Of a stretch of DNA of 64,000 nt, positions 1-64,000 are shown in pieces. The notes beneath the pieces are model-generated. The model was given only the letters and a program-made list of their open reading frames with translations. It searched no databases and had not been told where the DNA came from. Position 1 is the stretch's first letter; every line of letters begins with the position of its first letter. Position numbers and translations under genes: made by a program. The stretch comes from Spizellomyces punctatus DAOM BR117 (Eukaryota), in assembly GCA_000182565.2 (NCBI GenBank), contig KQ257466.1. One strand, written 5' to 3'.

Positions 1-3000
1 CAGATTGAATCGCTTCAGCGCACGCACTGAGCCTGGCGGTTGAGGTGAGCACAACCATGTTCTTGTGGGACATCAACTTGCGGACGCAGATGGTGCGAAG
101 TTGATGTGAGGGTTCAGGAGGTAGGAAGGGTGTGTGATTGTTGTGCATTTCAAGATGATATAGCGATTCACCCAAAAATGACGAAACCCATGCAGAGGTG
201 AAGCATACGATAATTAATCCAGGGATAGCATCAAAGTCTCCTGTCAACTCAAAGCATATCACGATGACTGTAAGGGTCAGACGGCTGGTCGCAGACCACA
301 AACTAGCCATCCCAATCAATCTGTGATGAAACATGGTCAAACGGTGTTGATGTGGTACGATGTCGCAAGCAAATGTCAAAGTACGTACGCAATTAGACCA
401 GGATCTATCGCTGAGGAGCCGCGCATGTAGTTCCAAGCGACTCCAAGGATGCGCCCTGTAACTGCACCCATGATCAAGTTTGGAATGACCAAATCTAATA
501 CCAGCACAGAATACAATGGTTAATGAGTATGGTATGTTGCACATCATTAAGACTAAGGTACACACCTGTTGGTAGGGCGATGTAATACGTGATCAGACTC
601 AATAATAGATATACACCAAGGAAAATTCCAAGAGACCGGATATCAAAGAGTTGATATAGACCTCGGGTAAGGAGAAGCTTCAATTGCTTCTCTGATGAGC
701 AAGTGTCAGTAAGTCTGTAACGTCTTCAAGGTGACAATATGGGAATATCTTACCAGGAGTGGAATACATAAGCGATCTCACTTGATAGTAGCATTGTCCC
801 TCCTGATCTACCTTGGCATGCTGCGCATGCAGGTCCGCCTGGGGGATCAGCATGTCCAAGGTCGCAAGTTTCACATCACCCGTGTTGTTGCCATGGCCAT
901 TTGCTTCAGAGGGCGACGGGCTATGCTCGCCAGAAGGTGCATTGCTCGACGGAGAGGGCTCCCTTGATGCTGGACGGTCCGTGCTTTCGTGACCTCCGGG
1001 ATTCCCATGCTCTTGCCGTCGAGTTAGCCTTCGGACACGGAGACCCATGCGAACCCCTCTTGATTCGCTGAACGGGAGAAAGGCCGATGCGGTTTCGTCA
1101 AAAGTTGGCAGAGCATTTGAAGCGATAGATGAAGTAAGGTGTGCAGGTCCATTGGATATTGTACTCTGATGACCTTCACGGCCTCCTGGTTGTTCTTCAA
1201 TGATAGTTCGGTTTCGGGCTGCTTCAACCTCCACAGGCCGATAGAAACTATGAATGATGCTCTGCACGGACAGTCAAAGTAAGTATGAAAGCTCAAAGGC
1301 GGGTGAAAGTGGGAGAAGATGATCTTGCTGTGAAACTTACATGCTCGTATTCATTCTTCAAATCTGGCGGCAGGCAAACACCGCCAAATCCTCGTAAACA
1401 TTCTCGCAACTTTGAATCGGATATCGCTGTAGAGTTAATTTCCACACCTTCTAGGCATTCGGTGGGTGTAGTATCTCGAACATGATCCGTTACTGTGCTC
1501 AAGGGGAGACACGGATCAACGCCAGGCGCCGTCGGCAAAAGCACAACGATCAGCGTAGTAATGATGCAGACAACAGCGACTTCAACCAAACGTATGAATG
1601 TAAAAAGACCTCGGCGTGATTTCAGCTTGTCAGAGGCTACGGCGACTAACTTGCGGGGCTTCCCTTTTCCTCCATCTGTTGTTTCCTCCTGTGAATGGCG
1701 CACCCACGACGACGCGGCCGCTGTCTGCTCCAAATTGCGAACGGTGTATGGTAGCCGGAGATTTTGAACCATGCTCAAAAGGTTATTCCATAGGGTTCCA
1801 ACGAAGGCCATCACAACACCAAGAGACACAAAAAGACCGAGCAACAACAAAAGCTTCCCAGGAGTCAAAGGATTAATTCGGTTACAGTCCACGTTGACCT
1901 GGCGCATGTTAAGAACTTTCTAAGTCATCGTTAGACAGTGTTTCCATAAATATCTTACTCACAGGAAACAGAGTAAACTCCAAACTACCGGCGTTCTCCC
2001 CAACTTGCACGGTATCCAAAGAATGAAAGTGCTTGGCAACCTCGAATCCAACAACCAAAAAAGCAATAACAGTGCAAAATAATGTTCTAATCATGATACG
2101 CGGCTCGAAGAAGCTCATCGTTTCTTCTAAAGTGAACATTACTCCACCTAGAGGACTTCGAAAGATGGCGGCAATGGCGACGGCCGCACCGATTGTCGCA
2201 AAAAGCCGTAGCGCTGTCTGTTCAAGGAAGGAGAATAAGGCATTACGCCCAGCAGCCGCTGCCGGGCCGGCATCCAAATGCTTCGGATGACTTTCTCCAT
2301 AGAAGACTTTGGCGACAAGATCAGCTAGATGGCGATATGCAAAATGAGAGATGGGACTTACAACGACGGAAGACCGGCACTTTCCGCACAAGCTGCACTA
2401 TGAATATCGCGAGCGATGCCCCAATCATGGCCATTGGCCCATCAATTCCAGAGTAAAGCCCTGCAACAGCAATTCCGAAGATACCGAGAAATCGTGCCGC
2501 CTAGAGCGTAATAAGAGGAGAGTGTGAGCATTACCCATGGTCCTCACCTAATGCGATGTTAAGCTTACCATATTCATCAAAGTACTTTTGGTGATTGAAT
2601 TTGCACCATTAAGGAATGCAATGAGCTGCATAATTGGTCATTGCCAAATTCGGTCAAGGTAAATACAAACTTTGTATCTATACCTCGACCATTCCTGACC
2701 CCGTAACTCCAGGCTGCATATCAGAGAAGCAGAAATTATGAGCCGATGTGGTCGGCGCAAATCCTAGTACAAGAGCTATCATCACGCTTACCGCCCATAT
2801 CAAAACCACCAGTGCCGGTAAGAGCGCCGCTAGTAAGCATGTCCATAATGCATACAGCACAGCTTCCAATCTATGTCCCTCTTCAATGAGCTCGGTATAA
2901 TGCTCGATGCGTGCTTCGGCCAGCTTCTCCGATCCAAAGAAGAGAAGCACATACAGCCATGATATCGCAAGAGTGATTACACATGCAAGGACTATGAAGC

Positions 3001-3422
3001 AATGATCAAGAAAGCCGATCGTTTGGTAACTACGAGCCGATGATACTTACGGTATTGAAGAAGTTCTTGGATGATGCGAGTCTGTGGATAAATCAGTCAA
3101 AGCTACGCAAAGCAAAATCGGCCCTTATCATCATTCACTCACCAAGCGAGTTTGATGCCGATAGTGCTTCCGGAGGCCAGGGCCATCGGGCTCTTCGAAC
3201 GCAATACTCTGGAGCAGCACACAGGTCAGGCTGACCGATAATAAACGACCACGTCTCTGCAGAGTCACCCACCTCGTATGGCTTGAATTTTGCGTGAACC
3301 TCGTGGTCATGCTCTGGATCCACTGTATTATATAGAGTATTTGCACGGACAGGATGTCGCAGCAAGACTTTTCGCGCAATGGTAGCTGCCCTTGAGGCAA
3401 AGGGCTCTTGCTTCTGCGCCAT
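1..3422 (-). CDS. CLC-family chloride channel/transporter, multi-exon; 3' end (CBS region) runs off the window start
   Basis: Spliced translation gives CLC signature segments: GSGMVE-LIAFLNG, GLYSGIDGPM, GAAVAIAAIFRSPLGGVMFTLEE, LVIPNLIMGAVTGR, TLTVIVICFELTGD, GESLY. GT-AG introns join the ORF fragments. The start at 3422 (MAQKQEP) is approximate. Confidence 0.9.
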
Positions 3423-4827
3423 TGGCTATTTCTCCAGTTTTTGCAAGACAACCTCTTGCGGGGAGGGACGACTTTTACGCTCCTTTACCAATCCCTTGCC
3501 TCCCTTGTAATTTCAAAGCGCCCCCGTCGTCCACCGCAAGAGATCTCTTCTGCACAGTTCTTAAGCCGCAAGCGTATCAAGTGGCAGTGCTGCCTTTCAC
3601 ACCTTTGGATCTACTGGATCCATCGCCTTTCCGAGAATGTGGTTCTATGAAAATTAACGAACATTCCTTTTAGGGGATTATGGAATGCTTAGCGTCTCTG
3701 ATTTGCAAGCAGCAACTCCGCCATTGCAATGCCATGCAGCCGTTTGGCATCTTTGATCTCCTTTTGCGTCGGCCAAGCTTTAAACCTATCCGCACTCCAA
3801 TCCCGACTTCGTTCGCTACGGGCTTGGGACCGTATGACCGAACCATCTTAGGTAACCTGAATGATAAGCGGAGAGCACAGTCCAATGCAAGCCTTGGGTC
3901 CGCCATGGGACACGTCAAACGACAAGATGAATTGGTAGATCTACATGGGTGCCTCCGATTATTCTCTCAACGACGGAAAATCAATCTGATCACTAACCGT
4001 CCGCCAAGGGTGCTAACCCTTTGGCGGTCCTTTACACAGTACAATGTACAAGGGTTTCTGGTTTGGGGTTGTAATGTAAGTATGATGTTCCGAGTGCGTG
4101 CCCCTGTGCGTCGGGATATGGCTTGCTCAAGAACACACATTGAATTCTTCCTCACGAACAGACTTTGCAGTATCTGTCACGTATTGGGCATATCAACCGT
4201 GTCGTCGGTTACTCAATGAACTTTGCGTTTGGTTAGGTCAAGCAAGTCCATTCCAACTTTTCGCAAGTATTCCCGTCTGTACCTTCGGGGATGGAGTGGA
4301 AAAAGCAACCAACGCGAAAGTAGAACTTGTCAAATTTTTTACTATATTCGGTGGCAATGGTATGCCATGGTATTTTGATACAAAGGGCGACCTAGGATGC
4401 ATCTCAATGTTTCCTTGAACTAATTACGCACATGGCACTGAAGGACCTTCTCGCCAATGACACTGGAGATGATGACGTCTTCATAGAGCCTTCCCAATGG
4501 GCTTCGCAATTTTTAGATGTATGGCAAGCAAAGATAATAATTTTGCATTAAAAGTCCTAATGTCGTCGGGACAGCGGAAATGCTGATGCATGCGGCAAGG
4601 CAAGATTATCTTTGGGTTGCTACTGTTTCCTGCAAGGGTGCGCGCCAGCGCGCTCAAACCTTACCAACACAGGGGATTGTCGCAGCCATTGTGCATGCGA
4701 GTGCTGTTACCGGGATGAACTTGGAGCAGAGGTGTATACGTACATTCCTACTGCGAGGATCGGTAGTGAATTGGCGAACATTCCGTATAAAAAGCTTAGT
4801 TCACAGACAAGGTTAAGGTTATGACGA

Positions 4828-4849
4828 ATCGAGGGTCATCGAGGGTCAT
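4828..4849. repeat. Short tandem duplication (ATCGAGGGTC)x2
   Basis: Read directly: atcgagggtc atcgagggtc at. Confidence 0.8.
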
Positions 4850-5448
4850 AGTACCTTGGATACTGGAATTCACCCAAAGTTACTAAGGTCAGCCCGGCTT
4901 CTAGTTGCATGCAATGTCAGTGACTGGAACTGAACACTCGTAGAGCGGAATATGGTCCTCCAGCCTATCTCTATTATGCCCTAAGCAATCGATGAAACGT
5001 CTTCAGAGCACATGTACAGAATGACTGACGCTGTCCTGCCTAAACCTTTGCGATATTCAGAAAGAATGGCCAATCTTTCTATTCTGCATACGCTGCAATA
5101 AGCATTTGACGTTTATAAGGGTGGCTCCTTCAATGCATTGGAGAGCTACTGCGCTTTCACAAGCCTATATTCCAGAGTAAGTGTTGGATAGAGAACTGAG
5201 ATGGCAGCTGCTGCGCAGAAGAACGCGCTTTTGACGCGTCACGACACAGTCGGAGATCCAGAATTCTTTGGCTTCGAAATTGGAGGCCGAATATGCTTTT
5301 CACCGTCCGGATAGATGATTGATTTAACTATCCATTCAAAGACATGCCTTACTTGCCGCCTGCCTGGGCAATTTCCCGCCTTTGCTTGTCCTAAACCCAT
5401 CCAGCTCTTGTTTTTGTACATAGCTCGGGGTCGTGGCCCACTTGTGCG

Positions 5449-7238
5449 ATGCCGCTACCTTCCGAGGACGTACTTTGCCTCAAGCCGCGTCAGCTCGTAC
5501 CAGTTGTGCCTGCACCAATTACGTCTCCGAAACCGGTCGACTGCACCTTGTCGTGTTTGCAGACGGCAATTAGCGATGTGCGAGATCAAAGCAGTAGACG
5601 ACGAGAACAAGGGCGAGAAGTGGATGAAAGCAATGCCGCAGTGTGCGGAGATGCAATGGGGCAAGTATTCTTTGAGAGGTGCTTGATTTGGAGTGGTGCT
5701 AGATGCCTGAACGTCTTGGCCGGCGTCAGTGGGAGTTCGAGGGTGAGTGTGAGTACTGTATAACGTTGCTCCCACACCCGTTTGCTATCATGCATCATGT
5801 ATTCATAAGGTGTAATAATTTTAGAACCAGTTTGCTGTCCAGTGCGCTGGTGTCATATCAAGCGTTCCAGTAGTATCAAGTCTTCCGCAAGCTCCCAGCA
5901 ATAGTGCACCCTCTCCTCCAGTGCTGTCAACACCGTCAAACCCCGTCCGTGACCCAACCATGACGCCCACAGTTTTGCCGTCTCCTTCGACCACACCATC
6001 ATCCCTTTCAATCAGTCCTATCCTTCCGTCATTGAGTACTCTACCCTCTCTGACAGTCATTTCCAGTGCCACTAGCGCATCCGTCTCGACAACCGCTGTA
6101 ATTGCCACATCCACGGCAACACCTGCAAGTACCGTCGTAGCCGGAGACTCTAGTCAATCATCCGGGCCAAACGTAATTGCCGTAACAATTGCGGGAGTAA
6201 CAACAGGTCTTCTCCTGGTTGGTCTGGTAATACTTGGTGTATTCATGCATCGACGAAGTCACCGTCGTCGTATTCTACTCCTGGGTGAAGGTGCTCACAG
6301 CCTTATCGCCAAACATCCTCCAGTCCCCGAAAAAGATCATCACATCCCTATGGAGGAGCGCAATCTAGAGCTGGCCGTTATAAGTAACTATAACCCAGAG
6401 GGACCGCGTAACTCAGCCCAAGACATCAAAACACCTAGGCCTGAAAAAGCACTTTCGGCATCGAGTTCACGGTTTTCATGGTGGAATGGACGCTTCTCTG
6501 ACACCAACTCATGGCGGAAAAGCAATTTCATTGCTTCGTACGCTCGCTCAAATTCCTCAAATGGACAAGATGAACAAACTAAAACGGAGGAACAACGTCG
6601 ACGAAAAGTTAGTACCTCAGAGGAATCTGGAACTCCTATAACAAAGACTTGGGAATCTCGCCATTGGGCGGAGATATCGGTGGATATTAGTGATACAGTT
6701 GCAGTGTGGGGCATTTTGCAAGATGACTGGGCGTTTGGAATGATTGGTTCTCCTAGCGATACTGGTGAGTAAACACGTTTCTTGGTTTGACACTCCCAGG
6801 TCAGCTCTTAAAGATGAAAACTTTTCTGCAGCAGCACCTTTAGCTTGCGGATTCCTCCCTCTCACCTCACTGGGATCAACTCCCGCCAACGCCCCCGTTT
6901 TAGGATTTACCCGTCAAGCAGCTCTGAGCGCCCCTACGAGACTTACATCTCTTGGCGGCGGCCCGGACACATATCTGATACCAAAAAGAGACTTTTGCCT
7001 CCGCGCCCTCGCATCAGGCTTACTGACTGGCGCAGAACGCCAAATCTGGGCGACCGAATTAGATGCCATTGTCATAAAGATTGATGGTCTGGTTGGGGCA
7101 GGTGCGGGTCCGTTCAGGGGAAAACATGTAGAAGGAAAAGGAAAGCAAGAAGGGAAATTACGTCGGCTTGTGAAAGGGATACGGTCCAGTGGTGACAGCT
7201 CCGACTCTACCGTTAGCATTCCAAAGGATCAGTGGTAG
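5449..7238 (+). CDS. Single-pass membrane protein: Cys-containing N-terminus, Ser/Thr stalk, TM helix, degenerate cytoplasmic SH3 domain
   Basis: Exons joined by introns at ~5743-5824 and 6765-6831. TM segment VIAVTIAGVTTGLLLVGLVILGVFM is followed by HRRSHRRR. SH3-like segment TKTWESRHWAEISVDISDTVAVWGILQDDWAFG...GFLPLTSL. The true 5' end and any signal peptide are unresolved. Confidence 0.7.
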
Positions 7239-7583
7239 TTGGTTGATTGATACTTCAGAGGTGGCGATGCTCTATTCATATGTGTTTAGGATATGCGAAT
7301 GTATTTATTCTACCTAATTGTCAATAGTCAAAGTGTAATATTATGGATGGCCAATATTTTCGGTCCGGTTCAAAATACATAATGTACAGTCTCCTGTTCT
7401 GCGGAAGCCTTTACCTTGCTGCAGTTCCTTTAATTGTCGCCAGATAGCATTATGCTTGTGCGATACAATTGAATGCTCGAGAAAAGACGTGATCTTACGA
7501 TTTGCAACGTGCACATTCCTTATTCTTACGCCACAGCTGGGCATCCGATCGATGCAAATCGTCATCTTCTAAACTAATTTTCA

Positions 7584-9118
<1,535 letters not shown>

Positions 9119-9342
9119 TTTCAAAATCCGCACACTCAACAAAGGTGTTGGAATATGAACGGCAGCCGCGCTTGGCGGGATGACTCAATCACGGGAGCGC
9201 GGCAATCCACGATATTTGACTAGGGTTGCGCATTTACAATATTCTACAAGCAATTATAATATACACTGCAAACAAGTTAATACTACATAGTTTCTACATC
9301 CAATTCAACTGATCTCTTTGAGTGCTATTAATCAAGGGGCTC

Positions 9343-12300
9343 TCAACCCTGTGGCCTCGCAAACTGTCGCAACCAGAAATCTGGCGACGTCCACTGAGAA
9401 AAGTCAGCAGGGTAGCTTGGAGGACGTGGCTGCCCATAAGGGGATGGTGGGGGAAAGTGAGCACCCGCAGGTGTCGCAGGGTATCTATATGTTGGTTGAG
9501 AAAATGATGCGGGGGCGTGCATTGGATGCGGACTTTGCATCGGAGCGCTTGTACTCGAGGTACCGACGGTCCCAACGCCGGGACTATGTAGGGGAGCCGC
9601 GGTCATCGCTGGGGCAGGTGGGACACTGGCCGTCGTACTAGGCCTTGCCGAAAACATACTCACAAATACTGGTGGCCTTTCCTGGATTCCGGCGAACGTA
9701 GTCAATTGGGCAAGATGCTCCTGGTGTTTCTTGTACTCTGTCCATCGCGCCAGAGCGGAAAGATTTGAGTCGACAATTTGAGGCTGAGATGTCAAGCTTT
9801 CTACTGTTGTCGAACTGGTTGATCCTGCTATAGTCGTCTCCATTAGTTTTTCGGACTTCCTGGGTAGTACCAACTTTTGTAGGGATAGTGTATACCTGTG
9901 CGCGGGATCGGAATAGTCTCTTCCGACACATGGGCACTTCTGCCAGGAACGAATGGTGTGGCTGTCCCCTGAGAAGGTTGGTCGGTGGATATCGCTTGCC
10001 CGCCAGGAGCAGGTAGCGGCGTTGGTCCTGCAATGGTTGATGTAGATTGTGTTTGCGGTGGTGACGATGGTGGTGGTGGTGGTGGCGGAGGGCCACCTCG
10101 TCTGCCCTCCTTTCGTCGTATTCGCTCCTCCTCCAAAGCACGTTCGCCTTCTGCCCGTTCAGCTTCATCCATTTCATCCTCTATCTCCTGCAAAAGGTCT
10201 TCATGTTCCCTAACTCGAATTAATCCTTCCCGGCACACAGTAAGAATATCATTCAGGACTGGGTCATTTTTATTCCGTAGAGACTCTTCTTCTTCCGGGG
10301 CGACTTCCCATCCTCGGTCTTTAGGCGGAGGCTCAAAATATTTCTTCATCTCGGCTTTCGTGTAGTTTTTGCTCGTGTTCTTCTTATCGACCACTTGCCT
10401 GAAAGTAATAGGAGTTAAAGCTTACACTCCAGCAATATTACCATTGGCAGGAAACTCACTTGGACAAGCCCAGCTTATGAATGTTGTTTTTGTAGAGTGT
10501 TGTTTCGAAAGTGTCACAAGTCTGTAATCGATAAACAAACACGGGCTCTCTTTGCCCATACCGATAAGCCTATGATTTCGAAGTTCCTTATTCAGTTTGA
10601 AACGCAAAAAGGAAGACTGCAGCTTTTTGCATACTCGGGCGACTGCCTGTTCGGCATCAGACGGGTTCCAGCCTATATCAAACAATACAACGCGGGTAGC
10701 TCCTTGCAAGTTGACGCCTACTGAACCGGCTTGGGTGGAAATCACAAAAACAGTTGCTATGGATGATTTGTTGAACTCGTCGATAAGCTTTTGACGATCC
10801 TATAAAGCAGGTTAGTACATGAAGAAGGAATAGACATGGCTATTTCATTCAATCTACCGTGGCTTGGACATCGCCTTTGATGAGAAAGGTTTTAATTCCT
10901 TCCTTATCGATGGCATCTTTGATATAATCTAGGTTCCCGTGTGTCTTCAGTGATACATAACTTGTGCGCGGTGATTATATCTTCATGATCAACTACTTAC
11001 GCAATGTTGGCACACTTCTTGAAAAGATCAACACCTTCTGTTTGTTTCTTCGCGCACTGTGAACTATCTGCATAGTGATTTGCATCTTGATTGAATGTTC
11101 CAGGGAAAGGATATCTGGATGAAAATGATAGATCAGGAACGAGTGCAGAACAGTGCGCAATATCGAATGACCAACCTTGATACTTTGAAAAAATATGGTC
11201 GAAAGTCGGATGCAATGTTCGGAGTAACCCCCTATGACGAGATGCATCATAAGACTGTATTTCTGCGTATCGCATATTAGGAGCCGAGCGACCTACACAT
11301 CAACATTATCTTCCTGGATAACATCTTCCGCGTCGCCATCCAATTCAGGATCGACGTCAGCTATTGAGGTGGCCGCGGTAATGGATGTGGGGGCAAAATC
11401 TGTGTCAGGTTGGGCCTCACTCGCGAATGACTCGCGCCGGGACGAGGACGCCGCTTTGCCGCGAGAAATGGACTTTCCGAGTTTTTCAAGTTTTGCGAAT
11501 TTCTCATCAACAACCCTCTGCCAAAGTCCTCATTTTAGCTGGTGCCTACTTATTTACACCGCTACATGAGGGGTGAAAACTCACCTTGAATACGCCTGGA
11601 TGTCCACATAGCAACAGTAAGGGATGCATTCTCGCGATGATGTTAGAGAAGCTGCAGCCAGGTTCGACCGTTTGAAGATAGGCCTGCACATGTTTAGAGC
11701 ATTAATTGAAGTGTAGACATGTGTACGCGGCCAACTTTTCATACGCACCCGATAAGCCTCGTGCTGCAACGTCGTCAGCTTGCAGACGATCACAAATTCT
11801 GTTTTTTCGGGCAGCTCCCGTCTCAGAGGTGCATTATCCTTTCGTAGAACAATGTCGTGTATTAATCGCGTCAACATGTACATCCTTCTCCGGGACAGTA
11901 TTCGATCAGAGTCCGTGGAATCAGCATGAAGACCATTCGCAATAGGATTTTCGTAGTTATTTCGGAATTCGGCGTGAGTCCCCAAGAACATTGACACCGC
12001 GAAATCGATCATGCACCTGGAGTATTCTGACATGAGAAACTTGCTTGCCATCTCGGTTGAACAATCTTACAGAGACTAACCAATACTCAGAGAGATTATT
12101 CTGCAAAGGAAATCCAGTGAGACATATTCGGGAAGGAGTTTGAAAATTATTCATTAATTGACACCGCAATGACTTCGTGTTCTTGATCTGGATAGGAGCT
12201 TAATGACAGGAAATCAACCAACAACAACGACACTAAGTTTTACGTACCAAATGCCCTTCATCGCAGACCAAAAGACTAGTACCCTCAAAGATCCATCCTT

Positions 12301-15300
12301 TCACATTTTCGTATTTAGACGTGGTCGCTTGAATCCGAGTGGGATCGCCGCCTTGTGACATCTCATGCTGTTGCATTGCCATTAACTCGTCACTGGCCTT
12401 CTTTGATTGCTTCCACTGCTCCTGCAACATATTATACCCCGTAATCAATACCCCTCCCTCAGAATGCCATTTTTCAATTGTTTTCCGTCGTTGCAGCATC
12501 GTCTTTCCCATGGCTACCAGATATGGTCATGATCGCATGAGTGGTAAATATAGGAAAGATCTAAATCGCCCCCAATACCTACACGTCAGTGTTTCAACAT
12601 TACGCAGCACATCTTGCATCACAGACTCTGGTATCCATTGGAAGAACTCTCGCAACCTAACCGACCGAAATGTTATTCTCCAGCGAGCGACATAAACAGA
12701 TGTCAATATGAACTCACCAGTTTGTCACCACACTGGCGGGCACGACAATGAGTACTCGGCCGGCCTATGATCCGAACAGTGAGGCGAACCATTGATTCAG
12801 GGGAAGGGGCAATGAAGCACAAAATCGCAAAGGGGGCACCCAACATACCCGCAAATGCTCCGGAATGGCTTTGCTGTCAGCCCTGATCTCACGCATTAGC
12901 ACAAATATGAATACAATGGTCTGGATCGTCTTGCCTAAGAAGATAACCAAATCAATTCGTACCATTCTGTTCCCGCGGACATAAAGGTAATGACACTAAT
13001 GACACTTACCCAATCCCATTGCGTGGGCTAAAATGCATCCGGCATGTCTCATTGACTGTCCGTCTGCAGATGGCTGCTTCAGCATCACTATGTTCTTCCA
13101 AAGAAAGCGGATCCCCTCAATTTGATGGTCTTTGAGCTCTCCAGCTATAAAATCTGGAACAAGAATATCCTCTTCTGACTCGTCGTGCCCCAAATTGACA
13201 ATGATCTTGAGGAATGACGTGACATATATTAGAGATCCACTCAAGGACTAGACAAAATGGGTTGTACCTTTCGCTCCGTGAGACTCAAACGACTGCTTTG
13301 TCTGAAGGTGCACAAATCCAATGTTACTGGTTGCGGAAGCTACCTATGCTATCAGCGCTACTGAAACTTACATTTTGGCCCTGCGACGAATTGCTTCTTC
13401 TTGTTCCCCTCTTTGTTTCTGGATTCTGCGGGTGAGATCGTTCATAGGCCTGATCTCCTTGATCTCTCGGCGCCCCTTCTGCCTACGACTGCCGGTAGCA
13501 CCATCACTTGCCGAATCACTGTCTATGTACACTACTTCGGTATCAGATGAGCTGTCATCGCTAGGCACACGTCTGTTGGAAGATTTGCTTTTCTTTCTGT
13601 TCGGAATGGACGGACGATATATTTTTCGTTTTACGCCTAATGGGAGTTTATTAGAATGCCCTCGAACTATACGTAAATTCTATTCTGTCTCACCATTTAT
13701 GGAGATTCTTTCTCGTCCGACATCTCCTTCCGATGATTTACTACTCAATATCCCAGTGCTAGAGTTGTTATCATCGTCCTCAGCGATAAACAGGCGCTGT
13801 TTTTTGAGGCTGGATTCTAGCTGCCCGCTGTGTGATTCTCCACCTGACAGATCACTGGATTCTCTTGAACTTTCGGCACCCGTAAGTGATTGGTCGCTTA
13901 TGGACCCCTCGTTTTCCTCAACATTTTCAAGACGCCAAGTAATAAATTGATTTATGCCTTCTTTAGCCGCCGCGTCGTCAGGCCACATGTCGAGCATTTC
14001 CGCACGCGCGTCCCATACGGGCCTCTGGTCAGAGTGGGCCAGCTGACGGTTACTACGTATTTGAGAGAGGAAAACTATGTGTTCAGTGATAAGTTGAAGA
14101 TCGTAATGCGCGTTTGAGCTGGAATGAATATTTTTAAAGATAATGAACAGAGAGTATGATGACGAGCAAGTGTCTAAAGTCATCATAGACCAAAATGATT
14201 CTAACCTTGTAGGAATCTCGCCAAGTAGTGACTTATTCCGTATGTTCTTGACCCTTGCGTAAACTTCATCCACAGGTTCTACCAAGTAAAACCATCAGAA
14301 AACCTTCAGAAGACACGAGTCGACTGCCCTCCTTAGCACTCACCGTTTGCCCAACGTGAGAGAAAGTGCTTATCAATCTTCCTTTGAAATTCATTTTCCT
14401 TGTGTCTGCTGCGGCCAGCTGTCTCACGATCTTTCCACTTAGCTTCTCGTTTAGATTTCGCGCCACTGGTTGGCAACCCCGACGTGCTATTTACATTATT
14501 CCTGATGTTTCCCTGCTGCCCGCCAGCGATCTTCTCTTTCTGATCCTCTGAGAAAGCTTTTTGGGCGGCGCGAAGATCAGCCAGGACCAATGAAGGTCTC
14601 CTGCCAGCAGATGTCCCCTTTTCTGACTGAAGATCGCCCCGATTGTCATCATCCGATTCAATGAGGATCGGATCGCGGTATTTCTGGCCTTCCGTACCAG
14701 CACCGTTTCTCCCAACTGAGCCAGTGGAGGCTACATCGGAAAATTTGGATTCGGACGCTGAGCCATGCTGCTCGCCTTTGACAGATCTGGAGGAGGGTTG
14801 GCCTTGCTGAACTGGAAAAGTAAACCCAGTTATTAGTACATCTTCATCCGACTCTTCGAGAGATGCCTCTCGGTTTTCGACGGCCACGTCCATCGAAGCT
14901 GAAGGGCGCGCATTCGGGGTTTTGATTCGCGATCTATTGCCCAAGCTTGGCAGGGCGGTCAACTTCACCACAGGTTGAGATTCTGGCAGTGCATTTAATT
15001 CCCAATCGAGTGGTTCTGATTCTGGTATGAGCGACATTTCGAATTCCTCTTCATTCGTTTCTTGATCTGACGGCTCTTCGTACAAGGCATTTGTGCCGGT
15101 GCCTCCATTAACATCTGCTTCCGGCGACGTGGGTTGATCATCAGACTTCCGCTTACTCCATCGAACTGGCGAACGCGGTTGATCTATATGCGTTGAGGAG
15201 GTTTCACGATCTATACGTTCCTCATCACTGGACGTTCCCTCCACCTCCATGCCCGTTTCGCCATATTCATCCTCGCTGGCTATGAAATCACTCCAGTGGT

Positions 15301-17497
15301 CATCTTCCTTTGCAAAAGCGGCGGATTTGTCGCGCTTCCGTCGGGGAGCACCAACCTTCTCTGACACCGGCTTTATAGGCTTTTCTCCTTCAAAGAGCTC
15401 GATCATCCACTTCAAACTGCACATTTCCTCTACCGTCGCCTCCAGGTTGGCGCATTTAGCTCTGATCTCGCGCACGCTACTGCACTTATGTGACAAATAT
15501 CCGTCAAGTTGCTTTGCAAATCTTCGGGTTTGTAGATCCTCTAACGCCAGTTTTTTGTCCTCCAAAAGAAATCGCTCATTTTTCCAAAGCTTATACGCCT
15601 TTTTTTCCAACTTTGGTAATTCCCTTGTACGCCACCTATTTTCAAAACCTTTGACCTCCTCGTCGATGATTGACTGAATCTTTTCGGAAGACAGAAAGCG
15701 AGTACTGCCAACAACGATCGGAAGGTGGGTTTTCATATCTCTCCGACCGGATCCTATCTGTGACGACGGAGGCCATTTTCGCATTCCTCTCCGTTTGCCA
15801 TTTCTAGCAAAGTGATCCAAGTCATGTTCGCCTTGTTTCTCCTCTTCTGCCTCTTCCTCATTCACTTCCATCTCCATTGTGACCATTTGTTCCCTCAAAC
15901 TTGACGCATTCGGATCGGAAATAGACCTAGCCTCCGCTTGAAAAGTGGCAGAGTTCCCCTTGCGCCTTATCTCCGCTCGCTCATCTTCTTGGCATTCCTC
16001 TTCCCATTCGGAGTCATTTTCGTAATCGTCAGTCTCAGAATCTCCATACAGGGGCAAGACTTCATCATCGTCTTCTTTCTCCAGGCGCTGGCGCTTACAT
16101 GCATATCCCCCGGGGACCCGTGGTGCGAAGCCGTGGCCTTTAATAAGCACAGGTGCCTTTGAGTTCCCGATTGTCATGTGACTGGGCTCCGCATCTTCCA
16201 CATAGTCAGTCTCGGGTTTTGCATATCGACCGGAATTATCTACCACATCTAGACACGAGATAAGGGTTATGTTGAGCGCATTATCCGATGTCAAGTCTTA
16301 AGCTATTTACCTTTGACTTCGCCATTCATGGTCTTAAACAAGCGCACCCAATGATTGGCAGTCTTCAGAGGCGGTCTCCAAATTGCAATTACGCTACCGT
16401 CAGGCGAGGTTTCTCGGTACTGTGGCTCGTCATACGTCAGGTTTGGCTGTCTTAGCATTCTTTTGATGGCGGACTATACGTGAAATATGAAAATACAGTT
16501 AACACGAACTCTGATAAACCGATAATTCAATTCAGCAGTCTACCTGGGCGATTGTCTGACACAATGAAAACGGTGGCCGAGTAGCTATGTCGTGAACCAT
16601 TATGAGATCTCGCAGCCGGAATCACTGCAAAATGCCAGCTTTACCTCGCTTCCTAATAAACACAAAGTCATCATTGTCATCATGAACTTCCTGGGATACT
16701 TTGCGCGCGGATCTATCAAAAAATAGCGCGGCGATATCCATGGCGTCATCATAGCGTGGACATATGGACTTGTCGGTACTTTGCGAATTACAATACTTTT
16801 CTGAACGGGCGCTGGCAATTCCCATATCAGTTTTGGGCCCCGAAATAGGCTGCTCTGATCGCGTTGACGGTAGGTCGCCTGGTACTTCCGATGTACTATA
16901 TGACCTGGAAAATTCTTGCTTAATGCTTTCTTGGGACCCTAGAGAACCCTCGGCTGTGTTTGGTAGTGGGAATGAAGAGGCATCCGCAATCGAGTATGTT
17001 GGGAGCAACAGTGGGAACATTGGTGTATCGATAGAAAAAGCGGCAGGGACGGAACCCGGTGGGGTGTTTGCCCCGGATTGCTGGGTGACGAGGGATGCAG
17101 TTGGGCTGCTGGATGCCGAGAAGCTGTAATCTATCCCCAGCATCTTCCTCAGCCCTTGTATTCCCCTCCATATTTTTCTCCGTTTACCAAAGGAGGTGAT
17201 ATTCAGCTCCTCCCTTAAGACGTTTTCACTCGAGATTTCGTTCAGTAGTACCGTCCCATCAATGTCGTTGTCTGTAGGAGGAATGACCGCGTAAGTAAAA
17301 AATCGAGTCCAATAACTCCGAATCTCGATGTTACGATAAAGATAACAGAAAGCTGCATTGTTCGACGTACCCAAAAAGCTGCCAACCAGATCGTTAAGCC
17401 CAAGTGATCTCACCCATTCTCCCACCGCGACTTTGTCCCATTCTCTAGGATCTTCACAAGTCGTGGAGGTACAATCTTTAGTGGTCATCCTTTTCAA
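9343..17497 (-). CDS. Large SNF2-family helicase (ATRX/ARIP4-like) with N-terminal SAM domain and Pro-rich C-terminus
   Basis: LKDHQIEGIRFLW, GCILAHAMGLGKT, LLVCDEGH, RICLTGFPLQNNLSEYW, KVLIFSRS, ISTQAGSVGVNL, DIGWNPSDAEQAVAR. SAM-like segment EWDKVAVGEWVRSLGL...NDIDGTVLL...LREELNITSFGKRRKIWRGIQGL. The 5' end is approximate. Confidence 0.9.
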
Positions 17498-18381
17498 CTG
17501 TACACCGCTGGAAGCCTGTAACCTGGCAGCTGCCAGCAGGTTAACTACTGGGCTCGCTACCGCTCCCGCTGAGGGGTGAGGTGGCCAGAAGAACCGAGCG
17601 TTAGCACAATTTTTCTAAGGCAATTTCTGAGCCAGCTAGTGTGGGGAAGAACCCATTGGAATAACTATCTTTGACGAGTGCTTCAAGGACAAGTGGTTGA
17701 GGCTCATGTCAAAAGCTGTCAGAAGCTCGACGCGGGCAAGCTTCTCCCATTGATTGGATCCAAACTGATTCAAATCGGATTTAATATATCCACATGAAAG
17801 TAAACAAATGAGTCAGAAATGATCACAGATAGGAATAGGGTATTAACAAATGTCGTTCAGCCCAAGTGAACTGCTGTGGTAATATAAATCATGATCGTCT
17901 ACACAACTGTCTTCTACAGGATTGTTTCAAGAATATGAATTATCTACACCGAAAGCACAGTGCAGCTCTCATATAGCGCGACAAGTATAGTTGTGGCCAC
18001 TGCACATAGCACCAGAGCGAGCCCTGGCTTTGCAAACTGGGTTGACTAGGTCAAAGTAAGATGAGAACCAATCTTGTTGCGAGCAAGTGACATTATTCCT
18101 TTGAACTTGACACTGTTGCTAATATCATTGGCGAACAGCAGATGGGTTGGAATATCATGCCACCAACTGGAAACTGTATTGTAAAGGATAATTTTGAGTA
18201 GGCAATAATGGCGGAGGTCGATCGCCGTGAAGTGGCTGACGTATTACCCGTGGCTTAGCTATGAGAATGGTGGGGGCGAATCGCCCAAATTTCGCACTTG
18301 CCAACTATCATCTTGTTTCAGTTTTTTTGTCCAAGTTAACGCTTTCATCACGGACCCCATCAACCGACAGCGTACACTGGA

Positions 18382-19784
18382 ATGGCGGGGGGGACTGCCT
18401 CTCCCACTGCCCCACCATGGCATAAAGTAGTGGGCATTACATTGGCGTTGACATCGGCCCTCTTCATTGGCGTGTCTTTTGTTATCAAGAAGAAGGGTCT
18501 TCTCAATGCGAACACATATTCTGGCAACCGACCCGGCGAAGGTCACGCCTATCTTAAAAGCGTCATGTGGTGGACTGGCATGATAATGAGTAAGTGACTT
18601 GTACAAAATATGAGGGTGCTAGTGTGCCGAGATAACACGTCTCGTTTTTAGTGCTTGTTGGGGAAATTTGCAATATGGCGGCGTATGCCTTCTCCCCAGC
18701 AGTGCTTGTAACACCCCTCGGAGCTCTTTCGGTGGTTATTAGTGCGATCCTCTCATCCTTGATCCTCAAGGAGCGCCTGTCCTTTTCAGTAAGCGGTATC
18801 TCGTCGCTATTATTATTCGCACGCCCTTACTCAGTTTGCTGTGCTCTTCCTCTTTAATAGGCAAAAATAGGCTGCTTTCATTGTGTTCTTGGGGCTACCA
18901 TTCTTGTCTTGCACGCACCCGCGGGAAGCTCTACCACTACACTGGCCAGCTTTTTCAATAACGTCTTGACTCCAGGTGCGTAGATATAGCATGCAGCGCA
19001 ATGGCAAAATATTGACCTCGGTTTTAGGCTTTTTGATCTGGTGCGGCATCAACGTGCTGGTTGTCTGTGTTCTAATATTTTACCTATCCCCACGATGGGG
19101 ACTCAAACATCCTATCATACCGATTGCCGTCTGTTCTCTCGTTGGCGCTTTCGTCGTCTTAGCAACTCAGGGTCTGGGTTCTGCTATTGTATATACTGTC
19201 TCGAATCCGGCCGATGCCCCCGCTCTTTTGCGGGATTGGCGCTTGTACTTATTGATCGGATTCATCATACTCTCGGGCGCGTTGCAAATTCATACGCTAA
19301 ATGTGGCATTGAACGTCTTTGCAACTGCTATTGTGACCCCAACATATTATGTTTGCTTCACCACCGCAACGTTAGTCGGTAGCGCTATTCTATTTAGGGA
19401 ATTTGCGGTAGAAAGTGCGGTGGCAGGAGCAACAGTTGGGTTAGGATTTTTAGTCATCGTAAGTATTCCTCCTCAATCCAGCACTCAGTCGATCGATTTG
19501 GTTACTAATTTACTTCATTAAAGGTTGGTGGTGTTTGCCTCTTATTTGCTTTCTCTCGCAAGGAGCGTCGCCGCGAGAAGCTCAGGTCCCCCTCTGTCCC
19601 GGACTTGGGATTGATTGAAGCTGGAAAAAGAGAAGCGGAGGAGGATGTAGATTCAGAGTCTGGGGAGTCAACCATGATGGATGATGCCGTTGTTCGTAGT
19701 CAGAGAGATAGAGTAGTTCCTGAAACACCACCTAGGTTGAGTCTTGGGGGAGTTGCGACCGGATCCTGGTGGACTCCTAGATAG
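18382..19784 (+). CDS. NIPA-family Mg2+ transporter
   Basis: [81 protein letters not shown]. Last exon follows an AAG acceptor and ends in TAG at 19782-19784. Confidence 0.93.
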
Positions 19785-19945
19785 CAGCTTTATGTATAGC
19801 CGTGATTATTGTAAATCATTTGTAGATAATAGCGTTACTGCGCACGGCGGCTGCCTCTTGTTGACATGCCAACCCACGCTTCCATGAGTTCACCGTAACA
19901 AACGTAATGGTTGCAGCTATTGTATTGCAGCGTGTATAGCCCATA

Positions 19946-22793
19946 ATGGCCGATACACAACCACCTGCTGGGACCCAACAGGGTCAAGCGCCAGGCCAAC
20001 AACAGAATGGGGGAGGGGTTATGTCAATCATCCAGTCCGTAGGACGCATAGTGCTGATATACTGGGTCGTGAATTTCTTCGCTTGTGAGTACTTATTTTT
20101 GTAGTTCTTGAGGTGTTTAGAAATCAATTCACTAACGGGCAACAAAAAAGCTTCGTTTAGAGGATCCAATCAACCTGTGCCTGCGACGACGCCAAATGGG
20201 AAAGGTGTTCCCAACGCTTTACTTCCTTTATGGGAGTACGGAAGGTCGACGGTCCGTTAGAATGCTTGTATCGTTAACCAAGATCAGCAGCCAAGTTCAC
20301 TCACACTGTTTTAATAGGACCTGCATGTATTTCTTGCAGAGAATGAATACCTGTCAAGCCTCGAACAGGCAAACTTGATATGGAAAGAAAGCAACATAGT
20401 CTACGGAGACTGGGAGGAGCGACGAAAGGATCTGCAGATTGATGCGCCGGAGGTGAATAGGATATTGTTGAATGATGGTGGTATTCATAAACCTGACTAT
20501 CTCATATTCGGACAAATAGAGTGTGCAAAACAACGGCAGTTTATATGCCCATATATTTCTGACGGTGTCCGGTCATTCACCGGATCGTAAGGATCAAACG
20601 TTTGACGAGGAATCTACATTGTATTACCGAAAACGTAAGATGCCAGCAGCACTGCGTAAAGTTCATAAGTAGATAACTGGACTTCACCGGCAGAGCTCAC
20701 GAGGTACATGCCGAAAAAGAAAGTGAAGAAGATGAAAAGCCTGGTTTCCAAAGCTGAAGATGCTGATGTTCAAGAGGTGCGTTTTCCCCCAGTTCTGATA
20801 CAAGGTATGCAAAGAATCGTAACATTTATTGCCTTCTCAGCTGCAGGAAGAGGATGACAATACGAATGAAGAAACGACAATTATATCGTACTGGTGGCCT
20901 AATGTGACGATCAGCATCATTAACTCTAAAGATCCCATACCTGCTGCAACTCCACCACAGCTGATGCGAAGTAAGCATTTTTCGATACGGTTCATATATA
21001 CCGGACAATGGACTGATAAGCCCATGTATTTTAGATGTTCGAACGACGCACGAAGGCAAACATTACTTTCCCGTATTTTATGTGAATGACTTCTGGATGC
21101 TGAGCGATCAGCTGAGTCCAATCAACACAACTGTCAAGTAAGCAGGCAGCCTTTACACTCAGCTGGACTGCCTATCTGACGCACCAGCGGTTGCTACAGA
21201 ACATTAAACGTGTCATTATCGTACTCCCCAATGGCCTGGTGGAAGTATCAGATGTATACACAGTTCGAAGAGTCCTTCCGTATGCAGAATACTATGATGG
21301 GCGTTGCTTCCTCTGAAACAGATGAAATGAAGGTAAGCCACTGCATTCCAGTCCAAGGCGGCTCCTTTGAACTTCGTCCCTGCTAACATTTTATGTCTGT
21401 AGCGCATGTTCCTGGAGACGAACCCGATTCTTCTGGGTGTAACGATGGTTGTGTCTCTTCTACATAGCGCCTTCGACTTTCTTGCTTTCAAAAACGGTAT
21501 GGAATCTCGTGTCCCATGCACCCACTTAGTCCACCGAACCTCATTGTACATCGTTTTAGATATTCAATTCTGGCAAAAGCGTAAAAACATGGAGGGACTA
21601 TCTTTCCGTACGATTGTCCTCAATGTATTCTTCCAAACGGTCATTTTCTTGTATCTTTTGGATAACGAGACTTCGTGGATGGTTGTTATTTCATCTGGAG
21701 TGGGATTGTTAATTGAAGCATGGAAGATTCAAAAGACGGTGATTGTGCGGGTAAGGAGTTACTGTATATATTTGTCGAATGACCTTGTCCCTAATTCCCA
21801 AAATAAAGCGCAAGGACACGTTCCCCTTTGTGGAGTTTATCGATCGGGTGAAACCTTCGAAATTAGTATCGAAAACTCAAGAGTACGATGAGGTGGGGTA
21901 TCCGTGCGATTCAGCTCAGTGTCGAATGACTAATGATTTGACATCCCCGTCATTTCAGCTGGCTTTCAAGTACCTTTCGTATGCGCTTTATCCCTGCTTG
22001 GCGGGTTATGCCGTATATTCGCTTCTTTACCAGGAGCATAAGAGTTGGTATTCCTATGTTCTGGGAACTTTGGTTGGGTTCGTCTACGCATTTGGTAGGT
22101 CAAGTGTTATCGCTACGCTGGTCAACGTAATTTGCATCCTAATTGATGACAGGATTCATTACTATGACTCCGCAATTGTTCATCAACTATAAATTGAAGT
22201 CGGTGGCGCATATGCCCTGGAAAACATTCATGTACAAAGGTGCGCTTGAGAGGATACGCTGATTGGCTTTCCAGAGATGAGCATGTGGTAATTTACTCTC
22301 TTACAAATCCACTTCTAGCACTGAACACCTTCGTAGGTATGTTCTAGCCGGCGGTACCATTATGAAATGAAATGCATTAGAGCAAAGATTAACCTTGCGT
22401 GTCTTCATTAGATGACCTGTTTGCATTCGTAATAAAGGTTTGTCTTGGAAGACGCTAGTTATCCACTCTGGCATTCAAACATTTGTTTGCAGATGCCGAC
22501 TCTTCATCGATTGGCATGTTTACGAGACGATGTCATCTTTTTGGTGTACCTATATCAAAAATGGATATACCCTGAAGATAAGCGACGTAGAAATGAATTT
22601 GTGAGTGGAATCGATACGCTTCTTTCTTTTGAGGTCGTTAACATGCATTATGCAGGGACAAGTCGGTGAAGAAGGGGCCGATGACGAAGAGGAGTCTGAG
22701 GCCGAGGAGGAGGAGCCAGCAGGCAAGAATGGCAAGACTTCACCTGCTGCATCTTCCAAGACCAATGAGAAGGAAAGCAAAAAGGATAAATGA
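19946..22793 (+). CDS. CLPTM1: CLPTM1/CLPTM1L-family membrane protein (putative lipid scramblase), many short exons
   Basis: SYWWPNVTI, RMFLETNPILL, FDFLAFKNDIQFW, KSWYSYVL, FGFITMTPQLFINYKLKSVAHMPWKTFMYKALNTFVDDLFAFVIKMPTLHRLACLRDD. Confidence 0.93.
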
Positions 22794-22926
22794 GGGAGGG
22801 ACTCAACATGATACATTATAGCAATTGAAATGAATTTTGATAGAGAAAATGCTGTCAGGACAATTTATATGAATGAGAACGCATATGTGTTGCTGTACAC
22901 TACTACAAATCTGGAGAGTCGGTGGT

Positions 22927-25896
22927 TTAATTGTCTACGGTCAACGAACGAGATATCCTCATCAATAGTCCCGCACAAGTAAATCTCCTTTCGAGATCAC
23001 TGGTCTCGGAATCCAATACGGAATCATGTCGCTCACTGTCGCTGCTGCTTATATCAGGCTCATAATCCGACTGGGCAAAAATCTCATCGAATTCCATGTC
23101 CAGAGGTGAGCATGAGTTCCACAGGGGATCTGCCAGTCGCATTAGTCTTGCTGCGCCCAAAATATTGTCATCTATACTTTGCGGCTGCCCCTCTTTGGGA
23201 AGGTTCAAGTCCAGAGGAACACTCCCTGGAGAGGTAGACCAAGGCGGGTCTGCTGGATAAGCCTCATCAGACAGCGGAGTAAGCGTTCGCAGTGTCCGAC
23301 CAGTGACGCATAATCGAAGACCTTGAGGCTCTACCGCGTGTTCATAATGTGTTTGAACCGCTTTCCCGTACTAGTTATACGGGTTTGTCAGGCGCAACCG
23401 ATTGTATTTGTGCATTTCACCCGGGGGGTACTCACCATAATGACTAAATCCCCATGGCGGGTAACGAGTTTTAATACGGTTTTTCGTGGAATATGCGTCT
23501 CACCCTCGTCAATTTTCGCAGAAACTGGCCCGCTAATAGTATGCAAGGAGTTTTCTATATTTGCTGTGGATTGTTCTGACTGTTTCTTCTGGATTGGCTC
23601 CATGGATTCAGTCTGAACTGGCTTACTGTCGAGGCGATTCTCCTGCGGACGCGCTGAACGGCGTTGTTTTGCCGCCTTTGCGCGCCCAATATCGAAAATG
23701 CACTTCTTCTTCTTCATTTTGCGCCGGAAGCGCATTATCGAGTCACTTCCCAGACTCCAGCCAATAATGGGACCCTGCACTTCCTTTTCTCCATCATCAT
23801 GCCATGACATCTTCTGACCTGCGTTAGGCAAGTCGATAAACAGGGTGCTAGCAGGATCCACTTGAGAACAAATGTACTTACCGTCCATGTAAAATATACT
23901 AAGCAGCTCATTGATTTGCGTGTGAGGAGAAACAGCTTGAAGAATAGATCGAGCACGTCGCACTGGCTCTGGTGCTGACCCAAAGTGGGAGTACGGCATA
24001 GAGATGGCGTGGCTGCAGGGGCGCATTAATTACAGGCTTACTGAAGCGCAGAATGGTATTGCCGTATTACCGATAGGCTTCACCAGCATTATGAGAGAAG
24101 TTTTGTGTCAGAAAACCTTTTACTGAACAACAAGGAGAGTTAGCGTCTCATCGTCGTCCAGCGTTATGCTGCACAAGGGATTGAATCACCTCTGTGTGCA
24201 GAGAACCGCCATCGACGCAAAGGTACAACACCAGTTTGATATTGCTCGAATATAGTGCTTCCAATCTTTGCAAGCTTATGGTGTGGGTCCGCCAGTATAT
24301 GCTCTATTCGCCCGCCTGTAGGCAACACGTACGTAGCCCGAATCAGTCCTCGGCAGATCCCTTGATCAATGACGTCCACATAGCGCTTTATGCCCGAGTC
24401 TCGAGCAGCAGCGAGACATCCCAAATGATCTTTCCATTGTGTTGAAGTGGATGAAAGAGTGGCGCACGGAACGGGGGTATTCGGATAGGTTTTCAAATAC
24501 TATATCCGGGGACAGTAAAGGCAGGATAACCCTCAGTTGTTCACCAGCTAGCCTAGTGTTCTGCATTCAAAATGATTACCCCGCACGAAGCACATATCCA
24601 CTTGTCCCAAATCTCACGACAGGTTATTCGTCCACACCGGCGACACCACAGCGCACATGGTGTGAACCTCTCAATATTGAGAGGAGGTGGAGGGGGTATG
24701 ATACTCTCCGGGATCCTGTGCTCATTAGAGTGTTGCTAGGGTGAGTCGCCGGAGCCACCGAAATAGACAAGTTATTTGATTGGGTGCTTACAAGGTCTCA
24801 AGATCACTGTCAAGTTGAACAGGACAAAGGAACTCGGGGTCAATTTCAAGTTCGTGGGCATCGGACCAGTATTCCCCATCTTGGATCTTCCAAAATCTCT
24901 CGCAGTCAGGTATGAGACATATTCCAGCGGTATACACCTTTGGCGAGTCTTTCCCGCACAAGGCACAATTATAGGTATGCCGTGTAGATGGTCGGACGCA
25001 CTCTTCTGTCATGAACCAAGGCTTTATAGTGTTTCTCGGTAGAAATTGGAATGCAAACTTGTATCGGAGAAAGTAATCCGGGGCGTTGGGTTCCTGCGGG
25101 AGTACACTAGGAAATTCTTTTTCCGCCCATGTCTGCGTAATAACATACCTTTCGAAAAAGAGAGTTGATCAGATGAATGACAAATACAAATCTAGCTATG
25201 TAGGAAATTACCATCCTAACACGCAGTAACGGTACGACGCTTGAAATCCTGCCAAGGTATATTCAGATCCCATAACCACTACGAAAGGTCTCTTCTCTCT
25301 CCATGTATTCATTAGTACTCGGATGGACCTGTCCGATTCCTCCTGAGACGCCCGAAGAGTAGCTTCCCCGAGATCTTCCTTTCTCATGGGATCCTCAAAT
25401 CGAACCGAGTGCCGTTGTCGCAAAGGGTCGTTCTTTCCTCCCCCATGAGAGATAAACACCCTTTCGCTCCAGGCATCTCGTTGTCTACCAAGTGTTAATG
25501 TCACCCTTTTTCAGACGTGCGAGGATAACGGGGCCAAAGAGTCGAGACAGTGCAAACAAGAATTACCCTGGGAAACCTGCTCAAAAGATGTTTCGCAAGT
25601 CCATCTTCCAAGCATTTTGAATAAGGGGAGAGTATACACATACCATCAATCATGTATCCCTGGACTACCCCGCCCCTGTGGTACACACCGCCTGTTGTTC
25701 GGCGGAACGGTCACTATATAGTACACCTTCTAGTGTATTGCTGTACAAACTCACTCTGATACGCCTTGAAATACCAAGTACCTAACATAACAGTAAGCAA
25801 CACCGTCGACAGTTTTTAGCAATTCTGGAATGAGACCTCACCTTCACACAGCTCTTGCCGTGTCTCACACCATACCGCAGGTCCTCCTCCCACCAT
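22927..25896 (-). CDS. AlkB-like 2OG-Fe(II) dioxygenase with N-terminal SRA/YDG-like region and Cys clusters
   Basis: Spliced N-terminus MVGGGPAVWCETRQELCEGTWYFKAYQSGVY...FISHGGG...YRYCVLGW. Cys clusters CALC...CLIPDC and CRRC...CASC. Catalytic set: NELLSIFY, SWHDDGE (HxD), WSLGSDSIMRFR, HGDLVIM, YEHAVEP (distal His), LRLCVTGR (2OG-binding Arg). Confidence 0.85.
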
Positions 25897-26196
25897 TGTG
25901 TTCGAAAATGTAGCCCATTACGAGCAACCGACGGCAGGCCAATTGATTGAATCGAATCTAGGCCTTGGTTTGACAATCGGTTATATGTGAATCCAATCAA
26001 GTATACAACCAAAATGGATCTGTGTGTCATTTGAAATGATGAATTTTACAGTTGTTATTTATTGACAGATACCAAGAATCGAATAATACAAATTGATAGA
26101 ATACAAATAATACATTTGCTTCGCCAGAAGCGAACCCAGTTTCACTACAGCACCTTTTTACACAAAAGACGTCCCAACAATATGGTTTTCCAGACT

Positions 26197-29100
26197 TCAC
26201 CGTGTTCCGATCATTGGCACGCCATGAGAACAAGCGATTTGCTCGGCCCCTTCAGCAAACTCTTCGTCCGCATCAAATTCTACTGCATCCTCGTATTGCT
26301 CATGTAAGACTTCCACCTGATAGGCATCCGAGACATTAACCTCCAGTTCAAGAACTTTCGCTACCTCAGTTTGCCATTGCCCATTCCTACGCACTACCTC
26401 GACCAACCGCTTTTCAAGCTCCTGTTCTTCGCGCCGCGATACTTCCAACTCTCGCTCCAAGATTTCTACATCCATCGGCACTCCTGCTGAATGTGGGTGT
26501 TCAGTTGACTGACCCTGCCATGACGGAGGTGGGCCTCTCAAACCAAACACCTCCCACGGAATAGGTACACCTGGAGCGACGGCACCGCTAGCCACGGCTG
26601 CGAGAAGAGGCGCTGGATCGAATACGATTGGAGCTAACTCTCCTTGACTATTATATGCGACAACATTGGTCAGCTCGATACGACCACGACCACGACCGTT
26701 GACATCCATCAATGTAGCATCCATGGGACGACCATGCTCGTCAACCAGTACTCCAACCCCAGAGGAAGCGTCCAATTCTTGGCCCTGGCCATAGTTACTA
26801 TATGTTTGCGGCGGTTGAGGAGAGCTGCTCCTTTTCTTCTTCTTCTTCAGGCCGTGCAAGGGTTGGGTGGAGTCGGACGTATTGGCCATCATCGCTGTAC
26901 TGGGCGCGTTAACAAGCATCTCCCCTGTAGACACCAATATTCGGACGGTCTCAAGCAGGCGTTGAATATGATTGTTCTCGAAAAGATTTTGTGCATCCGT
27001 GGGTGGACTGGAGGCCTCCGTAGCAGAAGGGGTTGCGAACCCAGACGACGTGACACTTTGCTCATCGTCCCCAATATTTCCATAATCGATATCACCATTG
27101 GAAGGATACTCGTCATGATCCGATTCCAGGCCATGGTCCAATCCATTGATAGCGCCAATGGCCGCCTGCGATAAAGCGTCTAACATATTCAGCCCTTGGC
27201 TAGAACCATCAGCCGCTGTGCCAGTGCCAGGTTCTTCTTCCCTCTGACGTCTACGCATTTCACGGGCTTCGCGAACTCGCTTCATCACGATCTCCACGCT
27301 GCGGCATTTCGCTTTCCAGTCTTCCGTCGTCCAACCGGCAGTGGCTGGGTTGAGTCCAACCCCAAACATCTCCGAAATTGGGGATGTCTGATCTATCGGT
27401 GTGTCTCTGGCGCTTGACCCAGAGCTAACGGTAAAGGTCGCAGTATACCGTGTGCCGGCTCCTGTGCCACTGGAAGACCCCAAACCCTTGGCCTTTTTGA
27501 GTTTCTTGCCACATACTGTCGCCCCTGGGACTCCGTGCTCTGTTGAAGAGGCTGTGGATTCACCAGCAGGATCCAAGCCGTTTCGAAACTTGTTCTGTAG
27601 CTTCGCAGCATACTCCTCGAGCTTGGTGACCTGTTCCGAAACACGCTGCATACTGCTCTTAGGGCCACCGACTTCGCCCTTACCCTTTGTCTTGCTTTTA
27701 GATTTCACTTCCTCCTCGCGACGCACTTTTTCGACCTGCGCTTCAAGTCCTTCGTACAGAAATGCCGCTGTCGTAGCCAGTCCCTCTAAAGCTTGATCAA
27801 TGAATGCATTTGCATCGATGTTCATCGCCACGCCGTTAACATTGACGTTCACGGTCCCATCGCCACACGAGTTATTCGCGTGAGCGGGTTCGGCGCCCCC
27901 AAAGGAAAAGCTTCCAAGGTTTGCAGCTAGCTGGTCAAGCTGGCCGATATTGATACCCAAAGTGCTCAAATCGAAGCTAGCAGTGGCTTCAGGAGTGCAA
28001 GTATGGCCAGGGGTTGATTTACCTTCTTTTCCTCCTGCTGGAGCTTCGGTTTTCCCCTGTACATCAATGCGGACATTGACATGACCATTCTCTCCCGCAT
28101 GGTCTACTGTGTATGAAGAGTACCCATAGCCAGCTCCAAGTTGATTCAGAGCATTCGCCAGAGCCTCCGAATCGATTTGCAAGTCAACCTCTCCTGTTGC
28201 AGCATTATGCGAAGTCAAAAACGAGGTTATATCCACCTCACCGGCGTGGCGCTGAGTTTGGCAACGTGATGGCTTCCGTGGTACGCTAATATCACGACGA
28301 GGGGGCGGCGGTTGGCTAGCCGGCACCCTTCGATCCAGACTAGCGGCCTGCTGCTGCTTCTTTTGCGGCTTTGAACTTTCGACTAGATTGGAACCTTCGG
28401 TCAACTTGCTGGATAAATTTCCCAAATTGTTTGCGGCACGGGTAGAGGGCACTCTGTCAAAGTCCAGCCCGAGGGTTTCCAACTTCTCTTTCAAGCCATT
28501 TGGAATAATGTTCGCACTTTGGGAGGCCGCAGGAGATGATTCCAGAGGTTGAGACTGTGTCTCTGACAATCGCGCCTGCAACGGTACATGCTTTGGAGCC
28601 TGGCGTACCGCAACCTTCTTCTCTTTCCGCTTTTTGGTCTTCCTACTTACTATTGCTTCGACCTCGGGTTCCACTGGAGGGGGGGTGGGAATATGATCCA
28701 CCACGTCCTTGTCTTTGGCCGCTCCAGTGACCGTGACCACTTGCGTCCCTGCTGCATCGTCGACCTTGGTCTTCGATCTCTTTTTCCTCATCTTCGGGCT
28801 GCTCAGAGGTGTCAATGGTCTACCCTTTTCGGTCGTAATTTCTTCCTGCTCGAGTGACGTATAGGCTTCTTTCTCGGTTTCCTTTTCGGCGGCTTTCTCG
28901 CTCATTTTTTCGCTTGCCGATGACACCTTCGAATCTATCTTCGAAGCCTTCCTCCGCGCGTCTCTTACTTTTCCGTCCTTCTCATTAGCTTGCGCCGAAA
29001 TGATGCCCACAGACAATGCAGTTCCATTTCGTTCCCTTTTGTCCTTCCCCGCTTGAGCCTGATCACGATCGGGAATATTAGGTGTTGCCGTTGCATCCCT

Positions 29101-32100
29101 TCGCTCGCTGTCCTTTGCTGCCTCAGAGAATGTACCAACTGGTACGTTTACTGCACTCTGTGGAGGCTTCTTGGCCGGAGTGATCGTTAAGACGCGCCTT
29201 GGTGTTGGGCTACTGATCTTCGGTGGCGGTGTTCCGGACGGCATGACAGGAGTTTGCGGCCGACTTTGTGTCGCACTACTTCCACCACTATCAGCGCCCT
29301 CTATGACCGCTTGAGACAGGTTTGGCGTCCTTGGTGAGCGCAGCACGTCCACAGAGCCAGATTGCTGATGGTCGTCTCCATCGCGTTCCCCATCAATGCC
29401 CGGACCAGACTGCGGTCCAGTCTTTCTTACCATAAAGTTGCTGCTCTTTTGTTTCCATATAGGTGGTGCAATAATTCCAGGTCCTTTCGTTCCAACGTCC
29501 CATTTACCTTCTCCTTTCCCATCCAAATTCCTTTTTTCTGACGACGCGGCTGCGTCCAACGCACTGGTATCCTCCGTATTTTCCTCCGCCTGCCATCCAC
29601 CCCCTCCTAGTCGCGTGACTAGCTGTAATTCCTCCTCATTCCGCCATTCATTCCCGGGGGTTCCGCCCTCGCCATCATCGCGGCGACCCGCTCGGCTACC
29701 AAGTCGCGCCGATCCTGTTCCCGTTGCCTCTCCCGGAGATGCTCCTGTCGGACTTCCCTTTCGCGAAGGTACTGACGAATCAAATCCTCGCGCATGATCT
29801 CCTTCGCTCGCAGAGATGCTGCCGCCCCACTCTCCAAACCTTACTTATTCCGCATGCCAAAAAGGTTGCATTTGATGGCGACAGCGATTCGTGGATTCAG
29901 ATCCAGATATGGGAGAGAGGGAGCATAAAATGAAGGAGGAAGGATTAATAAGGTATGCAAAACCAAAAACCAATCTTTCCATTAATAAACGGCGTTATCT
30001 ACAAATACTACGCAAATATTACAAGCAGCGCCACAATGATATGCTTCCGCTCGCTCGAAAAATGAAGATATCACAGACACCACATTTCTTGAGATATAGC
30101 GCTCCTCATTCATTGAATCCCATCCAAAACGGTACTCCTGCCGGTAAGGATGGGACCGATAGGACATTTCAGTGACGCAGCAAACTGGCTGCTCTTGTAT
30201 AACCGTACCCATCATCCATTTCGGTAGTCCCGACGTAATCGGGAGGGGTAGTACTCACCATTAGTGACATAACCGGGTCCGAGTGCAGAAGTTCCAGGAG
30301 GTGACGGCCACTCTTGCTGGTAATCAAGCGATTGGCCTTGACTTGGGGCAACACCCTCAAAAGTTCTAGGTCTTGTGCGCCCTTCAAACCCAGGGGCAGC
30401 ACCGCCAGCAGTAGGATTATTCAGTTTGACCGACATTATTGCCGGGTCCCGAAATGATACTTCCCCTCTGCTCTGCCCTGCACCGGCAGCAGCGCGCATC
30501 TGAAGCTCACGGATTTGGTCTTGGCGAATGTGAGTCTCTCGTAACTGGGCATCTCTAAGGAGCTGACCAATTAGTTCATCTTGAGGTTGCTGATGTGGGT
30601 GCAAGCTGTGGGGAACACCAGCGAAATGCTGTTGCTGTTGCTGCATCTGAGCCAAGCGAAGCTGTTGAAGTTGGCTTAGAAGGTGTGGCTGTACTTGCTG
30701 ATTATGCGAAAGAGAGGAAAGGTACTGCTGCTGATGGAGTAATTGTTCTTGCTGACGCATTGCAAGCGAATTGCTAGATCCATACTGCTGCTGTCCAGCA
30801 ACGCCGCGCAGGCCCCCTTGGAACGCCATTTGCTGGGTCTGAGAACGCAGAGGGAACCCCTGTCCATGGGACCACGCCTCGGCTGACGCATCTGGGACAG
30901 CTAGCTTGCTAGGACTGAAGCTTTCACCCCACCGGGCCTCGGCTTCAGACAGACTCCCACTTGCAAATGACACATTGACGTTTGGGAACATTGCTCGAAA
31001 CGACTCCTAGACAGCAATTCCGAAAGCCCTAAGCCAGACACTCTCATGTAAAGACCAATACGCAGCAGGAAACTTACCTGAACGGTTTTGGATTCTTCCT
31101 TCGGTTTCTCACCGGCGTCGCTTGCATCAAATGAACCATCCGCATCGGAAATTTGCCCATTTCCGAAAAAGCGTTCAAATCGACTGCGTTGTCCACTATC
31201 GCTCGCGCGTGAGTTTGACCTCGGTGGAGCCTGGGTTTCGTGAAATGCATCAAATCTACCGCCTTCGGCATTTGGCGTTGGAATGGCCAAGCTTGATACC
31301 CCATTCGAACCAAACCCGGAGCCCTCTTCCTGTAAAGGTACCGATATAGTCGCAAAGACAGCTAACGGATCTTCTCTGAAGGGGTCAAACGGGCCAATGT
31401 ACTTTGGATGTAAGATGAATCCCATAGCGCTAGGTGACACTGCATCGTCCAGTTCATCCTGGGAAGTTGGCTTACTAGCATTTTCTTCACTTGCACGCTT
31501 GACTACGCCAGGTGAAGATCCCTTTACAGCTTGTTGATCGCCTGACTCATCGAGTGCGCGGGATCCCATTACTTGTTCCACTTCCGGGGTACCCGGTAGG
31601 GACAGCTCCTGTTGGTTGGCCATAGTTGACGCGAACCCAGGAGGTAGATCAGACACTGCTAGTTTGTTCTTTCCCTTCGCTTTGCGATCAGCACCGAGCT
31701 GAATAGAGGCCACTTGTCCCAACTGCGAGGAAGATTTCTGTCGCAAAGGTCCTAGATTCGAATCATAGACATCGTCCATATCCATCTCGGGACTCCTCGG
31801 TGGACCAGATGCTGACGACGACATGGAAGATATACTTGCCGCTGAGTAGTGATGTGCGCCTTGCGGCCGTGCAACTGGCTTTGCCCTGTAACAGCAGGAT
31901 ACCAAACTTAGTACGACGATTTGTGAGCGGTCAAACATGAAATCACGCACCAGCTGGCGGTTGGAGGTAAAGCGCTCTCCTCCTTCTCCTCCTTCTTGCC
32001 CCCTAATGTTATTGGGAATGGTGGTGGTTTGGGATTCCGTTCTCGTAGTTGCATACGACTGGAGCACAAAAATACTTAGTAAGAGCGAATTGCGTTGTAA

Positions 32101-32995
32101 ATTCCGAGACAAGCAGGTATACCTCAGCTCCTCTTTGGCAAAAGAGTCCGCCTCTTCTCCAGGCTCATGAAGAAATTGACATCCTGGGTTTTGACACGGC
32201 TGATTCTTCAAAAAGGACGCACAATATTTCGTAGTGCCGTAAGTCGCGCTAAAAGAACATCTCTATGAGTCTGGCACGAAGGTAAACATTTCACCATTTC
32301 ACCATACCGTATGATCTTTCCATCATAAACACTTCCATCCACTGCTTCAATAGCTCGAGCGGCTTCTTCCTTTCTTGTAAAGGTAATGTACACTCCAGTG
32401 TTGGGTACTTGAGCGAGAACAGGTGTATGGCTATGGGCCCGTCGGTTGACCACCACACGAGTGATCTTGCCATACTGTCCAAAATAATCTTGTGATCGCA
32501 AGATGTCTTCGGACGCAATTTTTGGTGGCAATCCAAGCACGTAAACCAAGTTCTTTTGTACGATGCGAACATTGGCCAAATGTCTTCTGGACATTTGATC
32601 TTGCTCTTTCCTTTCCCGCTCCTTCTTTTTCTTAGCAGCCTTAATACGTGCAATTCTGTATCCGAAACGTCAACAGCATGTAGGGACTAAAATATGCTAC
32701 GACAAAGTGCTTACTCTTCGGGTGGCACCGGACGGAACTCCACGGTGTCTTCGGAATAGGGTCGACGACATGCTGGGCAAAGGCCATTCAAGTTCTCTTT
32801 GATATGATTCCAACAAAACCGACAAATCTACAATTGATAAAATGAGTATACTAGCTTGTATATTCACCACACCTGTACTTGTACGAAACTCACCTGATAA
32901 CCGCAAGGACAAGGTTTAAAGTATCGATCTGTTATGTCGATCTCCTCCATACAGAGGGGACAATCCAAGTCCTCCTCATCCGAGGACACCGACAT
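26197..32995 (-). CDS. NOT4: CCR4-NOT E3 ubiquitin ligase Not4 (RING, RRM, CCCH finger, long low-complexity C-terminus); long isoform
   Basis: MSVSSDEEDLDCPLCMEEIDITDRYFKPCPCGYQ (C4C4 RING), RRHLANVRIVQKNLVYVLGL (RRM), TYGTTKYC...CQNPGCQFLHE. The 26197..29559 ORF has no ATG start and stays open upstream to the acceptor at 29844, so it is read as the last exon. Confidence 0.88.
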
Positions 32996-33888
32996 GTCTG
33001 TAAGATTCCAAATTTGACGTCGATGTTGGAGATATATTCAAAGCGAGGTAACTGGAGCATCCAAGAAGAATTAAAGGAAAGTCAGTAAATTTCGATGGGA
33101 GAAAGGGTCGTCATCTGACAGCGATCACTTGCTGGACGGTCATACATACCAACCAAGTTTGCTGCAGGAAGCGTGTCCTGGATGTGACTACAGCCTTCTT
33201 TATAAAAAGAGACTCGTCTTCCAGTAGCAAAAATCCCAAAAAACGGTAGCTGCCTTTCAGTTTGATGAGAGCTTTGACAGATTCCCACCCTCAGATTCGT
33301 GAGGAATCAGCTCCGTCTCAAGCCAACTCTCCTCCACTAATCTTGAAAGAATGCAAGAGAGGGTACGAGCGCTGTCCTAGGCGCCAGTGGCTATGTTTTC
33401 AAAAGTGACGCAAAAGATAGATTTGCGATGGGACAAATCCAGCGCAGTACAGAAGTCCGGACGTTCTTTTTCAAAAGGAAGCTCAAAGGGGGAGGGGGGA
33501 CAACTAGCAAAGTCTGTAACACGTGAGTTGGAGCGGGGGCCACGACAGTCACCAAAAAAGGTAGTTACCATGACAATAATATTGCAACTTTGCCACTATT
33601 ACAGGTTGAAATGAATATCACAGCCACCTATGTAACAAATATAGATCAGGAGGGGATTACCTCTGAACCTTGCCCAAGTGAAACTGCGTACTATTACGAG
33701 GAAGCTAATGAGAATCTAAAGGTAACTTTTATTTGTTCAGCTGGGTTGCATAATTTCAAATCAAAAGTTCACGGGAACTTGTTAGAAATCAGCAACAATG
33801 AAAACTATCTACACGAAATGTGCAATAACAGGCTATCCCATTCCCTCCTCCATTTCCCTCCTCCATCTCATTATACATTTCCGCTACT

Positions 33889-36421
33889 TTAATCTAATTC
33901 AATAATCGTCCCACTCCATTCAGGTAATCCAGGAACCTTTTTTTGCGGCGAAAAGATCTGGACATGGACTTTGGGGGAGCTGACTGAGGTGCTGCAAGGG
34001 GGTGAGGTTGCCCTTGGCCGTTTTTCACGACCCTGCGCTTCATTATCAGATCCCAACTCAATAACCGTATCGTCCTCGAGATGGCTTAATTTTCGTTTGA
34101 GTGTCCGTTCTTGTGGGATCTGTGCTGGTGCCCGCTCTTCCTGTGACGTTTCGTCAAATGCCGTGTCGTTTCCATTGGGTAGGATGATGCAGCGATCTGC
34201 ATTAGCATATTTTGATAGGAGGCATGCAAAGGGTGCGTCGACCAGCAGGTCCTGGCATGGGGAACAGGACGAAATGAGTACCACTCCTCAACAACTAGAT
34301 CAAATCTTTTGCTGCACTCACCCCAGGGTCTACTGGCTTTCCACAAACAGGACATTTCCATTTGCTGCCAGGGTTTTGATTGAGGGTCAAGAATGCCTTG
34401 CAGAACGCACCGTGAACAATTAGCAACCTTTATGGATATTGAGAGAGTTACGCTTACCTCGCAATCAAAGCATTGTCGGTGACGACATTTCTTACTTTTA
34501 ACAGGCACCTTTATCCTTACTAGTGTCAAAGGACACTTGAACGTGATGATCTGATTCCCCATCTGAATATCGTCGTCATCGCCATCTCTACCCATACTTT
34601 TCGTATCATCTAGTCTCGAGAGGGCTTTCTCCGCAAACAGTCTGCTAGCAACCTGTAGGGAATCAAAATGCAGCCGTCGAAATGAAGAAAATCCAGGTTG
34701 ACATTCCGTCATGGGTATATCTTCGACACCTACATTATTGAAAGATCAGCGCCATGGTACGCGGAGGAAGGTTCAAATTTAATCGACTAATACTAACCCC
34801 ATGCTTTGAGAGTCTGGCCGTAAACTCTACTCACACCCTGAAAATCGCGCTGTCAGTCGCGCTTTCTCCACCAAAAGCCATACACGTCTGATTGGATACC
34901 TCTTCGGGTGGCACACTCTTAACGCAGACTAGTGATACAATACCAGCTTGCCACCAGAGTGCTGGCCCGGTAATATGAATCCTGAATTTGGACTGTGCAA
35001 TGTTGGCCTGCATCTGTACCGTGATATCCAAGTACTGCTGGGCTTCGTGTCCCTTTTATCAACGAGGCAAGCCCGTTAGTGACGAAATGTACTGGCTCAA
35101 TCATACTTCTTACACGAATCTTACAATAAATGCTGGAACGGTAAAGTCATTCACCATGACTTTAAAGACCCGTCGTAAAGTGGCTTCCGTTAGAAATCCC
35201 CGAGCTTGGTCCGAAAAAATATGAAGCAAGAATCGATAATTAGGATCCTTCAGGCTTGATTTCCATACAGGGGAGTCATAGCTATCAAAATCGATAGTCA
35301 TCTCTGCGGTCCCCACTTCTTTCTTTGGATGCTCAAATTGACGAGATATGACTTCTGCGACAAGCTCATTTTCCATGTGGTATGAGCTACGAAGTTTACT
35401 CCTAAAATTGAGTTCGGCCGAGTCAGGAACGAAATCTTGTTGCCGTTCTCATGGCATACTCACCAGGCGTTTTCTAACAATGCTGCGGTGGGGGGATATA
35501 TTATGGTCCTTTGGACGTTCTTGCTGCGTGGTGGAGTTGAAAAATGGTCATCCACAAAGTAAGCATCGTTACCGTCACACGTGGAAGTGTTCACAACACA
35601 TTAGTTTACCCATATGAATTAGACGAGCGGGAAGCATAGGAGGTTGTGATCGGCGACCGAGGCGGAAATAGAGTATTTCGCAAGCGATCGGCGAGATCGC
35701 ATTTTCGGCCAGTTCGTCTGATACGGCAACCTTTTACCGAGTTGACGTACTTGATAAGCTCGACGAGCTAACCCGGTAAAAATCAGAAAAGCTTTGCTAA
35801 AGAGGACTTTCTTGCCTACCTCATCTTTTGTCAGTGCATGAAGGTTGCTCGGAACCTAGAGTTTTGGTAGCATTATTAGGAAACGCGTAACATGGTGCTG
35901 CATCGAAATTTCCTATACTCACTGTAAGTATTCTTTCCAAAGTCGCGCCTCCGTGCCGGCTGAAAGGCCACTGAGATTGCAAACACAGCAAGTCCCCTTC
36001 CGTCAATATGCAATAATCTTTGGGACTCTCCGATCTGGAGGACGAGCCATCACGAGTCATGCTATCTCATGAAATCTACTCAGTATCGGCGACTAGCACG
36101 CGACAGTCCTATCCAGAGCTGTTGTTACCTTGGGCAAGAACTCGAATTCTCCTTCGAAGCAGGTATACTTGGGTTCTGACGATCGTTTATTGAACTGATT
36201 GTTTGAGAGAGGCCGGTTTGGATACTACCCGTCGGAGACGAAGGCTGCTGCGGCTGTTCCAAAGGCGGCAAAGCGGGAAGAGTGGAAGGTCGGACGGACG
36301 CTGAGGTAGGTTGCGACGCTGTCGTTGATGTCGGCACGTCGTCAGACTGAGACCGCGGCTCGTCCTGCCGCGGTACGGTCCCCGACCCTGTTGGTAAATC
36401 GTGTCCAGAGGTGCCGATCAT
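33889..36421 (-). CDS. SP-RING (MIZ zinc finger) SUMO E3 ligase, Siz/PIAS/ZMIZ-like
   Basis: DDDDIQMGNQIITFKCPLTLVRIKVPVKSKKCRHRQCFDCE, WKCPVC, SIM-like motifs TVIELGSD and terminal IIELD. Upstream exons and start codon uncertain. Confidence 0.82.
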
Positions 36422-37033
36422 GCCAGGAATGTTATCATATAGCCGAGCTGGGCAACGTTAAGAGTTCAAATTAGCATCTTTTTCTCAGGCAGTTCTCGCG
36501 ATACCCTGGCGATCACAATAAGAAGCAGCACAAAATCATCTCCATACGTTCTGTCTTCCAACGATTCCCACTCAGCACCGAGCCCAAGGTGGTGCCTATC
36601 GCACCAAATGCGTCAAACGACAACTAATCACCAAGTACCTCAATAAAGATGCTCGTCGAAACTTATGAGAAGTACGGCATTGATGGACATGAGTCTCCGT
36701 CAACACGCATTGGTAAAGCCTGCTTGGTGTACTAGGGAGGCGATCTTCCTTCGTTCATCAAACCAGCTACAGTGCGGTTTCTGCGGTTCCATCTGGTTTC
36801 CGATCCAGTCTAGTTCATCAGTATGGCTTCGGTGGATGGTTTATCCCAAAGATTCAATTATTTTAACTTTATTACATTGGCCAGATGGTATGCAAACACA
36901 GAGCTGACCAGCATTCAATCATGGAAACTTGACTGTATCTGCCAAACTAAGGAAACGAGGTTCCGCATATTACATCTATGAACTGAATGGGACGATCAAT
37001 GTACATAAATCTACGATAAAACTACAGGGAGAG

Positions 37034-38004
37034 CTATCTGGTAGCCGAAGTAATTTCTTGTATGCAGGCACAAGGTAATAGACCATGTTGACCTGTCGTC
37101 TCGTTGATACCCTACGTTCAAAGAATTAGCAATTCGTTCAAAGCACACGCACAAAAAACCGATCAAACACCCACCTTTGCCCATCCGTCATTAAACAATA
37201 GACTCAATCGGACGATATCTCCCACTCGTAAATGTACTTCATCATCTGCAGCAGGTTCATAGTCATGAGCAACGGTATACCTCTTTTCTAGCACAGACGC
37301 AACGTTCAAATGTGCTCCAGATCCGTGTGCAAAGAGAGGCTTCACGGACATTTCATCGTGACCACGCGCGTGAGCCGCTTCTGTGCCTTTCGAGGGATAC
37401 CCGTTCTTTTGCCTTCGTCTACGTATCACGACAAATGCTGCGCCTGCTGCGGCTATCACAGCCACACCGGCGACGACTGGGACAATGATGACCGCTGCTG
37501 AGCGAGAGGATCCCGATGATGTTGCGTTTGACAAGGGTGTTTCACCGTTTGTAGGGACCACGTTTGGTTGTCCGTTTGGATCTGATGAAGAGGTAGGCGC
37601 GGGGGAGGACTGGGAAGGAAGAGGCGTTGATGGGGTGGGTCCGGCAGTTGAAGTGGGAGCAGCGGGGGAACTCACTGGCGACGTTTCTATCCCGTGAGAG
37701 TTACGACCGCAATTTGCGGCAAATGAAGGAATTCCCAAACAGTCAGTTGGGCAAAGGTTCTGCAGAATCCATCGTTCTAGGAATTGCGAGATGTCAACAT
37801 GTGAGGATTTCATAACACATCTAACGACATTGCAGCCATCAACTTACTGGACTGCGGATCACAGGACATGTAATTCCGACCCTGACATCCGAATACGTCC
37901 ACGGTAGGGTCACAAGCACCGCCAAGAACAACAGACTGTGCGCGCACTTGTGTGATTGCCACCAGGGCTAGCACGCTCGCAATGAGCGAATTAAGGCTGC
38001 GCAT
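37034..38004 (-). CDS. Secretory-pathway single-pass protein: signal peptide, Cys-rich CBM19-like module, Ser/Thr/Pro stalk, TM helix, C-terminal SH3
   Basis: Signal peptide MRSLNSLIASVLALVAITQVRA; GGACDPTVDVFGCQGRNYMSCDPQSKRWILQNLCPTDC; TM AAVIIVPVVAGVAVIAAAGAAFVVI followed by RRRRQK; SH3 YTVAHDYEPAADDEVHLRVGDIVRLSLLFNDGWAK/GINETTGQHGLLPCACI. Two introns. Confidence 0.85.
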
Positions 38005-39244
38005 GGCGGGTTCCGTTTACAGCAGGGGGGAAGGTGTAAATAGCGTGGTTCTTGCAGATATAAATGGGTTGAAAGCCGAGCGTTGGAAGACGATGCCGGA
38101 GGGGGGGGGGGAAGATGGGGCAACTGAAAGAAAAAGCAAGACGGCAGGGGACGAACCTTTCGCGGGCTGTGCGGGCACCATGAGTGGTTGTATCCGTAAT
38201 TCCATTCTTTCGGAAAGTACAAGATTTTCACCCCATCCAAAGAAGAGCCTCAAATTGTGAAACGTTCGCAGGGGAAACATCTTGTCCGTACGATCGGACA
38301 CACAATCCGCTTGAAAAGGGAAAAAGGCTTTGGACCTGATGACTATAATTTCATCAACAGATGAGGAATAGGGCTGGGTTTCTTGGAACACCCCATAATT
38401 TACCTATCGTTATTATCGGAAATTAAAAACATTCGTCTTGCCACATCTCACACGCTACACACATGCTACTTGCCTCTCCCTCCCGCCCGGATCACGGTGC
38501 CTGATACCGTGTGTGTGTGCGTCTTTGTGTAAGCCTCTGATCCAGATCGGCCACATTGATGCACTTTGCAGCGCTCGTCCGACTAGACAGCCTGGAAGCA
38601 ATGCACTCCGAGTTCCTGGTATGCTGTCTTCTTGGAGCTGCTTTTTGATACGTTCTGTCACCAGTCCGCAGAGACTCTTGGATTTGTGAAGCGTTTCGGG
38701 AGAGCTCGTCGTTTTGACATACCATGGTGGAGATACAGAGCCTTCGTACCAGTTTGCCCCGTAACTTACATATTTTATTGTGGCCTTGACAAAGTTTGAT
38801 GCAGGGAATTTCGATCGTTGACACCATCACCGTGGGTGACAATCAGAACCAAGGATCGGTACTGCAGCTTCATACTTGTAGGGAACAACATTTGTTTTGG
38901 GTGTGTGCTTTCATCCAGCTCTTTTAACAGTAGATTTGTCAGATACATTGCTACTTAACCTGAGGGCATGGACATGTCTCAAGCGTACTTGCAAAATAAG
39001 AATGCTTGCTGTGGACTTTGGTTGTAGCTTCTTGTCAGTTGGGGTGGATGTAATGAAACACATCCACGCTCAGTCGCGCCACTCGTCAGCCAAGATCCGT
39101 CTGAATCTGAACAGGCTGATGGCAATGCATAATCCACCCCCCGGCCATGGCATATTAAAATGGCCCAGAGGTTTGTGGCGGAATTTAGGCTTAGGACTCG
39201 TTGCAACCTGTGCTCTCTGTTTCATTGTCGATTTGTAAAGCGCT

Positions 39245-39850
39245 ATGGTAAGGACTATCCTCACAGGCATTGTGTGAAAATGTGGGCATCAAACCACCAC
39301 TCATTCATCACAGAGTTCAGGTGTGGGCATTCCTTCCGAATCGATCACTACATTTGAGGAGTTAAAGCTTGGACGTCGATATGCATATATCACATATCGT
39401 ATTTCCCCGACGGATGATGAAATAATCGTTGATCATGCTCTCGAGCGAACAGAAGCGGATGTGTTGGGAGGCAAAGCCACGTTTGAAAAGTTTGAAAAAG
39501 AGTTCCCCATAGACGAAGGACGCTTTGCGGTCATAGACATGGAATTCGATTGCGGCGGCGAAGGCGTGAGGAGCAAGCTTGTATTTTTAATGTGGTGCGT
39601 TCCGTGGGTAACCTATTGATGTCATGTCGTTGGACGGCTCAAGGTTAACCATTTGCACAGGGCACCTACGACTGCAGGGATTCGATCCCGCATGCTCTAT
39701 GCTTGCTCCAAACGTGCACTTCGTCAAAGGCTAGACGGCATTCACATGGAAGTCCAAGCGACAGATCCGTCTGAGCTAGCGTTCGAGACAGTGTTTGAGC
39801 AAGTTGCGCCTAAAGGAGCAGTGCCCGTTGCTAAGCCAACTGGGGCATGA
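39245..39850 (+). CDS. ADF/cofilin
   Basis: ATG-only first exon (39245-39247), introns 39248-39313 and 39595-39660. MSSGVGIPSESITTFEELKL, RFAVIDMEF, RSKLVFLMWAP, RMLYACSKRALR, EVQATD. Confidence 0.93.
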
Positions 39851-40213
39851 AGAGTGGGTAAATTACGGAAGGTGGCAAGGGGATATATCGTGTAGTATAC
39901 CATTGCATAGCAAACGAGCGATTTTTTTTTTTTCTTTTTTATTGGGAATAGCTGCGAGTAACTGCTACAGATCTCTATCAATACAAGAGTTCTTCTTTAG
40001 CAAAGAAGCAGTCCTCCCAAAGCAAGCTATGGAATTCATCCTAAATGTACATTGGACGATCTTAAACAAATATTCCATCGCCCAAGAATCGTTCTATTTC
40101 TACACTATATACAATTGCTTTCACGTTCCTTTGGCCGAATGTCGCAAGGTTGCACCAAGAAGGCTTGTAAATATGAGGATATATAGGTACAGGAAGAGGT
40201 ATATGAGGTATCG

Positions 40214-41030
40214 CTAGAAGCACGGTTGGTATACAAGAGATCGATCCAATTTTGGAGCGATCAGTGGATCTGGCCGCCACGGAGTTGCGTCACGAGAGAC
40301 GTAACTTGGAGTTCGGGAGAGGTGGCATTCCGTGGCAGATGATACGGGGGATGGGGAGGAGGTAGCGGCCGAAGCAGCCTGAGGATGATTGAACGATACG
40401 GGTGTGATGTAGAAGCCAGCTACCACATTGGTCGGTGTGTCAGCGTTTCGCGAGGCACGGACTTGTGCCTCTTCAGCGAGATGACGTTGTCGGTAGAGTT
40501 CGAGGGTATGCTGATGCATTTGAGCACGGATTTGTAAAACTTCTGCAATGTCCTCTCGAGTGAGGGGCGAGACGTCGATTGTGCTACGATCTGTAAACAA
40601 AAGAATGATTAGCAACTGCCAGAGAGATGATGATTGTTGAAGATGCTTTCAACATACCGTATTCATCTGAAGAAAAAGTTTCTCTGACTGCCACCATCTC
40701 GACAAATCTTACTTTTTTGGGCTGTTTGCTTGAGCCAGATCTGTCATCGTAGTTGTTTTTTTTGCTCCCGGTAGTGGCGGTGCTTGACGTGCTGCTTACA
40801 CTGACGTCGCTGGATAGCGAATCAGAGCGCCTGCGAACAGGCGGTGACGGAGGATGCGGAATAAATGCTGAACATGTAGCAACGGGCTGTGGAAGGGGCA
40901 CATATTGCTTGCGAGCGGTCGATCCCTTGCCTGCGATCGAAGGGATATGATGAAAGTGTTTCGGAGAATGCATACTGTGATGATGATGCATGGCGATCGT
41001 GGCCGCAGGCGATGGGTGAGAGAGAGGCAT
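40214..41030 (-). CDS. Low-complexity protein with RVxF motif and Phactr/Bni4-type segment (putative PP1 regulatory subunit)
   Basis: One intron (~40593-40658) joins KKVRFVEMVAVRETFSSDEY to DRSTIDVSPLTREDIAEVLQIRAQM. Confidence 0.6.
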
Positions 41031-41784
41031 TGCGAGTTGGGCGATCTGTGACAAAGAACGGGAGCTGATAATTGGCTAGTGCTGATCGAGAGTGATGAAT
41101 CAAGTCTTTATAAAGACAAACTATCCGGGTGTCTTTTTTGTCAGCAGGCAATTGCTGCGTTGAATTGCAGGGCTTGAAAAGGGCTTTGAGTAAAAGTCAC
41201 TATCTTGGCTTTTGTTCCTTCCAGGGACGAGAAGGCTTTTTGGAGAATCCTGCATTTTTATAAATTCATCCTTTTTCAAAAGCCATTTCGGAGCCTGTGT
41301 TGATTTACGTGACTTCGACGTATACGCTTGTCGTAAGCACTCTTTGAAAACCATGAATTATAATTTTTTTTTTCTGATGATTGCATTTTTAACAAAAACA
41401 AAAAACAGAAAATCGGTGGGGGAGAATATCGTCATTTTTACTTGGATACAGTTCAAACTCCTTCCCAAATGCTCAGTTTGTTGGTGGATGTTTTTTCCTT
41501 TGTTTAAAATGCCTTGTTGAAAAAGCCCAAACGTCACGTTACGTGTTTTTTTCTGTGTCGCAGATGGTAACTATGCCACACACTGGCGAGTCATCGTCAT
41601 TTGCCTTGCCTCCTTGCGCCATCTCATGTGAAAAAGCACAGTGTCCAGACTTTCAGACACACTGGCTTGCTGTCTGCCCTTTGCGGCCTGTGGGTGCATC
41701 TCCAACGATTAAAGACCCAGCAGGGCTTTATTGTCACGTGCATACTGATGGGCTTGAGGGCTTACCATTACAAATTGCCCAGAT

Positions 41785-41830
41785 AGCTATCCGGTGGTTG
41801 CAGCTATCCGGTGGTTGTATTCCGGAGTTG
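41785..41830. repeat. 17-bp tandem repeat (AGCTATCCGGTGGTTGY)x2 plus a degenerate partial third copy
   Basis: agctatccggtggttgc agctatccggtggttgt attccggagttg, directly upstream of the SDR start codon. Confidence 0.8.
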
Positions 41831-41833
41831 ATA

Positions 41834-42756
41834 ATGGCTTCTCCCAAAGATAATCCAATCATGAACGCTCGTCCGCTTACGATCATCACAGGGGGCAATC
41901 GGGGATTGGGATACGAATTATCTCATCAGCTGTTCAAAATCCATCATCATGATATACTACTGACTGCCCGCGATATCAACAAGGCTAGAGAGGCAGCTAC
42001 GCGCATATCATCTGGAGTGAATAATGGAAATAGCATACGCACTGCACAGTTGGATGTCTCCTCGTCGGAATCCATCTTGCGATTTGTGTCGGATGAACTC
42101 GATCCGCTGTTGGCCTCCTTGGCGCAACAAGGCAATGGCCAATCTCTTGTAACGCTTGTCAATAATGCCGGGATTTACGGACAAGGGTGGAGAGAGACAC
42201 TGGTGACGAATGTTGTAGGTCCCGGTCTTCTCTCACGCAAGTTTCTGGAGATTCTTCCGCAGACATTAAAGGGAAGAATTGTTAATATGACGAGTGGGCT
42301 GGGGAATGCGGCAAATCTCCCATCGACGTTGTTACGGCAACTTGAAGCGCAACCTCCAAAGTCCCCGGAAGAAATAGTAAAGTGGGCGGGAAATTGGGAG
42401 CAGGACGAAACCGGACACGCAAACCCGTACAATCTGTCAAAGCATTTACTAAATTACATGACAGAGCTACATGCAAAGGAAGGACATGGGCGCGCGATTG
42501 CTGTCATGTAAGTAGCCTTTTCTGTCTGGTGTCGATGCATTCTGACGCCTGATCAACATTGATTTCAATTCGCCATAGCGCTGTCGACCCAGGCTGGGTA
42601 CAAACAGACATGGGCGGACAGGGTGCCCCTGGTACCATCCAGCAGGGTGTTGATAGGATGCTTGCGCAGGTGCTTGCGGATGAGCATGAAAGCATGAAAC
42701 GAAGCGGGAAGGTGTTTGGTGATGGTGGGACGTGTTATGATTGGAAAAGACACTGA
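41834..42756 (+). CDS. Short-chain dehydrogenase/reductase (carbonyl reductase-like)
   Basis: IITGGNRGLG (TGxxxGxG), LVNNAG, IVNMTS, YNLSK (YxxxK), DPGWVQTDMGG. One intron near 42508-42578. Confidence 0.92.
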
Positions 42757-43139
42757 TACAACGTTATTGGTCATTTGCTAGCTTGTGCAGCGCTCTGTAA
42801 ATTAGAAAGTAGAAAGCGCTTAGAAGATCATCGTATCTGGCCCATCATAAGATTGGTGCTTGCGGTTGACATTTGACGGGTGGATGTTGGATATTATCTA
42901 CGATCCCAGAGTTCTTTAAAAAGATTACAGACGGCTATTCAAATGTGCAATTGATAAGCTAATCAACCTCTGTCAAACATTTGGCAGGGCAATGTTATTG
43001 CAACCCGGTCTTCCAACAAGGCCCTGGTTTCACACGGGTTCGTTCCTGAAACCACCGTGAATCTTACTGTGACGCCAGAAGACGCGCACGATCTGCACAA
43101 AGTCGTTTTGTCGCCGTCACTTCGGATAGAATCGTCATA

Positions 43140-44487
43140 ATGTCTACCAATAGAGAGACTTTCGTTAACCGGCACCACTTTCTCCCTTCCTCTTTGATTG
43201 CCTCAGACTCCCCCGCTCCTTCATCTCCCATATCTTCGCCAACATCGATGGACGACGACGATACAATATCAGTCGGGACGCCAACGCATCCCAGCTCGTT
43301 ACCCGACGAGGAGGACCTCCTCTCGGTTTTAAATGAGGACTCCATATTTGACGACGAGGACGATGATGTGGACCGAGATAGCGCCGTGTTACCTAGTGAT
43401 TTAGACCGCAAGGCCGTTGTTGGATTGGACGATGAGGACTTGATGGAAGTGGACGAAGACGAGGAAGCTCTTCGCGCGAAGGAAGAGACAAGGAGTGAAA
43501 GCACCCGTGGGAAATATGATGACGATGAGAAGAAAAGTGCTGTTTCAGCAAAGGAAGGGAAAAAGAGTTCCGGTTCAAAGGTGAAGGCTGCGGCGAGCAA
43601 GAAACGCAAAGGTAGGGCGTGATCCTGTGCTCCTAAAATGATTTAGTCTTACGATTTAAGTAGCCCATACTGATGTTACTTGTTGGGGCTAGCCTCTGAT
43701 GACTTTGACAGGTAATATTTTTGCCTATCTTCGTGCATTTATGCGTACCTGTTTAGTATGTGCTGACCTGATGCAATTTGGGTCATCGTAACCGTCATTT
43801 TATTAGTGACTCTTCCCTTGGTTCCGAGGGACCCACTCCAAGTAAGCGAATGACTGCTAGACAGCGCGCAATGATTGCCCGAGACACTGGGGAGACCGAT
43901 GAACCGTCCTACGAGCTGCCCGATGGTACTTATCGAGCCATATCTGAAACTTTTCCTCTCAGCAACTCTCTCTTATTTGATCCATTCTTTCAGAGCGCCC
44001 TTCTAGAAGGAAAATATTTACAGCCGAAGAAATTGCACTGCGAAAATCCGAGACCGCCCGACGGCGAAAACATCAGGCAGATGCCAAAGCGGAGGAAGCC
44101 AAGATTAATACCATACAGAAATTACTCAGAAAACAGGCTACGAAAAAGAGAAGCAAAGATGAGGTGAGAAATGCGCATAGTTCACGGCACGGACTTTATA
44201 TTCCGTTAGTAACCTGTTTCGAAATAAAGGAGCAAGGCGCAGATGACGCCCCTATACGCCCGACTGAGATCCATTATGTCCAAACCCCTCATTCAAGCAC
44301 CCTTTCCTTCCCTTTCGCAACACTCCAGACCAATCCCGACCTATTAGTGCCACATAAAGCACATACATATCCACAGCCCCGATTATGCTCTATAACAGGC
44401 TGTACATTGCCGAAAAAGTATCGGCACTCCCGTTCCGGGAAAGATGTATGTGGAATGGAACATTATAAGATGGTTGAGCTGGGCTGA
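43140..44487 (+). CDS. IES2: INO80 complex subunit B / Ies2-like (PAPA-1 domain, C-terminal Zn finger)
   Basis: Acidic N-terminus; KRMTARQRA; FTAEEIALRKSETARRRKHQADAKAEEAKINTIQKLLRKQA; CSITGC...KYRHSRSGKDVCGMEHYK. Confidence 0.82.
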
Positions 44488-44905
44488 TGGATTCCTTGTT
44501 CACTTGTGATGCAAAATCTTTTGGTTTACAATTCGCAGTTCCGTCAGTCTTACCCAAAAAGCCATGCCGTTGTAAGTTGTTTTTCTGCTTACGACATCCC
44601 AGGCTTTTTACCGCGACTTTGAATTTCCATTTTTGATCAAATGGGCCCCCCAAGATTTGGTTGGGGGAACTCAGTCTTTGCATCCGTTTAGGACGAGCAC
44701 GATCTGGCGATTGACGCACAAAAACAGCATTGACTGCCTCTTGACACTGATATTGCAGTCGTGATTCCACTTATTCAAGATCCGACGCACAACTGCTTGT
44801 AGGTCTTGGTACGATTAATTGGTCTTTGAGGGATTCTCGCAACCTACATCAAGGTTCCTCTACCTTGGTTGCCAATCCCTACATTCCATTTGACGACGCG
44901 CATCA

Positions 44906-46005
44906 ATGTCCGCCGCACCGCCTCCCATCGAAGTCCTCGCCCATGGTACACCACAGTCTGGGCCACCTCTGTCCGACGCCGACCAGGCGCTGTTAGAAGC
45001 CGAAGCTCGCTTTGCAGAGGAACATCGGGGACATGAGAAACAGCATGCGACAATGGCGCTCATCCTCATAATGGGATTGATCATATCTCAGTTGGGCATC
45101 TTGGTGTGGAAAAAGTATCATATTAAATCATTCCAATTGGCGACCCTACTCGGGTTATGGATCGTTCCCCCAATAATGGGCTTCCAAGCGGGAAATATGC
45201 GATACGTTTTTGTGTGGGTCCTCTTTTCGCTGGCGAATGGCTGGATTGTGCGTATGGCATTGCAAAATCCGATGCAGAGTGTGACTCCTAGATTGGTTTA
45301 CAAGTGGTATACGTGGGTGTACAACCTCTCGTATGGTATTGGAGTGGTGGGATATGTGGTGGTATTGCTTTCATTCTTCCACATACCGGTGGTGGTGGGA
45401 ATCCGGATGGAGACAGAGATAAAGTTCTTTGAGGTAAGAAAAGAAATGATTGCGGATACTTGACTGCACTGTTCTCACCAACCCTGTTTCTAGACCGGTG
45501 TGATCCTCCTCTTCTATGGCTTATACTTTGGAACACTCTCTCGTGATTTTGTGGAAAGGCTTTCAGACCGAATGGCAACCACCATGGGATACTATTCTCG
45601 TACTGGGTTTCCTCGCAAGCACCTGCGATCCAACATGTGTGCCATTTGCGGCGACACTACCACATCCGATGGTACCGCCGATAGTTCTCAAAAGTTGCAC
45701 CGATTAGGATGTGGACATACATACCATGAAAAATGCATAAGGTAACTATATTATGAACTCCATCGTTTATTGAACTGGTGTTGATATTGGCTACTATGTA
45801 CAGAGGATGGACTATCATTGGCAAGAAGGACTCGTGCCCATATTGCAAAGAAAAAGTTGACCTAAAAGCGTTCAAGAAGAACCCATGGGACACGTCGCAA
45901 ATGCTTTACCTGAACCTGTTGGATGCACTGCGCTACATGATCGTCTGGAACCCTATCATCTTTTTGATCATACATTTGGTGTTTGAGATATCAGGATTGA
46001 AGTAG
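44906..46005 (+). CDS. RNF121: RNF121/RNF175-like multi-TM RING-H2 E3 ligase
   Basis: EEHRGHEKQHATM, TPRLVYKWY, FYGLYFGTLSRDF, CAICG...[46 protein letters not shown]. Confidence 0.92.
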
Positions 46006-46336
46006 TACCCATGTGCGGTGCTATCTGTATTTATTTATATTAGACAACGATACACATACCATAGAAAGCATACTTGGACGCTTGAAAGATGTGAGACTGT
46101 ACTGTTTCTAACTTTCCAAGGGATTGGGTCATCAACTGCTCAACCCAATATCACGAGCACCAAGGGTCAGCTTACTAACCTACTAGGCCCCGCCAGGGCA
46201 CTACAAACAACAGGGGATCATGATAACCCTCGTGGCTGTTTTGTGTTGGGATTTTTTCTTGGCGGAGGCTATAAACCATGGAGAAGGTTGTCAGGTAAAT
46301 GTCCTTCGCTCGCTAATCCGTTCATCTCTGTTCACA

Positions 46337-46965
46337 ATGATTTCCTGGCAAGGTTCATTTTTGCTCTTCACAGTGGTTGGAGTGTGTTTGATGAGGAAAG
46401 CGTTGGCGATACCCATATCTGACAACAATACCTTGCCAACACTCTCCTCGACACTCTCCTCCACCACTTCCTCTCTCAACAGCACATCTATCACCGTTAA
46501 CTCTACATTGTACAGTACTAGTACACAAACCGCTGCAACAACATCCACCATCGCACCAGACGAAAATGTCCCCGAGACGATTCCAATCGACCCGGTTATA
46601 CTCCCTCTTCCCATTCCCATTCCTGGCATACCAAACCCAGTGGAACCACCGGCCATTCCTCTTCCAACCGACCTATTCGAAACAAGCGGACCGGATCCAA
46701 CTGGACCGCTCGTTGCGACGTGGGTGACTGAACCGGAGCCGACACAAGAGGTGTCTGGGCCCTTGATGCCGCCTGTTGTTGGCGGTAGTTTCTTGCCGCC
46801 AGTAGTGGCTCCTACGATGACTGCGAATGCTACGCTGCGGGTCTGACACAAAAAACCTTTGAGCAGTTAATGGTTGCCTGTGGACGACAACCGCAGTGGC
46901 TAGGTTGGTACGCCTGCCAAGAACCCTCAAGCATGTGGCGGAGGTGGTTATGGAAAAATCAGTGA
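46337..46965 (+). CDS. Secreted Ser/Thr/Pro-rich (mucin-like) protein, probably with a Cys/Trp-rich tail
   Basis: Signal peptide MISWQGSFLLFTVVGVCLMRKALA, Thr/Ser tract, Pro/Ile tract. A 38-nt GT-AG intron (46751-46788) would extend the frame to TGA at 46965; unspliced, it stops at 46846. Confidence 0.6.
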
Positions 46966-47474
46966 ACTTGCCGGACAATGGAGTAGCATTATTCGTATGA
47001 AACTTGGCTTTCCATAGTTCTGTGTTGTAGAATATATGTCGTGATGGCGTAATGTCAAAAGTGTACATGTTAATTGCTATTTTTCAAAAAAGAAAAACAG
47101 AAAAAAAGAAATAAAGGTCGAGTTGTTCTTTCATCATTTGGATGCCAATGGTCTCCCAATTCCTTTTTTTTTTTTTGATCAAACGCCTGTACTGCGTACG
47201 ACAAAGCCACGCAGATCATTATTAGGTAGATAGTGCCGCCTAGAAGAGGAACCCCAATTACTACCCAAACGAGCAGTCGGTACAGAACATTCGCTGATGA
47301 CGAATATGATCTGACGTTCGAAAGAAAAGTGACATCGGGGCAAACGAGCAGTTCTAACACGCATCTCGTCGTCAACCGGCAGCTCCGCCACGCTTACCTG
47401 ATCGAGTGGCTGGCTCATCACGTCACAGTTTCGATTGTCTTGGAACACTCTTGGCACTTGAGGGTTCAAACTGG

Positions 47475-47482
47475 TATATAAA
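47475..47482 (+). promoter_or_regulatory. TATA box of the CYSTM gene
   Basis: TATATAAA about 165 nt upstream of an ATG in strong A-rich context (aaaaaATGG). Confidence 0.5.
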
Positions 47483-47641
47483 GGCAGCCAGATGGACCAA
47501 ATTCCTTTTTTCTTCACTCACCTACAACGACCAAGACGCATAAAAACAAGACTCTAGATTTCTACTACGTAATACATTTGCGCGTCACCACATCTATACG
47601 CTTATTACACTCCCGAACAAACTTTGTAAAACAACTAAAAA

Positions 47642-47851
47642 ATGGGTGCATCAAACTCTCGCTACTACGGTGGAAACCAGCAAGCGTACTACCAGCAACC
47701 ATCCGGTTACGGATACCCAACGACCCAACCAGTTTACTACGAGCGACGACGAGATGACGGATGTGGAGGATTTTTGACGGGATGTCTTGCGGCCTTGTGC
47801 TGTTGCTGCTGTGTGGAGGATTGTACTGACTGTTGTCTCATGTGTTGTTGA
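47642..47851 (+). CDS. CYSTM-family cysteine-rich small membrane-associated protein
   Basis: Tyr/Gln/Pro-rich N-terminus followed by GFLTGCLAALCCCCCVEDC; intronless, 69 aa. Confidence 0.88.
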   Translation: MGASNSRYYGGNQQAYYQQPSGYGYPTTQPVYYERRRDDGCGGFLTGCLAALCCCCCVEDCTDCCLMCC

Positions 47852-48084
47852 TGAGAGTGGGAGGCTCAAGCGAGAGAGCATGGGTATTCATGGTTGAACG
47901 GCGGGCGGGTGTTTGAGTATGCTGGGATTATGTACATATTTGTCTGTTCAAAGTAAATAATAACAAGACTCCTTGAAGTATCTACTGCATACATTTCATT
48001 TTATGCACTATCCATCTACTCTAAATATTAAGGTCGCATAAGAACATCCCATTATTATCATCTCAACAGTTGCCCCAACACGAT

Positions 48085-49902
48085 CTATCCATACAGTCCA
48101 CCAGTACTGCCCATTATATGTTCCGCTTCAACTCGCTCTATATCGGTAAATGCCACCACAGGCACCTCAAATTGTGTTGCAAACCGACCATTAACATGTC
48201 CATGTCTAGGGAAACGCATGTTGTCTACCTCTGCATAAAACATATCGTTTGTGCTCCATGCAGCCGGATGATAGATTTCAAGGACGTCTCGTGTTCCGTA
48301 CATGCCAACGTCTGCAGGTGGCTCCAAGTTCGTTGGTAACGAATACAGTGCTGGATCCGTAAAGGAATACCTAGACGGTGGAAAGTACGCAGGTGTATCG
48401 GCCAAGACATTTGGATCGCCAGAGTAGAATGCAGGGATCGCATTGACGTTTGATGAGGGCATGAATGATGACAAGGGTGGAATCACAGGATAGTGAGGAT
48501 ATGGGCCCGATATAAAAGTTTCAGGTCTTCCAGTCTCGCTCTCACCATCCTGAGGTGACGGTGCGGAAACCAATCGGTCTTGATATTGCTGAATCTGCAA
48601 AGATTTAGCAGCTTGACCGTTGGCAAAATATGGTATCCGAATGCCGGATTTCGAACCAGGATACGACTGCAGGGTGGAACGGAGCAGTTGGTCCACTCTC
48701 GAAAGAGCGACAGGATCATTCACAAAGCTTGGGTCAACCTGGTTGGAAAGGAATTCATAATCGGTTTCCAGTCCCGGGTTCTGATCCAATACTTGGCGGA
48801 TCCATAAAAGTGCTGTTTGCTGCGCAGGCAGGGATGCATTCAGGGCGGCATGGCGATCCAAATCTCCATACCACAGCCCCCTTAAAAGACGCTCATCGTA
48901 TATCGTTGGCGTTTGAGGTGGAGTGGGTTGGCATGATTCAAAGTTCACGGGTTCCAAAGCTCGTGGTTCTCCTTGTGGTATATGATTCACCGCTGTAGGT
49001 ATCTCTGTGCTGGTATTCGTAATGCGTGCTGGCACAGACGTATTGGGTATCTCAGTTGGAAAAGACCAAAGGCCATGACATGTTGGCTCGTTGTACGTTT
49101 GTGGAGACTGCAGGATGCTGCTAGCTGGTGAGGCCAACGAAATGGGATAGACTGACTCGCTTGCCGGTTCCTTTCCTTTCGCAGTCGTTTTTCGTTTCGT
49201 AGTAATGATACTTCTCGGACGCTTGACACCAGCTGTACGAGCGCTGTGTCCGGATTTACTTCCATGGGAGGATCTTGATGTCTGGTGCCATGTAAATCCT
49301 GTGTATGTGTCTGCCGTTCGATCTCATTATAAAGTCCAATCAGCCAACCTGTAATGGAAAGGACTGAACACTGACCCTGGGATGCACTTGCTGCCGATTG
49401 TGTGGCATTGTGTTCAGTTCCAGCCGATAGCGTGGTAGGTTCCAGCTCATCTGAACGTGGGAAGCAATGTGTTTGCAACCACGTTAAAAAATCTTTATAC
49501 AAAATTGAGATATACCTGGCACCCACACTTCTTCATAGGTACGATGCTTGTCCCACTCATGCCGAGCCTGATCATATTTTGTTCCAAAGCAACCGTCGAA
49601 TCGGCCGTTACCCGAATGCCTGGGTGGACATATATGGCAACAAAAGCGGCTCTTTTCAGGTCTGAACCTAAAGAGAGATGGAAGTCAGGCTCTGCAAAAA
49701 ACCTGCCAGCTATATCCGCTCTTTGTCAAGGGAAAGTTTTGGCCACGTACTGGGGATCGTCCAGTATATCCCTGGGTGGTGGTTCACTCCGATCTAATAG
49801 CCATTGCGGACAGATAGTCTGACAATGCTTTCGAAATGATTTAACGTCGTCTGGTATGAGATCTCGGCAGCTTCGACACACCAAACGACGAACTTTCGGC
49901 AT
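48085..49902 (-). CDS. Putative zinc-finger nucleic-acid-binding protein (C2HC and C2H2 fingers), 4 exons
   Basis: Manual splicing gives MPKVRRLVCRSCRDLIPDDVKSFRKHCQTIC, then RFCCHICPPRHSGNGRFDGCFGTKYDQARHEWDKH, then basic KRPR...KRK, joining in frame to the 48085..49137 ORF through phase-compatible GT-AG introns. Confidence 0.65.
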
Positions 49903-50897
49903 ATCCGTGTTAGCAGAAAATGGACTCTCTGAGCTCGACAGTGGACCTTTGCACTTTCTTTGGGCAGTAGTCCGAGTAGCTCTTCAGCAAGCAGATGCAT
50001 TGCAGAAGAACTGTTATAGATCGGAAAGAACGGCGCCCAGTCTTTCATTGAAAAGATAGTTGGAGGGGCATCGCCGCGTAATTGTGAGAGCTGTCAAAGC
50101 GCGTTTCCTGAGCATGTCCGAAATTTTCATTGCCTGTCAGAATCGGCTTAGACTTAAATATGAGGTATTGGGCAAACCAGTATCCGGAAGGCTGGCACAA
50201 TTAAAATGCACGCTTCTTTCTCCATGACCAACTTCTCTCAAAAGGATCCGCAATTTGATAGCGGCCTCAGTCTAAGGAAGAACACGTTGTTTGTTTGAAC
50301 TCAACAGAAAGACTGTATCCTGCTCTAATTGTGAGCTTCCGGGATGGAATGATAAGAAAAATGGTATGACTATGCTTTGCTTGAGCACGTATGCTTCAGG
50401 ACAACATGGCCGCTTCATTCCCAACTGGAACTTGACAGGCCGTTACGTAAATTCGGGGGCTTAGCTTGGCGATCATGAATTAGGCTGGTCAACCACATCT
50501 GCTGGAGGTTTTCAAGGCACCAGGCAAACGCTGCTGTGATTTACCAGAACGTATGCATCACTAATCTGGTTAACCATTAGCTTAGAGAAGTTAAAGGAAT
50601 TATCATTATCCGTGAAAGAGGAGTGCCTCGATCGGGCTTGTACTTTTTTCTAATCTTTCCGGACATGAGACTAACTCATGAGAATGCATCTTCCAATCGG
50701 GACATTGGGTCACCATATTCCAATAAACTAAAACATCTACTTTTGCATACAAGAACGTTTTCAGAGGCTTGCCTATCGTTGCACGCGCGGCCCTTAAGGA
50801 ATCGCAGCTGACGTGACTTTGAGCAGCCCACGCAACACAGTGAGTGACGAGACATTGGTCACCAATGCTGACTTGGTTCGTCACAATTTTATGGACT

Positions 50898-50914
50898 AGA
50901 ACATTCGGTATATA
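50898..50914 (+). promoter_or_regulatory. Heat-shock-element-like nGAAnnTTCn adjacent to a TATA-like box
   Basis: aGAAcaTTCg (50898-50907) followed by TATATA (50909-50914), about 100 nt upstream of the Hsp20 start codon. Confidence 0.5.
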
Positions 50915-51006
50915 GACTTGTCTCTATTCTTCCCCAACCTTTTTTGGAGAAGACGCAACATCTTTTTCGTCTAAATCTTTCATCCAGCGACTTCAATAAT
51001 TTCAAT

Positions 51007-51828
51007 ATGGCTCTTGCAAGCACCTCTACCTGGGACCCGTTTTTTGACTGGGTAAAAGACTTGTAGGCAAACTTTACTTCATGTTGTTACCAAAACCTTG
51101 ACAGTGGTGCGTCTTTGGTAGAATGTGAACGCCTTTCCTACCGACCTCGGCGTCACTGGTGGCTGGCCTGGTGGTGGCGATGTGTCCCACCGAATTCCCA
51201 GACATGTTGCTTCAAGGTAAGCCTTGCGAAGGAAATTCAAAATATTCAATGAGAGTTTACTAAGAACAGTTGGCAGAGTATTGTATACAAATGACGGTAA
51301 CTCCGGAGGTTGATTAAATCAATGTTGAACACGATCGTCAACTTGGATTCATTTGCAGGTGACGTTATTTGGCGTCCAGCTGCTGATGTTTTTGAGGTAG
51401 GTTGGATGAGACGAAAAAAATCTTTTCACCGTCCTGATACAAATGATACCAACATTAATGAATCTTGCAAGACCGACGACGCAATCGTCGTTCACGTCGA
51501 TTTGCCTGGGGTTCCCAAGGATGAAATCAACATTGAAGTTAGCGGTAACCAGGTACGGTTCGATTGTATCTGAATCGCCAATCGGATCATCGTTATTAAG
51601 ATGCTCTCTGTATAGCTGATCATTCATGGCGAACACAAGGGTGTTAAGGGCTTTGAAAGCGCAACGTCCCGTGTCCGCGAGCGCAACATTGGCCGCTTTC
51701 GTAAGATCATCAACTTGCCCGCTGGCGTGGACACTGACAAAATCCAAGCCAAGTATGAAAATGGTTTATTAGAGGTCAAAATCCCCAAATCACAGGAAAT
51801 GAAGGGTAAACAGATTGCAATCCAGTAG
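51007..51828 (+). CDS. Small heat-shock protein (Hsp20/alpha-crystallin domain), 5 exons
   Basis: WDPFFDW, WRPAADVFETDDAIVVHVDLPGVPKDEINIEV, RERNIGRFRKIINLP, IQAKYENGLLEVKIPK, C-terminal IxI motif (QIAIQ). Confidence 0.95.
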
Positions 51829-52442
51829 TTCAGGGGAATTATCTCTGATAGGTAGCTGGGGAGGGCAGCGATACATTGCATTTTGTCCATATCGGTTGTT
51901 TTGTAGGCGAGGGTGGAATTGCACAGTTTATCATGTGACCCTCCGACTTTCGATGCACATCTGTCAAAAAGCTAATCGCCCACGTTGTATCCCGTTGGGC
52001 CGCTGCCAAATAAGCTCTGCAGCGATCGAAATATTATCGCCCGTGGAAAATTACCAATAAAAAAACCATCGGGCGCAGAGAGTTTCTCCGATGTACAGTA
52101 AATCCTCATGATAGTAGTGTTGACCACCAAAAGAGAAATGCGTGGGGCGTGGTCAACCACAGATTGTTGCATGGCTACTGGGGTCCGGACACCCTGGGCG
52201 TGAAAATAATTATAAAAGCCGGACACCACTGCCCCATTTGCCAAAAAGCCAAGGCCGTGAAGCCTTCGCCTTCGCTTTCCTTTCTGCCAATTGGATTTTG
52301 AACGTAAGCTCAGGACACCTGATGAGGTGCTTCCATTTAGAATGGCCCATACTGACAATCAATTGAAGCTCATAGAAACTGGAGTGTGAGCTGGATACGC
52401 CGAGGAATAGACGCTACTGCTATTGCCAACAGATCCTCAACC

Positions 52443-53040
52443 ATGCCCAGGCCTTCCTCCAATTTGTCGCTGATGGTTGAGAGCATTGGGGATTCCCTGG
52501 CGTCTATCGACACATGTCCAGAAAGTCCCCTCCCAGGACCTGTGTCTCCACGGCTCCAAAGGTGCGACGTCAACGCTGCCTTTATCGCTGGTATGTTAAT
52601 GTCCGCAAGCAGGCAATAAGCGCTTACTGATCGTCCTCAATCCAGAGTGCGACCAAGACAACAATCGAGAACAAGCGTTGATACCACAAGAGATTCATGT
52701 AGATCGGTCCATAAATGATAGGGCAGCACCTCATATTCGCCCCGCCACTGTTGAACATTCCAGTTTCCAAACCTTATCATGGGGGAAATGCACGGAAGCT
52801 TGGTGGGAACAATCTCTAGAATGTTTCCCGGCCCATCTTGATCTTTCGCAGCTTTTGGCGGCCCCGTTCAAGTATCAATATGCAGCTTTAGCCTGGATTT
52901 GGCTGGAGAAGTATGAGTACTACAGCTGGGCGGCGGGCTATCTGAGCTTTGATGGGAATGGGCCAGATTTGTTGATGGACCCCGAAGTTGAAGAACTGGT
53001 TGAACGAATTGGCTGTAGAGGAAGTGAGCAAAACAGCTGA
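52443..53040 (+). CDS. Hypothetical protein, 2 exons, no recognised domain
   Basis: GTATGT...TACTGA...CCAG intron (52591-52645) joins the MPRPSSNL ORF in frame to the 52678..53040 ORF. Confidence 0.5.
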
Positions 53041-53167
53041 ATTGTTTGCGCTTTCAAGGCACTGTTGCCTTTGTACAATATCATAATTTAATCTCAATTC
53101 AAAAATGGATCCTTGTCTCGATACTATAAATCGAACATCATCAAATTTAGATATTGAGCAGCGGTTT

Positions 53168-56100
53168 TCACATTGCATATTGGCCTCTGCCATGACCCCC
53201 ACGTCCAGCCGGGTTACCTCGTTGCTTTGACGCTTCATTCCGTGGAACAAACGTCTTCTTGCCACCAACAGCACCAACCACTCCCTCGGACAACCACATA
53301 ATTATATAAATCAAACTACCAATGAAACGAACGGCCGACAGTGCCGTCACGCTCCAGAAAATGAAAGTCAAATATGGGTTGACAGCGCCTTTACCCTTAT
53401 CCTGAACATTGGCATAGAGCTTATCCGTTATGGCATCCGTAGTAAAGACGATGATCAACAGCGCGTTGGAGAGCATCCAGGCAAGTACAACACGCGTACG
53501 GTACGCTCGAAAATAATCGTCGATTTTTGTCTGGCGATCCCGCCCTGATTTGGCTTTTTCGGGACGACGGAAGAGGTTTTGTAGTGTTGCTTCGTACTGG
53601 ACGTTGAGACTATCTGCATCATCCTGAGGGAGATCCACCGTCACCGCGGGTTCTGATGAGTCCTTGCTGGGTGCGCTCACAGCTGGTGCCGAAGCGGTGG
53701 CCATCTGAGCCACATTGTCACCTTTTGTGCCCCAGCTGATGTCGTGGAGGTTACAGACTGAAAGAAATTGTTAGGATTTTCTCGACACAAGAATACAGGG
53801 GCGGACTCACATGCATAGACCATAAAGACGTTGATGTAAACCGGTAATAAGAGCATGTATTGTGCCATGCTTGTGATAACGTGCCATGGATCCAGATGAA
53901 TTAAACTCGATAAGACGTATAAGCCGTAGGTACTCCCAAGGGAAATGATAATGTCCCTAAAGGCTGGCTGGTTCACGAGGAGATCGCCGATTGCTGCCCA
54001 TTGTGCTGCGGTCTTCGGAATACCTTGGTATACCGTGTGGCCACCCATGAAGAGGAGGAATCCCATTATGATGGCCATAAGGACGAGAATTGCGTAGTAC
54101 AGATTTTTACTCCCTTGTGGTCTATTTCCTGTCGACGGATGAAGACGACATGTGTGTCGATAGCATGTTCACACATAATATAATACTGAGAGGCAAAGAA
54201 GCTTACCGAAAGAAATGATGAAGAGAATCCCAATGGCTGCAAAGTAAAAATATCGTAGAACAACAAATATTGTCATTCCAGCCCCCCCAAATGGATCTGT
54301 GGTAGAATCCCTCGTGCCTTGGAAGAGGAAATCTGTAATTATATCAGCAAGGGAGACCACCAGTTAGTATTCCTGAGCTAATTCCAGTATAATAAAGAGT
54401 TGAGACTTACGGAATGTCAGGTAAAAATTGCCCTATTGATAGAAATAACGATTGGTGTTTAGCTTAGATTTAAATATTAGAAAACAGCATAACAACTCAC
54501 TATTCCAAACCAGCTGAACACAAGATTGAAAATGTTATATAATTCCTGGAAGGTGAAGAGCATCTTTCTTGGCATCGAATGTGAGGACCGCCAAAACAGG
54601 CGATAGTTTGTAACTGAATGCACTGCCGCAAAAAAGCTTCCATTTAACCACCGTCTCCTCTGTGAAACGAGCTCTGGAAGGGCAGCGGGTACATCCGTTT
54701 CCGCGCGTGCATTCTTAACGTATTTGAGAATCCAGTTCTCGTTTCGCTTTGTGACGAGCTCAAAGCAGAGAATACGGTCCTCCGCTAAATACATGTTGGC
54801 TTTAAAGACGTCCGTTTCACCAGTGTGACTCTCGCCTTGGAAATAGCTTGCAAGAGGTCCTGTGGTCAAGGAAGAATTTTGAAGAGCCGCGTATCGATAT
54901 GCTGAAAAAGCTCCTGGAAGGACCTGGATGTATCCAAAGACAGATTCGAGTGGTTTGTCTAGAATATTACTCATTCTACCACATCATTAGGATGGAATGG
55001 TGGATAAAGGGAAACCTGGTGCAAGTTAAAGACTTACTTGTACTCAAAGTTTTGGGCAGCAACGAGGGGATTTAGCAAGTTTCCACAAGCACCACCAAGC
55101 TCGGCAGCAATTTCACCACAAGCACCCCCCACTTGCGGGTCCCGGTCAAAGGCTGAGCAGGAATCGGATAGAGCGAGTTAAAGTCAGTTTGAATGAGCGT
55201 GTACTTTGCCATCAGTCGTTACCTCTCCACAAGTGATAAATTGACGTGCCAGTCGGCTTTGTTCCAACATCGAGTAGAACACATACATTTGGCTTCAAAA
55301 GGGGTCCGAATGCGTTGAAGAACCATCGATGACTATTGATCTAATTTTTTGTTCTTGCTTGGTCATTGCGGTACATTGAGTTTCAAGCAGAGGATCAGCT
55401 CAGGTACCTTTTTAGCGTTCTTTTCTTTCAAGCAAAATAAGACCTGATCCAGAAGGTTTCAGCGGTGATAGTGAAGAACTTGACGCTAATATCGTGAGGC
55501 ATTACCTGGACTGGCACAATCCCATCTTTGTGTGTTCGAACCTTGAGATCTCTATCCACGGCAATTTGGGTTGTAAACTCATACAGATGTCCCGTGACGT
55601 TTTTACCCTCCACTTGTGTTCTCTCTAAACCAGGAGCATACACCCCCATCGCTTGCAACATTGTCAGCACTCTTTTGTGTATTTTCGTTCGACCATCCGA
55701 AACGATGCAGACTACGACATTCGTCCAACCGTTGGGTCCCCAACTGACAGGGCATTTATCTGAGCAGAGATAGGCAATATTTTTCTGAACCTGTAAATAG
55801 TTCACGGTTTAATTACCGGTCTGCTTTATTGCTGGCAGATCAGGACACCTACACTTGTCATAGTCTTTGCAAATAGTTCCTCATCTTCGTTGTACCTAAA
55901 ATGCAGAGTCAGTAGGTATACTAATTGTCATTTCATTTTCGGCCAACCTTAAGAGATCTTACATGGTCATGACGATGAATAACTCGGTATCTCTTCCCAG
56001 AAGCCTCGGTCTCAAATCATAACCGGCATCAGGCCGACTGAAAACATCGGGATCGCATGTTACTGCGGTATATCTGAANNNNNNNNNNNNNNNNNNNNNN

Positions 56101-56882
56101 NNNNNNNNNNNNNNNNNNNNNNNNNNNNNNNNNNNNNNNNNNNNNNNNNNNNNNNNNNNNNNNNNNNNNNNNNNNNNNCAAAAGTTCCCAGTTTTGAGGG
56201 GAACGCGACGACGAAACGGTTCGCATAGCGATGGCCGGTAAAACACTAGCATCTGTGGATGCAGAAGACACGCGAAGACTGCTCGCCAACGTATCTTGGG
56301 ATGGGGGATGTGGGAGAGAGGGACGTACAGGCGCTGGGGACGATGGTGCGGAAGGTCGCGGACTAGCTTGAGCAGATGGAAATTCAACCCTCTTTTCATT
56401 TCCACCAAGATTAGCTCTTGGTGGGGTAGGAGATGCGGGATGAGATCCCGTTCCCGACCTACTGTATGGATTGAAACCTGGCGGAGGCATGACTACTGCT
56501 GGCTGGATTTCACCTTGAGATCTTCTTGCGGAAGATACACCCACGTTTTCAGAACGCATTGGTCTCGGTCCTGATACGGATGTTTTGGCGGCCTGTCCAT
56601 CAGATGGGGTATATTGTTGGGCTGGAGGATAAAGGTATCCTTCCATGTCCAATGGAGGTACATCAGGAAGATGCGGGGATCTCGGATCGGGTGGACCTCC
56701 CTGAGCACCCGTCACATTGGGAAGTGGTCTACGACGATCATTGATACGGGGTGACGCAGCTGGTGAGGGATTGGCGCTGGCAACACGACTGGAGGGTTGT
56801 GAATGCTGGAAGAAAGAGCTGGAGATATGAGATAATTCTGCTTGATTCCAAAAGAAATGTTTGTGGTTACCGGCTTATCCAT
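53168..56882 (-). CDS. Chitin synthase, division 1 (class I/II/III type); interrupted by an assembly gap
   Basis: [121 protein letters not shown]. Confidence 0.96.
56079..56178. other. Assembly gap (100 N)
   Basis: Run of exactly 100 N. Confidence 0.99.
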
Positions 56883-57376
56883 TGCAACAAATCCTGCGAT
56901 GATGACCAAACGTTTTGGATAAGGTAAAAAGTAGACTTCAAACAAGTTTGTGATTCATATTGATATTAACTTAAAATGGCGAAATACAAGAGTGATATAA
57001 ATAGCTAGTCCATATCCCACCGTTACGTCAGCCATGTTTATTGTTACTTTAAAAAGACTTGCAAAGTTTATGACAACAGGGAAGCAGCCTCAAACTGACA
57101 GATCTTTGAAGTTTAGAACGACATCTCTACCACGCGACTAAGCGCTAGTTAGATACCATGGTTATTTCTGAGAAAGGGATGATGGAAAGTCCAAAGACGA
57201 ACAGAATAATGTCGATACGGAATCGAGTCGTAATGTGCTACATAACATACCCTCCGTCAGCATTAGCAATTCTAAAGCCAAGATTTTCTTCTATGCGGCT
57301 TTCATTATCAATATTTGTATGGACAGGTTTATAACGTTTCTGCTTTTAGATCCCATTCCTTAGCGAACAGTTGGTC

Positions 57377-57396
57377 ACACAGTGTTAACACTGTGT
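57377..57396. repeat. Perfect 20-bp palindrome ACACAGTGTTAACACTGTGT
   Basis: The sequence equals its own reverse complement. Confidence 0.9.
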
Positions 57397-57945
57397 ATGC
57401 ATGGAACTCAAGTAAATGAAGGAAATATACTTGTGAGGTTGCCTTGATACTTTCTGCAAAGCTTGTCGTTGTCAAAATTGGCAAGGTTATGTATTAGTAG
57501 TTACGATTTTCCTGGATTGAAAGAATTCTTCAGGATTTATCTAATCTAGCAGGCATTTAGCAAAATGGGACCAGCGGAATAAGCTCTCGGTAAAGAGATG
57601 CTCTTCGCCGAGATCCACTGGGGGGATACACAGAAGTTCAGCTCGACCGGATACCAGCCTTTTTGAGCTGACCCCTTGTGTCGCGGTGATGACTGACACC
57701 CCTTGTGACATTACAGCGCGCTTGTAACTTCACAAAGCGTTGCAGTCCCGCGCAATGTGGAGATCGAACTCTGTGCCTTTCAGCAACTGAGAACGAACGC
57801 ATTACCCCATAAGCTATCCCCACAAAGTCAAAATCAAATGTTTTAGACGATTGTTATATCACACAACTGAATTCACGTGAAGTATATGTGATAAGGCATG
57901 CGCAACATGTCCCATCCCAAAATTATAGGCAACGGAGAAGAACGG

Positions 57946-57951
57946 AAAAAA
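57946..57951 (-). terminator. RNA polymerase III oligo-T terminator of the tRNA-Ile gene
   Basis: TTTTTT on the minus strand about 20 nt downstream of the tRNA 3' end. Confidence 0.65.
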
Positions 57952-57971
57952 GCTTTCTTGCGTTCCATGGA

Positions 57972-58045
57972 TGCTCCGCACAGGGGTCGAACCTGTGACC
58001 TTGGCGTTATTAGCACCACGCTCTAACCAACTGAGCTAGCGGAGC
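57972..58045 (-). tRNA. tRNA-Ile(AAT), intronless
   Basis: GCTCCGC acceptor stem pairs with GCGGAGC+A; D arm TAGCTCAGTTGGTTAGAGC; anticodon arm TGGTG-CT-AAT-AA-CGCCA; T arm ACAGG-TTCGACC-CCTGT. Confidence 0.97.
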
Positions 58046-58552
58046 TGTCGTGTTATCTATAACTGATATGTTTATATTCATGACTTATCTTTGACGCTCC
58101 AGTTAAAGTAGTTCTTTGGTCGGTACCAAAATTCACCTACAGATTAATGCTCCTGCATTCAGTAGCTAAGATGCAGTCACCGTAACAGAATTTTGCATAA
58201 TCTTACTAGCCCGCAGGCACTCGGTCTCTTGAGTATCTAACATGAGTTTATGCGGCTCCCGCTACTCGCTATGCGCATAAATTTAAATATGAATCTGCAC
58301 AGGATTGTTGCCGCAAATTGTTACTATTTCATAAACTTCTAACTGGAATACAGCGCGATAATAGTCCGCTTGGAAGTTATTACTGTCCCGTTAAAATTTC
58401 CAGGTTAATCAATAGACAGCAACTGAATCCATCTGATATCTGGTGTTTGTGTATTGTGTGGGTATCGTCCAATGCAATAAAAAAAATAAATAAAACTACT
58501 GTAGAATAAATAAGAAAAGATCATCTCGGTATAAATTGCATTTGCCATCTCC

Positions 58553-61338
58553 TCATCGTCCCGTCTTCAATACAGCAACCTTCCTTGTCAATTTGGACTT
58601 TCTCACCTCTCCATCCCACGTCTGCTCCTCAACAATCGGCATGCGCCCGGCCACATAGACTTGTTCATAATATCTGCCTCCCACCCGCTCTCGGTCCACC
58701 GTCCTCAGCTCCCCCGTCTTCACCCACTTTGATGCCCTCTGATCGATATGGCTGAGCACTATATTCGTCTCAGCATCAACACGGACGTAGATTTTTCCGG
58801 TAAGCCGCACCGTCGAGTTTGGGATGTCGTCATTGTCCTTTTTGAGGCCAGTAGGACTGGAAAGTTGTTCGGGATGGACATGAGTGATGCTAGTCACCTC
58901 CATGTATTCAAATTGTTCTTGGACTTCAGTGGGGTCCCGGGTAATAGGGGAAGGACGGCCGCGTTGGCGGAAGGGTTTGACCAGCCGAATCAGCTCGCCC
59001 ACGCTGATGCGTTCGGCGCCCAAGCGCACATGCTTAATGCTAGTTTCTACGAATCCGGGTTTGATGGGGGAAACTCGTTGGCTATCGATTTCCGAGTCCG
59101 TGGCAGTGCTCTCACCCTCTCCCGCCACTAAGCTGCTCTCTGGAACTTTCCCAGCACCGTCCTTGGTTTTCTTTGCTGCTTTCACGGTTTTCAAAGTCAC
59201 ATCCACGTTGAGAAAAATGTCAACGACATCGCCAAATCCTGTTGGAGATTTGGTCCACCTTCTTTCGGCGGTGTGATGCTCGTCCGGCGCGGCCCACCCC
59301 GTACTCAAGCTTATGGCTTGGGTGACGGCACGGTTGAAAACTGCGTCATCGGTGATATGGGGCTTTTGGCTGAGGTACGGGACAACCTTTGATGCTGGAC
59401 ATTGGATGTAATATTCGCCCTGGTAGTTGGCATCTTGAAGACGGCGTGGCGTTGGCAAGGTCAGTAAAGGGGCATGTGGAAGAAGGCGGAGAATGTAGTG
59501 GTGCCCAGGCGTTGATGAAGGTAGAAATGCCGCCTCTTCAGCAGCAGGAGCCGCGGACGGTTGTAAACCAGGCTCTTCCCGTTTGTCTTCCTTTTGGATG
59601 GTGTCCAGCAAACTGACCTCGCTCCCTGCTTCGGATATCTTACTTTCGCTAACGTCACTTGCTTCCTCTCCACCGTCAAGTTCCTGGTCCTTTCCTTCCT
59701 TTCCTTCAGATTCATCAGATTCATCCGCCTTGTTTTTCTTTTGCTGGTAGTCTTGTTCAACAAACTGCTGCACGCCTTTTCCTTTTCCCTTGCCGGACGC
59801 TGAACCCTCCTTACGCTTCCTCTTCTTACTGCTAGTGTCGACGACACTGGAGCGGGTTCGCTTGTGGTCAAATTCCCACAGGTCCTCTGGACCAATACCC
59901 TTCACATCCTCTGGGCTCAGGCAACCCCATATCCAGCCCTTATAGCCCTTGGACCCTTTGGAATAGGATGCACGTACATCTTCAATTGATTCTAATTCAG
60001 GTTCAATGGCGTAAGGAGTACGTTCGCGCGGTTGTTGCGGGCGCTTCTGCTTTGGAATAGGATATGGCTCTTTGAATATAGGTTGCGATGAAGGTCCAGG
60101 TAACGATGAGGATGATGGTGATGCTGCCGGTGTGGATGAATTTTTGATTGTGGATGATGCTGTTTCGCCGTCTGGCAAGGCCTTCTCGGTTTTCGCTCTT
60201 TTGGATGGTGATTCTAGGGTATCGAGAACGTCCGAAGTACGTTTGCAACGGGGTCTTTTAGGAGTCAAGTCAAAGTACTTTTCTTGGACAATTGATGATA
60301 AGGCTTGAAGTGGTTTTTGACCTTTAGTATCCCATCTTGCAATGACCTGGCAAAGCCACATTCTCTTAGCATCCATATCGGTAGATGCGGGATGATTCAT
60401 CGGAGCCCAGACAAGCTCTCCGGGTCGGTTGTAGGAGAACCATGAACGATCTTCAGGTGGACTGGATGTGGCGGGAGGTAGCTGACCAGGTACAGCCGTT
60501 GGGAAAGTCTTGCGACCGTCGGAAATAATTCCAGGCTTTTTCGCTTCTTTCAACTTTTTGGGCGACCTTGATTGAGGTTCCGAATCGGATCGAGCTTTTG
60601 GCGGTCGGCCGCGTTTCCTTGTAAGTACTCTGGACGTTTCTTCAGATGTTCCCTGCTGATGCCAGCGACCCATGAGCTCCTCATGTTCTCGCATCCGTTC
60701 ACGGAACTTTATCTTTTCAGTGACTCGTGCAGAACGCCGGATTTCGCTGTGTGAAGTTTCTGCTGCTGCGGGGTGCGTCGAGGTGATTTCAGTCTGCGCA
60801 GCCGATGTTGGGACGCCGCCGCGGCTTTTGGGAGGACGACCGCGACGCTTGGGTTCGTGCGCTGGGAGTGACAAGTGAGGGATATCGCTTGACGCTGAGA
60901 ATGTATCAAGGCTGGGTTTTTCCGGGGAGGAGACGGATGGATCCGTCTCGGACGAGCTCGTTGGCACAAGCACTGGATACGTAAAAGGCTCACTTTCAAG
61001 AAAAAGCTCTATTTTTGGTTGAAACTTAACCAGTGGATGGCGCATAAAGACGGCAGCGCTATGGTCTTCGTTATCGGAGAAATCGGACCATACTTCAGAG
61101 CCTATGGATTTAAAGAAGGGGAAAGAAGGAACAGAAACCAGCAGGTGAGAAACAAGATGAGGAAATACCCAAACCCTCACACCAATGGCATTATCGGAAC
61201 AGAACGGAGCATTGCTCCACAGCAAACGATGTAAAACCTACCATCCGAGTCATACTTGTCGCCGAATAATCTAAAGTTATTGTGACCGTCTACCAGTGAA
61301 GGCTCTTCAGCCTTGATTTGTTCCGTTTCGGTTGCCAT
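58553..61338 (-). CDS. Clr2-like chromatin/silencing protein with two AT-hooks
   Basis: Intron 61102-61241 gives N-terminal KYDSDGSEVW; AT-hooks KRRGRPPK and RKRGRPPK; RPGELVW...MWLCQVI; C-terminal RLGAERISVGELIRL...LTGKIY...VGGRYYE, resembling the Clr2 C-terminal domain as I recall it. Confidence 0.7.
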
Positions 61339-62815
61339 TCTGCAGCGCAGAAATGAAGCGTCCGAAAGCAAAACAAAAAAAAGAAAGAAGCTGGATGTGG
61401 TTGTGCCAAAGGATTAATACCATAAAATTGAGTCAAGGAATACCAGTGCACTTGTTTGCTCACTAAATGTAGCAGGATTGCTCAAAGGTTGAATTTCCGT
61501 AGGTCAAAAATAAGAGTCGGCCTTTTTTTTTTGAAGAACCAAACGGCGGCAATTATCCGAAAGCCTTTTTTAAATTCCCTCCACTAGTGGGAGCACGAGG
61601 ACGGATTATTTAACAAATTCTTGAACGTCTGAGTTGATGTCAGAATATAAAAAACCAGTCGTAAAAGTAGGCAAAAGAATGGGGGCAAGTCCCAAGAATA
61701 GCCACGGGATTAAAGCAAGTCAAGTCCCAAAAGTGTGCAACAAAAAGCGAGACGCGAACAGGGGGGCAAGTCCAGTGCTTGAAATTTCAACAGAATTTAA
61801 AAGAGTTGAAAGTTTACTTGGTTAACAGTCACGTGTCTCTCAACTTACCCCAATACGTTTTTTTTTATTTTATTTAATAGATATGAGGAAATGGAGCAAG
61901 CAAAGGTGAGGTAGACGATAGCATACATGCATGTAAAAGTGATGTATCCGTGTCCCAAATGTCAAATTATGTACAAAGCAATACAATTTGAATGCCAGTC
62001 CAACGATAACCAAGATGGAACAAAAGAACACGTACGAAAACTTGAGCAATGGGGGCGTGCAGAGTGTCGAAAATCAGTGTCTAGTAAATGACGCTGCACA
62101 CAAAGCATTGCACGGGACATTATGCCAGTATCCGTGGTTGCCTGCAAGACGACATGGCTGACTAATGTTGATGTAACTCCGACATGGGGGGCAAAGCACA
62201 TGGGCAGACAAAAAGGAGGGATAGGACTAGGATATAAGGGACGGAAATATAAAAAAAACTAGATATTCCATACCGTAGTCAAGAGCCGTGGCATTCCCCT
62301 GCCTGCACAGAAGAAGACTAAGTTGGAATAACTGGGTAACTAGTGGGCGGCTGCATGTACTTGTGCAGTTTTCCAATTGTTTTTGCAGTTTACAAGAGTC
62401 GTAACGATATGCAAATCAATCCTCAATGACGAAGGAAAATAGGGGTTTTCTACGGGTGTGGACGCCTCCCAGCATCCCCTTTATTTCCATCGCCTGTGTT
62501 AATTACCATGGAGTATTATAACCGTGTTGCGACATATACAATAAATATAAGATATAAGGGTCATTAAGGCAGCTTGGAAATCTAGCGATGCAGAACAAAA
62601 AAAAAGGCACATATTTTTACGTATTGCAGCCATAAAAAAAAATCAGGTTACAAGTAGACAACATATCGTCCTCAATCTAATGCTAACACAAGAAGAGATA
62701 TCATCATCCTCGCGACCGCCGATATTGCGGACCACCACAAAGGAAGATTTTCTATCGGCCATAAACTTCACCATATCCTTCGCTAACGTAACCAAAGCCA
62801 CCCAACGAAAACAAC

Positions 62816-64000
62816 CTACTTTTTGGTTGTTCGCTTGACTAATGGAGTCAATGCACTCGACGGCGCTGCGATTCTCAAGAAGGGATGCTGTAGCAACTCA
62901 TCTGCTGTGGCCCGCTTAGCAACATCCACTTCCAGACACCGTCCCAAAAAGTTCTTAAACACGCCGCTCAACTTTTCGGGGCTTTTCAACGTAGGAGTAC
63001 CGTTCGTTGCAATGAGGTAAAGCGCTTTAAGTGGCTCTTCTTCCAAATATGGCGGTTCGCCTTCAATCATTTCAATAGCCATGATTCCCAAGGACCAGAT
63101 ATCAACTTTTGCACCGTATTCTTTTTGCTTGACGACTTCCGGAGCCATCCAGTAAGGAGTACCGACCATTGTAGCACGTTTGCCCCGATCCGCAGTCAGT
63201 TTGGCACAGAAACCAAAATCTGTAATTTTCACGTGTCCTTCAGAGTCCAAAAGCACGTTATCACTCTTAATGTCTCGGTGGATAATGCTACGATTGTGCA
63301 GGTGGTGTAGACCCTTTATGGTTTCACAGCAGATTGCGGCGATTTGCGGCTCGTTCATTGTGTTGTTGTCAATAATGTCGGTTAATGGCCCTCCCTCCAT
63401 GTACTCCATGACCACCCACAACTCGCTCTTCACCAAGAAACTGTCGAGGTAGTTTACAATGTTTGGATGCTGGCTCTCCTTCATTACCAGGATCTCGTTT
63501 ACGATGAGCTCCTTACGAGGTTGGTTAGCCAGGTCCATCTGTTTGATGGCTACCACTGTGTTGTTGCCCGTGTTACGTGCGACAAATACAGAACCAGATG
63601 CTCTATAAACGATCAAATGTTAAGATGAGCACGAAAATTCGAGTCTGTGATAACCGCATGCTGATCACATACCCTTGACCGACTTTCTTGACTTTGGCAT
63701 AAAGAATGGTCGGATCTCCTTTGGAAACCACTGCTCGCAATTTCTCCATAATCTGTGCTTCCGACATTGTCGACAATCGTGTGTCTCGGCCTTTTGGGCT
63801 CTTTGTCGGAGCTGCAGTTGGAGCAGATGGTTCTTTAACTGGAGCCGGAGGACGCGCCGGCACATCCTGTGGCCGCGATGGTTGCGGGGGCGGTAGTCGC
63901 GAAGAGCCCCCATTTGTGTAAGCGCTCCCATTGGGGTACGCTGGCTGGCTAGGCGGTGGGGCATATTGCTGTCGATCTCGGGTGCGATCCAATGTCTCAG
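62816..64000 (-). CDS. PAK (Ste20/Cla4-family) kinase, 5' part outside the window
   Basis: [73 protein letters not shown]. One intron at ~63604-63672. Confidence 0.96.

What the first reader, a model, noticed from the sequence alone, without database searches (positions are those of the whole stretch)
29619..30258. NOT4 frame switch: tandem 3' splice sites 4 nt apart open two different reading frames of one exon
Seen on the minus strand: donor AAT G|GTGAGT at 30258; a pyrimidine-rich tract and a ~129-nt stretch with no AG (29974-29846); then ...AATAAG|TAAG|GTTTGGAG. The first AG (29844) gives G+TA AGG TTT (VRFGEWGG...), open without a stop to 26197, a ~1,215-aa tail. The second AG (29840) gives G+GT TTG GAG (GLESGAAASLRAKEIMREDLIRQYLREREVRQEHLRERQREQ...RRNYS*), a 73-aa charged helical tail ending at 29619 that echoes the preceding exon (QLLRDAQLRETHIRQDQIRELQMR). 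About 220 nt are therefore open and protein-like in both frames. The ~415-nt intron is far longer than the other introns here. Established: AG-exclusion zones mark distant branch points and regulated acceptors. Inference: a 4-nt splice choice toggles between short and very long Not4 ligases, or between productive and decay-prone mRNA, plausibly as autoregulation of CCR4-NOT.
Basis: partly seen in the sequence, partly recalled or inferred. Interest (0 to 1): 0.82.

Follow-up and report, generated by a model that had tools for sequence, protein, structure and literature searches.

The report
Two-frame exon downstream of chytrid NOT4
Downstream of the NOT4 ubiquitin-ligase gene of a chytrid fungus lies a stretch that can be read in two frames, one giving a conserved helical peptide and the other leading into a very long tail protein, but whether a 4-base splice choice really switches between them is still untested.

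Summary
The sequence features are all there, on the minus strand: donor G|GTGAGT at 30258, a 129-nt AG-free tract, and two AGs 4 nt apart (29844, 29840). They open a 1,215-codon frame (f1) and a 73-codon frame (f2).

The window is Spizellomyces punctatus. Its reference annotation does not splice here. MOT2/Not4 (799 aa) reads through the donor to TGA 30212, and the long ORF is a separate 1,078-aa gene.

- **RNA:** 3'-biased RNA reads pile up inside the proposed intron, which suggests polyadenylation there. No junction read was seen, but depth was too low to exclude one.
- **Frame 2:** f2 is the frame conserved as protein (78% identity to Geranomyces, and recoverable from Rhizophlyctis).
- **Frame 1:** f1 stays open and has coding-like codon usage for 137 codons with no ATG.
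- **Relatives:** homology ends exactly at the donor. Seven models from relatives join Not4 to the tail, one through f1 (…N|VRFGEW) and one through f2 (…G|LESG).
- **Statistics:** support for selection on the double frame is only moderate (p 0.017 to 0.21, depending on the null).

Verdict: a probably real, unannotated alternative exon. The 4-nt toggle is plausible (about 0.4) but unproven. The autoregulation/NMD idea has no support.

The parts
30259..32995 (-). Not4/MOT2 coding exons 1-7: 32995-32894, 32827-32715, 32655-32308, 32248-32123, 32058-31951, 31885-31078, 31006-30259. They are separated by introns of 66, 59, 59, 64, 65 and 71 nt.
   Evidence: Exact mapping of the reference protein P0006 on the window. 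RING PF14570 and RRM PF00076. PDB Not4 RING and CNOT4 RRM matches. Introns 32893-32828 and 31950-31886 are confirmed by spliced metatranscriptome contigs of run X1.
33052..33149 (-). 5'UTR intron of Not4 (98 nt, GTATGT...CAG)
   Evidence: An X1 contig skips 98 nt between 33150 and 33051. Sequence.
30253..30258 (-). Proposed phase-1 donor G|GTGAGT. It is the last point of cross-species Not4 homology.
   Evidence: Alignment A1 and the models all end or jump after ...(N/S)G at this position. Just downstream, S. 'palustris' differs from the window by a frame-changing indel (GEYYPPDYVGTTEMDDG versus GEYYPSRLRRDYRNG*).
30212..30258 (-). Read-through extension (…G EYYPSRLRRDYRNG) and stop TGA 30214-30212 of the annotated 799-aa Not4
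   Evidence: ORF 30212..31006. P0006 covers it at 100%.
29960..30025 (-). Inferred polyadenylation region inside the proposed intron (TGTAA, TATTTGTAGATAA, TTTATTAAT)
   Evidence: X8 depth is 7.5x in 29884-30157 and 4.4x in 30158-30431, against 0 in 30432-30705, in a library that is 3'-biased (82x at the tail gene's 3' end, with poly-T loose ends at 26037/26040). The motifs resemble the tail gene's 3'UTR. The cleavage site itself was not seen.
29846..29974 (-). 129-nt AG-free, CT-rich tract. It could be a polypyrimidine/distant-branch-point zone or a promoter-like CT tract.
   Evidence: It contains two short ATG-started ORFs (29871, 29855) that end exactly at the two TAAs.
29840..29847 (-). 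TAAGTAAG: two in-frame TAA stops and two AAG acceptors 4 nt apart. Exon starts at 29843 (f1) or 29839 (f2).
29819..29821 (-). Consensus-type CAG acceptor. With the phase-1 donor it also enters f2 (…N A SLRAKEIM…). It is used, with a different donor, by the S. 'palustris' model to enter f1.
   Evidence: Sequence. P0017 junction …EMDDG|ISASEGD.
29619..29840 (-). Overlap. f2 gives a 73-codon helical, charged peptide ending at TAG 29621-29619, with an internal conserved ATG at 29795. f1 reads the same DNA as a Gly/Ser/Pro-rich linker.
   Evidence: f2 is 78% identical over 55 aa to Geranomyces P0005. A +1-shifted reading of the Rhizophlyctis f1 peptide is compatible with f2 at 48 of 63 positions, and 0 of 1,000 shuffles reach its score. 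The 2 of 2 visible S. punctatus/'palustris' differences are synonymous in f2. Codon log-odds per codon: f1 +0.24, f2 +0.09, f3 -0.76.
29434..29618 (-). f1-only stretch between the f2 stop and the annotated start of the tail gene. It is open, has no ATG, and has coding-like codon usage.
   Evidence: Codon log-odds +0.15 per codon in f1 and negative in the other two frames. Open in 2.8% of shuffles. 9 of 62 residues differ from S. 'palustris' with no indel, similar to the adjacent disordered tail (15 of 150).
26197..29433 (-). Annotated 1,078-aa 'tail' gene (ATG 29433, stop 26199-26197). Mostly disordered, with four confident long helices. No Pfam family.
   Evidence: P0001 at 100% identity. Pfam: none. 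AlphaFold2 mean pLDDT 48; helices at 541-579, 592-618, 703-732 and 989-1027. Only 13 relatives among 1.84 billion representatives.
26040..26063 (-). AATAAA (26063) and poly(A) site (about 26040) of the tail-containing mRNA
   Evidence: Poly-T loose ends at 26037 and 26040 and 82x depth in 26048-26321. Motif.

Best explanation
The S. punctatus Not4 (MOT2) locus does not end where the reference annotation ends it. GTGAGT at 30258 is a real but optional donor, with three proposed outcomes.

(a) The intron is kept and the RNA is polyadenylated inside it (about 29,960-30,025). This gives the annotated 799-aa Not4, whose last 14 residues are incidental.
(b) Splicing to the second AG (29840), and perhaps to CAG 29819, enters f2. 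This appends a conserved 73-aa (or 66-aa) charged helical peptide and stops at 29619, giving a Not4 of about 857 aa.
(c) Splicing to the first AG (29844) enters f1. This reads the same 220 nt as a disordered linker and continues into the 1,215-codon tail, giving a Not4 of about 1,999 aa, like the roughly 1,800-2,300-aa Not4-tail models of other chytrids.

Shown: the sequence anatomy; f2 conservation; f1 openness and codon usage; the end of homology at the donor; fusion models in relatives; RNA depth inside the intron.
Inferred: that splicing happens at all, that both AGs are used, and the poly(A) site. No regulatory purpose (autoregulation, NMD) is shown.
For: (1) Exon boundary. Not4 homology in all relatives stops at ...(N/S)G, the donor position. 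The read-through peptides are unrelated (S. punctatus versus Geranomyces P0007). S. 'palustris' carries a frame-changing indel within about 30 nt of the donor.

(2) Coding conservation begins at the AGs, directly after in-frame TAAs and upstream of any ATG. VRFGEW is identical in Rhizophlyctis P0008 (…GPN|VRFGEW, f1) and GLESG is identical in P0022 (…GASG|LESG, f2).

(3) f2 is conserved as protein. It is 78% identical over 55 aa to Geranomyces. It is recoverable from the Rhizophlyctis f1 peptide at 48 of 63 positions (score 29; shuffle maximum 15; 0 of 1,000 reach it). Both visible S. punctatus/'palustris' changes in the overlap are f2-synonymous.

(4) f1 is open for 137 codons without an ATG. 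Its codon log-odds per codon are +0.24 in the overlap and +0.15 after it, against +0.28 for the known tail CDS. The chance of openness is 0.017 for the overlap and 0.028 for the post-overlap stretch.

(5) The annotated ATG 29433 is preceded by 12 ATGs from 29871 down. Tail models in relatives have no conserved start.

(6) Seven models join Not4 to the tail: P0004, P0008, P0014, P0023, P0017, P0019 and P0022. The two Synchytrium models come from an annotation that used RNA-seq (passages of PMC6572847). Geranomyces Not4 and tail have consecutive accession numbers on one contig.

(7) RNA depth peaks inside the intron, and the local motifs resemble the tail gene's 3'UTR.
Against: - No spliced read across 30259->29843 or 30259->29839 was listed. 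Depth was about 2x and only about 6% of run X8 was read, so this neither supports nor excludes splicing.
- The reference annotation (P0006, P0001) and the JGI models P0002, P0003 and P0020 keep the tail separate.
- Both proposed acceptors are AAG, whereas 7 of 7 known introns here use YAG. The intron would be 4-7 times longer than the others.
- With local codon choice preserved, f1 is open in 21% of permutations and f2 in 33%. The double open frame can therefore be largely compositional.
- The AG-free tract is not unusual.
- In the Geranomyces cluster, f2 runs straight into the tail (P0005, P0022), so the two-frame arrangement is not universal.
- The fusion models other than Synchytrium may be ab initio artefacts, and they use different junctions.
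- No DNA of any relative could be obtained, so conservation of the TAAGTAAG motif itself is untested.
Confidence: 0.4

Rival explanations
1. Only f2 is entered by splicing (AG 29840 or CAG 29819). Not4 then ends with the conserved helical peptide, about 857 aa. The tail is an independent gene translated from its own mRNA, and its ORF merely happens to stay open upstream. The Not4-tail fusion models in relatives are gene-prediction artefacts that exploit the open frame.
For: - f2 is the frame with protein-level conservation.
- GLESG is conserved upstream of any ATG.
- The Phlyctochytrium Not4 model P0009 ends with a comparable charged helical tail right after the homologous …YGDN. The similarity is weak: BLAST E 0.017, and 1 of 2,000 shuffles reach the score.
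- The tail is annotated separately in 3 JGI or reference genomes.
- f1 openness is not significant when local codons are kept (0.21).
Against: - f1 is open 137 codons upstream of the annotated ATG, with coding-like codon usage.
- VRFGEW is identical in Rhizophlyctis, which means the third codon positions of f2 did not change there.
- Tail models have no conserved start codon.
- 12 upstream ATGs precede ATG 29433.
- Not4-tail linkage is seen in five genera, including RNA-seq-assisted Synchytrium models.
- The P0009 similarity also scores 58 against other Q/R/E-rich parts of the same protein.
Confidence: 0.2
2. No splicing occurs here, and the reference annotation is right about two genes. Not4 ends at TGA 30212 with a roughly 250-nt 3'UTR. 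The CT-rich tract is the promoter of the next gene. That gene's mRNA first encodes the conserved 58-aa peptide from ATG 29795 (an upstream ORF or small protein), and then the tail from ATG 29433.
For: - Reference models P0006 and P0001.
- RNA depth peaks in 29884-30431, then falls to 1.8x.
- Poly(A)-like motifs lie at 30025-29960.
- The ATG at 29795 is conserved: Geranomyces models start at MSSLREKDMREGL or MREGL, and the inferred Rhizophlyctis reading allows M there.
- The acceptors are weak AAGs and the 'intron' is atypically long.
Against: - Conservation (GLESG…ASLR.KE) extends 15 codons upstream of ATG 29795, right to an in-frame TAA.
- Homology ends exactly at a consensus GTGAGT.
- The tail's main ORF would sit behind a 58-codon uORF and about 8 further ATGs.
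- f1 is open and coding-like upstream of its ATG.
- Fusion models exist in five genera.
Confidence: 0.2
3. Only f1 is entered by splicing, so Not4-tail of about 1,999 aa is the sole spliced product. The f2 peptide is made, if at all, from a separate transcript, or it is a relic of the Geranomyces-like state in which the helical peptide and the tail share one frame.
For: - In a scanning model of 3' splice-site choice (general knowledge), the first AG after the AG-free tract is the expected acceptor.
- The Rhizophlyctis model uses exactly this junction.
- f1 has the higher codon score in the overlap.
Against: - Substitutions between species fall on f1 first positions and leave f2 unchanged, so f2 is under purifying selection and must be translated.
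- f1 residues in the overlap are only 42% identical between S. punctatus and Rhizophlyctis.
Confidence: 0.1
4. One protein reads the helical peptide in f2 and then shifts to f1, either by -1 ribosomal frameshifting (for example at C CCG GGA, 29659-29653), by an unrecognised short intron, or because of an assembly indel at the C5 run. This would make S. punctatus equivalent to Geranomyces.
For: - In Geranomyces-cluster models the peptide and the tail are in one frame.
- A formal X XXY YYZ heptamer lies 12 codons before the f2 stop (sequence).
Against: - No credible donor exists in the f2 ORF (0 of 255 GT/GC-AG pairs of the right length class pass a loose donor filter).
- S. 'palustris' (an independent assembly) and Rhizophlyctis show the same frame relation.
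- DNA contig X2 matches 27912-29877 with 0 differences.
- A GGG 'YYY' triplet is not a canonical slippery site (recalled).
- This model does not explain why f1 is open upstream of the shift point.
Confidence: 0.05

Closest known systems
Tandem alternative splice sites (TASS: NAGNAG acceptors, GYNNGY donors)
   Same: Two AGs a few nucleotides apart could compete for one donor. According to passages of PMC8055015 read, frame-disrupting tandem sites exist, are often removed by NMD, and some are tissue-specific and conserved.
   Different: - The spacing is 4 nt at an acceptor. The same paper says acceptor shifts are mostly 3 nt and the 4-nt shifts are typical of donors.
- Both resulting frames stay open and look coding, one for 73 codons and one for 1,215, rather than one running into a premature stop.
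- Use of either AG is not shown here.
   Same: One stretch of DNA would be translated in two frames in different mRNA isoforms. One frame is structured and conserved, and the other is disordered and tolerant of change.
   Different: In those loci the frame is set by alternative first exons or start codons, not by a 4-nt acceptor choice. Here translation of either frame is unproven.
Not4/CNOT4/Mot2 E3 ligases of CCR4-NOT
   Same: N-terminal C4C4 RING, RRM and zinc-finger region, followed by a long, poorly conserved C-terminal part. Other eukaryotes carry short helical docking motifs in that C-terminal part. The CAF40-binding motif paper (Keskeny 2019) and the yeast Not1-binding paper (Bhaskar 2015) were seen only as entries in the reference list of PMC12746107.
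   Different: - The chytrid helical peptide and the roughly 1,100-1,200-aa tail match no Pfam family and no PDB chain.
- The tail has only 13 relatives among 1.84 billion representative proteins.
- No binding to CCR4-NOT subunits was tested.
Intronic polyadenylation / composite terminal exons (general knowledge, recalled)
   Same: An optional donor followed by a stop and an apparent poly(A) region inside the intron would give a short isoform in competition with splicing.
   Different: The poly(A) site is inferred from binned depth of one 3'-biased library. It is not mapped.

Membership tests
Not4/CNOT4/Mot2 E3 ubiquitin ligase | N-terminal C4C4 RING (PF14570) | tested here: met
   P0006 residues 12-59, E 1.4e-21. 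PDB 1e4u, 1ur6 and 5aie, E 3e-24 to 4e-18.
Not4/CNOT4/Mot2 E3 ubiquitin ligase | RRM following the RING | tested here: met
   PF00076 at residues 109-187, E 9.6e-6, above the curated cut-off. PDB 2cpi (CNOT4 RRM), E 1.4e-23.
Not4/CNOT4/Mot2 E3 ubiquitin ligase | C-terminal motif that docks on CCR4-NOT (Not1 or CAF40) | not tested
   No sequence match of the f2 peptide to any PDB chain at E up to 10. No complex prediction was run.
Tandem alternative 3' splice site | Two AG dinucleotides within a few nt downstream of one branch point/polypyrimidine tract | tested here: met
   AATAAG|TAAG|G, with the G of each AG at 29844 and 29840, after a 129-nt AG-free CT-rich tract. Both are AAG, not the YAG seen in 7 of 7 other introns of the gene.
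Tandem alternative 3' splice site | Both junctions observed in RNA | tested here: inconclusive
   No joint from 30259 was listed in any of the four runs laid. X8 depth was about 1.8x at the acceptor, and about 6% of the run was read.
Dual-coding (overlapping reading frame) exon | Both frames open over the shared DNA, beyond chance | tested here: inconclusive
   Both frames are open over 220 nt. f1 openness has p=0.017 with gene-average codon usage but 0.21 with local codons permuted. T-ending codons: 0 of 14 where they would create an f1 stop versus 11 of 39 elsewhere, Fisher p=0.022.
Dual-coding (overlapping reading frame) exon | Protein-level conservation in each frame | tested here: inconclusive
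   f2 meets it (78% to Geranomyces; Rhizophlyctis 48 of 63 compatible). f1 is only 42% identical apart from the identical VRFGEW at the exon start. It is kept open in S. punctatus, S. 'palustris' and Rhizophlyctis.
Dual-coding (overlapping reading frame) exon | Translation of both frames | not testable with these tools
   No proteomic or ribosome-profiling data were available.
AG-exclusion zone with distant branch point | Unusually long AG-free interval upstream of the 3' splice site, with a mapped distant branch point | tested here: not met
   The interval exists (129 nt), but 11 equally long or longer runs occur in this window. No CTNAY/R-type branch motif lies at the 18-28 nt distance seen in the gene's other introns. 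The nearest candidate is CTGAA, about 50 nt upstream. The branch point is unmapped.

The most novel reading that the evidence does not exclude
A 4-nt choice between two adjacent AGs switches the chytrid Not4 ligase between two C-termini encoded by the same DNA in two frames: a short, conserved helical end and a roughly 1,200-residue disordered tail with four conserved helices. On this reading the two-frame arrangement has been kept since Spizellomycetales and Rhizophlyctidales diverged. In Geranomyces an indel has merged the two frames into one protein. Intronic polyadenylation adds a third, tail-less form.
Probability: 0.3. Interest if true: 0.75.

Novelty: new variant of a known kind. Interest (0 to 1): 0.5.

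Why it matters
If both acceptors are used, this would be a clean, evolutionarily retained case of one exon translated in two frames through a minimal splice shift, in a core regulator of mRNA decay and translational quality control.

It would also mean the reference annotation of S. punctatus splits one locus into two genes and misses a conserved coding exon. The 'hypothetical' tail proteins of several chytrids would then be parts of Not4.

Even the conservative reading, an unannotated conserved C-terminal exon of Not4, corrects gene models in at least five genera.

Tried and rejected
- DNA of relatives: two scans of metagenome contigs (Not4 exon-7 alignment; tail alignment) gave pattern matches (245 and 585) but none was confirmed by tblastn. 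No relative's DNA was available, so the TAAGTAAG motif could not be compared.
Depth was too low for this to count either way. Runs X2 and X3 turned out to be unspliced DNA contigs.
- A second intron switching f2 to f1: 255 GT/GC-AG pairs of the right length class, 0 with a plausible donor. Rejected.
- An intron-hosted RNA as the reason for the long intron and the depth peak: no Rfam match at E up to 1 in 29400-30400, and the fold is not unusual (z -1.17).
- A hidden f2-type peptide in the Synchytrium and Thoreauomyces fusion models: scores were within the shuffle range. Not found.
- Homology of the f2 peptide to the C-terminus of the Phlyctochytrium Not4 model P0009: E 0.017, and 1 of 2,000 shuffles reach the score, but a score of 58 against other parts of P0009. 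Left as suggestive only.
- Function of the tail: no Pfam family and no usable ESM Atlas hit. The AlphaFold2 model has mean pLDDT 48, so no fold search was run.
- PDB search with the f2 peptide: 0 hits at E up to 10.
- Literature: 'Spizellomyces punctatus' together with 'Not4' gave 0 papers. A search on CNOT4 isoforms gave 46 papers with 8 listed. Only passages of the CCR4-NOT review were read, and those passages mention CNOT1 isoforms but no Not4 frame-switch isoform. Supplements, including the annotation methods of PMC6572847, could not be read.
Full report
**Observation**

On the minus strand the window carries a Not4/MOT2 gene.
- The reference protein P0006 (Spizellomyces punctatus DAOM BR117, 799 aa) maps exactly onto seven exons from ATG 32995.
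- It has the Not4 RING and an RRM and matches solved Not4/CNOT4 domains.
- Each frame opens immediately after its own in-frame TAA.
- The interval would be a 415- or 419-nt intron, against 59-71 nt for the gene's six coding introns and 98 nt for its 5'UTR intron.

**What the annotations say**

The reference annotation does not splice here.
- P0006 covers the read-through to TGA 30212 at 100%.
- The long ORF is a separate 1,078-aa protein (P0001) starting at ATG 29433.
- A search with the f2 peptide for longer proteins returned only Geranomyces P0005 and no S. punctatus model (1 hit among 535 candidates).

**RNA evidence**

One lay of reads was allowed.
- Run X8 is RNA of the same species label and is strongly 3'-biased. 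Depth is 82x over 26048-26321, with poly-T loose ends at 26037 and 26040, and about 0-1.3x over gene bodies.
- A second depth peak lies inside the proposed intron: 7.5x in 29884-30157 and 4.4x in 30158-30431. Depth is 0 in the next exon bin and 1.8x in 29610-29883.
- That stretch has TGTAA, TATTTGTA and TTTATTAAT motifs like the tail gene's 3'UTR, no Rfam match and no unusual fold.
- I read this as polyadenylation inside the intron, which would produce the annotated 799-aa form. The cleavage site itself was not displayed; 74 loose-end rows were not shown.
- No joint from 30259 was listed. With about two reads over the acceptor and about 6% of the run read, that says nothing either way.
- X2 and X3 are unspliced DNA contigs. 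X2 matches 27912-29877 with 0 differences.
- X1, a root metatranscriptome, confirms three upstream Not4 introns.

**Comparative evidence: the donor and the exon start**

- Not4 homology in relatives stops exactly at the donor position: …YVTN G (window), …YGAS G (Geranomyces P0007), …GYGAN G (Thoreauomyces P0004), …GFGPN (Rhizophlyctis P0008).
- The read-through peptides are unrelated. S. 'palustris' (P0017) has a frame-changing indel within about 30 nt after the donor. The sequence after GTGAGT therefore behaves as non-coding.
- Conservation resumes at the AG pair.
  - The Rhizophlyctis model reads …GPN|VRFGEW…, identical to the window's f1 start.
  - P0022, a member of a cluster at 90% identity or more with G. 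variabilis (its organism name was cut off in the listing), reads …GASG|LESGPMSSLREKDMREGL…, identical to the window's f2 start.
- In the window both frames have a stop just upstream and no ATG at that point. Coding conservation there is therefore most simply explained by splicing in from Not4 exon 7.

**Comparative evidence: which frame is selected**

- f2 is 78% identical to Geranomyces over 55 aa, with one 4-codon indel.
- The Rhizophlyctis f1 peptide, shifted by +1, is compatible with the window's f2 at 48 of 63 aligned positions. Its score is 29, against a shuffle mean of 8.2 and maximum of 15; 0 of 1,000 shuffles reach it; 30 other windows of P0008 reach at most 9.
- f1 itself is only 42% identical between the two species (27 of 65).
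- Against S. 'palustris', only 2 of 66 f1 residues differ in the overlap. Both changes sit at f1 first positions and are synonymous in f2.
- So f2 is under purifying selection as protein. Within the overlap, f1 is at most kept open.

**Evidence that f1 is nevertheless read**

- f1 is open for 137 codons upstream of the annotated ATG and contains no ATG.
- Its codon log-odds per codon are +0.24 in the overlap and +0.15 in 29618-29434. The known tail CDS scores +0.28. The other frames in 29618-29434 are negative.
- That 61-codon stretch stays open in 2.8% of shuffles.
- It differs from S. 'palustris' at 9 of 62 residues with no indel, like the neighbouring disordered tail (15 of 150).
- ATG 29433 is preceded by 12 ATGs from 29871 down.
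- Tail models in relatives start at unrelated positions.
- Of the 13 tail relatives among 1.84 billion representatives, three are joined to Not4 sequence: P0004, P0008 and P0014. Cluster members add P0017, P0019, P0022 and P0023.
- That makes seven fusion models in Thoreauomyces, Rhizophlyctis, Synchytrium (two isolates), Spizellomyces 'palustris' and the Geranomyces cluster.
- RNA-seq was used for the Synchytrium annotations (passages of PMC6572847; the methods supplement was not readable).

**Cautions**

- The statistical case for selection on the double frame depends on the null. It is 0.017 with gene-average codon usage and Fisher p 0.022 for avoidance of T-ending codons where they would create f1 stops. 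When the region's own codons are permuted, f1 is open in 21% and f2 in 33%. Purine-rich, T3-poor composition may explain much of it.
- AG-free runs of this length are not rare (11 in the window).
- Both acceptors are AAG, against YAG in 7 of 7 other introns. A consensus CAG at 29821-29819 also enters f2.
- The fusion models use different junctions, and most may be ab initio predictions.
- In the Geranomyces cluster, f2 runs in frame into the tail (P0005, P0021, P0022). Another member (P0019) reads part of the peptide region in the f1-type frame (33 of 39 compatible). The frame relation therefore differs between lineages.
- No credible second intron or assembly error explains this in the window. 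S. 'palustris' and Rhizophlyctis share the window's frame relation, and X2 DNA agrees with the window.

**The tail**

P0001 has no Pfam family. It is predicted to be mostly disordered (752 of 1,078 residues below pLDDT 50), with four confident long helices. It is confined to chytrid-like sequences.

**Verdict**

My best reading, at about 0.4, is a composite locus with three outcomes:
- retention of the intron plus intronic polyadenylation (the annotated Not4);
- the second AG, giving Not4 with the conserved helical end;
- the first AG, giving Not4 fused to the tail.

Rivals:
- f2 only, plus a separate tail gene (0.2);
- no splicing, two genes, with the peptide as an upstream ORF (0.2);
- f1 only (0.1);
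- a frameshift or assembly error (0.05).

Nothing supports or tests autoregulation or NMD.

Compared with known tandem splice sites (passages of PMC8055015), a 4-nt acceptor shift with two long open frames would be a new variant of a known kind. A search for 'Spizellomyces punctatus' with 'Not4' found no paper.

Noticed in passing
window 33052-33149 (-), also 32828-32893 and 31886-31950: Contigs of a root metatranscriptome (run X1) match the Not4 5' region with 0 differences and are spliced at a 98-nt 5'UTR intron and two coding introns. RNA indistinguishable from this strain over those exons therefore occurs in an environmental root sample.
   Followed up: no
window 26159-26168 (3'UTR of the tail mRNA): RNA reads of X8 show A>C at 26167 in 16 of 64 reads and G>C at 26168 in 5 of 65, about 30 nt after the stop codon. 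This could be a strain difference, heterozygosity or a read-end artefact. No DNA of the same culture was available to tell.
   Followed up: no
window 29871-29841 (-): Two short ATG-started ORFs (ATG 29871 with 8 codons, ATG 29855 with 4 codons) end exactly on the two TAAs of TAAGTAAG, one in each of the two frames.
   Followed up: partly
window 29433-29871 (-): The annotated start codon of the 1,078-aa tail gene is the 13th ATG counted from 29871. RNA depth does not visibly drop upstream of it (0.86x and 1.8x in the two bins above it, versus 0.84-1.28x below), which makes that start doubtful.
   Followed up: partly
proteins P0005, P0019, P0021, P0022 (Geranomyces cluster): Four models of the same locus from closely related isolates differ in how the helical peptide connects to the tail: in frame, in the other frame, or with a 24-residue gap. 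This suggests indel polymorphism or annotation instability in a Gly/Glu-rich low-complexity stretch just after the peptide.
   Followed up: partly
window 30203-30258 (-) versus P0017: S. 'palustris' carries a frame-changing indel relative to the window in the CCCCTCCC region just after the donor. Its gene model therefore uses a different donor (…GG|GTACGG) and the CAG acceptor equivalent to 29819.
   Followed up: partly
window 26197-29433 (-), protein P0001: The tail family has no Pfam family. It has four strongly conserved helices: (…NAFIDQALEGLATTAAFLYEGLEAQ…, …WTTEDWKAKCRSVE.VMKRVREAR…, …RLLETVR.LVS.GE…, …LERELE.SRREE..LE…). These look like docking motifs in a disordered scaffold. Their partners are unknown.
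   Followed up: partly
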